A DNA stretch of 7,523 bases from the IMG/VR virus record IMGVR_UViG_2579779076_000001, positions 1-7,523 of that record; one strand, 5' to 3'. How positions within the stretch are numbered: position 1 is the stretch's first letter; each line of letters starts with the position of its first letter. Below are positions 1 to 7,523 of the stretch, piece by piece. Below the pieces are notes generated by a model. The model did no database searches, had not been told where the DNA came from, and worked only from the letters and a program-made list of their open reading frames with translations. This DNA is from a virus (lineage: Duplodnaviria; Heunggongvirae; Uroviricota; Caudoviricetes). The position numbers were made by a program, and so were the translations under genes.

Positions 1-119
1 TCGGTTCCGGCTCCACCAGCACCCTGCCGCAATGAAAAACAGGCCGTGATTCGCGTCCAGGCTTAAGGACCACCAGGCCAAGTTCCGGCACCAGAACAGG
101 TCGAAGTAATACCCGCACG

Positions 120-392
120 TTACCTCCAGATACGTTGCTGGAATGTGCGGGACGGACGCGGTGGATGTTCGGAATAAGGGAGCCTGACAGAGATTATCCA
201 GTGACGATAATCGAGGCTGATGGCTTTCTTAACCTCGTATCCGCGCCTGCGGTAACACTGAATCAGCCATTCGGCCTGTTCTTCAGTGCATGGGGGATGC
301 TGGTACCAGTCGGTTTTAAATACGTGCGAATGCCGCCCCCGCTTAATGGCCGGGACGGCTTCAGAATTGTGGGATTTTATACGTTGCGCCAT
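120..392 (-). CDS. hypothetical phage protein, basic, about 90 aa
   Basis: ORF-track ORF 120..410 begins with GTG; in-frame ATG at 392..390 has GGAGAA about 6 nt upstream; TAA stop at 120-122. No family recognised. An opposite-strand ORF (135..407) in the same triplet phase lacks any RBS and was not preferred. Confidence 0.5.
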   Translation of the reverse strand: MAQRIKSHNSEAVPAIKRGRHSHVFKTDWYQHPPCTEEQAEWLIQCYRRRGYEVKKAISLDYRHWIISVRLPYSEHPPRPSRTFQQRIWR

Positions 393-442
393 CGGGTTCT
401 CCGGTGACACAGCAGGTGCCAGTTGTTCAGGCCGGCGTGCGA

Positions 443-472
443 ATTGTAAACCAGAATGCCAGGAAAAAACAA
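443..472 (-). promoter_or_regulatory. candidate sigma70 promoter for the 90-aa gene (-35 TTGTTT, about 18-nt spacer, -10 TACAAT on minus strand)
   Basis: Minus-strand TACAAT at 448..443 with weak -35 about 18 nt upstream, immediately after the hok terminator T-run; leader of about 45 nt to the ATG at 392. Confidence 0.3.
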
Positions 473-490
473 AACCCGCAGAAGCGGGTT
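463..490 (-). terminator. rho-independent terminator at the 3' end of the hok mRNA
   Basis: Minus-strand hairpin AACCCGC-UUCU-GCGGGUU (plus 473-490) followed directly by UUUGUUUUUU (plus 463-472). Confidence 0.65.
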
Positions 491-558
491 AAGTGCGGGT
501 GCATTGAGGATGCCTGACACATCAGAGGTGGCGAGGGATTTCTCCCTCGCCGGGTCTC

Positions 559-714
559 TTACTTCTCAGATTCGTAAGCTGTGAAGACAGCGACCTCCGT
601 CTGGCCGGTTCGGATTCGTACCTCGCAGAGGTCTTTCCTCGTTACCAGTACCGTTACAACGACGGTAATACAGATGACGATCAGGGCGATTAGCATCGCC
701 TTTTGCTGCTTCAT
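559..714 (-). CDS. hok: Hok/Gef-family type I toxin (51 aa, single-TM membrane peptide)
   Basis: Translation MKQQKAMLIALIVICITVVVTVLVTRKDLCEVRIRTGQTEVAVFTAYESEK matches the Hok/Gef/RelF family almost residue for residue (recalled). ATG at 714..712 with AAGGAG about 9 nt upstream; TAA stop at 559-561. Confidence 0.9.
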   Translation of the reverse strand: MKQQKAMLIALIVICITVVVTVLVTRKDLCEVRIRTGQTEVAVFTAYESEK

Positions 715-771
715 AGCCTGCTGCTCCTTGCCTTTCGGCGCATAAGAGGCTAATCTAAGTGTGCAAGTCAT
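559..771 (-). CDS. mok: mok-like in-frame upstream reading frame (70 codons) overlapping hok
   Basis: ATG at 771..769 in frame with hok adds 19 N-terminal codons; TGAGG lies about 11 nt upstream. In-frame Mok extensions are known for chromosomal hok loci (MokC/HokC, recalled). Confidence 0.55.
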   Translation of the reverse strand: MTCTLRLASYAPKGKEQQAMKQQKAMLIALIVICITVVVTVLVTRKDLCEVRIRTGQTEVAVFTAYESEK

Positions 772-836
772 AGATATGGCCTCAGATTAATGTTAAGCGT
801 CCTGCAAGACGCATAATGTTAACTGGGGCTTTTCTC
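763..836 (+). ncRNA. sok: candidate Sok-like antisense RNA overlapping the mok start and hok leader
   Basis: Plus-strand -35 TTGCCT (728-733), 17-nt spacer, -10 TAATCT (751-756), start about 763; possible 3' stem 779-785/823-829 followed by TTTTCTCT (830-837). Position and size fit the hok/sok paradigm; ends are approximate. Confidence 0.35.
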
Positions 837-883
837 TGTCTGCCTTACGTCGGCATGCCCGAGGCAGACAGCCTCAAGCACCC

Positions 884-918
884 GCAGCAATTCTACTTAA
901 CTCTTCTTTCCCCGCAAA
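884..918 (-). promoter_or_regulatory. candidate hok mRNA promoter (-35 TTGCGG, -10 TAGAAT on minus strand), start about 883
   Basis: Minus-strand TAGAAT at 895..890 with TTGCGG about 16 nt upstream. The predicted 5' end GGGUGCUUGAGGCUGUCUGCC resembles the hok tac element, and an about 418-nt transcript to the terminator matches hok mRNA size. Confidence 0.4.
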
Positions 919-924
919 CCGTTT

Positions 925-1008
925 TTATCCCCAGCGGCAAATCGAATACACCACCAGCGCCACCGCCATTGCAATTCCTACCGTTATGAACGCTTCAGGC
1001 CAGGTCAT
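925..1008 (-). CDS. 27-aa hydrophobic micro-protein (MTWPEAFITVGIAMAVALVVYSICRWG), candidate small membrane peptide
   Basis: Below the ORF-track size cut-off. ATG at 1008..1006 overlaps the upstream TGA (ATGA); GAGGAG about 10 nt upstream; TAA stop at 925-927. One predicted TM helix. Confidence 0.3.
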   Translation of the reverse strand: MTWPEAFITVGIAMAVALVVYSICRWG

Positions 1009-1520
1009 CGTAAAATATTCTCCTCGTTTATCAGTCCGTTTCGCTTCAGGTAGTCCATCGCCTTATCCGGTAATTTGCAGTCCGGCTTCGCTTTTTTCAG
1101 TTGGCTGACCAGCCGTTTAACCCACATTGCTAATTCGCTAACCTGATTGCCGGATGCTGGTGGATTGTCGGCTTTACCCAGAATGGCAGCACAGCAGGCC
1201 TCTCTGAGCACCCAGTCAACAGCATCCTTCCATGCTCCTGTTTCGACTGGCGGATTCTCACGCTTTACCTGTTCATAAAAGCGCACAGCTTTAACCAGTC
1301 CTTCTGATGTCACCGGGACTGGCGGGCCGATGAATAAGGCCTGAATTTCATAGTTCGGCCTGTCGTTACAATCCTCTTTTGTCGGTACATATTTCCAGTC
1401 ACCAGCCCACGGCTTCCCCTGAAAGTCTGTAACGTCTTTTTTCACGTAGCGATATCGCCATGCAACTGGTTTTGCCTGCCCTGCCGTTTCATGCCCTTCC
1501 TGATAATTAATCTCGCTCAT
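1005..1520 (-). CDS. hypothetical phage protein, 171 aa
   Basis: ATG at 1520..1518 overlaps the stop of the upstream 58-aa ORF (ATGA); TGA stop at 1005-1007. Trp-rich N-terminal half; no family recognised. Confidence 0.7.
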   Translation of the reverse strand: MSEINYQEGHETAGQAKPVAWRYRYVKKDVTDFQGKPWAGDWKYVPTKEDCNDRPNYEIQALFIGPPVPVTSEGLVKAVRFYEQVKRENPPVETGAWKDAVDWVLREACCAAILGKADNPPASGNQVSELAMWVKRLVSQLKKAKPDCKLPDKAMDYLKRNGLINEENILR

Positions 1521-1693
1521 TCATCGCCCCACTCATCACAATATGCTTCGACCGGAGTTTTTCCTACTTCATAATCATCACGCCATGCTTCAGCATCAGC
1601 AGCACTGCCACCACGTAACTCTGCATAGTCCATTAACAGTTCATGCCATTCTTCAAAACTGACGTTGTATTTAGTTGAACCAAAATCAGCCAT
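1517..1693 (-). CDS. small acidic protein, 58 aa (MADFGSTKYNVSFEEWHELLMDYAELRGGSAADAEAWRDDYEVGKTPVEAYCDEWGDE)
   Basis: Not in the ORF track (under 60 aa). ATG at 1693..1691 with GAGGAAG about 8 nt upstream; start overlaps the upstream stop (ATGGCTGA) and its TGA overlaps the next ATG (ATGA). Confidence 0.5.
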   Translation of the reverse strand: MADFGSTKYNVSFEEWHELLMDYAELRGGSAADAEAWRDDYEVGKTPVEAYCDEWGDE

Positions 1694-1868
1694 TTTGTTC
1701 TTCCTCTTCGTCTTTTATTTCGTGATATGAGTAATTGCAGTAGTTAAAGAAAATTTCTTTTGCTTCGTTATGAATTTCATCAGGCGTCGCATCATCATTC
1801 ACTTCGAATTCATCCTCGAAATCTCCACCGGCGATTCCCGTTTCAATAATTATTTTGAACTTTCGCAT
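1686..1868 (-). CDS. small acidic protein, 60 aa, in an AT-rich island
   Basis: True ATG at 1868..1866; strongly acidic C-terminus (DEEEEQNG); visibly AT-rich compared with flanks; preceded by a 147-nt AT-rich intergenic region containing GC hairpins. Weak SD. Confidence 0.5.
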   Translation of the reverse strand: MRKFKIIIETGIAGGDFEDEFEVNDDATPDEIHNEAKEIFFNYCNYSYHEIKDEEEEQNG

Positions 1869-2015
1869 TTCACTACCGCCCTGCCGGGCGGTCTCCTGAT
1901 GTTCTGAGGGTGCAGGAATCCCTCCGGTTAAGGATTAAATTTTATTTACAGTGCTGATTTTAATTATTCAGTTCTGGATTATGCTTTCTCTTTCACCTGC
2001 CGTAGTTCCTGGTAA

Positions 2016-2321
2016 TTAATTTCGCTCACTGGTTGCCTCCTGGAAAATAACTGCATGCCCCAGTTTCTCCGCCAGTGCCAGCTCTGCCTTAGCGCCTGCC
2101 GACCGCTGCCAGCCTTCCAGCATATAAACCGCATCCACACAACGAATCATTGCCATGCAAATATCCATGTAATGTGGCTGAGTCAGCCCGTCCGGAAGTA
2201 CTGCGGGATTTAATACGGTATGCCCTTCCTGTTTCAGTGCTTCTTCCGCCTTGTGAAACGCCTCACGGTTGAAATTTTCATATCCCGTCATCGGACCGGC
2301 GATATAAATTCTCACCCTCAC
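2016..2321 (-). CDS. DUF4406 / nucleoside 2-deoxyribosyltransferase-like protein, 101 aa
   Basis: N-terminal R-I-Y-I-A-G-P-M-T-G motif, then F-N-x-x-A-F and V-L-N-P, typical of the NDT-like Rossmann fold (recalled). GTG start at 2321..2319 overlaps the upstream TGA (GTGA) with AGGAGG about 8 nt upstream; TAA stop at 2016-2018. Confidence 0.75.
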   Translation of the reverse strand: MRVRIYIAGPMTGYENFNREAFHKAEEALKQEGHTVLNPAVLPDGLTQPHYMDICMAMIRCVDAVYMLEGWQRSAGAKAELALAEKLGHAVIFQEATSERN

Positions 2322-2599
2322 GCCTGAACCCTCCTGTCGAAATAAACGTAGTTATTCACTGCGCCCAACTTCATCCCAAACTTTTCGGCAATTTCCCGTC
2401 GGGGTACGCCACGCTGATGCAGTTGCCGCGCCAGCTCAATATCACGCTGTGAACATTTGGCTGACTGGTGATAATCACCCCGTAACATCATGCAGATACC
2501 CAGTTCCCGCGCTTTCGTCCTGACGGCAGCCCCACTACGGCCAATCAGACTGCCGATGCTTTCGACTGTCATCGTTCCCGCACACTGCCGGAGTATCAT
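2318..2599 (-). CDS. small DNA-binding protein with two predicted helix-turn-helix motifs
   Basis: ORF-track start (GTG at 2722) lies inside the upstream gene. First ATG after the upstream stop is at 2599..2597; alternatives are GTG 2635 (GTGA overlap with upstream stop) and ATG 2572. HTH-like segments VESIGSLIGRSGAAVRTKAREL and RREIAEKFGMKLGAVNNYV. Start uncertain. Confidence 0.55.
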   Translation of the reverse strand: MILRQCAGTMTVESIGSLIGRSGAAVRTKARELGICMMLRGDYHQSAKCSQRDIELARQLHQRGVPRREIAEKFGMKLGAVNNYVYFDRRVQA

Positions 2600-2631
2600 A
2601 ATTTCCGCCCAGCGCCACTTCTTCCAGCCAC

Positions 2632-3348
2632 TCACCGCAGCAGCTCTCTGGTGGCGGTAATATCCCGGAGAATATCCCTGTGTTTGTTCAGTTCCCGCAG
2701 CGCGGCGCAGACACGCTCCCACTTCTGAACCTGACCTTTTGCCCGGCGCAGCTCGCGGTTAGCCACATGCAGCGATGGTAGAATCAGGTCATCTGCTTTC
2801 GTTTCGGTGACCGATGGCTGTAACTTCACAATGTCTTCCACGATTTCTGTTTTCATTTCTTCCTGTGTCGTCGTTTCCCGGACTGGTAACGCAACACCTG
2901 CTGGCTGAGGAAAGGCTTTACCATCGGTTTCCGCTACGGATGCAGCTTCCGGCTCTGCCGGTAAATCAGCGCCCGGTATGCAGTAACGAAATTTACCGCC
3001 CTGATTTACGCGAATCAGACGCCCTTTGCTGATTGCCATGGCCAGCGATGAATTCGCCCGGCGGGAGGTAATCCCGAACATAAGTGCCAGCTCATCCGCC
3101 GTTTGTGGGCCATGTTGTTCAATCGCCTCAGTCAGCATTTGCGCTGTCACTTTCGGTACCGGTGACACTGGTTCACTTTCACCTGCCTGAGTCAGCCACC
3201 ACATCGACCCCTTGTTATCCGCTTCACCACGGCGCTTCAGTTTCCACAGTTCGTTGACCGCATCTTCACGGCTGATTCCAAGGCGGGCCGCCACTACCTG
3301 TGAAGAGGCTCTTTTCAGTGCTTTCAGTGCGTCAAATACGGTTTCCAT
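2632..3348 (-). CDS. phage protein with tandem winged-helix domains and a C-terminal coiled-coil-like tail, 238 aa
   Basis: ORF-track start is TTG (3366); ATG at 3348..3346 has GGAGGAAA 7-8 nt upstream. Two internally similar wHTH-like segments (residues about 5-55 and 70-130) with shared GxKFRY-like ends; helical charged C-terminus. TGA stop at 2632-2634. Confidence 0.7.
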
Positions 3349-3381
3349 TAAAATTTCCTCCGACAAAATCGTTTCCCAGAT

Positions 3382-3843
3382 TCAAATAAAACCAGCAGCC
3401 TTCCGGCGTTCGTATTCCTGTTTCAGCCGTTCAATTGGCGTTGGCCCTTTCGGGTGTTTCGCCCCTTCCAGTTGTCGTCGCACTGGCGGAACACTCATCC
3501 CGTTACCAACATGCTTTGCCCATTTCGTCAGTTGCCGTTCCGCAAGTCGTTTTAACTCACCCTGCGTCATCTGGCGCTCAATCCCTCTGGTACGCATTTC
3601 GAGGCAGATGTGGTACAGCACAGGCTGTGGCCACGGGTATTTATCACTCCCGTCGTATCGCCAGGATTCATTGCGCCAGCGCCGGTACTCTTCCATCACG
3701 GCATCCACCGTAAGACCAAATGGATTTGCCCCACTCTCCGAAATCAGCGCAACAAACTCAGCCAGGTCCGGGGGCCACGTTTCACCCGCCCGGCAGCGGT
3801 CCATGCACTGACGGCAGACCAGACGGATTTGCTGTTCAGTCAT
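3382..3843 (-). CDS. lambda P-like replication protein (DnaB helicase loader)
   Basis: C-terminal two-thirds aligns by eye with lambda P (PPDLAEFVALISE versus PSPGQFVAWCREE; YPWPQPVLYH versus YPWKSNAHYW, recalled). Start chosen at ATG 3843..3841, overlapping the O-like stop (ATGACTGA). ORF is open up to ATG 4044, which has a good SD, so a longer 220-aa form is possible. Confidence 0.7.
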   Translation of the reverse strand: MTEQQIRLVCRQCMDRCRAGETWPPDLAEFVALISESGANPFGLTVDAVMEEYRRWRNESWRYDGSDKYPWPQPVLYHICLEMRTRGIERQMTQGELKRLAERQLTKWAKHVGNGMSVPPVRRQLEGAKHPKGPTPIERLKQEYERRKAAGFI

Positions 3844-4867
3844 CGCACCAATCTGGGCAATCCAGAGCTTCGAAGGTGCGGCCCCGTTCTTCTGAGTCCA
3901 GCGGTTCGAATACACCTCCCCCATAAGCTCCCACAGCTTCCAGGCCATTTCCGTTGCTGATAAATCCGTTGTCACGTTCCCACTGTTCGCGTGCTGCCCG
4001 GATTTCCTGAACTGCCCGTGATGCCGTGCCACCTGATGCTGCATGGCTTACCCCCTTGCTGACTGGTTTTACCTGTGCCCTGACGTGCTGCACGTGACGG
4101 GCAAATTTCTGCTCCCACTGAACCTGCGTGAAAACCTTCCCCTCCGCCATCCAGTAATCCCGGAATGCGGCAAGCTCAGCAGGTGTAAATTCCGGCTCAG
4201 GCAGAGCCATACCCCACACTGCTGCCCGTTGTCGAAAATCCGGCGACGGCTGCCAGACAGTAGTCATCGAAAATTTCCCGATGGGTTCGCTCAGGCCGTC
4301 CAGGTATTCAGGTTCGGCTGTCTGCAACGGCGCACCATTCGACTCACTGGTCGGAATACTCTCGCGCGCGTTATGTGTGGGGTTTAATTCTGTATCTGTA
4401 TCTTTATCTGTCGTGACTTGTCGTGACAGATGCGTGACACGTCGTGACTCATCGTGACAATCAGCATTATGTTTCCGCAGCTTTTCCCGCTCCCGCTGCG
4501 CTCTCTTACGCTCTGCCGGGGATTTTGCCGTTTGCGAAACGTTACCATTGTCCTCTTTCAGCACCTGACGTTTTTCCCATCCGGAAATAAGGTCACCATC
4601 CAGAACCCGCCCCTGCATTGCATGCAAAATTGAATCAATTACGTCTTCCGTCACATCAAGCGCACTTGCTAAATCTTCCGTCGTGACATCAATGTGACCA
4701 CGTAGTGACACGCCGTGACATGTCGTGACATTTCGTGACGCGCTCACCAGAAGGTGGATATACACTGCCATCACTGTTGCGATTGGCTGTCCTGATACCC
4801 TGGCAATCGTTCGCCACTTGGGGTCATTTGGCATGTCATGCCACAATCTGAGCCAGGCATTAGCCAT
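3836..4867 (-). CDS. O-like replication initiator / replisome organizer (N-terminal DNA-binding domain, DnaT-like C-terminal region)
   Basis: ORF-track start is GTG (4873); ATG at 4867..4865 has GAGGTG 3-4 nt upstream. Sits directly upstream of and coupled to the P-like gene and carries internal iteron arrays. Family assignment (DUF1376/DnaT-like) is from recall. Confidence 0.75.
   Translation of the reverse strand: MANAWLRLWHDMPNDPKWRTIARVSGQPIATVMAVYIHLLVSASRNVTTCHGVSLRGHIDVTTEDLASALDVTEDVIDSILHAMQGRVLDGDLISGWEKRQVLKEDNGNVSQTAKSPAERKRAQREREKLRKHNADCHDESRRVTHLSRQVTTDKDTDTELNPTHNARESIPTSESNGAPLQTAEPEYLDGLSEPIGKFSMTTVWQPSPDFRQRAAVWGMALPEPEFTPAELAAFRDYWMAEGKVFTQVQWEQKFARHVQHVRAQVKPVSKGVSHAASGGTASRAVQEIRAAREQWERDNGFISNGNGLEAVGAYGGGVFEPLDSEERGRTFEALDCPDWCDD
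4386..4458. repeat. iteron array 1: AT-rich direct repeats followed by five CGTGAC-core repeats at about 10.5-bp spacing (candidate origin)
   Basis: GTGAC at 4413, 4423, 4434, 4444, 4454 (spacings 10, 11, 10, 10), preceded by AT-rich ctgtatctgtatctttatctg (4390-4410). Lies in the linker-coding part of the O-like gene, as lambda ori does in O. Confidence 0.6.
4650..4739. repeat. iteron array 2: six GTGAC-core repeats at helical spacing plus one inverted GTCAC
   Basis: GTGAC at 4683, 4694, 4705, 4715, 4725, 4735 (spacings 11, 11, 10, 10, 10); inverted GTCAC at 4650-4654. Inside the N-terminal coding part of the O-like gene. Confidence 0.55.
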
Positions 4868-4935
4868 ACTCACCTCTTCTGATACCGAACTTTACCCACG
4901 AACTTCCGGAAGAAATCCGGTATAAATATTGTTGG

Positions 4936-5361
4936 TCAATGCACAACAACTGCATTACCAGGCTGACCACCACTGTTAGTCAGGGTGCCCCAGGCGATCG
5001 CTACAGCGACAAAATCATCCACATCTTTCACCAGCCGATCCCGTCGTTCGACGATCTCCCGGTAATATTCAGAACTGTGACTGCGCATACGGGCCACCAG
5101 CAAAGGCGGCATCGCCTTTTCGATCGCCGGTAACAGAGCCTGCATTTTTTCAACAGCATCAGGGGTGTCTTTATCCAGCCAACGGAAAATTTTCTGGGTA
5201 TTACGGGCCAGGGCTTCCGGATGGCTGTCGTCGTACAGTTCAGGGAACGTCATCCCCAGTTCGAAATAAGTCCGGGCTATTTCAGCTGCGGGAACTTTCT
5301 CACCGTCAGGATATGCCCAGGCATTCATCGCCATGCGGATGTGCTCATGCTTGATTTTCAT
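4936..5361 (-). CDS. ydaT: YdaT-family protein at the cII position of the immunity region
   Basis: N-terminus MKIKHEHI and length of about 141 aa match my recollection of YdaT proteins. ATG at 5361..5359 overlaps the Cro-like stop (ATGA) with GAGGAA about 8 nt upstream; TGA stop at 4936-4938. Confidence 0.65.
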   Translation of the reverse strand: MKIKHEHIRMAMNAWAYPDGEKVPAAEIARTYFELGMTFPELYDDSHPEALARNTQKIFRWLDKDTPDAVEKMQALLPAIEKAMPPLLVARMRSHSSEYYREIVERRDRLVKDVDDFVAVAIAWGTLTNSGGQPGNAVVVH

Positions 5362-5573
5362 GAATCATTCCTCATTTCGTGCGAGGTGTTATTCTTCTTT
5401 TTGTACAGCTCTGGGTTGTATTTCAATTCACCACCAGTAATTTCATCCAACTCAATTGCTCGAAGTTTTGGAATAACAGATTTCCACCGAACAACAGCCA
5501 CGTGTGAAATTCCCAGAGCCTCTGCTACTAGCCGCTTTTTTTTGAAATAGCGTAGGACATCATCTTTAAACAT
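5358..5573 (-). CDS. Cro-like / YdaS-like small HTH regulator, 71 aa
   Basis: ORF-track start is TTG (5609), inside the operator region. ATG at 5573..5571 has GGGGGAA 4-5 nt upstream. HTH segment LVAEALGISHVAVVRW; divergent from the CI-like gene across palindromic operators. Confidence 0.7.
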   Translation of the reverse strand: MFKDDVLRYFKKKRLVAEALGISHVAVVRWKSVIPKLRAIELDEITGGELKYNPELYKKKNNTSHEMRNDS

Positions 5574-5599
5574 AAATTCCCCCTGTAAAACCGAACCTA

Positions 5600-5664
5600 A
5601 AGGTAACAATAGTTACATGATAATGTCAACCATAGTGACATCCATTGGTAGTAACATTGGTTAC
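5600..5664. promoter_or_regulatory. OR-like operator region with leftward PR-like promoter
   Basis: Palindromes GTAACAATAGTTAC (5603-5616), TGTCAACCATAGTGACA (5624-5640) and GTAACATTGGTTAC (5651-5664) at about 23-25-bp centre spacing. Minus-strand -35 TTGACA (5629..5624), 18-nt spacer, -10 TACCTT (5605..5600), overlapped by the first operator. Confidence 0.55.
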
Positions 5665-6339
5665 ATGAACACTACTATTAGCGAACGCATCCGAAAGCGT
5701 CGAAGAGACATAGGTCTAACCCAACAGCAGGTTGCAAAGGCTATCGGCGTCACCCGTGTATCCGTAACAAAGTGGGAAAATGGTTCAACAAAACCGGACG
5801 GTGAGAATTTACATCTGCTGTCAAAACTGTTTTCCAAATCACCTGAATGGATTCTTTATGGGAAAGATATTCACGATCAAGTCGATGATTTGCGATTGAA
5901 TCAACTCCCCTACCTTAGTGACAACATCACCCGGTTGCCCGTTTTAACGTGGGAACAGGCTGGTTACTGGGATATGAGCTACCCAGTAACCGAAATCCCT
6001 GGTATTAAGAATTGGGTTGATGTCATGACAAAAACATCTGAAAACTCTTTTTTATTGCGCGTTGAGGGAGATTCAATGACAAACTCTAACGGTTTGCCAA
6101 CGATCCCCGACGGCTCCACGGTGTTGATCACTCCATGCTCTGGCAACATTGGGGAGATGGCGGGAAAGATTGTTCTAATCCAACTAGAAGGAATACCAAC
6201 TGTAACACTGAAAAAAGTCGCAATTGATGGCCCAAACATCTACCTACTGTCATTAAATCCGCTTTACAAGCCTATAGAACTCAATGGTCGCTACACCATT
6301 AAAGGTAAAGTCTCACAAATCCATCAATACTTAGATTGA
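5665..6339 (+). CDS. CI-like repressor: XRE-type HTH N-terminal domain plus S24 (LexA-like) autopeptidase C-terminal domain
   Basis: HTH segment LTQQQVAKAIGVTRVSVTKWENG; C-terminal domain with GDSM (Ser) and KK (Lys) dyad context. ORF-track ATG at 5617 would place two operators inside the coding region, so ATG 5665, abutting the third operator, is preferred (leaderless-like, as lambda cI from PRM). Alternative start 5617. TGA stop at 6337-6339. Confidence 0.8.
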   Translation: MNTTISERIRKRRRDIGLTQQQVAKAIGVTRVSVTKWENGSTKPDGENLHLLSKLFSKSPEWILYGKDIHDQVDDLRLNQLPYLSDNITRLPVLTWEQAGYWDMSYPVTEIPGIKNWVDVMTKTSENSFLLRVEGDSMTNSNGLPTIPDGSTVLITPCSGNIGEMAGKIVLIQLEGIPTVTLKKVAIDGPNIYLLSLNPLYKPIELNGRYTIKGKVSQIHQYLD

Positions 6340-6345
6340 CCAAAA

Positions 6346-6368
6346 GCCCGCATATATTGCGGGTTTTT
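6346..6368 (+). terminator. rho-independent terminator after the repressor gene
   Basis: Stem 6347-6352 / 6358-6363 (CCCGCA / TGCGGG) with 5-nt loop, followed by TTTTT (6364-6368), 7 nt after the stop codon. Confidence 0.7.
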
Positions 6369-6381
6369 CACACGCCTTTAT

Positions 6382-6429
6382 GTAACTTATAGAACACGCA
6401 TTGACTCAACGAGTAACTTCTGTTACCTT
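6382..6429 (+). promoter_or_regulatory. OL/PL-like operator-promoter for rightward early transcription
   Basis: Perfect operator GTAACTTCTGTTAC (6413-6426) and degenerate GTAACTTATAGAAC (6382-6395). -35 TTGACT (6401-6406), 17-nt spacer, -10 TACCTT (6424-6429): the same -35 / operator / -10 layout and identical -10 hexamer as the PR-like promoter. Confidence 0.5.
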
Positions 6430-6605
6430 CATTGCGTACCCACCCCGTCCCACAGAACGCCGGGCAATACTTCGAGTTACCCGGCAGTGGTCAGGGGTTA
6501 AGTAGCCAGCCCGAGGCGTATGAACATGACGGCGGGAACACTTTGTATAACAGCGCAGCAGGTTTTTAGTTCCGCTACCCGGCGTTAAGGGGAAATGAGG
6601 TCAAC

Positions 6606-6758
6606 ATGGATACGCTCAATCTTGGCAACAACGAATCTCTGGTATGCGGCGTGTTTCCCAACCAGGACGGCACGTTTACCGCGATGACGTATACCAGAAG
6701 CAAAACGTTTAAAACTGAAGCTGGCGCGCGTCGCTGGTTAACCAGAAACACTGACTGA
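6606..6758 (+). CDS. small protein, 50 aa (MDTLNLGNNESLVCGVFPNQDGTFTAMTYTRSKTFKTEAGARRWLTRNTD), possibly YdaF-like
   Basis: Not in the ORF track. ATG at 6606 with GAGGT about 5 nt upstream; TGA stop at 6756-6758 overlaps the next ATG (TGATG). Resemblance to Rac YdaF-type small proteins is a weak recollection. Confidence 0.5.
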   Translation: MDTLNLGNNESLVCGVFPNQDGTFTAMTYTRSKTFKTEAGARRWLTRNTD

Positions 6759-6769
6759 TGAGGTTGACG

Positions 6770-7144
6770 ATGGAATTTAAAGATTTACCACTACCATTCC
6801 AGGAAATGGCTGCGAATATAGTTCGTTCTCAACTGGCCACTCTTGACCTGAGTACCGTAGAAAAAGAAACCATCGATAATATATCCGGTAACGTACGCCG
6901 AGCCTTTATCGGGCTGTACGAAGAGAAGCAGCTCTCTGATAACCAGGATTTACATGAAAAATACTTTCTGGAATTAATGGACATCATTAATAAAGGATTT
7001 GGCTTGTTAATGAAAAAGAAAGGGATTCGAATAGCTCCCCTTGAAAATCATTTTACAGCAAGCAGTATTAACTCCTGTGATTTAAAGCATCACACATCCG
7101 ATGGGAAAGTTGAATCAAACAACAAAATATCAATTAATCATTAA
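6770..7144 (+). CDS. hypothetical AT-rich cargo protein, 124 aa, first sizeable gene of the PL-like operon
   Basis: ORF-track start 6758 (ATG) has no SD; ATG 6770 has GAGGT 6-7 nt upstream. Visibly AT-rich, Lys/Asn/Ser-rich C-terminal half; no TM segment; no family recognised. TAA stop at 7142-7144. Confidence 0.65.
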   Translation: MEFKDLPLPFQEMAANIVRSQLATLDLSTVEKETIDNISGNVRRAFIGLYEEKQLSDNQDLHEKYFLELMDIINKGFGLLMKKKGIRIAPLENHFTASSINSCDLKHHTSDGKVESNNKISINH

Positions 7145-7455
7145 TTTATTCACGGGTGAGGTAGAGCGCGTGCGCCGGACACGGATAAGAATCCGGCACT
7201 GACAGTTTACTGAAAGAACATATCCCTGAAAAGTCAGGGCATAACACGAAAGCGCACGGCGAGAATATAAGGCTTGTCGTTAAATTTAATTCGATCGTGC
7301 GCTTCCGGTTGTGGCAATCCGCGAAATGGCGCGGCGGTAAGTATGGCTGGGGCTTCCTCCATTGCTCCAGAAAATGCACCGGGTTGTCAGGTTGACCATG
7401 CGCCTGAGTGACAACACCGCCACAACAACCTCTGTTATCACTTTTCTGGTGATTC

Positions 7456-7481
7456 GGCGGAAATGGATATCCGCCATTTTT
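7456..7481 (+). terminator. candidate rho-independent terminator (plus strand)
   Basis: Stem GGCGGA (7456-7461) / TCCGCC (7470-7475) with 8-nt loop, followed by ATTTTT (7476-7481). No convincing upstream CDS in 7145-7455, so the transcript it ends is unclear. Confidence 0.45.
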
Positions 7482-7523
7482 AAAGTGTATTTTGTGATGC
7501 GGTGAATGCGGCTAAGCGCACGC

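Follow-up and report, generated by a model that had tools for sequence, protein, structure and literature searches.

Sequence and RNA-fold analyses point to a complete hok/mok/sok locus with R1-like control in a Stx2c prophage of Escherichia coli

The hok/sok module is the paradigm of type I toxin-antitoxin systems, and a new copy in itself therefore has little discovery value. In the system of plasmid R1, a stable toxin mRNA is held in check by the unstable Sok RNA, RNase III cleaves the duplex of the two, and killing ensues upon loss of Sok; refolding of the mRNA after truncation of its 3' end was likewise established experimentally in R1 (PMC9841398). Hok has been reported in almost 80% of Enterobacteriaceae genomes, with hok genes being about four-fold enriched in prophages and approximately 9% of Escherichia phages encoding Hok (bioRxiv 10.1101/2025.08.07.668861). 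The relative closest to the locus described here, hokW-sokW, was characterised in Stx phages. HokW is toxic and is neutralised by sokW expressed from its own promoter (Takada et al., 2021; PMC8621323), a neutralisation to which RNase III and Hfq contribute, the dependence on them being partial. Upon addition of mitomycin C, sokW was reported to vanish and HokW then to appear in the inner membrane, in a RecA-dependent manner, and deletion of hokW-sokW delayed growth arrest and halved phage release, the module being active from its native prophage position (PMC8621323). The behaviour of toxin mRNA and Sok known from R1 was shown in part for hokW-sokW in the same report (PMC8621323).

Here we analysed a stretch of 7523 nt, referred to as the window, to which all coordinates below apply. 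Judged by its sequence and predicted folds, the region 883..466 on the minus strand is very probably a hok/mok/sok type I toxin-antitoxin locus that is complete, belongs to the hokD/hokW lineage and has R1-like control. Since the locus is of the hok/mok/sok kind and its nearest relative, hokW, has been characterised in Stx phages, it belongs to what is already known. Its value lies mainly in annotation, as RefSeq records a single feature at this position in ECA64, a 156-nt CDS named 'Hok/Gef family protein', and leaves mok, Sok and the RNA elements unannotated.

The window is 100% identical to positions 3314990-3322512, reverse strand, of E. coli ECA64 (NZ_CM144250.1), and its 47-kb surroundings in that genome form an apparently complete lambdoid Stx2c prophage integrated beside yccA. 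ECA64 is an isolate from dairy. The prophage carries genes for an integrase, a LexA-type repressor, a Cro-like protein, YdaT and DnaT-like and P replication proteins, as well as RusA, tRNA genes, the A and B subunits of stx2c, lysis genes and head and tail genes. The embedding of the locus in a prophage, as proposed when the sequence was first annotated, was thus borne out, with the Stx2c lambdoid prophage adjoining yccA as the host element. The hok locus lies on the minus strand between replication and ea22-like genes on one side and the genes of a GIY-YIG protein, DUF968 and RusA on the other, and it is oriented co-directionally with the early rightward genes of the prophage; the downstream DUF968, RusA and DUF1133 genes precede stx2. 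The same locus was found at 100% identity in several STEC genomes, and lysogens such as P15-385 and JNE170426 carry an identical copy. A 521-nt query matched 4738 of the 5426 genomes of an E. coli collection, where 70 records were at least 95% identical; among the matches listed, four records were identical at 100%, ECA64 being present under two accessions. Other coliphages carry the same hok module in a nin-like region.

The hok toxin gene (559..714, minus strand) encodes 51 amino acids and corresponds to RefSeq WP_000813246.1. The protein matches the Pfam profile PF01848 (HOK_GEF) over its full length (E 3.9e-23; 81.2 bits against a cut-off of 22), and is identical in 46 of 51 residues to HokW and, separately, in 46 of 51 to the HokD-type protein of a locus from our survey, L041; relatives at 88-98% identity are named Hok or HokD. 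The stop codon is located at 561..559 on the minus strand. In the ORF listing, a mok reading frame of 70 amino acids (559..771, minus) encloses hok in frame, a layout like that of mokW in AF125520. A Shine-Dalgarno sequence, GAGG (780..783, minus), is found 8 nt upstream of the mok ATG and is invariant in 76 loci, while the hok Shine-Dalgarno AAGGAG (724..729, minus) was read directly and falls within the pattern used to collect homologues. A putative hok promoter has the -10 hexamer TAGAAT (890..895, minus; 5 of 6 positions) 6 nt before the G at 883 with which the tac element begins, and nearly all listed family members have a TAnnAT-like hexamer 6-8 nt upstream of tac; the candidate -35 element TTTGCG (913..918, minus; 3 of 6), 17 bp upstream of the -10, is weak. 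A generic sigma-70 scan of positions 350-1050 called no promoter on either strand, both the hok and the Sok sites being sub-threshold, and the two promoters were therefore placed by homology.

The predicted full-length hok mRNA comprises about 418 nt (466..883, minus), its 5' end being set by the start of the RF01794 match and by the 933W/R1 register and its 3' end by the terminator. The first 12 nt would constitute tac (translational activator; GGGUGCUUGAGG, 872..883, minus), whose partner is fbi in the predicted full-length RNA and ucb when the leader is folded alone, and fbi (fold-back inhibition; CCUCAAUGCACCC, 497..509, minus), with a bulged U at 503, starts 49 nt past the stop. On the minus strand we read GGGTGCTTGAGG at 883..872 and CCTCAATGCACCC at 509..497, 375 nt apart, and the reverse complement of CCTCAATGCACCC equals GGGTGCTTGAGG save for an additional T, which corresponds to U381 of the mRNA, giving 12 base pairs and one bulge. 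Folding of the full-length RNA (883..466) gave a minimum free energy of -173.5 kcal/mol (z = -7.65), and the 12-bp tac/fbi helix, with U381 bulged out, is reproduced exactly in this structure; in the full-length ensemble the tac/fbi pair probabilities were 0.9-1.0. The real 93-nt 3'UTR binds the tac 13-mer at -21.5 kcal/mol compared to a mean of -14.2 for dinucleotide shuffles, of which 8 in 3000 bound tac as well as the real sequence did. On both strands of the 7.5-kb window, with the antisense of tac itself excluded, two equally good sites for the tac 13-mer were present elsewhere, both unrelated. The initial annotation had described this complementarity as carrying one bulged nucleotide and spanning about 375 nt, which direct reading, the shuffles and the covariation within the family (see below) confirmed, and the RNA folding that it had proposed as a check returned a full-length fold containing tac/fbi.

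We surveyed homologous loci by searching one genome per species for the DNA pattern AGCCTCTTA-N11-GCAAGGAG, which returned 120 stretches. Requiring a Hok-like ORF removed chance matches (Bradyrhizobium, Pedobacter and others) and left 89 distinct hok loci from Escherichia, Shigella, Photorhabdus, Erwinia, Pantoea, Serratia, Enterobacter, Citrobacter, Klebsiella and other genera. The pattern falls inside the Sok promoter/hok Shine-Dalgarno region, and conservation of that stretch is consequently circular. A recognisable tac was present in 86 loci, and in 82 of these the best partner in the 3' flank lay 35-65 nt past the stop; in the other four, R1 included, RNAduplex chose a bipartite or distant site over the known fbi, and the R1 fbi was located by eye. 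Variants of tac were matched by their own fbi, namely GGGUGCUCUGGAU with GAUCCAUGAGCACCC, GGGCGCCUGAGGC with GCCUUCAGGCGCCC and GGGUGCUUAGGGC with GCCUUAAGCACCC. Accordingly, the duplex table contains at least two standard pair types at most tac/fbi positions (for example U-A 28 and C-G 24; G-C 31, A-U 13 and U-A 4; G-C 30 and A-U 15), and duplexes of tac with its own partner averaged -22.3 kcal/mol compared to -17.7 with cross partners.

A MAFFT alignment of 76 distinct mRNAs spanning tac to fbi was used to assess the two alternative folds. In this alignment the 5' half of fbi is misregistered according to whether the bulge is present or absent, which makes pairs 7-12 look poorly paired, and the duplex table is the better count for them. 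The closed structure was paired in 89.6% of cells as compared to 38-56% when the partners were slid, with covariation of tac4 and fbi (U-A 42, C-G 30, U-G 3) and of a pair flanking ucb/SD (G-C 49, A-U 26). For the open structure, 82.3% of cells were paired across the 76 loci versus 45-55% when slid, and tac7 covaried with ucb (U-A 67, C-G 8). The SD-mok/dcb pairs and most ucb/SD pairs never vary, and hence provide no covariation support for or against them; in total, 48 columns were invariant in the 76 mRNAs, the window being among these by definition. Since tac covaries with two mutually exclusive partners, fbi and ucb, the family carries the signature of the R1 switch.

Elements of this switch could be placed in the leader of the window locus. 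The first 30 nt of the hok mRNA are predicted to form a local hairpin that hides tac (855..883, minus; -18.8 kcal/mol), in which GUGCUUGAGGC is paired to GCCUCGGGCAU just downstream, in agreement with the metastable structure described for R1 (PMC9841398). The ucb/anti-SD element AAGCCCC (825..831, minus) is the partner of the mok Shine-Dalgarno in the full-length minimum free energy structure, and it pairs with tac both in the consensus of the Rfam family and when the leader is folded alone; in the full-length RNA, the ucb/mok-SD pairs 55-57/103-105 and 59-60/100-101 had probabilities of 0.98-0.99. The dcb element GCCUC (746..750, minus) pairs with the mok Shine-Dalgarno region in the open fold, both in the Rfam consensus and in the leader-only structure. 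The leader alone (nucleotides 1-140) folds into the open form, and its minimum free energy structure reproduces the fold of the Rfam family RF01794 ('sok'). This family matched 883..709 over its full model (1-157) with 113.3 bits compared to a gathering score of 59, on the strand of the hok mRNA, and scored 113.5 bits on hokW of 933W and 87.2 bits on an R1-type plasmid locus. Failure of a covariance model to support the fold had been named at the outset as an outcome that would speak against the locus; when the search was run, RF01794 supported the fold by the score just given. The consensus of RF01794 consists of the tac/ucb helix, the sense-strand view of the Sok-terminator hairpin and the SD-mok/dcb target hairpin, which is the open leader, and the family named 'sok' therefore models the hok leader and not Sok itself.

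The energetic balance between the two forms was also computed. Forcing tac/ucb in the full-length RNA costs 10.1 kcal/mol, and once fbi was removed, with the RNA ending at 512 or at 528, this cost fell to 0.3 or 5.2 kcal/mol, respectively. The ensemble of the truncated mRNA still favours the closed leader, tac/ucb reaching a probability of 0.22 when the RNA ends at 512 and no more than 0.03 when it ends at 528. Since the open form is not dominant in the folding of the truncated mRNA, the refolding step rests on homology with R1, and the predictions for this allele are consistent with refolding without demonstrating it.

The region opposite the mok start is predicted to encode a Sok antisense RNA of 71 nt (763..833, plus strand), placed in register with the misc_RNA sokW of AF125520. 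The segment 764-834, one base off, has a predicted fold (-27.6 kcal/mol, z -5.1) in which an unpaired 5' tail of 14 nt precedes a long hairpin and a U tract. The predicted Sok is complementary to ucb, the mok Shine-Dalgarno and the mok AUG. The predicted target hairpin has a 13-nt loop, the 5' half of which pairs with the first eight nucleotides of Sok. By direct reading and sokW homology, the putative Sok promoter (728..756, plus) consists of a -35 TTGCCT (728-733), a 17-bp spacer and a -10 TAATCT (751-756). It is a weak match, and the case for it comes from homology to sokW and conservation in the family, not from consensus strength: the window's TAATCT is homologous to the -10 region of sokW, and a TAnnnT hexamer occurs at the -10 position in 86 of 86 loci, TAATCT being the commonest version; the first base was fixed by the search pattern, whose span does not include the remaining ones. 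In the published work, a promoter-less sokW mutant with a changed -10 region lost antitoxin activity (PMC8621323). The antisense promoter predicted in the initial annotation is thus upheld as far as its register with the sokW promoter is concerned, but it is only a weak match and the sigma-70 scan was negative. Predicted Sok and sokW are identical at 58 of 71 positions overall and only at about half of those in the 5' tail, which makes cross-regulation doubtful, and the two probably do not cross-react.

Downstream of hok, a 9-bp stem-loop with a GAAA loop (GGCGAGGGA-GAAA-TCCCTCGCC; 530..551, minus) was identified by direct reading. Across the 76 loci it was paired in 91% of cells, and double changes were seen in seven of its nine pairs. 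By analogy to the role established in R1 by mutagenesis (PMC9841398), this stem-loop is likely to be the stop point of 3' trimming and to protect the truncated mRNA. The hairpin had been reported at first as beginning 8 nt after the hok stop; its 9 bp at 551..530 were recovered, whereas its start proved to be 7 nt after the stop. A terminator scan also returned the intrinsic terminator that had been proposed for this transcript (466..490, minus), with its stem at 490..473 followed by a T tract and the tail TTGTTTTTTC. As a curiosity, the hok 3'UTR gave a sub-threshold Rfam match to isrK. The IsrK paper makes no mention of hok and locates isrK downstream of antQ in Gifsy-1, and in a blastn search of the hok 3'UTR against phages Gifsy-1 was not among the matches listed; the isrK identity was rejected as an explanation.

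Taken together, R1-type control as the molecular mechanism of this locus is very probable. A weak promoter would give rise to the mRNA of about 418 nt, whose nascent 5' end would first form the local hairpin in which tac is hidden, and whose first 12 nt would then, in the completed transcript, be paired to fbi near the 3' end. In this closed form, ucb would cover the mok Shine-Dalgarno and neither ribosomes nor Sok would have access. By analogy to R1 and hokW, slow exonucleolytic trimming of the 3' end back to the stem-loop at 551..530 would strip off fbi, the 5' end would refold to tac/ucb, and mok could be translated, with translation of hok coupled to it. As the leader alone is predicted to do, the refolded RNA would adopt the open form, with tac and ucb paired and the mok Shine-Dalgarno and start presented in the target hairpin. 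The 71-nt Sok with its single-stranded 5' tail, encoded opposite the mok start, would, if abundant and unstable as in R1 and hokW, bind the refolded mRNA and direct it to decay by RNase III. Should Sok synthesis stop, the stored hok mRNA would be translated and the 51-aa peptide would be expected to damage the inner membrane.

The sequence supports intactness, but it cannot decide between post-segregational killing (PSK), phage exclusion and help with lysis at induction, and the description of the locus in the initial annotation as a functional PSK or abortive-infection module therefore claims more than the sequence can show. The only direct data on the nearest relative, those on hokW-sokW, point to help with lysis at induction (PMC8621323). 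In our analysis the most likely trigger is prophage induction accompanied by loss of Sok, in which Hok would speed up growth arrest and lysis; a shut-off of transcription or prophage loss would act like induction.

A competing reading, which we regard as possible but on balance somewhat unlikely, is that the main role of the module is classical addiction, i.e., PSK of cells that lose the prophage, or the exclusion of other phages, and not lysis by its own phage. Segregational loss of an integrated prophage is rarer than that of a plasmid, which argues against this reading. In favour of this reading, plasmids are stabilised by R1 hok/sok through PSK and a high-copy clone lowers the plating of T4 (PMC8621323, discussion; bioRxiv 10.1101/2025.08.07.668861), and the four-fold enrichment of hok genes in prophages mentioned above would fit it. 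However, the phenotype recorded for hokW-sokW is a faster growth arrest and a two-fold higher release of phage at induction, and PSK is not among the assays reported in the consulted portions of that work (PMC8621323).

It is also conceivable, although we consider it unlikely, that the locus is intact yet physiologically silent, being, like hokA, hokB and hokC, so tightly repressed that it would not kill when the element is lost and would not react to a halt in transcription, and persisting only by travelling with the phage. The closed fold is predicted to be very stable and the open fold to be thermodynamically unfavoured even after truncation, and the chromosomal hokA, hokB and hokC that were tested gave no PSK, as summarised in the preprint cited above (bioRxiv 10.1101/2025.08.07.668861). 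Moreover, Tyr47 (UAC-G) may need A-to-I editing to supply a second cysteine, and hokD was edited at only about 6% (PMC12214031). On the other hand, hokW-sokW was found active in its native prophage (PMC8621323), every regulatory element has been kept in the window, including both covarying partners of tac, and the hok locus of the window carries no IS insertion or K-12-type rearrangement of the sort that inactivates the K-12 copies (PMC12214031). It is highly improbable that tac and fbi match by chance or that the locus has decayed to a remnant: the tac 13-mer binds two unrelated sites in the window as strongly as it binds fbi and both promoters are weak matches, but the observed energy was reached by a mere 8 of 3000 3'UTR shuffles, the position of fbi is conserved with compensatory changes across 76-86 loci, and intact ORFs go together with a high Rfam score. 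Intactness, as opposed to decay, is thus well supported by the sequence, and the claim made from the outset that this is not a decayed remnant held, with intact ORFs, all RNA elements present and 113.3 bits to RF01794.

Returning to prophage induction as the most likely trigger, the position of the module in the early rightward operon allows a further speculation, to which we assign a low probability. Derepressed early transcription might meet the Sok promoter head-on and continue through hok, so that induction would silence Sok by transcriptional interference and free Hok; the hok terminator might double as a nin-type terminator before the genes preceding stx2, and TadA editing of Tyr47 UAC-G to Cys might serve as a further gate. 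If this were true, it would account mechanistically for the RecA-dependent disappearance of sokW in Sp5, which lacks an explanation, with a wiring unlike that of 933W, where the module runs convergent with late genes. In STEC, an intact Hok module in a Stx2c prophage may slightly affect the timing of lysis and the release of toxin or phage at induction, as hokW does in Sp5.

Compared to known systems, the locus is closest to hokW/mokW/sokW of 933W and Sakai Sp5 (AF125520), the DNA being about 89% identical over a stretch that begins upstream of the promoter and ends just past fbi. The two share the same tac, the same fbi except for the bulged base (C in 933W, U in the window), the same layout of a 70-aa Mok and a 51-aa Hok and a Sok of 71 nt in register, and both lie inside Stx-converting lambdoid prophages. 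In 933W, however, the module lies past L0134, a large gene of the late region with which it converges, whereas in the window it lies in the early region and is co-directional; an intrinsic terminator directly follows fbi in the window, while 933W is without one, the similarity ending just past fbi. These differences in position, terminator, bulged base and Sok tail are allele-level differences. Loci of the hokD (relF) type in the chromosomes of E. coli and Shigella (Qin-type prophage) belong to the same clade, and the HokD-type locus L041 has the same tac, the same fbi position and the same 132-nt leader as the window. In contrast, hokD of K-12 was reported to lack canonical components after a genomic rearrangement (PMC12214031), whereas the window locus has all parts. 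With respect to hok/mok/sok (parB) of R1, tac, ucb, the mok Shine-Dalgarno, dcb, fbi and the 3' stem-loop all have counterparts here at matching positions, as do the metastable hairpin at the 5' end, the Sok promoter located within the leader and the in-frame mok of 70 codons, although R1 Hok is only about 44% identical, a figure given for HokW (PMC8621323). The R1 locus is plasmid-borne and the window locus prophage-borne, and the Sok-terminator hairpin in the window leader is 16 nt longer than that of R1, resulting in a predicted Sok of about 71 nt. Finally, tac begins GGGUGC in the window and GGCGC in R1, and the tac/fbi versions of the two loci are linked by a compensatory change from U-A to C-G.

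Upstream of the hok locus (hok/mok/sok type I toxin-antitoxin, window 466-883, minus strand) lies a hydrophobic 27-codon ORF without annotation, MTWPEAFITVGIAMAVALVVYSICRWG, at 925-1008 on the same strand. Its ATG shares bases with the stop of the preceding 171-aa ORF (ATGA), the hok -10 begins 30 nt past its end, and it is not among the features in the RefSeq annotation of ECA64. Since a 27-aa counterpart, MTWPEAFANVGTVMAVVLVVYSICRWR, is also located ahead of hokW, the related locus of Stx2 phage 933W, the ORF travels with the hok module.

RF01794, which Rfam calls "sok antitoxin", matches the hok-mRNA strand at 709-883 (minus), and the fold given by its consensus structure is that of the hok leader, in which tac pairs with ucb and SD-mok with dcb; the name misleads strand-specific annotation. 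RefSeq lists no RNA features at 709-883. At 469-550 (minus), exactly the extent of the hok 3'UTR, isrK (RF01394) gave a sub-threshold match (E 2e-4; 29.2 bits, below the gathering score of 50), in which good alignment is limited to the two hairpins. IsrK is an Hfq-binding sRNA of Salmonella Gifsy-1, placed downstream of antQ by the IsrK paper, in which hok is unmentioned, and Gifsy-1 was not among the matches listed in the blastn search against phages. The isrK match probably represents a generic hairpin-plus-terminator resemblance.

Within the 51-aa Hok, the Tyr47 codon is UAC, with G as the next base (573-576, minus), and lies in the loop of a predicted small hairpin, CUUACGAAU. The homologous Tyr codon undergoes A-to-I editing to Cys in hokC (9%), in hokD (6%) and in hokE (40%), reportedly by TadA (PMC12214031), and the Tyr47 UAC-G site resembles these edited sites. 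In the alignment of hok loci from many Enterobacterales, codon 47 takes one of two forms: UAC, as part of a conserved UACGAA string, or a Cys codon (UGC/UGU) already present in the genome.

A hok locus with 92% identity to that of the window over 490 nt is present in phage vB_Apl-pPE4 (PP818812.1), whose recorded host is Actinobacillus pleuropneumoniae. Such a locus is not expected with a Pasteurellaceae host, and contamination or a wrong host assignment may explain it. Some genomes (Photorhabdus, Dryocola; loci L006, L027 and L063) harbor hok loci in tandem, three to five per array and approximately 500-1000 bp apart, and several copies in the Photorhabdus arrays are truncated after "...GNTEPL".

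The immunity region of the prophage (4936-5361, minus; 5358-5609, minus; 5617-6339, plus) comprises a LexA/S24-type repressor and a divergent Cro-like gene; next comes a "toxin" ORF of the YdaT family (Pfam YdaT_toxin, E 2.6e-10), which occupies the cII place. Closely related Stx2c prophages instead have racR at the position of the LexA-type repressor, and the immunity module is a mosaic.

Three places in the ECA64 genome are similar to the hok locus of the window. The single-stranded 5' tail of its Sok (763-779, plus) is only about half identical to the sokW tail (1680-1696 of L002, the carrier of the compared sokW), whereas the two RNAs are nearly identical outside this tail; such diverged tails could prevent cross-regulation between co-resident hok/sok copies.

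Follow-up and report, generated by a model that had tools for sequence, protein, structure and literature searches.

Genomic context of the micro-ORF

The window, by which we mean the whole analysed stretch of 7,523 nt, belongs to a lambdoid prophage of E. coli. The surroundings of the micro-ORF described here are 100% identical to those in strain FORC_069, and the window in full matches this strain at ~95-96% identity with one indel of ~940 bp. Based on the Pfam identities of its neighbours, the micro-ORF lies in the rightward early operon, together with cro, YdaT-like, O-like, P and nin-type genes (Table 1). It is the last member of a minus-strand chain of genes whose stop and start codons overlap (1868..1686, 1693..1517, 1520..1005 and 1008..925). 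The gene directly upstream, of 171 aa, has an Ea22-type MSEINYQ N-terminus and a C-terminus of the class '...RNGLINEENILR', and mok and hok follow downstream. PGAP calls the 171-aa gene and hok, and nothing in between.

A preliminary description of this DNA had reported a micro-ORF whose ATG overlaps the stop codon of the 171-aa gene (ATGA) and is preceded by a GAGGAG Shine-Dalgarno sequence, and both elements are found in the window. The spacing of 11 nt between this motif and the ATG is rather long. The ORF had also been placed just before the hok promoter, which is borne out for a promoter whose position we inferred by homology, from the Rfam match, whose 5' end is at 883, and from the annotated hokW/sokW of phage 933W: the stop codon of the micro-ORF lies 6-8 nt 5' of the inferred -35 element. 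This promoter was not called by a consensus promoter scan. The micro-ORF is outside the match to the Rfam model RF01794, 42 nt upstream of that element. Taken alone, it is unremarkable, since 39 ORFs of at least 20 aa occur within the first 2.4 kb of the window, and its significance therefore comes from comparative evidence only.

Table 1. Features of the window around the micro-ORF and in the neighbouring early region.
Feature	Position	Strand	Details
Micro-ORF	925..1008	minus	27 codons + TAA; ATG 1008-1006, TAA 927-925; product MTWPEAFITVGIAMAVALVVYSICRWG
ATGA stop/start overlap	1005..1008	minus	ATG of the micro-ORF and TGA (1007-1005) of the 171-aa gene
Shine-Dalgarno-like GAGGAG	1020..1025	minus	11 nt 5' of the micro-ORF ATG, within the last codons of the 171-aa gene
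Upstream 171-aa gene	1005..1520	minus	phrog_660 (PHROG E=6.5e-72); no Pfam domain; PGAP WP_028985605.1
Inferred hok promoter	890..918	minus	-35 TTTGCG/TTGCGG 918-912 (weak), -10 TAGAAT 895-890
hok mRNA leader and sok antisense region	709..883	minus	Rfam RF01794, full model 1-157, 113 bits, E=1e-26
mok	771..559	minus	ORF; homology to 933W mokW/hokW
hok (Hok/Gef toxin)	714..559	minus	nested in mok, same frame; PGAP Hok/Gef call at the matching L004 position
DUF7167	1868..1686	minus	Pfam
DUF4406	2321..2016	minus	Pfam
Replication protein P	4044..3382	minus	Pfam
DnaT-domain O-like protein	4873..3836	minus	Pfam
YdaT-like	5361..4936	minus	Pfam
P22-type Cro	5609..5358	minus	Pfam
cI-type repressor	5617-6339	plus	Pfam

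Features of the encoded peptide

In the peptide (MTWPEAFITVGIAMAVALVVYSICRWG), a WPEAF cap at the interface is followed by a hydrophobic core of 18 residues (F7-C24) and a tail, RWG. The core has a Hessa sum of -1.0 kcal/mol (position-independent) and a Kyte-Doolittle mean of 2.4, and the GRAVY of the whole peptide is 1.29. This hydrophobicity fits a single transmembrane helix, and the earlier prediction of a 27-aa product with one such helix is supported. With a length below 50 aa and a single predicted helix, the peptide has the size and topology of small membrane-protein regulators, and by its Hessa and GRAVY values it is also a small hydrophobic membrane peptide of the kind found among type I toxins. 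A lipoprotein signal peptide was considered as well and rejected, as inspection of the sequence showed that YSIC is no lipobox.

The most conserved positions are W3, P4, E5, A6, F7, G11, A15, A17, Y21, C24, R25 and W26, among which W3, P4, E5, A6, G11 and Y21 are invariant across alleles. They outline a WP(E/D)AF cap, a face of small residues (G11, A13, A15, A17), Y21/S22 and an R-W-G anchor, and two pairs show small-xxx-small spacing (G11xxxA15 and A13xxxA17). Conservation along the helix is not clearly one-sided (moment 0.21), and rare alleles have a helix longer by 2-8 residues, in which the AM/AV repeat is expanded. Both observations speak against a packing interface of great precision.

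Distribution and annotation

A 131-nt query around the micro-ORF gave 1,869 matches, spread over 1,360 of the 5,426 complete genomes of E. coli (~25%), with up to six per genome, and the Shiga-toxin phages 933W and Sakai both carry it. Its vehicles include IncY/P1-like phage-plasmids of E. coli and Salmonella, and among the 196 plasmids with a match 188 are non-mobilizable, i.e., of the phage-plasmid type. Phage lambda has no copy after ea22. A strict pattern scan of one genome per species retrieved Escherichia and Shigella only, plus three tiny contigs that are probably contaminants, and a query made of the tandem-duplicated peptide returned only short unnamed ORFs of E. coli, Shigella, Salmonella and E. 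albertii. A spread of the micro-ORF past the Enterobacteriaceae is unsupported.

The ORF had been described as unannotated. This holds for the RefSeq/PGAP records and for most of the phage records examined, but a few submissions to GenBank do include it, under the names 'hypothetical protein' or 'bacteriophage protein' and with no function given. We found no published full text that contains the peptide string or mentions the micro-ORF. Small membrane proteins are systematically overlooked by annotation pipelines, and among the ones investigated so far, several regulate transporters, sensor kinases or proteases. Carried by about a quarter of the complete E. coli genomes and yet omitted by RefSeq, the micro-ORF would represent an overlooked and widespread family.

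Sequence searches in Pfam, NCBIfam, PHROGs, PADLOC and PDB assigned the peptide to no family. In Pfam there was no match to Hok/Gef (PF01848) and only a chance-level one to B12D (E=0.23), and none of the PADLOC families matched either of two alleles. The best NCBIfam match was KdpF (TIGR02115), at 14.4 bits and over residues 10-21 only; as this is below the cut-off of 26.85, the peptide is not a member of that family. A match to phrog_4612 (E=0.0087, profile positions 33-54 of 57) was obtained with one allele only, the 933W allele giving none. A 121-aa 'DUF551' cluster representative that might have been a fusion protein was rejected, as it does not contain the peptide and is a clustering/annotation artefact of contig-end partial ORFs. 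The micro-ORF is best described as a putative unnamed family of phage-encoded small single-pass membrane proteins, belonging to no described family.

Coding constraint across relatives

Two sets of related loci were compared. The hok-anchored set consists of 80 loci on viral contigs, anchored on Mok/Hok without reference to the micro-ORF. A close nucleotide homologue is present in 30 of these, with 26 intact 27-codon frames, two in-frame 6-nt deletions with a relocated ATG, and two changes of codon 3 from TGG to TAG. The pattern-anchored set was gathered with a degenerate pattern that did not fix the start, the stop or 12 of the internal codons, and comprises 140 copies (66 nucleotide alleles). 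None of the 66 alleles has an internal stop, and the stop falls at codon 28 in 138 of the 140 copies, though this position was free to vary in the pattern. Translation would start at ATG in 136 copies and at GTG in two, in which the upstream TGA is kept, and a 1-nt deletion follows the ATG in two more; the ORF is intact in 136 of the 140. Overall, ~93% of more than 150 related loci have an intact micro-ORF. Stops or frameshifts in otherwise conserved relatives, which according to the preliminary description would speak against the ORF, are confined to ~7% of the loci.

The 70 intact nucleotide alleles encode 44 peptides and differ at up to 35 of 78 nt (45%). Variation is highest at third and lowest at second codon positions, the changes on a minimum spanning tree of these alleles being distributed 56/47/144 over the three positions. 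Synonymous changes number ~132 and non-synonymous ones ~115, against an expected synonymous share of ~25%, which corresponds to a dN/dS of ~0.29 (binomial P=2e-21), although part of the allele set was gathered with protein-aware patterns or an HMM, so that the apparent conservation is inflated. Pairwise pN/pS is likewise 0.29 over the micro-ORF and 0.38-0.40 in the codons left unconstrained by the search pattern; these codons and the hok-anchored set reduce the concern about ascertainment without removing it. The other reading frames have ratios of 1.0-1.9, except for an antisense frame that shares third positions with the micro-ORF (0.32). An antisense gene, namely a 57-aa ORF on the plus strand (816..989), was rejected, being broken in 52 of 66 alleles.

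In diverged copies the ORF persists despite many wobble changes, as in Av-05 (MTWPEAFTTVGVVMAVAFAVYSVCRWG, 27 aa), BP-4795 (MNWPEAFTAVGVAIAVAFILYSLFRWG, 27 aa), WGPS2 (MTWPDAFAIVGVAMSIALIVFAICRWG, 27 aa), SJ46 (MSWPEAFAIVGVAMAIAAIFIFWG, 24 aa) and SPN3UB (MNWPDAFLYVGIAWAFAYAITRI, 23 aa). It is the peptide, and not the nucleotides alone, that is kept in related prophages over 45% divergence, and this was the kind of conservation that the preliminary description had singled out as telling. The disruptions are W3->TAG, found on three backgrounds, and a 1-nt deletion, present at two loci. In the three amber alleles E5 or G11, elsewhere invariant, is also replaced non-conservatively, as expected if these alleles were decaying once selection had been lost. 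From the pattern of substitutions we conclude that the peptide sequence is under purifying selection, and the micro-ORF is very likely a real, translated gene. The earlier view that the ORF is a true coding sequence, small and coupled to the gene before it, agrees with the dN/dS of ~0.29 and with the overlap seen in 132 of 140 copies. In the supplements of two ribosome profiling studies of EHEC (Neuhaus 2016; Hücker 2017) and of the 'Cryptic Bacterial Microproteome' preprint on Enterobacteriaceae, the peptide string was absent.

The micro-ORF as a mobile cassette

In blastn comparisons with the hok-anchored loci, homology starts exactly at the ATG (query position 52-53) or breaks where the ORF ends (129-139). 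The match to 933W and to many other Stx phages begins at position 1008 of the window, and in 933W a different upstream gene, L0139, ends in the same ATGA. The upstream genes of the 140 copies end in at least seven unrelated classes, including the DUF551-type '...PEPPQEVNQ', the '...RNGLI..LR' type of the window, the 933W L0139-type, Av-05 gp123 and three others. Across these classes, the ATG of the micro-ORF overlaps, by 4 nt or 1 nt, the stop codon of a preceding ORF of at least 40 codons in 132 of the 140 copies, and a GGAGG-type motif precedes the ATG in nearly all of ~47 upstream contexts. Several of the classes end in identical nucleotides over the last 4-5 codons, (c)aGGAGGTGAATCA, which indicates that the ribosome-binding site travels with the micro-ORF.

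The downstream side is just as varied. The hok promoter follows in 54 of the 140 copies, a DUF4222 gene near xis/int in a leftward operon (as in BP-4795) in 21, another tightly packed gene in 12 and terminator-like hairpins in 11, while the remainder is distributed over ~20 other sequences. The commonest peptide allele alone is combined with three upstream and 16 downstream classes. By its flanks, the micro-ORF is a self-contained cassette of ~100 nt, consisting of its own ribosome-binding site and the ORF, that is carried among E. coli phages; recombination would shuffle it between their accessory-gene arrays. A peptide under selection within a mobile unit of ~100 nt makes a clean example of a 'micro-moron', tractable for functional work.

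Relation to hok and to neighbouring small membrane ORFs

A micro-ORF lies within 1.1 kb upstream of hok in 47 of the 80 hok loci, directly adjacent as in the window in 16 of them and separated by an extra segment of ~175 nt in 27, and 33 loci have no copy. Copies also occur in places that lack hok, such as the pL region of BP-4795, the virulent Vequintavirinae phage Av-05 and IncY/P1-like phage-plasmids, and those of WGPS2, SJ46 and SPN3UB are likewise independent of hok. With these many contexts and the 33 hok loci that lack the micro-ORF, the association with hok is common without being required. The adjacency would be one common arrangement, owed largely to the layout of these regions, and no functional requirement. 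The preliminary description had used it to make a second membrane-active peptide plausible; as a pointer to function it is not supported, as the cassette is separable, is followed by ~20 other downstream contexts and is missing from 33 of the 80 hok loci. The adjacency should not be taken for evidence of a second toxin.

In sister prophages, a second small transmembrane ORF of 32-34 aa ('family B') lies between the micro-ORF and hok. It resembles the micro-ORF in strand, in its position directly upstream of the hok promoter, in the kind of product and in having a GGAGG motif of its own, but its sequence is unrelated, it is annotated by PGAP as a hypothetical protein, and it is absent from the window. 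Together, 55 of the 80 hok loci are preceded on the same strand by the micro-ORF and/or this second small transmembrane ORF.

Proposed role of the peptide and alternative explanations

The explanation that we consider best, with a probability of roughly 0.7, is that the micro-ORF is a true gene, through which enterobacterial phages encode a single-pass inner-membrane protein of 27 residues, translationally coupled and residing in their early operons. Ribosomes finishing the 171-aa gene at its TGA would reinitiate at the overlapping ATG. As the micro-ORF is the last of the coupled chain that runs from 1868 to 925 in the rightward early operon, the peptide is expected to be made in lytic/early development and without a promoter of its own. 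It would then insert into the inner membrane with the N-terminus out and the C-terminus in, so that E5 would be outside and R25 inside; the positive-inside rule is the basis for this topology. Membrane insertion as such is probable, though somewhat less secure than the coding status of the ORF. Because only 2-6 residues protrude on each side, any activity should come from the helix within the bilayer, most likely through its packing against another membrane protein or against itself. The G/A small-xxx-small spacing is of the kind used in helix-helix packing, and we give the notion that the peptide acts by binding a partner slightly less than an even chance. Given the conserved residues and this spacing, we favour a modulator of a membrane protein or a self-associating helix over a dedicated toxin, and of the two likenesses suggested earlier, 'membrane modulator' appears to be the more likely reading.

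The other likeness, to small membrane toxins, is one of size and hydrophobicity only. The peptide could be a membrane-damaging toxin and a second killer beside hok, which upon expression in the lytic programme, or upon leaky expression, would depolarise or permeabilise the inner membrane. Its size and hydrophobicity are indeed like those of DinQ, ShoB, TisB and Ibs, 55 of the 80 hok loci are preceded by it and/or the second small transmembrane ORF, and the recurrent W3->TAG knockout in three backgrounds could reflect selection against a costly peptide. Yet an antisense RNA, an own promoter and a family match are all absent: a cassette of ribosome-binding site and ORF has no room for an antitoxin RNA or a promoter, no promoter-like site was found on either strand between 900 and 1030 (a promoter scan being a weak test), and no Hok/Gef model or any other toxin model of PADLOC, Pfam or NCBIfam matched. 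Expression is, moreover, tied to unrelated upstream genes through the stop/start overlap, ~93% of the copies are intact in lysogens, and the ORF is also found in a virulent phage and many contexts without hok. We regard such a toxin as unlikely. Still more doubtful is a mobile plug-in membrane effector at the ends of accessory arrays, which in lambdoid prophages would form a membrane-active cluster together with hok and the second transmembrane ORF; the peptide could be an intramembrane modulator that enhances or damps Hok or, alternatively, could block a membrane protein of the host, for instance a protease or a component of defence or injection. If this were true, selection in lysogens would have favoured the recurrent W3-amber alleles as off-switches.

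That only the act of translation matters, by keeping ribosomes on the transcript as far as the hok promoter, by blocking Rho termination or by defining where coupled translation ends on the 3' side, would agree with a micro-ORF that is always coupled to the preceding gene and, in the window, ends just short of the hok -35. It is very improbable in view of the selection at the amino-acid level (dN/dS 0.29, with W3, P4, E5, A6, G11 and Y21 invariant) and of the same peptide preceding ~20 downstream sequences, terminator hairpins and tightly packed next genes among them. We give hardly any credence to a DNA or RNA element that is no gene at all, be it a 'boundary sequence' of the lambdoid mosaic, an upstream element of the hok promoter or a structured RNA. 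Mosaic junctions do lie on both flanks, part of the 5' end (TGGCCTGAAGC) is well conserved also in nucleotides, and the antisense frame that shares third positions looks constrained (0.32); this frame, however, has no conserved start or stop, and its constraint is the artefact expected from the shared positions. Variation in the micro-ORF falls mostly on third positions, with frame, start and stop kept over 45% divergence, after the change from ATG to GTG the start is still valid and the upstream TGA intact, RNA folding of the region shows no excess of structure (fold z=+0.87), and the sequence lies outside the Rfam hok/sok element and occurs without hok. Equally hard to credit is a C-terminal membrane anchor of the upstream Ead/Ea22-like proteins that is accessed by frameshifting. 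With either overlap geometry, the micro-ORF is read in frame +1 relative to the upstream gene, and gene callers sometimes give N-terminally extended or fused versions; these extended database entries are contig-end partials or rare deletions, though, the upstream proteins come from unrelated families whose ends have no slippery sequence in common, and start codon (ATG/GTG) and GGAGG motif are conserved in every context.

For the coupled membrane protein that we favour, interest is raised somewhat by the mobility of the cassette, by its prevalence in phages of pathogenic E. coli, by the recurrent amber allele and by the tendency of hok loci to follow small transmembrane ORFs.

Comparison with known systems

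Hok/Gef proteins share with the micro-peptide a small size, carriage by phages or plasmids and a single N-terminal transmembrane helix, and here they are encoded next to it on the same strand. Hok differs in its length of ~50 aa and its periplasmic, Cys-containing domain, and it has its own promoter, a mok leader ORF, a fold-back mRNA and the Sok antisense RNA, none of which the micro-ORF has. Closer in length are the very small hydrophobic type I toxins of E. coli, DinQ (27 aa), ShoB (26 aa), TisB (29 aa) and Ibs (18-19 aa). They belong to the same length class and likewise consist of an almost wholly hydrophobic helix, and by this analogy it would not be surprising if the micro-peptide were toxic on overexpression. 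Each of these toxins has a locus to itself, with a promoter of its own and an antitoxin that is an antisense or overlapping sRNA, whereas the micro-ORF is coupled inside a phage operon, and the toxins and the peptide are not known to share any sequence similarity.

With the short ORFs of the lambdoid ea and nin regions (orf61, orf63 and orf60a of lambda, ea/nin of P22), the micro-ORF has the neighbourhood, delayed-early expression and mosaic inheritance in common; their products, in contrast, are soluble proteins of at least 60 aa. A further group comprises KdpF (29 aa), MgtS (31 aa), MgtR (30 aa), PmrR (29 aa), AcrZ (49 aa) and CydX (37 aa), which bind and tune larger membrane proteins. The micro-ORF differs from these in being phage-borne and promiscuous in its neighbours, and since the neighbours vary freely no obvious partner gene lies alongside it. 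In size, in the single helix with almost no soluble part, in their small-xxx-small motifs and in often being co-translated with neighbouring genes, these small proteins and the micro-peptide are alike.

A second small membrane ORF beside hok

Among the 80 hok loci from viral contigs, anchored on Mok/Hok, the 27-aa ORF is frequently not the only small membrane ORF upstream of hok. We found in related loci (e.g., L009, L014, L043, L082, and L085) a second small transmembrane ORF of 32–34 aa, which follows the 27-aa ORF and precedes the hok promoter, is unrelated to the former in sequence, carries its own GGAGG, and is absent from the window (example peptide: MSDDISLAMEGALAVIAVVGVYCLVVFLMDRLGN). 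The two ORFs occur together in 21 of the 80 loci, the 27-aa ORF stands alone in 24 (plus two with a pseudogene), the second ORF alone in 8, and approximately 25 loci have neither. Where the second ORF occurs without the 27-aa ORF, the mok ATG is found at the same distance, 154 nt away. In L009-type loci, the short sequence GGGTAAAAACG(G/T)TT borders the extra segment on both sides as a direct repeat.

Coordinates of the features discussed (strand in brackets where given)
Feature	Sequence	Position
W3-amber copy	L011	1263-1346
W3-amber copy	L018	1264-1347
W3-amber copy	L215 (Shigella phage POCJ13)	1501-1584
Second small TM ORF, example	L009	~1208-1312
16-codon remnant	Window	~1981-2034 (-)
Segment missing from the window	L004 (E. 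coli FORC_069)	2112-3050
Sub-threshold isrK match	Window	469-550 (-)
Intrinsic terminator	Window	490..473

Alleles and annotation of the 27-aa peptide

An identical nonsense change at W3 (TGG to TAG) recurs in three copies that differ in both allele and flanking background, representing at least two independent events, and each copy additionally has a residue that is invariant elsewhere replaced non-conservatively (E5G, E5K, G11V). This repeated change may be due to chance, or to selection silencing the peptide. Rare database alleles (P0080, P0082–P0087) vary in length, in-frame AM or AV dipeptide expansions (a 6-nt repeat) within the transmembrane segment extending the peptide from 27 to 31–35 aa.

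Databases link the peptide to DUF551: the representative of its 90% cluster is an unrelated 121-aa DUF551 protein, and the NCBI name "DUF551 domain-containing protein, partial" is attached to partial ORFs at contig ends that consist of essentially just the peptide (P0013, P0048, P0058, P0062, P0066), both naming and clustering being artefacts caused by the neighbouring gene.

An alignment covering 96% of a 1.1-kb query gives ∼91% identity between PP818812.1 ("Actinobacillus phage vB_Apl-pPE4", L003) and this E. coli prophage region; the Actinobacillus host given for the record seems doubtful. The mobile cassette of ribosome binding site and ORF was also found on very short contigs (369–1780 bp; L209, L211, L213) from assemblies labelled as a Segatella copri MAG, Xanthomonas pisi, and Acinetobacter idrijaensis, and these contigs most likely derive from contaminating E. 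coli or phage DNA.

The hok transcript end and the accessory-gene array

A sub-threshold Rfam match to isrK, a Salmonella prophage sRNA (29 bits versus a gathering score of 50, E = 4e-4), covers the hok transcript at its 3' end and takes in the intrinsic terminator. Further upstream, ∼940 bp following the DUF4406 gene are missing from the window when compared to E. coli FORC_069, leaving a 16-codon remnant, VSEINYQELRQVKEKA*, whose start overlaps the DUF4406 stop (GTGA). MSEINYQ is also the N-terminus of the 171-aa gene directly upstream of the 27-aa ORF, the N-terminus of lambda Ea22 being MSEINSQ. The recurring MSEIN-type N-terminal motif looks to be a boundary at which the accessory-gene array recombines.

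Follow-up and report, generated by a model that had tools for sequence, protein, structure and literature searches.

A conserved, portable Shine-Dalgarno-hairpin-AUG start cassette ahead of two small acidic genes in a lambdoid prophage operon

A compact start cassette, in which a Shine-Dalgarno (SD) sequence of the type TCAGGAG(G) is followed directly by a GC hairpin and, after 6 to 11 nt, by an ATG, precedes at least six unrelated gene families. This arrangement is newly seen here. The geometry and the conservation of this portable SD-hairpin-AUG unit are shown. It was encountered in the window (the whole stretch of 7,523 nt that was analysed), where it stands in front of the first of two small acidic genes. 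The overall reading that we favour, with a probability of about 0.5, is that these genes belong to a mosaic cassette with a hairpin-bridged start. The bridging step by itself, i.e. a hairpin-bridged split ribosome-binding site for the first gene (DUF7167), is modelled on phage T4 and may have close to an even chance of being correct. Confidence in the structural description of the cassette is much higher than in this step. The features discussed are listed in Table 1.

Table 1. Features of the analysed region (positions refer to the window)
Feature	Position	Strand	Description and evidence
Downstream 171-aa gene (MSEINYQE...), phrog_660	1005..1520	-	ORF list, PHROG match
Downstream copy of 32-nt direct repeat	1497..1528	.	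covers the start of the 171-aa gene
58-aa acidic protein (MADFGSTKYNVSFEEWHELL...), no Pfam family	1517..1693	-	ORF list, PHROG, polymorphism, AF2
60-aa acidic protein, DUF7167 family (MRKFKIIIETG...)	1686..1868	-	ORF list, Pfam, PHROG, homologues, polymorphism, AF2
Conserved non-coding leader	1869..1978	-	recurs without the two genes
7-bp GC hairpin ACCGCCC-GGCA-GGGCGGU	1875..1892	-	arms 1875-1881 and 1886-1892, 4-nt loop
Shine-Dalgarno AGGAG	1893..1897	-	lies directly 5' of the hairpin; linear distance to the ATG 24 nt
16-codon remnant ORF (VSEINYQELRQVKEKA*)	1979..2029	-	overlaps the DUF4406 stop; repeats the N-terminal motif of the 171-aa gene; begins in the upstream repeat copy
Upstream copy of 32-nt direct repeat	2006..2037	.	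81% identical to 1497-1528, spacing 509 nt
Upstream DUF4406 gene, nucleoside 2-deoxyribosyltransferase-like	2016..2321	-	last gene before the cassette; ORF list, Pfam and PHROG matches

A prophage of E. coli JNE170426 matches the window at 100% identity over positions 1450-2080. Its genes are arranged as LexA-like cI, Cro, YdaT, O-like, P, DUF1627, an HTH protein and DUF4406, followed by DUF7167, two hypotheticals, Hok, DUF968, RusA, a methyltransferase, tRNAs and stx2AB. The window represents the PR early operon of an Stx2a lambdoid prophage, and the gene order in JNE170426 places the block in the delayed-early rightward operon, at the position of the nin region. All relevant genes of the region are on the minus strand. 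Positions 1497-2037 form a mosaic cassette of roughly 0.5 kb within this delayed-early rightward (PR) operon. It comprises a non-coding leader, which is conserved, and two small acidic genes independent of each other, which would be co-transcribed with the operon, and it is situated between the replication module with DUF4406 on one side and the Ea22/DUF551-like, hok/sok, RusA and Q region on the other. Matches to some part of 1450-2080 were found in about half of the complete E. coli genomes (2733 of 5426), Shiga-toxin prophages included; 1461 of these 2733 genomes match at a coverage of at least 80%.

Both ORFs can be accepted as real genes on several grounds: they have Pfam and/or PHROG matches, homologues in other genera, a coding-type distribution of polymorphisms, intact copies and confident AF2 models. 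Polymorphic sites at the three codon positions number 12/12/26 for the 60-aa gene and 23/24/47 for the 58-aa gene, counted among 30-32 distinct DNA variants per gene; of the copies of either gene, about 95% are intact. The two proteins contain 18 Asp and Glu among 60 residues and 16 among 58, with net charges of -13 and -12, pI values of 4.13 and 4.05, and eight and nine aromatic residues, respectively. The preliminary description of this DNA, which had pointed out two small, strongly acidic ORFs, is borne out by these values, by the excess of third-position changes and by the intact copies.

That description had also called the 60-aa gene and its 147-nt upstream spacer AT-rich. This applies to the gene (GC 0.366, compared with 0.435 for the 58-aa gene and a window average of 0.50), but to the spacer only in part, since its GC content is uneven (0.45 overall, 0.23 at 1936-1978, 0.66 at 1869-1900). 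The lowest GC content in a sliding window is 0.34 (at 1651-1800), and GC3 is low in both genes, at 0.36 (60-aa gene) and 0.27 (58-aa gene) versus 0.51-0.62 in the flanking genes. Further AT-rich patches occur in the window at about 5350-5700 and 6950-7150. The two ORFs do overlap, as had been proposed, but by 8 nt (ATGGCTGA) rather than by the 4-nt ATGA; an ATGA overlap is formed by the stop codon of the 58-aa gene and the start of the 171-aa gene (1517-1520). The 58-aa gene may be translated from an SD of its own (GAGGAA), which lies within the acidic-tail codons of the 60-aa gene, the two genes overlapping by 8 nt, and translation of the 171-aa gene would then follow via the ATGA.

The 60-aa protein belongs to Pfam DUF7167 (PF23768; 51.6 bits, with a gathering cut-off of 24.4), residues 2-53 being aligned to positions 1-60 of the 60-position profile, and it matches phrog_1997 at 1.4e-29. 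An identical locus carries the NCBI annotation "DUF7167 family protein". A profile search retrieved homologues with 35-70% identity from Citrobacter, Klebsiella, Yersinia, Pseudomonas and a Bacilli MAG, which keep the core F-E-V-[ED]-D-D-A-T. AF2 predicts a beta-beta-alpha arrangement followed by an acidic tail (pLDDT 86.7). Although the match to DUF7167/PHROG 1997 is full-length, the family is without known function, so that membership names the protein and does not explain it. No paper mentioning DUF7167, PF23768 or the accession numbers was found in the literature.

The 58-aa protein, for which AF2 predicts three helices (pLDDT 84.5), has no Pfam or NCBIfam family, PHROG 519 (unknown function) being its sole family match. 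It covers just the C-terminal part of that profile (positions 76-137 of 143, 2.6e-22). Its family is narrow, with 67 clusters at E <= 0.001 among 1.84 billion representatives, and the members are mostly stand-alone proteins of 50-65 aa. Besides this narrow family, an exhaustive search of representatives for remote homology returned weak matches to repetitive proteins, which look spurious or very distant.

By themselves, both proteins are ordinary hypothetical genes of the nin/ea region. Our best guess for their role is that of small modulators which bind proteins and are produced at an early stage of infection or upon induction. A more specific function had been suggested in the preliminary description, namely that both are DNA mimics or other anti-defence proteins, which at an early stage of infection would inhibit restriction-modification, BREX or comparable systems of the host. 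The charges fit this idea, being carried by compact folds that are predicted with confidence, as does the location of the genes in early operons among accessory genes and their mosaic distribution across phages, prophages on plasmids and an IncFII plasmid. However, when the confident AF2 models and the sequences were compared with solved DNA-mimic and anti-defence proteins, neither protein matched any of them, by sequence or by fold. We consider an anti-defence function quite unlikely.

The block is bracketed by a 32-nt direct repeat that encodes the motif SEINYQE. Where the window has the 16-codon remnant ORF, relatives have full Ead/Ea22-like genes. The two acidic genes occur separately. In Citrobacter, Klebsiella, Yersinia and Pseudomonas, the downstream neighbours of DUF7167 are unrelated small genes. 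Conversely, DUF7167 is absent from Enterobacter prophages in which the 58-aa gene directly follows Ead/Ea22-like genes, and likewise where the 58-aa gene is found on an IncFII plasmid. Since each gene occurs without the other in other phages, they represent separate mosaic units, and an obligate two-gene system is ruled out. In phage ArgO145, both genes are present, but in the accessory region on the PL (leftward) side.

The preliminary description had interpreted the region as a moron. Its atypical composition and its nature as an exchangeable unit, as seen from the direct repeat and the position in ArgO145, agree with that proposal, but signals of its own are lacking in the scanned interval: a consensus scan of the minus strand of 1400-2400, which is a weak test because it detects consensus promoters only, returned no sigma-70-like promoter, and a scan of 1400-2400 returned no terminator-like site. 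Because neither signal turned up and the genes are part of the chain of the early-right operon, the block is not a moron in the strict sense. An empty site was not seen among the best 30 of 53 genomes that have both flanks, all of which have the cassette; these genomes thus gave no sign of an excision product. Nin/ea accessory genes and conserved boundary sequences have reportedly been described for lambdoid phage mosaics. We read the block as a typical lambdoid mosaic cassette of the nin/ea type, exchanged at conserved boundary sequences, rather than as a moron with its own signals.

The hairpin in the start region of the 60-aa gene had been described as having 6 bp and lying 6 nt ahead of the ATG. 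It does exist, and the distance (AGUGAA, up to the ATG at 1868) is correct, but the stem is one pair longer. Its free energy is -15.2 kcal/mol (z = -3.3), and its pair probabilities are 0.94-1.0 in a context of 190 nt. Two more stems are located further 5' in the leader, a weak, AT-rich one (1954-1971) and one formed by GAGGG/CCCTC (1906-1924), after which SD and hairpin follow. The duplex of AGGAG with the anti-SD has an energy of -7.4 kcal/mol. The predicted accessibility of the SD is moderate (0.13-0.70 per nt), and the AUG is mostly unpaired. RNAalifold pairs UCCU (1929-1932) with AGGA of the SD, and these columns are invariant. Lone 7-bp hairpins are not rare in 7.5 kb, and several others were listed in the window. 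The hairpin at 1875-1892 is not a chance feature, since it is conserved together with its flanks in many phages.

Several other assignments for this region were rejected. Some annotations extend the 60-aa protein N-terminally to 87 aa, which is excluded here by an in-frame TAA at 1935-1937. The longer form is also disfavoured because the same leader precedes MTELTK genes 2 nt farther away and is then in another frame. The hairpin lacks the U-tract of an intrinsic terminator, since the sequence after it reads AGUGAAAUG on the coding strand and TCTCCTGATG on the opposite one, and a terminator scan returned nothing. A boxB-like element lacks its partner motif, and its membership among nut boxB sites is contradicted by the GGCA loop of the window and by the lack of a second matching hairpin beyond one match with 1 mismatch in the 18.6-kb prophage segment.

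According to BLAST, the leader alone (1868-1971, about 100 nt) recurs in other prophages in front of different genes; an alignment of the leader has a mean column identity of 86%. In the BLAST-derived alignment, an invariant AGGAG is followed by one nucleotide, CCGCCC, the loop, GGGCGG and TA(G/A)T(G/T)AAA(AA)ATG. The loop is GAAA in most relatives and GGCA in the window, where the stem is intact. In contexts of the ArgO145 type, the remaining leader is absent, and the stop codon of the upstream gene is found 5 nt before AGGAGG. Since SD, hairpin and start are kept in these contexts, they define the minimal conserved unit.

Scanning viral contigs for the hairpin alone yielded 89 distinct contexts. 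In 53 of these, a GGAG-type SD is located directly 5' of the hairpin and a start codon 6-11 nt 3' of it (distances are counted from the 6-bp core, so that the 7 nt obtained for DUF7167 equal 6 nt from the 7-bp stem). Among the other contexts, many are ordinary terminators with T-runs in unrelated phages. Even though an SD was not required in the scan, TCAGGAG(G/A) or a variant with the GGAG core retained (TCGGGAGG, TCCGGAGG, TCAGGAGA) stands before the hairpin. The gene families preceded by the cassette number at least six and are DUF7167, MTELTK (proteins of variable length), DUF4014 (membrane proteins), Phage_antitermQ, MQDIKEN and the small terminase. A search for more divergent DUF7167 loci gave three loci in genome contigs and near-identical ones only in viral contigs. 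In the divergent genes of other genera, which were retrieved by a look-up of exact proteins, the ATG is preceded at 5-8 nt by an ordinary SD, and the hairpin is missing. Because the divergent loci are devoid of the hairpin, the cassette belongs to this lineage of E. coli phages rather than to the gene.

Conservation of this kind might also be explained by a hairpin that has no role in translation, being either a boundary sequence for homologous recombination between lambdoid phages or an RNA element for mRNA stability, processing or protein binding. In line with this, the same 30-100 nt or so are shared by unrelated families, some contigs hold two copies of the cassette, and direct repeats bracket the block. 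Moreover, covariation is not significant for any of the three candidate stems, shuffle controls reaching the observed values in 141-290 of 500 trials. In the stem alignment, where copies are about 86% identical per column, 95% of the cells are paired and about 5% unpaired; most stem changes are C-to-U, which leaves the coding strand with U-G pairs, and a double change (CCACCC/GGGTGG) occurs once. GC stems capped by a C(GAAA)G tetraloop are typical of stable motifs that have a structural role or bind proteins, and the occurrence of this loop in most copies also fits such an element. However, conservation is sharpest from the SD to the ATG and survives the loss of the other leader sequence, and in every family the start is 6-11 nt from the stem, a constancy for which a pure recombination site would have no need. 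The GGCA loop of the window argues against loop-specific recognition by a protein. The missing U-tract speaks against an intrinsic terminator, and Rfam, searched at E <= 1, returned nothing in 1869-2015. We therefore doubt that the hairpin is without a translational function, although the high conservation of the leader could reflect recent recombinational spread.

If the hairpin acts in translation, it could act in two opposite ways. Under the bridging reading, it fills 18 of the 24 nt between SD and AUG at the start of the 60-aa (DUF7167) gene, and upon being looped out would leave the SD about 6 nt from the AUG. A linear spacing of 24 nt is beyond what is suited for direct initiation (more than about 15 nt is too far), while the stable structure that lies wholly between the two elements would reduce the spacing to 6 nt and place the gene within the range of about 5-11 nt that is typical of split initiation regions. 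The hairpin-to-start distance of 6-11 nt in the other gene families is comparable. Points against bridging are the weak covariation described above, the moderate predicted accessibility of the SD, and its pairing with UCCU by RNAalifold, although the invariant columns of that pairing make it uninformative.

The opposite effect, that the hairpin gates translation, had been raised in the preliminary description. The functional SD would then be the 3' arm of the hairpin, GGGCGGU, which is locked in the stem, so that translation could start only once the stem has been opened, for instance through translational coupling, with a ribosome terminating on an ORF upstream, or through a trans-acting factor. 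This arm is indeed SD-like: its duplex with the anti-SD has an energy of -7.9 kcal/mol, and its distance to the AUG is 6 nt. According to the prediction, the stem is closed nearly always, and in the short-context cassette the upstream stop 5 nt before AGGAGG would allow a terminating ribosome to reach it. In the window, however, the first stop codon on the upstream side (1979-1981) is some 110 nt off, and no coupling could therefore open a stem of -15 kcal/mol. Directly 5' of the stem, moreover, a perfect AGGAG(G) is conserved, its variants keeping the GGAG core. The same cassette also precedes the Q antiterminator and the small terminase, genes that must be expressed. Since the stem is predicted to be essentially always closed, the upstream stop is far off and must-express genes are served, gating is ranked lower and appears unlikely. 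What stands of the earlier proposal is that the hairpin is part of the start region; AGGAG on its 5' side and the presence in front of at least six families fit bridging better. Spacing does not separate the two readings, because the SD-like 3' arm is likewise 6-11 nt from the AUG. We think that bridging is likelier than gating.

The portable SD-hairpin-AUG unit may in addition serve as a conserved junction at the DNA level for gene exchange between lambdoid phages, as suggested by the fact that the same cassette fronts at least six unrelated families. In its boldest form, which we consider improbable, the proposal is that TCAGGAGG-hairpin-AUG is a self-contained, portable module for both translation start and recombination, which plugs unrelated genes, from accessory genes to Q, into early operons, with the hairpin being looped out; separately, both proteins could represent new families of small acidic inhibitors, directed at host defence or DNA-binding proteins.

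If bridging is true, the split ribosome-binding site would grow from two T4 genes to a widespread, portable cassette of temperate coliphages. Start-site predictors that expect an SD 5-10 nt upstream would then mis-call such genes, as exemplified by the 87-aa annotations. The cassette drives the Q antiterminator in some phages, and Q controls the late genes. Screens for early phage modulators could reasonably include the two acidic proteins as candidates, unproven as they are.

Several known systems resemble parts of this region. With DNA mimics of the Ocr/ArdA type, the two proteins share small size, a strongly acidic character (as overall charge, not as a spatial pattern) and encoding among the early genes of mobile elements, but they are much smaller and have no similarity to them in sequence or fold. 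Morons, which are extra genes with their own promoter and terminator, have in common with the block that DNA of atypical base composition is inserted between conserved genes; here, neither signal was detected, and overlapping stop and start codons tie the genes to the operon. Closer is the resemblance to lambdoid nin/ea genes, which are likewise small, non-essential early genes between the replication genes and Q. As in other lambdoid mosaics, short conserved junctions flank non-homologous genes, and the same genes occur in the PL or the PR operon depending on the phage, but here the junction coincides with a structured translation start cassette. Like lambda boxB, the hairpin is part of an early transcript and has a GC stem whose loop is of the GNRA type (GAAA in most copies). 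Its stem, however, has 7 bp and a true tetraloop, which is GGCA in the window, and its position, about 3.7 kb downstream of cro, is remote from those in the cro-cII and N leaders.

The closest comparison is with the split initiation regions of phage T4 (Nivinskas et al. 1999; Malys & Nivinskas 2009; reviewed in PMC3014915). A structure shortens the distance between SD and AUG both in gene 38 (22 nt, reduced to 5 nt) and in gene 25 (27 nt, reduced to 11 nt); the structure enhances initiation, and its destabilization lowers it (PMC3014915). The hairpin of the cassette is likewise located wholly between SD and AUG, with a linear spacing of 24 nt and a predicted effective spacing of about 6 nt, and the arrangement is also conserved in close relatives and absent in distant ones. 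There are differences. The phages concerned here are temperate lambdoid ones. The hairpin has a 7-bp GC stem (-15 kcal/mol), usually a GAAA loop and an SD-like 3' arm, and may be considerably more stable than the T4 structures. While each T4 structure belongs to one gene, the unit described here is portable and is found in front of at least six gene families.

The preliminary description had singled out an AT-rich island that holds genes for two small acidic proteins and a spacer upstream of them. This island is flanked exactly by the two copies of a 32-nt direct repeat. The repeat encodes SEINYQE, an Ea22-like N-terminal motif. The features of the window are listed in the table.

Features of the window and their coordinates
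Feature	Window position	Strand	Remarks
32-nt direct repeat	1497-1528 and 2006-2037		81% identical, 509 nt apart
16-codon remnant ORF	1979-2029		Start inside the upstream repeat copy (2006-2037)
isrK-like match	469-550	(-)	Sub-threshold Rfam match
hok/sok type I toxin-antitoxin locus	559-883	(-)	Rfam sok match and Hok-family ORF

Within the block, the acidic tail of the 60-aa DUF7167 protein is encoded by GAA GAG GAA GAA CAA AAT GGC TGA (1694-1712, minus strand). Two translation signals of the 58-aa gene, its SD (GAGGAA) and its start codon, are embedded in these codons, which places the tail sequence under two constraints at once in this lineage. The 58-aa gene is also present on an IncFII plasmid contig (L222, at 2501-2677), with a DUF1187 gene on one side and a Band_7/NfeD pair on the other. 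Thus, the gene also moves beyond prophages.

The DUF7167 gene is preceded by a cassette in which a GC hairpin separates the SD from the ATG. Three IMG/VR phage contigs (L024, L055 and L115) each carry two copies of this cassette with different genes downstream (in L115, for example, at minus-strand offsets 2873 and 4569). The cassette is thus repeated at dispersed sites of a single genome and could serve as a recombination substrate. The TCAGGAGG-hairpin cassette is found upstream of a Q-family antiterminator (Phage_antitermQ) in L238 and L249, of a 72-aa DUF4014 membrane protein in L024 and of a P2-type small terminase in L255, at a stem-to-start distance of 6-11 nt. Four public annotations (P0002, P0004, P0007 and P0009) lengthen DUF7167 upstream across the hairpin to 84-87 aa (MNFIKSLTGGISAPSEHQEA...). 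Such extended forms occur only with the leader variant AAA, while most copies have an in-frame TAA there. The unusual ribosome-binding site has probably misled start-site prediction in these long annotations.

The leader may adopt alternative folds on the minus strand. RNAalifold predicts pairing of an upstream UCCU (1929-1932) with AGGA of the SD (1894-1897). AAUCC (1929-1933) can pair with GGAUU (1917-1921), in competition with a GAGGG/CCCUC stem (1906-1924). All columns involved are invariant, so that the alignment does not separate these folds.

Two further elements have matches in Rfam. The match to isrK, an Hfq-binding sRNA, scores 29 bits (Rfam gathering score 50) and ends in a perfect 9-bp hairpin (530-551). 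One possibility is an sRNA of the prophage; another is a terminator that precedes the DUF968 gene. In the hok/sok locus, Rfam sok (RF01794) matches 709-883 with 113 bits, and the Hok-family ORF lies inside 559-771. The annotation of this locus in the identical genome, the E. coli JNE170426 prophage, reads Hok/Gef family protein.

Follow-up and report, generated by a model that had tools for sequence, protein, structure and literature searches.

The three genes that directly follow the P-like gene of this Stx2 lambdoid prophage are probably independent, individually mobile delayed-early accessory genes, and the last of them, a DUF4406 gene, would encode a stand-alone enzyme of the nucleoside 2'-deoxyribosyltransferase (NDT) superfamily whose likely substrate is a 5'-monophosphate.

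Gene order, junctions and the first two products

The window (the whole stretch of 7,523 nucleotides that was analyzed) is an Stx2 lambdoid prophage of E. coli with its early-right operon on the minus strand, and a 99.9% identical Stx2 prophage in RefSeq, integrated at yccA, is annotated with the same genes. Both the ORFs and RefSeq agree with the content and coordinates given for the three genes in a preliminary description. These are, all on the minus strand, a DUF1627-family gene (2632-3348), a gene for a protein with two HTHs, called below the HTH gene (2318-2635, with the start revised here), and a DUF4406 gene of 101 codons (2016-2321). They lie directly downstream of the gene for a lambda-P-like helicase loader (3382-3843, minus strand; Pfam Phage_lambda_P 1e-15, phrog_109, RefSeq CDS), at the site of the ren and nin genes in lambda; Pfam and RefSeq concur on this placement. 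The trio would belong to the delayed-early (pR) operon, with the ren/nin position in it. A Shine-Dalgarno sequence GGAGG (3357-3361, minus strand) is found 8 nt upstream of the ATG of the DUF1627 gene (3348-3346), and another, AGGAGGG (2329-2335, minus strand), 7 nt upstream of the GTG start of the DUF4406 gene. Rfam and promoter/terminator scans of positions 2016 to 3348 found no element. A weak, terminator-like hairpin at 3391-3407 was considered as a separator between the P-like gene and the trio, and rejected because such sites occur in the window at the number expected by chance.

RefSeq places the start of the HTH gene at ATG 2599, which gives a product of 93 aa, and the preliminary description had left its length at roughly 90 to 105 aa. 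Two residues that are invariant in the family, W7 and E11, are encoded upstream of this ATG, and the homologues are 100 to 105 aa long. The sole in-frame start that takes in both residues is GTG 2635-2633, which overlaps the TGA of the DUF1627 gene (2634-2632). We conclude that the HTH gene spans 2318-2635 and encodes 105 aa, and that its start is mis-called in RefSeq, a practical correction for annotation. With the GTG 2635 start, both junctions of the trio are 4-nt GTGA stop/start overlaps on the minus strand: one between the DUF1627 stop and the proposed GTG start of the HTH gene (2632-2635), the other between the HTH stop and the GTG start of the DUF4406 gene (2318-2321). The second had been pointed out before, and is seen in the sequence (tcac on the plus strand) and in the RefSeq coordinates. 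The tight physical and translational coupling that had been proposed is borne out. The three genes would be co-transcribed and translationally chained through the two overlaps, a chaining that we attribute to the usual gene packing in the nin region rather than to the assembly of one machine.

The first product has 238 aa, as described, and is a DUF1627 protein: PF07789 matches residues 82-236 of the 244-aa ORF at 3.9e-83 (277.3 bits against a gathering cut-off of 28.1; profile positions 1-155 of 155), and phrog_630 matches at 9e-117. From the N-terminus it has two wHTH-like segments in succession, followed by a linker that is variable and rich in acidic residues and Pro, and it ends in a conserved helix with the motif PSL..NRELRR.K..QKWE..A.RE.NK.R. 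The two winged-helix domains previously assigned to it are plausible in front of this helix, judging from sequence; the matches of both segments to wHTH families all stay below threshold (MntR 0.008, Z-alpha 0.1-0.2, AbiEi_4, FeoC, TrmB, DUF5817_CT). Homologues usable for structure prediction are all at least 83% identical, and the family alignment takes in Salmonella homologues at 26-27% identity.

The middle gene encodes a small protein with a bipartite HTH, predicted to bind DNA, and the two HTHs recognized earlier are retained. In a model of moderate confidence (pLDDT 74.5), a GcrA/Myb-like three-helix HTH makes up its N-terminal half and a resolvase/sigma-region-4-like HTH its C-terminal half. 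Pfam GcrA and Myb give no match to this protein even at E values up to 10.

Distribution of the three families

The three genes had been viewed as one coupled module. However, the arrangement is not unusual, the contiguous trio being present in 452 of the 5,426 complete E. coli genomes, and the three families, all ordinary accessory genes in the early-right region of lambdoid phages, assort separately, a result that the preliminary description had itself said would count against the module. In these genomes DUF1627 occupies 7,214 places, the HTH gene 2,469 and DUF4406 1,642; DUF4406 is present in roughly a quarter of the genomes, often within Shiga-toxin prophages. Clustering at 50% identity divides the DUF4406 family as a whole into about 17,600 clusters, and its neighbors are unrelated across 80 species-representative loci. 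At the 75 of these with enough upstream flank, tblastn placed neither an HTH-family nor a DUF1627 gene next to DUF4406 on the upstream side. The genes directly upstream of DUF4406 fall into 61 unrelated clusters. Profile HMMs run over all 80 loci gave an HTH-family match at four and a weak DUF1627-like match at three, never both at one locus, and detected no HTH-family gene within 6 kb of DUF4406 at the remaining 76. Co-occurrence of the three families across divergent, independent lineages was thus not observed, and every slot has other occupants.

Among E. coli-type viral contigs, 36 have the HTH gene upstream of DUF4406 and 43 have a DUF977 gene there, which shares the C-terminal motif of Ren (ECRxSxxMxRVLAxY), and nearly all of these upstream genes, of either kind, share the identical 4-nt overlap with DUF4406. 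In many other phages DUF4406 is joined by a 4-nt overlap to whatever gene precedes it. In genome annotation, a close overlap between nin-region genes is no evidence for functional coupling, and the trio ought not to be recorded as one system.

Pairwise links, between DUF1627-like and HTH genes and between HTH and DUF4406 genes, are open leads. In a first alternative, which we hold as a tentative, rather doubtful one, the DUF1627 and HTH genes belong together as a DNA-binding unit of two genes that serves regulation or exclusion and is Ren-like by its position, and DUF4406 is an unrelated passenger. The 66 DUF1627-anchored contigs with enough downstream flank are consistent with such a unit, the next gene always being either HTH (57) or DUF977 (9), and so are the 67 HTH-anchored E. 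coli contigs, 64 of which have the HTH gene after DUF1627. In Salmonella phages a DUF1627 relative of 26% identity is followed by the HTH gene with the 4-nt overlap kept, and DUF4406 is absent. Moreover phrog_142, a Ren-like PHROG family, weakly matches the second wHTH segment of DUF1627 (residues 77-126, 2.8e-5). However, DUF1627 outnumbers the HTH gene by about 3 to 1 in places in E. coli genomes, unrelated genes stand upstream of the HTH gene in Pantoea, Citrobacter, phage D6 and other contigs, and none of the members of the DUF1627 family alignment has the ECRxSxxMxRVLAxY motif of Ren. We note that a DUF1627-HTH unit is compatible with the explanation preferred here for DUF4406.

A second alternative, which we consider unlikely, is that the HTH and DUF4406 proteins, and perhaps also DUF1627, are the two or three components of a dedicated system; the DNA-binding subunit might, for example, direct or control an N-glycosidase that acts on nucleotides or DNA, for anti-defense or DNA modification. 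The two 4-nt junctions of the trio would suit such a system, as would the presence of both DUF1627 upstream and DUF4406 downstream in 63 of the 67 E. coli contigs anchored on the HTH gene. Phage D6-type plasmid-prophages again have HTH and DUF4406 side by side, but with the order reversed (DUF4406, orf89, then HTH, orf90), and the two genes are one or two genes apart in L328 and in other genera, Edwardsiella and Citrobacter. They are joined by 4-nt overlaps in both orders, the D6 order being DUF4406-CTD then HTH. In the DUF1627-anchored sample, DUF4406 follows HTH in 42 of 57 cases and DUF977 in 3 of 9 (Fisher p 0.024, a value that ignores relatedness). The nin region is a hot spot for accessory and anti-restriction genes, and the Salmonella locus encodes, close by, a Lar domain, a dATP/dGTP pyrophosphohydrolase and a methylase.

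Against this stand the size of the DUF4406 family, the 76 loci out of 80 that are devoid of an HTH-family neighbor, and the overlap shared with the DUF977-preceded contigs. After the HTH gene, an unrelated 75-aa ORF takes the place of DUF4406 in 14 of 57 contigs, and Salmonella, Pantoea and Citrobacter each have HTH homologues unaccompanied by DUF4406, which in the last two genera have unrelated neighbors in a different operon. Closely related prophages predominate in the E. coli samples. In the diverse set, HTH and DUF4406 co-occur at about 5% of loci, which by a rough estimate is near the per-prophage frequency of the HTH gene in E. coli, under our assumption of about seven prophages per genome. 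PADLOC-DB 2.0 gave no match for the DUF4406 and HTH proteins, and for DUF1627 solely SWIM_XIII, at the chance level (E 0.005); an NCBIfam search gave no match. The literature is essentially silent, with DUF4406 and DUF1627 mentioned merely in passing, nothing relevant on deoxyribosyltransferases and anti-defense, and only general lambda papers on Ren and the nin region. It had been said from the outset that the trio could not be assigned to any described system, and these searches bear this out. Taken by itself, a functional partnership of the HTH and DUF4406 proteins, such as a DNA-guided or DNA-regulated N-glycosidase acting on nucleotides or DNA bases in anti-defense or DNA editing, seems to us quite improbable.

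Fold and possible chemistry of the DUF4406 protein

The NDT-like nature of the third product was confirmed. PF14359 matches it at 3.5e-37 (127.1 bits, the gathering cut-off being 22, over profile positions 2-91 of 91), and the model (pLDDT 91) has a flavodoxin-like alpha/beta fold with a parallel sheet. Within the N-deoxyribosyltransferase superfamily the protein is a minimal member of four strands. In the family alignment its IYIAGPMTG motif is conserved, and Y6, P39, D53, S74 and E80, among others, are invariant; the active-site motifs are intact, a degenerate active site having been named earlier as a possible objection. By motif comparison, IY6IAGPMTG corresponds to LYFCGSIRGG in DNPH1 and to IYFGAGWF in NDT, and S74AGAKAE80LALA to SLGVGYELGRA in DNPH1 and DVGLGMELGYA in NDT. 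For this comparison the PDB sequences were verified, and E-to-Q and Y7F/D72N mutant entries among them mark the residues concerned. Y6, at the end of strand 1, thus matches by motif NDT Y7, the Tyr of LYFCG in DNPH1 and Tyr6 of DmtZ, and E80, within the [S/D]-x-G-x-x-x-E motif after strand 3, is the candidate catalytic Glu. The G-x-x-x-E core is kept in 30 divergent, long DUF4406 fusion proteins, in which no second Pfam domain was found and whose PHROG partners are heterogeneous and unannotated. The invariant D53, a candidate for the third triad residue (Asp or Asn, in helix 2), is two residues out of register with NDT D72 in a simple motif alignment, C55 being the alternative. PDB sequence searches with DUF4406, as a single sequence or as a profile, returned chance matches only. 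Among the PHROG matches, the 'MazG-like' of phrog_12019 is a bare database label.

Which reaction such an enzyme may catalyze is suggested by the 5' pocket. Ser74 stands at the position of NDT Asp92, the Asp that binds the 5'-OH, and an uncharged 5'-pocket residue in place of Asp or Asn is the rule for nucleotide N-hydrolases (PMC12884076); this mark of 5'-monophosphate N-hydrolases, a small uncharged residue, is present here as the invariant Ser74. In Rcl a second residue of this pocket is Ser117. In the mechanism that we infer, Glu80, positioned by Tyr6, would attack C1' of the nucleotide and the base would be released, while Ser74, small and uncharged where true nucleoside transferases have Asp, would leave space for a 5'-phosphate. 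The likely substrate would therefore be a (deoxy)nucleoside 5'-monophosphate, the kind of substrate used by DNPH1, MilB and DmtZ, and the enzyme may serve to reshape or sanitize the nucleotide pool during lytic growth.

Alternatively, the protein could be a true NDT, performing the salvage base swap between deoxynucleosides rather than nucleotide hydrolysis. The label of phrog_355, matched by DUF4406, is nucleoside 2-deoxyribosyltransferase, and the invariant Pro39 after strand 2 may be equivalent to the conserved Pro that is said to shield the transferase active site from water (PMC12884076). However, Ser74 replaces the 5'-OH-binding Asp, the hydrolase MilB outscores every NDT among the DUF4406 matches, and PF05014 reaches 17.2 bits, below its threshold of 28.8. 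The C-terminal segment that in NDTs bears Asn123 and Tyr157 (as in 1f8x) is also missing from the 101-aa protein, and we regard a true transferase as improbable. That DUF4406 is a TIR-like anti-defense enzyme cleaving NAD+ or a nucleotide immune signal is very unlikely, as its best matches are NDT-superfamily hydrolases and transferases, the NDT-type Tyr and the S-x-G-x-x-x-E motif are present, and neither PADLOC nor the literature supports it.

Returning to a nucleotide N-glycosidase, DUF4406 is one of the larger uncharacterized enzyme families in temperate phages, and a literature search found no biochemical report on any of its members. If the proposed activity is correct, many ordinary phages with unmodified DNA manipulate nucleotide pools via a DNPH1-like enzyme, a concrete hypothesis that is cheap to test.

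Comparison with known systems

The DUF1627 gene has the equivalent position to lambda ren, directly after P, and its product, with wHTH-like segments detected below threshold, would occupy the place of Ren. Nevertheless, it is 2.5 times longer than Ren and DUF977 (about 96-140 aa) and differs from them at the C-terminus, where ECRxSxxMxRVLAxY is absent. The HTH gene is unrelated to ren; its product recalls the GcrA DNA-binding domain, Myb repeats and the bipartite HTH of Tc3/resolvase, but has neither a sigma-interacting nor a catalytic domain.

For DUF4406, the distance from NDTs (PF05014; 1f8x, 1s2d, 6evs) lies in the score below the PF05014 gathering value and in Ser74 for Asp92. The small NDT-like proteins 1t1j and DUF1937, likewise uncharacterized, are 17% identical to it. 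DNPH1/Rcl, a 2'-deoxynucleoside 5'-phosphate N-hydrolase, and MilB/BlsM, which are CMP/hmCMP N-glycosidases, have about 145-165 aa, compared with 101 aa and four strands in DUF4406. Neither phmmer nor hhalign detects sequence similarity between DUF4406 and DNPH1 or MilB, nor did the DUF4406 profile align with the sequences of DNPH1 and NDT, and the Pro after strand 2 of DUF4406, which we interpret as a transferase-type Pro, is a further difference. DmtZ is a phage NDT-like dAMP hydrolase and deoxyribose-5-phosphate transferase of Z-genome phages, which operates with PurZ0 and DutZ in making 2-aminoadenine DNA and has a Tyr6/Asn77/Glu103 triad, a conserved Pro and a 5'-phosphate pocket with uncharged residues (PMC12884076). 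Although the PurZ0 and DutZ genes are absent here and the DNA of the host phage is ordinary as far as known, DUF4406 resembles DmtZ, compared by description, in being a phage-encoded, stand-alone or fused NDT-superfamily enzyme with a Tyr/Glu pair, an uncharged 5' pocket and the Pro.

Gene order and reading frames

The 7.5-kb window matches, at 99.9% identity, a Stx2-converting lambdoid prophage that adjoins yccA in E. coli ECA64 and in many STEC strains. Its immunity and early-right region runs in the minus-strand direction. The LexA-like repressor (5617-6339, plus strand) comes first, followed by a Cro-like gene, a YdaT-family gene in the cII position (4936-5361, minus; 'toxin YdaT family protein' in RefSeq), where no lambda-type CII is found, an O-like initiator with a DnaT domain (3836-4873, minus) and a P-like helicase loader (3382-3843, minus). 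Next comes a trio of minus-strand genes, encoding a DUF1627 protein (2632-3348), a small DNA-binding protein with two HTH halves (2318-2635) and a DUF4406 protein (2016-2321). DUF7167 and two small ORFs (minus) follow, then a hok/sok locus and a GIY-YIG-like ORF; past the window lie DUF968, RusA, a DUF1133 protein, a methyltransferase, tRNAs and stx2. Since the trio directly follows the P-like loader, it occupies the lambda ren/nin position, as the preliminary description had stated.

The DUF1627 ORF (238 aa) and the DUF4406 ORF (101 aa, GTG start) agree with the RefSeq calls, and the GTGA overlap at 2318-2321 is read in the sequence, so that the three genes themselves stand as first described. 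For the middle gene, RefSeq places the start at ATG 2599, giving 93 aa (WP_072094476.1, 'DNA-binding protein', ECA64). The family measures 100 to 105 aa in Salmonella, Citrobacter, Pantoea and Enterobacter; in a 32-homologue alignment W7, A10 and E11, all upstream of ATG 2599, are invariant or nearly so, and the PHROG family match begins nine residues upstream of that codon. GTG 2635-2633, which overlaps the DUF1627 TGA (2634-2632), is the only in-frame start that includes these residues, and we therefore place the gene at 2318-2635 (105 aa). The RefSeq start is probably wrong, and GTG 2635 would add 12 residues, among them the invariant Trp and Glu. Given this start, both junctions of the trio are identical GTGA overlaps. 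Good Shine-Dalgarno sequences precede DUF1627 (GGAGG, 3357-3361) and DUF4406 (AGGAGGG, 2329-2335). No promoter-like or convincing terminator-like site was found within 2016-3348, and site counts in the window equalled chance expectation.

Elsewhere in the window, the hok/sok-type toxin-antitoxin locus of the nin-like region is complete (559-883, minus), with a Hok/Gef Pfam match at 3.9e-23 on ORF 559-771 and an Rfam sok match of 113 bits on 709-883. The only other element in the Rfam scan, likewise outside the trio, was a weak isrK-like sRNA match at 469-550 (minus; 29 bits, below the gathering score of 50, E 0.003), the end of which is a hairpin (473-490 plus T-run) that resembles an intrinsic terminator better than any other in the window, and which lies between hok and the GIY-YIG-like ORF. 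Inside the O-like gene, (T/C)CGTGAC repeats spaced by about 10 nt form two clusters (4402-4458 and 4677-4739), probably phage origin iterons in two arrays about 270 nt apart.

Distribution of the three genes

The trio had been described as a coupled cargo system, and the distribution data do not support this. Of 67 contigs with a closely related HTH gene from E. coli, 63 place it between DUF1627 (upstream) and DUF4406 (downstream); these 67 sequences are at least 84% identical and thus essentially one lineage. More distant HTH homologues (65 to 78% identity) lie in many contexts: in Salmonella a DUF1627-like gene of 244 to 259 aa is upstream and DUF4406 is absent, some have P directly upstream, in Pantoea they sit among unrelated small genes in the early-left operon beside the integrase, and in Citrobacter beside exonuclease VIII. 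When contigs are anchored on DUF1627, the HTH gene comes next in 57 and DUF977 in 9; DUF4406 comes after the former in 42 of 57 cases versus 3 of 9 after the latter, and in 14 contigs its slot holds an unrelated 75-aa ORF.

Anchoring on DUF4406, a family of 17,659 clusters (50% identity, E <= 0.001; 6,112 at E <= 1e-10), gives a similar view. We compared 80 loci from species-representative genomes, mostly outside Escherichia, with DUF4406 proteins 43 to 68% identical. Within 6 kb of DUF4406 at these loci, tblastn detected no DUF1627 and essentially no HTH gene, and profile HMMs gave HTH-family matches at 4 of 80 and weak DUF1627-like matches at 3 of 80. The gene directly upstream falls into 61 unrelated clusters, often with the same 4-nt overlap, and the partners to which DUF4406 is fused are varied and lack annotation. 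Among 80 E. coli-type viral contigs, 36 have the HTH gene upstream of DUF4406 and 43 a gene for a DUF977 protein of 131 to 145 aa. Where the flank sufficed (69 contigs), the full trio was present in 28, DUF1627 with a different middle gene in 18, and neither partner in 23.

Abundances are also unequal. In 5,426 complete E. coli genomes, DUF1627-like DNA occurs at 7,214 places (3,230 genomes), the HTH gene at 2,469 (1,434 genomes) and DUF4406 at 1,642 (1,325 genomes); the trio is contiguous in 452. Alternative occupants of each slot and unequal abundances are typical of the mosaicism for which lambdoid accessory regions are known, and the three are common, separately shuffled accessory genes. 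None of the trio proteins matched a PADLOC model or an NCBIfam family, and in the literature DUF4406 and DUF1627 appear only in gene lists.

The DUF1627 protein (Pfam DUF1627, 3.9e-83) has four parts in an alignment that includes Salmonella relatives (26 to 27% identity): a conserved N-terminal segment, a second conserved segment, a variable acidic Pro-rich linker and a conserved C-terminal helix. Both conserved segments weakly match winged-helix families (MntR 0.008, Z-alpha 0.1-0.2, AbiEi_4, FeoC, TrmB, DUF5817_CT), and the second weakly matches a Ren-like PHROG family (2.8e-5). The two winged-helix domains proposed earlier are plausible and unproven. DUF977 shares with lambda Ren a C-terminal motif, N-x-x-x-x-EC-x-x-S-x-x-M-x-RVLA-x-Y (BLASTP 1e-5), and thus appears related to Ren, though longer; for Ren itself Pfam gave no significant match.

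At the other boundary (1979-2045, minus), the 3' end of DUF4406 overlaps a short out-of-frame ORF whose VSEINYQE is similar to the MSEINYQE at the N-terminus of orf171 (1005-1520); most related contigs have an ORF, Ead/Ea22-like by phage-match annotation, that starts inside this 3' end. Stretches of about 40 to 70 nt at 1900-1971 and 2001-2041 recur at 90 to 95% identity in unrelated phages (HK106, Rac, RCS47 and an Actinobacillus phage), and have the appearance of mosaic boundaries and a deletion scar.

Residual linkage

Mosaicism does not fully account for two observations. The order DUF1627-like then HTH, 4-nt overlap included, is kept in Salmonella phages in which divergence has left the first protein 26% identical. 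In D6-type P1-like plasmid-prophages (33 viral contigs), a DUF4406-fusion gene lies immediately upstream of an HTH homologue, the reverse order. There (D6 orf89-orf90, 4379-5304 of L396; also L329-L367) DUF4406 carries a C-terminal extension of about 100 aa, the tail of which resembles the C-terminus of orf171 of the window (BLASTP E 0.002), and is followed, across a 4-nt overlap, by the 105-aa HTH homologue, a ClpX-type zinc-finger protein and Ea22-like genes. Another locus, L328, has the order DnaB, DUF4406, orf55, HTH, and distant HTH homologues are found one or two genes downstream of DUF4406 in Edwardsiella and Citrobacter. In the DUF1627-anchored sample Fisher's p is 0.024, with shared ancestry ignored. 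Co-occurrence in the diverse set, at 5%, differs little from a rough estimate of HTH frequency per prophage in E. coli (2,469 places in 5,426 genomes, with about seven prophages assumed for each), and we therefore consider it improbable that the HTH protein and DUF4406 form a functional pair.

In a Salmonella prophage with the DUF1627-like/HTH pair (L314), a few genes downstream, a 343-aa protein (5362-6393) combines dATP/dGTP pyrophosphohydrolase (PF04447), Lar restriction-alleviation and DUF551 domains and is followed by a large DNA methylase; the region gathers nucleotide-pool and anti-restriction genes.

The DUF4406 protein

The DUF4406 protein matches Pfam PF14359 at 3.5e-37, with sub-threshold matches to PF05014 (nucleoside deoxyribosyltransferase) and DUF1937. 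Comparison figures were 11.7 for MilB, a CMP/hydroxymethyl-CMP N-glycosidase, 10 to 11.3 for several nucleoside 2'-deoxyribosyltransferases (NDTs) and 9.2 for Rcl/DNPH1. PDB sequence searches and hhalign against single sequences found no relatives, and residues were therefore mapped by motif, on DNPH1 and L. leichmannii NDT sequences checked to be identical to their PDB entries. The N-terminal RIY6IAGPMTG corresponds to LYFCGSIRGG in DNPH1 and IYFGAGWF in NDT; after strand 3, S74-A-G-A-K-A-E80-L-A-L-A corresponds to S-L-G-V-G-Y-E-L-G-R-A and D-V-G-L-G-M-E-L-G-Y-A, respectively. PDB variants exist at exactly these residues (E-to-Q, 8qhq; Y7F/D72N, 9gn4). Y6, D53, S74 and E80 do not vary across the family alignment, and 30 divergent fusion proteins keep the core of the motif after strand 3; we conclude that the active site is not degenerate, in line with the intact motif first noted.

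DmtZ, an NDT-like enzyme of Z-genome phages described in 2026, hydrolyses dAMP and also acts as a deoxyribose-5-phosphate transferase, and has a Tyr6/Asn77/Glu103 triad; 5'-monophosphate hydrolases have uncharged, space-saving residues where nucleoside transferases have the 5'-OH Asp/Asn, and transferases are recognised by a conserved Pro (PMC12884076). In DUF4406, Ser74 takes the place of the Asp, and Pro39, past strand 2, is invariant. From these residues we infer a (deoxy)nucleoside-5'-monophosphate N-glycosidase, possibly also a transferase, whose third triad residue would be D53 or C55. With reasonable confidence, DUF4406 is an enzyme of the NDT superfamily, minimal but intact, whose most likely activity is hydrolysis of, or transfer from, nucleoside 5'-monophosphates. 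Its predicted activity is comparable to that of DNPH1, MilB and the phage enzyme DmtZ; the phage studied here has, as far as is known, ordinary DNA.

Follow-up and report, generated by a model that had tools for sequence, protein, structure and literature searches.

The initiator gene and its repeat arrays

The window, i.e. the whole stretch of 7,523 nucleotides that was analysed, contains a replication initiator gene and, directly following it, a gene for a helicase loader, both read from the minus strand. The features of the locus are given below from the start of the initiator gene onward, with the terms upstream and downstream referring to the direction of its transcription.

3836–4867, minus strand: replication initiator gene, encoding 343 aa from the ATG at 4867, with a winged-helix N-terminal domain, a basic linker, and a DnaT-like C-terminal domain
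4568–4867, minus strand: coding region of the N-terminal winged-helix domain (approximately aa 1–100), the presumed iteron-binding domain
4681–4740, minus strand: upstream (promoter-proximal) iteron array, with six direct GTCAC(G) copies on the coding strand in steps of 10–11 bp
4648–4656, plus strand: single inverted copy of the core, with GTCAC at 4650–4654, approximately 30 bp promoter-distal of the upstream array
4411–4459, minus strand: downstream (linker) iteron array, with five direct copies of (T/A)GTCACGAC(R) in steps of 10–11 bp
4380–4410, minus strand: AT-rich, purine-skewed tract, reading AGATAAAGATACAGATACAGAATTAAACCC on the coding strand, a candidate DNA unwinding element (DUE) at which the gene also has its mosaic junction
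4073–4273, minus strand: DnaT-like domain in the C-terminal half (Pfam PF17948 DnaT, 62.6 bits against a cut-off of 25, aa 201–267 of the 345-aa ORF)
3382–3843, minus strand: lambda-P-like helicase-loader gene (Pfam PF06992 Phage_lambda_P, 1e-15; PHROG 109 ‘P-like helicase loader’), with an 8-bp overlap with the initiator stop

An identical initiator gene is present in E. coli RM10466 (locus L002, 5537–6568), where it is annotated as ‘DnaT-like ssDNA-binding domain-containing protein’ and the loader gene as ‘replication protein P’. The protein matches PHROG 1408/3729 ‘replication initiation protein’, its best PHROG matches are other families of that name, and many members of its cluster have been named ‘phage replisome organizer’ by NCBI. 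The N-domain folds as a winged helix similar to the N-terminal domain of DnaD; the latter mediates oligomerisation and not duplex binding in DnaD itself, which counts against the presumed iteron binding. In the C-terminal half a DnaT-like domain is present but the protein is not DnaT, since PF17948 passes its cut-off and the full-length NCBIfam DnaT equivalog, at 94.5 bits, stays under its cut-off of 201 and covers aa 194–269 only. A Pfam scan of the initiator (E ≤ 0.01) returned this DnaT domain alone, with no match to Phage_rep_O. With the TIGR01714 replisome-organiser N-terminal model, the 85% identical N-domain of one homologue (L008) scored 15.5 bits (E 0.015), under the cut-off of 49.8, and the window protein gave no match. 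The designation of the initiator as O-like in the first-pass annotation, which was made from the sequence alone, is therefore appropriate for its role and not for its homology, as the protein combines a winged helix of the DnaD-NTD type with a DnaT-like C-domain and has no Pfam match to lambda O.

On the plus strand, GTGAC starts at 4413, 4423, 4434, 4444, and 4454 in the linker array (steps of 10, 11, 10, and 10 bp) and at 4683, 4694, 4705, 4715, 4725, and 4735 in the upstream array (steps of 11, 11, 10, 10, and 10 bp), the full repeat unit on this strand being (T)CGTGAC(A). Since the gene lies on the minus strand, the repeats read GTCAC in the sense direction. With five and six copies, respectively, both arrays exceed the three direct repeats at helical spacing by which iterons were recognized here. 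The upstream array encodes aa 43–62 (ASRNVTTCHGVSLRGHIDVT), which form a low-confidence loop between helices 29–45 and 63–70, and the linker array, the promoter-distal one of the two, sits in the coding region of the inter-domain linker. At the single inverted copy, the codon of Val72 is GTG in all 21 of the 21 homologues that have Val at this position, giving GACGTGACAGA.

Neither chance nor the need to encode the protein accounts for the repeats. GTGAC occurs 27 times in the window against an expectation of 13.3 ± 3.3, a count reached by none of 200 shuffles. In a stricter control, in which synonymous codons were resampled with the protein unchanged (n = 5000), the longest 10/11-phased run of any 5-mer was at least 5 in two resamples and 6 in none, the runs in the real gene being 6 and 5, and GTCAC, of which the gene has 12 copies, had a mean of 2.4 and a maximum of 9. 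The five repeats at 4413–4458 and the six at 4683–4739 reported in the first-pass annotation are hereby confirmed, as is their location inside the initiator gene, with the amendment that in the sense reading of this minus-strand gene the first of the two arrays is promoter-distal and the second promoter-proximal (codons 43–62).

A search for a third array, prompted by the example of oriR in phage SPP1, revealed no further cluster of the motif, either in the window or in the 28 kb of the prophage of RM10466 that were scanned. Promoter and terminator scans of 3800–5700 gave counts at or under the shuffle expectation and no sign of an internal promoter or RNA element, the sole promoter-like site (4434–4461) being composed of the iterons themselves. 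An Rfam scan of the window returned nothing at the arrays and only sok at 709–883, and DnaA boxes (TTWTNCACA, at most one mismatch) were neither enriched nor present at the arrays. The AT-rich tract that had been noticed next to the linker array is real: at 4380–4410 the GC content is 0.30, which in a profile of 4200–4950 is the minimum inside the initiator gene and is equalled only by the intergenic positions 4910–4949, and the tract contains the direct repeats TCTGTATCTGT and TCTTTATCTGT.

Conservation and co-variation of the arrays among homologues

The comparison set consisted of 63 homologues with 37–97% identity. Both arrays are found at the same gene positions in about two-thirds of these, and they are in place in homologues down to approximately 50% identity, from Gamma- and Betaproteobacteria and Acidobacteria-assigned MAGs; the linker array, sharing the core of the upstream array, is at its gene position in nearly all homologues. 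The two-array layout, initially described as unusual, is so relative to lambda, but within this initiator family two arrays are the usual state. The upstream array is missing in approximately 14–20 of the 63 relatives (about a quarter to a third), which retain the linker array, and an Alphaproteobacteria-rich branch has the downstream array only, with the exception of L050. The upstream array is accordingly not essential, as it has been lost in relatives still carrying the linker array. Its copy number is polymorphic in E. coli (4 or 6), close relatives having 4 copies and 7 codons fewer at this place, and the linker array has 4–6 copies in E. coli variants. The idea that extra linker copies compensate for a lost upstream array was dropped, the mean copy numbers being approximately 4.1 and 3.9 (3.3 and 3.8 in an automated count, which mis-picked the core in some loci, such as L025, L026, and L044, where the cores were taken from the sequence and from ACG-anchored chains).

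Nearly all relatives, even in GC-rich hosts with 31–40% AT, have a homologous (GATAAA/GATACA)n tract after the linker array, which bears out the earlier reading of this array and its AT tract as the layout of an origin. In 40 of 52 homologues no other 30-mer of the gene is as rich in AT as this tract, and the mean AT content, 0.43 for the gene as a whole, is 0.74 behind the linker array compared with 0.56 behind the upstream one (p = 1.7e-7). An AT-rich element thus adjoins the linker array and not the upstream array, the (GATAAA)n tract being confined to the former and the latter being devoid of an unwinding tract in every relative. The tract also marks the place at which BLAST matches to different initiator types break and at which the C-terminal half of the initiator is exchangeable; ydaU of Rac-SA53 has the tract in common and lacks the arrays.

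The core differs by lineage, with GTCACG, CGAACGC, GTAACGC, and GTGACGC being found, and it changes in both arrays together. The trinucleotide preceding ACG is identical in the two arrays of 32 out of 35 scorable loci (GTC in 20, CGA in 8, and GTA in 4), and label permutation, which ignores phylogeny, gave 14.4 concordant loci on average and no more than 24 in any of 10,000 trials. On a rough NJ tree (approximately 79 positions, array-encoded residues left out) the motif classes are scattered, and L038, L043, L045/L050, L031, and L044 differ from their neighbours jointly in both arrays. The loop sequence RGVTQ is shared by L044 and L069, with its Val encoded by GTA in L044 and by GTG in L069, and the linker arrays are of the GTAACGC and GTGACGC type, respectively; the match between arrays lies at the DNA level, since the Val codons differ and each fits the linker core of its own locus.

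A comparison of synonymous sites among homologous initiator genes, which had been put forward as a check on the repeats, showed the core sites to be frozen and the neighbouring ones saturated. Synonymous conservation in the upstream cores, in tests that likewise ignore phylogeny, is 0.97 against 0.55 in the GTCAC clade (p = 1.2e-4; 25 diverged homologues) and 0.98 against 0.58 in the GAACG clade (p = 1.7e-4), and the spacer third position in the upstream array is free (0.32). The kept positions, the cores that change in step, and the frozen synonymous sites support a role of the repeats as putative binding sites at the DNA level. It has to be noted that recombination or gene conversion over approximately 230 bp could carry or homogenise both arrays together, which would weaken the case for separate selection on each of them.

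A proposed two-part origin and competing explanations

In the model that is on balance favoured, and that probably describes the locus, the region is a prophage origin of the lambdoid type, lying within the gene for its initiator and consisting of two parts, the linker array with the AT tract and an accessory upstream array; the identity of the binder and the activity as an origin are what we infer from the sequences compared. The origin proper would consist of the five linker repeats (4411–4459) followed by the (GATAAA/GATACA)n tract (4380–4410). The N-terminal winged-helix domain would bind the linker repeats side by side along one helix face, the AT tract next to them would melt, and the C-terminal half of the initiator, together with the P-like loader, would recruit the host DnaB helicase in the fashion of lambda. 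The second part, the six-copy upstream array (4681–4740) approximately 230 bp promoter-proximal, would act as an accessory array for the same initiator, which when bound there may cooperate in cis with initiator bound at the origin, with approximately 230–280 bp of DNA looped or wrapped, thereby raising occupancy and helping to strain the AT tract. Incidentally, binding at the upstream array would also obstruct transcription of the initiator gene. Helical phasing between the arrays was not significant in a Rayleigh analysis of 17 distinct gaps (193–261 bp) at 10.3–10.7 bp per turn (p ~0.2), which gives no support for a fixed loop geometry.

An extension of this model, considered quite unlikely, is that the loop of aa 44–62, encoded by the upstream array, contacts the iteron, so that the binding site and the residues reading it would be specified by the same nucleotides. 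This loop is the only strongly class-specific segment of the N-domain, which is conserved elsewhere, with SRNVT..RGH..VT accompanying GTCACG and SNATERGRTQ accompanying CGAACGC. One hint in favour of such a contact may be seen in L054, in which the upstream array is lost, the His of ‘RGH’ is kept in non-iteron codons (GGA CAC), and the linker array is of the GTCACGC type. If the loop did contact the iteron, a change of the repeat would rewrite both site and reader, opening a way to concerted switches of origin specificity and hence to replicon incompatibility groups.

Among the alternatives to the accessory role, the one that survives best, doubtful as it is, leaves the linker array and AT tract as the origin and makes the upstream array an element of negative control, which by titration, by handcuffing with the origin array, or by blocking RNA polymerase would keep both initiation and the synthesis of the initiator in check, as incA does in P1 and incC in F. 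It is consistent with the lack of an unwinding tract at the upstream array in any relative, with the dispensability of this array in many lineages and its copy number of 4 or 6 within E. coli, and with its location in the first 190 nt of the initiator coding sequence, where any polymerase transcribing the gene would run into bound protein; a second iteron array that lacks a DUE and restrains replication is also the design of P1 and F. However, lytic phage replication has no obvious need for copy-number restraint, and there is no repressor-like palindrome or promoter at the upstream array. Stimulatory and restraining roles of the upstream array would both fit the data.

It is improbable that the binder of the arrays is not the initiator but, for instance, another phage protein or a host factor, or that a functionless upstream array is kept by concerted evolution. 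The latter would explain quirks that are common to both arrays within a genome (GTCACGTCACGTCACG and GTCACGTGAC in L031, GTAACGTTAC in L025), as gene conversion would yield them, but the 10–11-bp phasing and the frozen synonymous sites in a conserved domain would be unexpected for a functionless array across such divergence; moreover, L054 and its nearest relative, L064, differ in the linker core, and in L054 the upstream array has decayed and does not persist. Against a host factor as the binder argues the switching of the motif between closely related hosts (GTCACG in E. coli, GTAACG in Enterobacter and Pantoea) and between phages of related genera. Another phage protein consistently accompanying the arrays is not found either, as the flanking genes are not conserved: those downstream vary (P-like loader, DnaB, primase-helicase, DUF6475, RusA, and DUF977), those upstream vary as well, and of all gene segments only that for the N-domain is invariably present together with the arrays.

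That both arrays are independent origins, each able to fire, is highly improbable. In its favour, each has 5–6 phased repeats with the same core, the window shows a mildly AT-rich stretch (GC 0.37–0.40, 4610–4659) on the promoter-distal side of the upstream array, and SPP1 has two initiator-bound ori regions (PMC6316719). Against it, what follows the upstream array in relatives is ordinary coding sequence (mean best AT 0.56, against 0.74 at the linker array), the (GATAAA)n tract is found behind the linker array only, and many lineages have lost the upstream array and retained the linker array. The earlier suggestion that the upstream array is a regulatory site rather than a second origin is thus borne out to the extent that, with no unwinding tract beside it in any relative and with its absence from roughly one quarter to one third of them, a role as accessory or control site appears likelier.

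Occurrence in E. coli and comparison with known systems

Of 5426 complete E. coli genomes, 2277 have a match to a 601-bp segment that contains both arrays, and the carriers of this module include O157:H7 prophages and the Stx2a prophage of strain RM10466. [quoted passage not shown] The conserved, putative two-part origin inside the initiator gene of this family thus looks to be without an earlier description in the literature searched. The origin, if it is one, and its specificity class would provide a handle on prophage induction and toxin gene dosage, on replicon typing, and on the incompatibility of co-resident prophages. The family would also offer a natural series for the co-evolution of initiator and site, with the sites lying within the reading frame of the initiator itself; it comprises three to four iteron classes or more, along with arrays that have been gained, expanded, or lost and a close pair with different cores (L054 and L064, whose N-domains are 76% identical, L064 being of the CGAACGC class like L053), and the upstream array could be erased by synonymous recoding with the protein unaltered.

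The proposed origin resembles that of lambda, in which iterons and an AT-rich tract lie in the middle of gene O (PMC7466680). In lambda as in the Stx phages 933W and P27 (both with a six-iteron ori), the origin is likewise located mid-gene, between the N-terminal origin-binding and the C-terminal loader-binding domains of the initiator, and the variation in iteron number with matching codon insertions in the protein is shared with these phages too (PMC7466680). Common to lambda and the window are furthermore the order of iterons and AT-rich tract, the P-type loader gene downstream, and the swapping of N-domain plus iterons as a specificity cassette with its junction at the AT tract. This likeness is one of analogy and not of homology, as the initiator of the window has no sequence relationship to O. 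The lambda iterons are 19-bp units with internal symmetry, in contrast to the 10–11-bp direct repeats of the window, and lambda has no counterpart to the extra array approximately 230 bp away in the coding region of the DNA-binding domain.

In phage SPP1, oriL consists of AB boxes and a DUE inside gene 38 and is bound by the replisome organiser G38P, and a second initiator-bound region, oriR, is present in the genome (PMC5737612, PMC6316719). The likeness extends to an origin within the initiator gene, direct repeats bound by its product, and an adjacent AT-rich DUE (all three putative in the window), as well as to a non-AAA+ initiator. However, oriR is approximately 13 kb away, intergenic, and equipped with an AT-rich element of its own, whereas the second array of the window lies in the same gene, has no AT tract, and overlaps the codons of the binding domain. 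Similarity of the initiator to the replisome-organiser N-terminal model stays under threshold.

The plasmid-type replicons P1 (incC/incA) and F (incB/incC) share with the window two arrays of one repeat, one beside an unwinding element (the origin in P1 and F) and the other without, such that the second array has the core of the origin and no unwinding element, as is typical of P1 incA and F incC. In P1 and F the two arrays are non-coding and flank the rep gene, the iterons are approximately 19 bp long, the initiators are double winged-helix proteins of the RepA/RepE type, and the second array has been proven to exert control. The arrays of the window, on the other hand, are coding and lie inside the initiator gene, and a control role of the upstream array is putative.

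In the satellite phage P4, ori and crr each hold a cluster of one and the same short repeat, to which the initiator (alpha protein) binds, and the second cluster is a cis-acting positive element needed for replication. The clusters of P4, approximately 4.5 kb apart, are far more widely separated than the arrays of the window, and the P4 initiator is a primase-helicase unrelated to the window protein.

Two phased arrays within a replication initiator gene

Features of the initiator region (window coordinates, strand where assigned, description)
3382-3843: lambda-P-like helicase loader gene, the next gene downstream of the initiator
3836-4873, minus strand: initiator ORF, holding both arrays; in an identical E. 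coli copy the gene is annotated from the ATG at 4867
4413-4458: linker array (array 1 of the first-pass annotation), codons about 137-152, deeper in the gene
4683-4739: upstream array (array 2 of that annotation), codons 43-62, promoter-proximal

On the plus strand, GTGAC starts at 4413, 4423, 4434, 4444 and 4454 in the linker array and at 4683, 4694, 4705, 4715, 4725 and 4735 in the upstream array, with every step in both being 10 or 11 bp. The longer form of the unit is (T)CGTGAC(A) and, as the arrays lie within a minus-strand ORF, its sense reading is (T/A)GTCACGAC(R). The window contains 27 copies of GTGAC versus 13.3 +/- 3.3 expected, a count reached in 0 of 200 shuffles. When synonymous codons were resampled in 5000 trials with the protein unchanged and phased runs of any 5-mer were scored, a run of at least 5 arose in 2/5000 resamples and a run of 6 in 0/5000; the real gene has phased runs of 6 and 5, and its 12 copies of GTCAC compare with a resampled mean of 2.4. 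Because resampling almost never yields such runs, the repeats are real and not a by-product of the amino-acid sequence, which bears out the five and six copies at 10-11-bp steps of the first-pass annotation. No further motif clusters were found in the window or in 28 kb of the prophage of E. coli RM10466, DnaA boxes showed no enrichment, a scan of 3800-5700 gave no convincing internal promoter or terminator, and the Rfam scan of the window gave no family at the arrays.

The host gene had been described as an O-like initiator, of which the replication initiator part holds and the homology to O does not: PHROGs places the product in "replication initiation protein" families, and the Pfam scan gave no match to lambda O for this minus-strand gene. 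The protein has a DnaT-like domain (aa 201-267; PF17948, 62.6 bits) and itself scores under the DnaT equivalog cut-off. On the upstream side of the gene are a YdaT-like gene, a Cro-like one and a divergent CI/LexA-like repressor, the setting being that of a lambdoid early-right operon whose initiator is of a non-O type. The loader start and the initiator stop overlap by 8 bp (3836-3843), suggestive of translational coupling; in the loader frame the longest ORF extends upstream to 4044. A perfect 15-bp palindrome, TGGCATGTCATGCCA, covers initiator codons W9-H10-D11-M12-P13 (4829-4843); among diverged homologues Asp11 is GAC in 24/25, and His10 is split between CAT (15) and CAC (11), so that the palindrome is not generally conserved. 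The window also carries a complete hok/sok-type toxin-antitoxin locus (709-883, minus strand; Rfam sok score 113 bits) with a Hok/Gef ORF at ~559-714 (minus strand), and the identical E. coli copy annotates an adjoining Hok/Gef family protein.

The 601 bp around the arrays find a match in 2277 of 5426 complete E. coli genomes, O157:H7 prophages included, and are 100% identical in the Stx2a prophage of RM10466. In that prophage (locus L157, 39174-40414) stxA2/stxB lie ~8 kb downstream of the initiator, and the immunity region has HTH and RelBE genes, the window instead having a CI-like S24 repressor (5617-6339). Across 91 near-identical loci (80 IMG/VR viral contigs and 11 loci from E. coli, Shigella, E. 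albertii and phages), the upstream array has 4 or 6 copies in almost all and the linker array 4-6. The E. coli and phage copies of ~85% identity (phage Evi, L007-L009) retain both arrays and the 229-bp gap, their upstream array having 4 copies rather than 6 and being exactly 21 bp, or 7 codons, shorter.

Constraint and change of the repeat core among relatives

Homologues of the winged-helix N-domain reach down to about 37% identity, and 67 loci were fetched from distinct species; 63 genes were examined, the window's own included. In about two-thirds of the 63, a phased array stands at each of the two corresponding places in the gene (near nt 117-181 and nt 345-450), so the two-array layout, unusual as the first-pass annotation held when set against lambda, is the usual state within this family. 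At least three upstream copies are present in 43/63 by an ACG-anchored count, and in 35 by a stricter same-6-mer count. The core is GTCACG in E. coli, Pseudomonas, Bordetella, Aquitalea, Stenotrophomonas and others; CGAACGC in Janthinobacterium, Variovorax, Methylibium and Acidobacteria-assigned MAGs, a Sphingobium locus (L056) having this kind of core in the downstream array only (GGAACGC); GTAACG(C) in Pantoea, Enterobacter, Marinobacter and a Sphingomonas; and GTGACGC in locus L069.

Within a genome the two arrays share the core: the trinucleotide before ACG is the same in both at 32 of the 35 loci in which each array has at least three anchored copies, whereas 10,000 label permutations averaged 14.4 and never exceeded 24. 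In L069, an exception, one half of the upstream array is CGAACGC and the other GTGACGC, and the linker array is pure GTGACGC. On a rough NJ tree built with the array-encoded residues left out, the core classes are interspersed, and L038, L043, L045/L050, L031 and L044 each depart from the loci next to them in both arrays together, which suggests, as far as so crude a tree allows, several joint switches of core. The match between arrays lies at the level of the DNA and not of the peptide, since L044 and L069 share the loop RGVTQ and their Val codons (GTA and GTG, respectively) follow their own linker cores (GTAACGC and GTGACGC). Two lineages have quirks that recur in both of their own arrays (gene nt about 130-185 and 420-470), namely the 5-bp tandem GTCACGTCACGTCACG with the palindrome GTCACGTGAC in L031 and GTAACGTTAC in L025, and this recurrence points to sequence exchange between the two arrays of one genome. 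Both lineages also show independent upstream-array expansion with 6-aa inserts.

Comparison of synonymous sites, proposed as a check in the first-pass annotation, found the upstream-core codons frozen. Among 25 diverged genes of the GTCAC class (pairwise identity of the N-domain averaging about 72% over the 26-gene set), the commonest codon for a conserved residue outside the cores is found in 55% of sequences, a level that indicates saturation, versus 97% for the six codons with their third base inside an upstream core (Mann-Whitney p=1.2e-4). Val47 GTC, Thr48 ACG, Gly57 GGT and His58 CAC are each found in 25/25, and Arg56, with its third base in the spacer, is free (32%). The same test in the CGAACGC class gave 0.98 versus 0.58 (p=1.7e-4). 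An inverted copy, GACGTGACAGA, ~30 nt past the upstream array (4650-4654), is likewise conserved, as Val72 is GTG in 21/21 sequences. Homologues that retain the peptide retain its codons, those with another core have another peptide, and those lacking the upstream array have an unrelated loop; the same peptide without the nucleotide repeats, which the annotation had set against its own reading, was not found among the homologues.

The AT tract and the origin

The linker array is followed in the window by AGATAAAGATACAGATACAGAATTAAACCC (4380-4410, plus-strand coordinates), whose GC of 0.30 is the lowest within the gene (profile 4200-4950). Nearly all relatives have a purine-rich AT tract directly after the linker array, (C)AGATAAAGATAAAGATA... 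or GATACAGATACA..., encoding DKDKD or DTDTD, and none has one after the upstream array. AT averages 0.74 past the linker array, compared with 0.56 past the upstream one and 0.43 over the gene (paired Wilcoxon p=1.7e-7). The origin layout that the first-pass annotation saw here recurs in nearly all relatives: in 40/52 homologues no other 30-mer of the gene is as AT-rich as the tract, and it persists in GC-rich hosts (in L030, 77% AT in the tract against 31% overall). Three Ventosimonas and Entomomonas MAG loci (L037, L039, L051) keep a (GATAAA)n tract with at most 1-2 recognisable repeats before it and no upstream array in the ACG-anchored search; their origin may be degenerate or use sites that this search misses.

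The linker array is kept and the upstream array missing in about 14-20 of the 63 relatives, including one whole Alphaproteobacteria-rich branch. L054 (2501-3310) and its nearest relative L064 (2501-3270), with N-domains 76% identical, differ in linker array (ATGTCACGCC three times versus CCGAACGC) and in loop (SSAEDRGH versus SNATERGR); the upstream array of L054 is decayed, and L064 has CGAACGC in both arrays. This natural pair is usable for mapping specificity residues.

BLAST matches to different phages end at 4389-4409, within the AT tract, and the 5' part (N-domain and both arrays) is found joined to different 3' halves. The ydaU gene of Rac-SA53 (L158) has the window's AT tract and whole 3' half in common, with an unrelated, DUF1376-type N-terminus and no GTCAC arrays; directly before its tract (gene nt about 480-530) stands an inverted repeat, GTGTTCAAAC...GTGTTTGAACA, which suggests a different initiator-site cassette on the same putative unwinding element. 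From these breaks and this swap, N-domain and repeats move together as a cassette joined to the remainder at the AT tract (4380-4410), the recombination junction of the gene. Lambdoid O/ori cassettes behave in the same way.

Proposed mechanism and comparison with known systems

As binder of the arrays, the winged-helix N-domain is the most economical candidate, since it is their only constant companion: the C-terminal half of the initiator is exchangeable, and in distant members the downstream genes (P-like loader, DnaB, primase-helicase, DUF6475, RusA, DUF977) and upstream genes (YdaT, NinB, an HTH protein or nothing recognisable) vary. A host factor is argued against by the motif not being the same in phages whose hosts are close relatives. 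It seems improbable that the iterons are read by the very loop that the upstream array encodes; were it so, site and reader would be the same nucleotides.

In the model proposed here, judged from sequence, the linker array and AT tract would form the origin proper, where winged-helix domains of the initiator would bind side by side on one helix face, the sites being 10-11 bp apart, following which the adjoining purine-skewed tract would melt and DnaB would be delivered by the initiator's C-terminal half together with the P-like loader. The upstream array would be an accessory site for the same initiator, and its favoured role is cooperation in cis with the origin array via a loop or wrap of about 230-280 bp, raising occupancy and helping to strain the AT tract, with interference with initiator-gene transcription as a possible side effect. 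Helical phasing of the inter-array distances was not significant, so no particular loop geometry is supported. The chief rival is that the upstream array would restrain replication by titration, handcuffing or roadblock, as in P1 incA and F incC; its being dispensable, variable in copy number and devoid of an unwinding element agrees with restraint, and fits the accessory role equally. The same three features do not fit a second origin, in line with the doubt already voiced in the first-pass annotation.

In the literature searched, the coverage of which is incomplete, no description of iterons or origins of this initiator family was found, which is absence of evidence only, and studies of non-lambdoid Stx phage replication regions make no mention of iterons or origins. 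An intragenic iteron origin is already known in kind. The lambda ori lies in gene O, with four iterons and an AT tract mid-gene, and Stx phages have six iterons and 13 extra residues in O (PMC7466680); the putative origin of the window likewise consists of intragenic iterons, and differs in that its initiator is no O homologue. In SPP1, the replisome organiser G38P binds oriL, which has AB boxes and an unwinding element within gene 38, and also binds a second region, oriR, about 13 kb from there (PMC5737612, PMC6316719). The likeness to the lambda ori and to oriL would be one of working, whereas the window's initiator falls under the threshold for the replisome-organiser N-terminal model. What is new is that a second array lies inside the same gene, that it overlaps the codons for the variable loop of the putative binding domain, and that across a large family it changes together with the origin array.

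Follow-up and report, generated by a model that had tools for sequence, protein, structure and literature searches.

Covariation supports a conserved multi-helix leader RNA in the early-left operon of a Rac/Qin-like prophage

What do the first genes behind the early-left promoter of an N-less prophage do, and what is the long leader RNA that precedes them? The question is raised by a 7,523-nt stretch of phage DNA (hereafter the window, meaning the whole stretch that was analysed), in which a repressor gene is followed by two small genes encoding proteins of 50 and 124 amino acids. The initial annotation had read these genes as cargo in a rex-like slot, expressed in the lysogen for superinfection exclusion or defence and placed behind a structured leader. 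Our best overall explanation has three parts, namely that the operon is of the Rac/Qin type, that the 50-aa and 124-aa products are early accessory proteins, and that the leader RNA may act in cis. We give this combination about an even chance of being right.

A repressor-controlled operon of the Rac/Qin type

The repressor matches Pfam HTH_3 (1.6e-15) and Peptidase_S24 (1.5e-18) and carries the RefSeq name LexA family protein (Table 1). The terminator that follows its gene is terminator-like on both strands, and the terminator scan flagged the minus-strand form at 6363..6347. Beyond the terminator lies the PL-like promoter. A consensus scan did not call this promoter because its -10 element is weak, matching the consensus at only 3 of 6 positions. 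Comparison with other loci nevertheless places a promoter here: in 70 distinct loci a -35 TTGAC keeps a constant spacing to the conserved leader, and in most of 137 distinct copies the best-scoring promoter match has its end 68-80 nt 5' of the conserved block. The palindrome GTAACnnnnGTTAC, which overlaps the promoter, has only two other exact copies in the window, at 5603-5616 and 5651-5664, both in the repressor-cro interval. The promoter is tied to the repressor through this common operator, and the PL-like promoter of the initial annotation stands.

It is near certain that what lies here is the segment nearest the promoter in the early-left (PL-type) operon of a lambdoid prophage that lacks N and resembles Rac and Qin. 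It is likewise near certain that the operon is of the known dicBF type, to which dicBF of Qin and ydaGF-kilR-recET of Rac belong. An operator-controlled promoter stands beside the repressor gene, and the order is that of this operon type: repressor, promoter, ydfA, a variable gene, DicF, dicB, ydfD, exonuclease, xis and int, all on one strand. The layouts of phage Tritos, Qin and Rac match that of the window operon. The window is also 99.9% identical to an E. coli prophage annotated as repressor, DUF1391, hypothetical, dicB, DUF1482, exonuclease, DUF4224 and integrase. Its DicF is a short variant that retains the seed, flanks and terminator, with ~19 nt of the body missing. The terminator scan identified 7456-7475 plus a T-run within it, and dicB lies just past the window end. 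The Rfam model for DicF (RF00039) had no match in the window at E <= 1. The operon itself is textbook; the new part is the large leader RNA structure.

Table 1. Features of the repressor-proximal region, in window coordinates
Feature	Coordinates	Strand	Basis
CI/LexA-type prophage repressor (HTH_3 and Peptidase_S24)	5617..6339	+	Pfam matches
Hairpin and T-run terminator GCCCGCATATATTGCGGGTTTTT, 3' of repressor gene	6346..6368	+	direct reading
PL-like sigma-70 promoter	6401..6429	+	TTGACT 6401-6406, 17-nt spacer, TACCTT 6424-6429; direct reading
Operator palindrome GTAACTTCTGTTAC, over promoter spacer and -10	6413..6426	.	exact-match search
Conserved structured leader RNA, 111 nt, helices P0-P4, 5' end of PL-type transcript	6434..6544	+	covariance model R1
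P0 5' strand, pairs 6534-6538, core CCC/GGG	6437..6441	+	model alignment
P1 5' strand ACCCC, pairs GGGGU 6494-6498	6442..6446	+	all 5 pairs compensatory across copies
P2 5' strand CCAC, pairs GUGG 6487-6490	6450..6453	+	folds and covariation
P3 5' strand GCCGGG, pairs CCCGGC 6480-6485	6459..6464	+	compensatory changes in all 7 P3 columns
Apical loop, 15 nt, nearly invariant, CAAUACUUCGAGUUA	6465..6479	+	alignment columns; variation in three middle bases only
Nearly invariant block UAAGUAGCC-AGCCCGA-GGC-GUAUGAAC-AUG-ACGGC	6499..6533	+	invariant alignment columns
Upstream mini-ORF from conserved AUG, 20 codons here	6526..6588	+	length and peptide vary among copies
Conserved ydfA 5' UTR and ribosome-binding region	6555..6605	+	near-100% column conservation, both leader types
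ydfA/ydaF-family gene, 50 aa, DUF1391	6606..6758	+	Pfam, phrog_751
AT-rich gene, 124 aa, phrog_6937	6770..7144	+	PHROG match
Short (39-nt) DicF sRNA variant, seed UUUCUGGUGA and terminator hairpin	7443..7482	+	alignment to annotated Tritos DicF

Two small proteins behind the operator

The 50-aa protein is a full-length DUF1391 protein. Pfam PF07151 covers residues 2-48 of 50 (4.1e-29; 100.4 bits against a gathering cut-off of 27.3), phrog_751 matches at 4.9e-35, and identity reaches 87.5% to YdfA of Qin and 82% to YdaF of Rac. An AlphaFold2 model of YdfA (pLDDT 85) has four strands and a C-terminal helix, and this predicted fold weakly resembles DNA-binding modules of the AP2/ERF type, in which a helix packs against a three-stranded sheet. 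Profile comparison gave no confirmation of the resemblance, and a PDB sequence search found no significant relative (best E 0.42); the AP2-like fold may serve as a weak lead. A literature search on DUF1391 and YdfA found no described function for YdfA. The "ydfA" of plasmid pUA1135 was considered and set aside, as it appears to be an unrelated gene with only the name in common.

The stop codon of the 50-aa gene (TGA 6756-6758) overlaps an ATG at 6758, in the start region of the 124-aa gene, as had been described. The true start is ATG 6770, with GAGG at 6762-6765 upstream, because every member of the family begins MEFKDLP. The gene is indeed AT-rich, at 37% GC overall and 31% in its 3' half versus 50% for the window. 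Its product matches phrog_6937 at 2e-77, and the N-terminus alone matches four other PHROGs. In this family the N-terminal 55-63 aa or so (MEFKDLP...NVR.AF.GLY) form a conserved module and the C-terminus is variable; the longer relatives have no recognisable C-terminal domain. We found 227 homologues, almost all in Escherichia, and 61 representatives among 1.84 billion proteins. Searches of Pfam, NCBIfam and PADLOC returned no matches for this protein, and a search of PDB sequences returned nothing significant (best E 0.25). The predicted structure (pLDDT 59) has three helices and a disordered tail, and Foldseek with this model recovered generic helical bundles only. Clear family matches exist for both proteins, to DUF1391 and phrog_6937, and neither family has an assigned function.

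Is either protein an antiterminator, or are the two genes defence cargo? By direct reading, neither protein has an arginine-rich motif, in agreement with the earlier statement that no N-type antiterminator is encoded here. Homology to a phage recombination or antitermination protein, which the initial annotation had proposed to look for, was found for neither protein. A rex/sieB-like reading would make the two small genes lysogen-expressed cargo for superinfection exclusion or abortive infection, with the leader merely tuning their expression. Such a reading can point to the repressor-adjacent position, which is where lambda has rexAB, and to the 124-aa gene, whose low GC content and hypervariable C-terminus recall many conflict genes. 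The operon also includes DicB, which is reported to protect against some phages (PMC6832061), and dicBp is partly active in stationary phase (PMC10448788). However, the repressor gene is followed by a terminator, and both genes sit behind a promoter that the operator overlaps; therefore, they should be repressed in the lysogen. The pair does not occupy a rex-like slot that would be transcribed together with the repressor.

Homologous operons are, in addition, tightly repressed. DicA represses dicBp 22-fold (PMC10448788), and ydaG and ydaF go up 40-70-fold only when RacR is antagonised (PMC11014345). PADLOC-DB 2.0 gave no convincing match, with an AbiEi match of 0.04 over only 27 residues for the 50-aa protein and nothing for the 124-aa protein. 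Neither protein matched an NCBIfam or Pfam entry with a function or had a recognised transmembrane or toxin-like feature, and structure searches were uninformative. We consider lysogen-expressed defence cargo very improbable, and that part of the initial annotation is not supported. We infer that the pair are accessory proteins of the early phase, made upon derepression, and not defence genes of the lysogen. They are ordinary in this respect, being uncharacterised accessory genes of an early operon, as had also been suggested, and the defence reading finds no support.

A structured leader at the start of the transcript

The leader of approximately 170 nt that had been noted between promoter and ydfA is present (about 6436-6605), and its 5' part is a discrete element. 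The R1 covariance model matches the window element with 113 bits (E about 1e-34), and the copy is the only one, both in the window and across the whole 19-kb prophage stretch. In the modelled architecture, P0 closes a long P1-P2-P3 hairpin with a 15-nt loop, and a block of ~35 nt lies between P1 and P0. Within this block are a GAGG-N9-AUG motif and the short hairpin P4 (6505-6507/6515-6517). Conservation starts abruptly at about 6438, which is the predicted transcript start, below unrelated operators. The segment at the 3' end of the leader (6555..6605) also occurs in Qin-type leaders that are without the RNA element, and K-12-type Qin matches that part only.

Several comparisons support the structure. 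When 16 copies were aligned by sequence only, 79% of cells were paired compared with 64.5% in shuffles, and both-side changes were seen in 19 of 25 pairs. None of 500 shuffles reached the observed value on four of five measures, and 8 of 500 did so on the fifth; slid controls gave 25-47% paired. Among 45 distinct model-aligned copies, 86.9% of cells were paired compared with 67.9% in shuffles. Compensatory changes were found in 22 of the 25 pairs, which are all 22 of the variable pairs, and single columns showed as many as four pair types. Divergent copies, folded independently by MFE, gave the same architecture. These data firmly support 6434-6544 as a strongly conserved multi-helix RNA, and covariation bears out the initial description of the leader as structured.

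The helices differ in the kind of support they have. P0 is weak in the window copy and has 5-7 bp in other subfamilies; all 5 of its pairs changed on both sides, and 94% of its cells are paired. P3 is the 6-bp stem 6459-6464/6480-6485 that had been picked out from the window sequence, and the stem is real, with strong covariation support. This support came with the divergent copies, after the close E. coli copies had seemed contrary: the commonest variant among these disrupts P3 via tandem A-G/G-A mismatches. Of 45 distinct copies, 26 leave position 6461/6483 of P3 unpaired. P4 is invariant and hence uninformative for covariation. RNAalifold on a MAFFT alignment of all subfamilies recovered only P4, since in that alignment the arms that covary had lost register; a hand-set structure with the covariance model resolved this. 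A strand test based on G-U versus A-C counts weakly favours the sense strand, and there are natural recombinants in which the distal part of P0 is disrupted (loci L204 and L128).

Folding energy behaved differently from covariation, being no better than that of shuffled sequences for either the leader (z = +0.34) or the element (z = -0.66). Taken alone, it would have discarded a real structure.

The leader also contains the short upstream ORFs that had been reported, with AUG codons at 6520 and 6526 and a stop at 6586-6588. We considered whether the leader encodes a conserved small protein. This was rejected, as the ORF varies in length, from 4 to >31 codons in other copies, and in frame, which some copies share with ydfA.

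How widespread is the element? The leader is present in 3,735 of 5,426 complete E. coli genomes (about 69%), and the R1 model matches the element in Rac of K-12, in the racR-ydaG intergenic region; K-12-type Qin is without it. Tritos and Evi are inducible phages that bear the element. Of 101 distinct copies, 92 have no boxA within 186 nt 3' of the block, the window type included. For about 9% of distinct copies, boxA-boxB and an N-like gene are present as well, and in some phages the element lies 5' of nutL and N. No second copy was found in the rightward operon, as judged from the window, the 19-kb prophage stretch and the nutR region of an N-type phage (L140), and no element was found in those named phages (Providencia, Morganella) whose N proteins are related. 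Rfam 15 had no family matching at E <= 1, either for 6434-6605 of the window or for the element in five divergent loci. A literature search that included sequence strings found no paper describing the element, and a search on ydaG/racR and put-like RNAs in prophages likewise found none. With no Rfam 15 family and no paper found, we regard the 111-nt RNA as previously undescribed.

Possible roles of the RNA and comparison with known systems

What might such an RNA do at the start of this transcript? The repressor gene ends in its terminator, and the operator-overlapped promoter begins the predicted transcript, whose first ~111 nt are the folded RNA. We tentatively propose that this RNA acts in cis while the PL transcript is being made and favours elongation by way of a conserved host partner. 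Through RNA polymerase, the ribosome or Rho, it would carry transcription and expression past both the extended untranslated leader and the terminator of DicF, so that the distal genes are reached. In function it would resemble HK022 putL, to which it is not related. The element lies just 3' of the early-left promoter, which is the position of putL in HK022 (PMC9378689). The phages that bear it mostly lack N and boxA, and the intrinsic terminator of DicF precedes dicB, exonuclease, xis and int. The unpaired segments are invariant across phages of different immunity regions, which implies a conserved host partner. The use of put-like RNAs by N-less lambdoid phages has so far been specialist speculation only (PMC12315714, 2025). 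More broadly, and with the same reserve, the element may define a new phage leader RNA class, one that reprograms transcription or translation by the host at the head of the early-left operon, for example as an N-independent, put-unrelated processive antiterminator or as an anti-Rho device.

Some observations count against elongation in cis. Each phage has one copy and the rightward operon has none, and nutR of N-type phages also lacks a copy, whereas HK022 needs both putL and putR. Where a copy stands beside boxA-boxB and an N-like gene, a role in antitermination would be redundant. A K-12 study detects some ydfABC-dicFB-ydfD transcript (PMC10448788), yet K-12-type Qin is without the element. 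The recombinants with a broken distal P0, the shuffle-like folding energy and the weak strand test also weigh on this side.

The GAGG-N9-AUG motif raises a second possibility, which we regard as rather unlikely. The leader could be translation-coupled, with the motif recruiting a ribosome to the short upstream ORF and thereby setting operon expression; translation would open P0 and P4 and either shield the leader from Rho or couple into ydfA. The SD-like GAGG and the AUG (6526) are kept at a constant position in 104 of 105 distinct copies, and conservation extends to the first codons (AUG-ACG/AAG-GCN). The SD is half-sequestered by P4, the P0 3' strand falls within codons 3-5, and the mini-ORF runs in frame into ydfA in some copies. 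In addition, the 5' strands of the helices are consistently C/A-rich, like Rho-binding sites (CG 392 vs GC 258; AU 242 vs UA 38). However, neither the length nor the sequence of the peptide is conserved, and AUU replaces AUG in one copy. The invariant stretch 5' of the AUG far exceeds the needs of a ribosome-binding site, and translation gives no account of the invariant apical loop.

Alternatively, the RNA could be a 5'-terminal stability or processing module, which would guard against 5'-end-dependent decay or present a site for RNase III or RNase E. No more than a few bases separate its structure from the 5' end, it forms a long, coaxially stacked, imperfect duplex, and the lambda N leader contains an RNase III site. 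The ydfA part of the dicBF transcript is RNase III- and RNase E-dependent (PMC10448788), but these data come from Qin of K-12, and the Qin-type locus examined here is without the element. Moreover, stabilising hairpins have no need of about 50 invariant unpaired nucleotides. We hold this account to be distinctly unlikely.

The same invariant segments, common to phages whose immunity regions differ, could be the interaction surfaces of a trans-acting RNA made early after induction, such as a regulatory sRNA, a sponge or a decoy for proteins. The operon already yields the sRNA DicF through processing (PMC10448788), and the element is found with many different downstream genes. However, we saw no terminator or defined 3' end 3' of the element and identified no target complementarity. 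Its constant position at the start of the transcript suits a role in cis better, and a trans-acting RNA seems to us very improbable.

If the element is indeed a new leader RNA class that reprograms the host machinery, it would explain distal early-gene expression in the very common N-less Rac/Qin-type prophages, Rac of K-12 included. For terminator readthrough in N-less lambdoid early operons, it provides a concrete, testable candidate, and its location between racR and ydaG in K-12 is a ready genetic system. Even if the element is no antiterminator, ~50 invariant unpaired nucleotides in phages with and without N imply an undescribed conserved interaction.

How does the element compare with known antitermination signals? 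Like lambda nutL, it is an RNA signal between PL and the first early-left gene, if the cis role proposed here is correct, and in N-type relatives it stands directly 5' of boxA-boxB. As a nut site we required boxA (CGCTCTTA/GCTCTTTAAC) and a boxB hairpin in the leader, together with an N protein with an arginine-rich motif. A nut site or N in the window was rejected: in contrast to lambda, boxA, a boxB-type hairpin and an N protein with an arginine-rich motif are all absent from the window, and nutR is without the element.

The likeness to HK022 lies in setting and design. There, put activity means terminator readthrough that depends on the zinc-binding domain of the RNA polymerase beta-prime subunit. 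The put RNAs, too, are structured, have more than one helix and stand at the very beginning of the PL transcript, in a lambdoid phage without N-dependent antitermination, and they have in common with the window element invariant unpaired nucleotides that suggest a conserved host partner. Homology to put was rejected, as there is no sequence or model similarity: the conserved motifs are absent from the HK022 PL/PR region, in which the R1 model finds nothing at E < 0.5. The architectures also differ, with 111 nt and a closing helix in the element versus about 70 nt and two stem-loops in put, and the rightward early operon has no second copy that would correspond to putR. Unlike in the HK022 put setting, some phages have nutL and N alongside the element, for which antitermination is a candidate function.

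Compared with Qin and Rac, gene order and logic are alike, with a repressed promoter adjoining the repressor, a DUF1391 gene and the distal genes. The repressor in the window is of the cleavable CI/LexA type, whereas theirs is DicA or RacR, and DicF of the window is the 39-nt variant. The 124-aa phrog_6937 gene stands in place of ydfB and ydfC. K-12-type Qin has another, AT-rich 5' leader in place of the RNA element, whereas Rac of K-12 has the element between racR and ydaG, where R1 scores 114.5 bits.

A dicBF/Rac-type early-left operon

The window comprises the region for immunity and replication of a lambdoid E. coli prophage. Positions 6340-7523 are 99.9% identical to prophages of several E. 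coli chromosomes. In the best-matching prophage, the repressor is followed on its 3' side by a DUF1391 protein, a hypothetical protein, dicB, DUF1482 (ydfD type), an exonuclease, DUF4224, an integrase and the host gene yccA. The layout is the same in phage Tritos, in a K-12-type Qin prophage and in Rac of K-12. Therefore, the region is the promoter-proximal part of the dicBF/Rac-type early-left operon; this operon and YdfA are already known.

Coordinates of features in the window
Feature	Position	Strand	Remarks
Hok/sok-type toxin-antisense module	559-883	-	Hok/Gef family ORF (annotated in identical prophage); full-length Rfam sok match
DnaT-like O gene		-	TCGTGAC iteron-like repeats; divergent from repressor
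P22-Cro-type, YdaT-family, lambda-P-type and several DUF genes		-	Divergent from repressor
CI/LexA-type repressor	5617-6339	+	HTH_3 and Peptidase_S24
Hairpin and T-run	6346-6368		3' of repressor gene
PL-like promoter	6401-6406, 6424-6429	+	TTGACT, 17 nt, TACCTT
Leader	about 6436-6605
P0	6437-6441 / 6534-6538		Closing helix
P1	6442-6446 / 6494-6498
P2	6450-6453 / 6487-6490
P3	6459-6464 / 6480-6485		Stem of the initial annotation
Apical loop	6465-6479		Invariant except three middle bases
Block	6499-6533		Holds P4 (6505-6507 / 6515-6517)
ydfA	6606-6758		50 aa
Second gene	ATG 6770		124 aa

All features listed by the initial annotation are present. The PL-like promoter that it described is linked to the repressor: an exact palindrome, GTAACnnnnGTTAC, overlaps it at 6413-6426, and the only other exact copies (5603-5616 and 5651-5664) lie between the repressor and cro genes. 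A generic scan did not call this promoter because its -10 is weak. In related loci, the -35 TTGAC keeps a constant distance from the conserved leader, and the intervening operators differ.

The sok match in the hok/sok module scored 113 bits (E = 6e-26). Just downstream, an isrK-like match at 469-550 (-) is weak (29 bits vs a gathering score of 50, E = 0.0026) and ends in a terminator-like hairpin; it may be a divergent prophage sRNA or a chance match. Within the O-type replication gene, (T/G)CGTGAC repeats form two tight clusters of about 5-6 (4411-4460 and 4681-4740) that look like origin iterons.

At 7443-7482 (+), a 39-nt DicF variant lacks about 19 nt of the canonical body but retains the flanks, the seed UUUCUGGUGA and the terminator hairpin (GGCGG/CCGCC and a U-run). 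The variant escapes the Rfam DicF model. The compared loci hold at least five DicF body variants with a common seed, with the short form in about 11. In Rac of E. coli K-12 (L098:3650-3705), a DicF-like Rfam match (39 bits vs a threshold of 48) lies between sieB and kilR, adjoined by a weak STnc100-like match.

The first two proteins of the operon

The 50-aa protein is a clear member of DUF1391 (4.1e-29) and shares 87.5% identity with Qin YdfA and 82% with Rac YdaF. Its family is narrow, with strong conservation in Escherichia, Shigella and Salmonella; according to papers on the dicBF operon and Rac, ydfA, ydfB, ydfC and ydaFG have no known function (PMC10448788, PMC11014345). The YdfA structure is predicted confidently (pLDDT 85) as four strands and a C-terminal helix.

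We place the start of the second gene at ATG 6770 instead of the overlapping ATG 6758, because all family members begin MEFKDLP and GAGG precedes 6770. The gene has 37% GC, compared with 50% for the window. Its 124-aa product falls in phrog_6937 (2e-77), a family with only 61 representatives among 1.84 billion proteins, and residues 1 to ~55-63 additionally match four other PHROG families. Homologues of 40-208 aa share this N-terminal module and have unrelated C-termini; the C-terminal halves appear to be swapped through recombination. The predicted structure, of low to moderate confidence, has three helices and a disordered tail. Searches of solved structures with the 124-aa protein, by fold and by sequence, were uninformative. 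The MEFKDLP module (6770-6958) is fused behind a YdfC-like segment in the 149-aa protein P0166, and a 135-aa family member follows ydfC in phage Evi. Therefore, the module and ydfC seem linked.

The initial annotation had read these genes as defence cargo expressed in the lysogen from a PL-like promoter, without N and behind a structured leader. The promoter and leader stand, as does the lack of N, since neither protein has an arginine-rich N-terminus. The defence reading is not supported: defence models gave no convincing match for either protein, and homologous promoters are repressed. DicA represses one 22-fold (PMC10448788), and when RacR is antagonised, ydaG and ydaF rise 40-70-fold (PMC11014345). 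The most plausible reading is that both proteins are early products that appear once repression is lifted.

A structured RNA at the start of the PL-type transcript

The notable result is the leader RNA, a 111-nt element at 6434-6544 (+). Its folding energy is unremarkable, and the commonest variant among close E. coli relatives breaks the stem first proposed. Of 5,426 E. coli genomes, 3,735 contain the same ~155 nt, which precede different first genes (ydfA in the window, ydaG in Rac, a 118-aa gene in phage Evi). In phage pPE4, a copy with 76% identity preserves the hairpin by exchanging a G-C pair for A-T. When viral contigs were scanned for the most conserved 18-mer in its pPE4-type form, >120 loci emerged. 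Aligned on their conserved parts, these differ in arm sequence and keep complementarity (GCCGGG/CCCGGC, CGCTGAG/CTCAGCG, CACTGAG/CTCAGTG, GCAAAG/CTTTGC). The arms enclose an invariant 15-nt loop, CAAUACnnnGAGUUA, followed by the invariant block AAGUAGCCAGCCYGAGGC..GAACAUGAMGGC. Divergent copies folded separately (MFE) share one architecture.

Covariation supports this structure, including the stem of the initial annotation. In a sequence-only alignment of 16 copies, 79% of cells were paired vs 64.5% after shuffling (slid controls, 25-47%), and 19 of 25 pairs changed on both sides. For 45 distinct copies aligned to a covariance model, a fit that leans towards structure in a way the 16-copy alignment does not, the values were 86.9% vs 67.9% (slid controls, 24-45%), and 22 of 25 pairs, every variable one, changed on both sides. 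In both alignments, the observed pairing, the two counts of two-sided changes and the covariation score were reached by none of 500 shuffles. A weaker measure was the count of further pair types, which 8/500 (16 copies) and 138/500 (45 copies) shuffles reached. The model-aligned set held 209 compensatory cells vs 68 expected, with up to four pair types per column. Most copies leave position 6461/6483 of P3 unpaired, so the motif includes an internal mismatch.

Among 137 distinct copies, most have their best sigma-70 match ending 68-80 nt upstream of the block; therefore, transcript and element start a few bases apart at most. Conservation likewise sets in abruptly at the predicted start, below unrelated operators. 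The strand is assigned mainly on placement; G-U vs A-C counts favour sense only weakly.

The model matches a single copy both in the window (at 113 bits) and in the 19-kb prophage stretch, and finds none in HK022 or K-12-type Qin. Neither the window copy nor five divergent copies matched an Rfam 15 family, and literature searches with sequence strings and relevant gene names returned no description of the RNA. In two natural recombinants (L204:6921-7032 and L128:1597-1708), the 5' half is of the window type and the 3' half of the pPE4 type; the distal part of the closing helix P0 is unpaired in them. Almost no variation occurs in the last ~50 nt before ydfA (6555-6605, +; GCAGCAGGUUUUU...GUUCCGCUACCCGGCGUUAAGGGGAAAUGAGG), and this holds for Qin-type leaders lacking the element too. 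A perfect complement of AACGCCGGG (6456-6464) lies at 6578-6586 (CCCGGCGTT), and the two could form a long-range pairing in competition with P3; this pairing has no covariation support.

Genetic context and possible role of the leader RNA

In 101 distinct copies with flanks, ydfA comes next in most, other genes in a few and boxA in nine. One viral contig (L140:1150-4146) has two immunity modules in tandem, both oriented alike, each with a repressor, a TTGACC-17-GATACT promoter, the element, boxA-boxB and an N-like protein; the two N-like proteins have different arginine-rich motifs. The nutR side of this phage has no copy. Thus the element is specific to the leftward operon and is present with or without N. 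Three other loci (L132, L147, L185) also carry two copies each.

The block contains GAGG-N9-AUG; of 105 distinct copies, 104 keep the AUG. It opens an ORF that varies from 4 to >31 codons and in some copies continues in frame into ydfA. Many database YdfA entries, with 77-79 aa (e.g. P0173, P0174, P0176), are extended because this AUG happens to be in the ydfA frame; in the window, a stop at 6586-6588 separates the AUG (6526 onward) from ydfA. A ribosome-loading or upstream-ORF switch is an unlikely function in our estimate. That the fold serves as a stability or processing module is quite unlikely.

We file the element among the cis-acting leader RNAs of lambdoid early operons, where it would act in cis via a conserved host partner; a trans-acting RNA seems very unlikely. 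Tentatively, and as the role that we rank highest, it may promote elongation by antitermination or anti-Rho activity, analogous to putL but unrelated to it. In favour of this role, the position resembles that of putL, most carriers lack N and nut, and the DicF terminator precedes dicB, the exonuclease, xis and int. However, there is a single copy per phage, some phages also have nutL and N, K-12 Qin lacks the element, and recombinants with a disrupted distal P0 exist in nature. By the criteria compared, the element classes neither with the put RNAs of HK022 nor with the nut sites.
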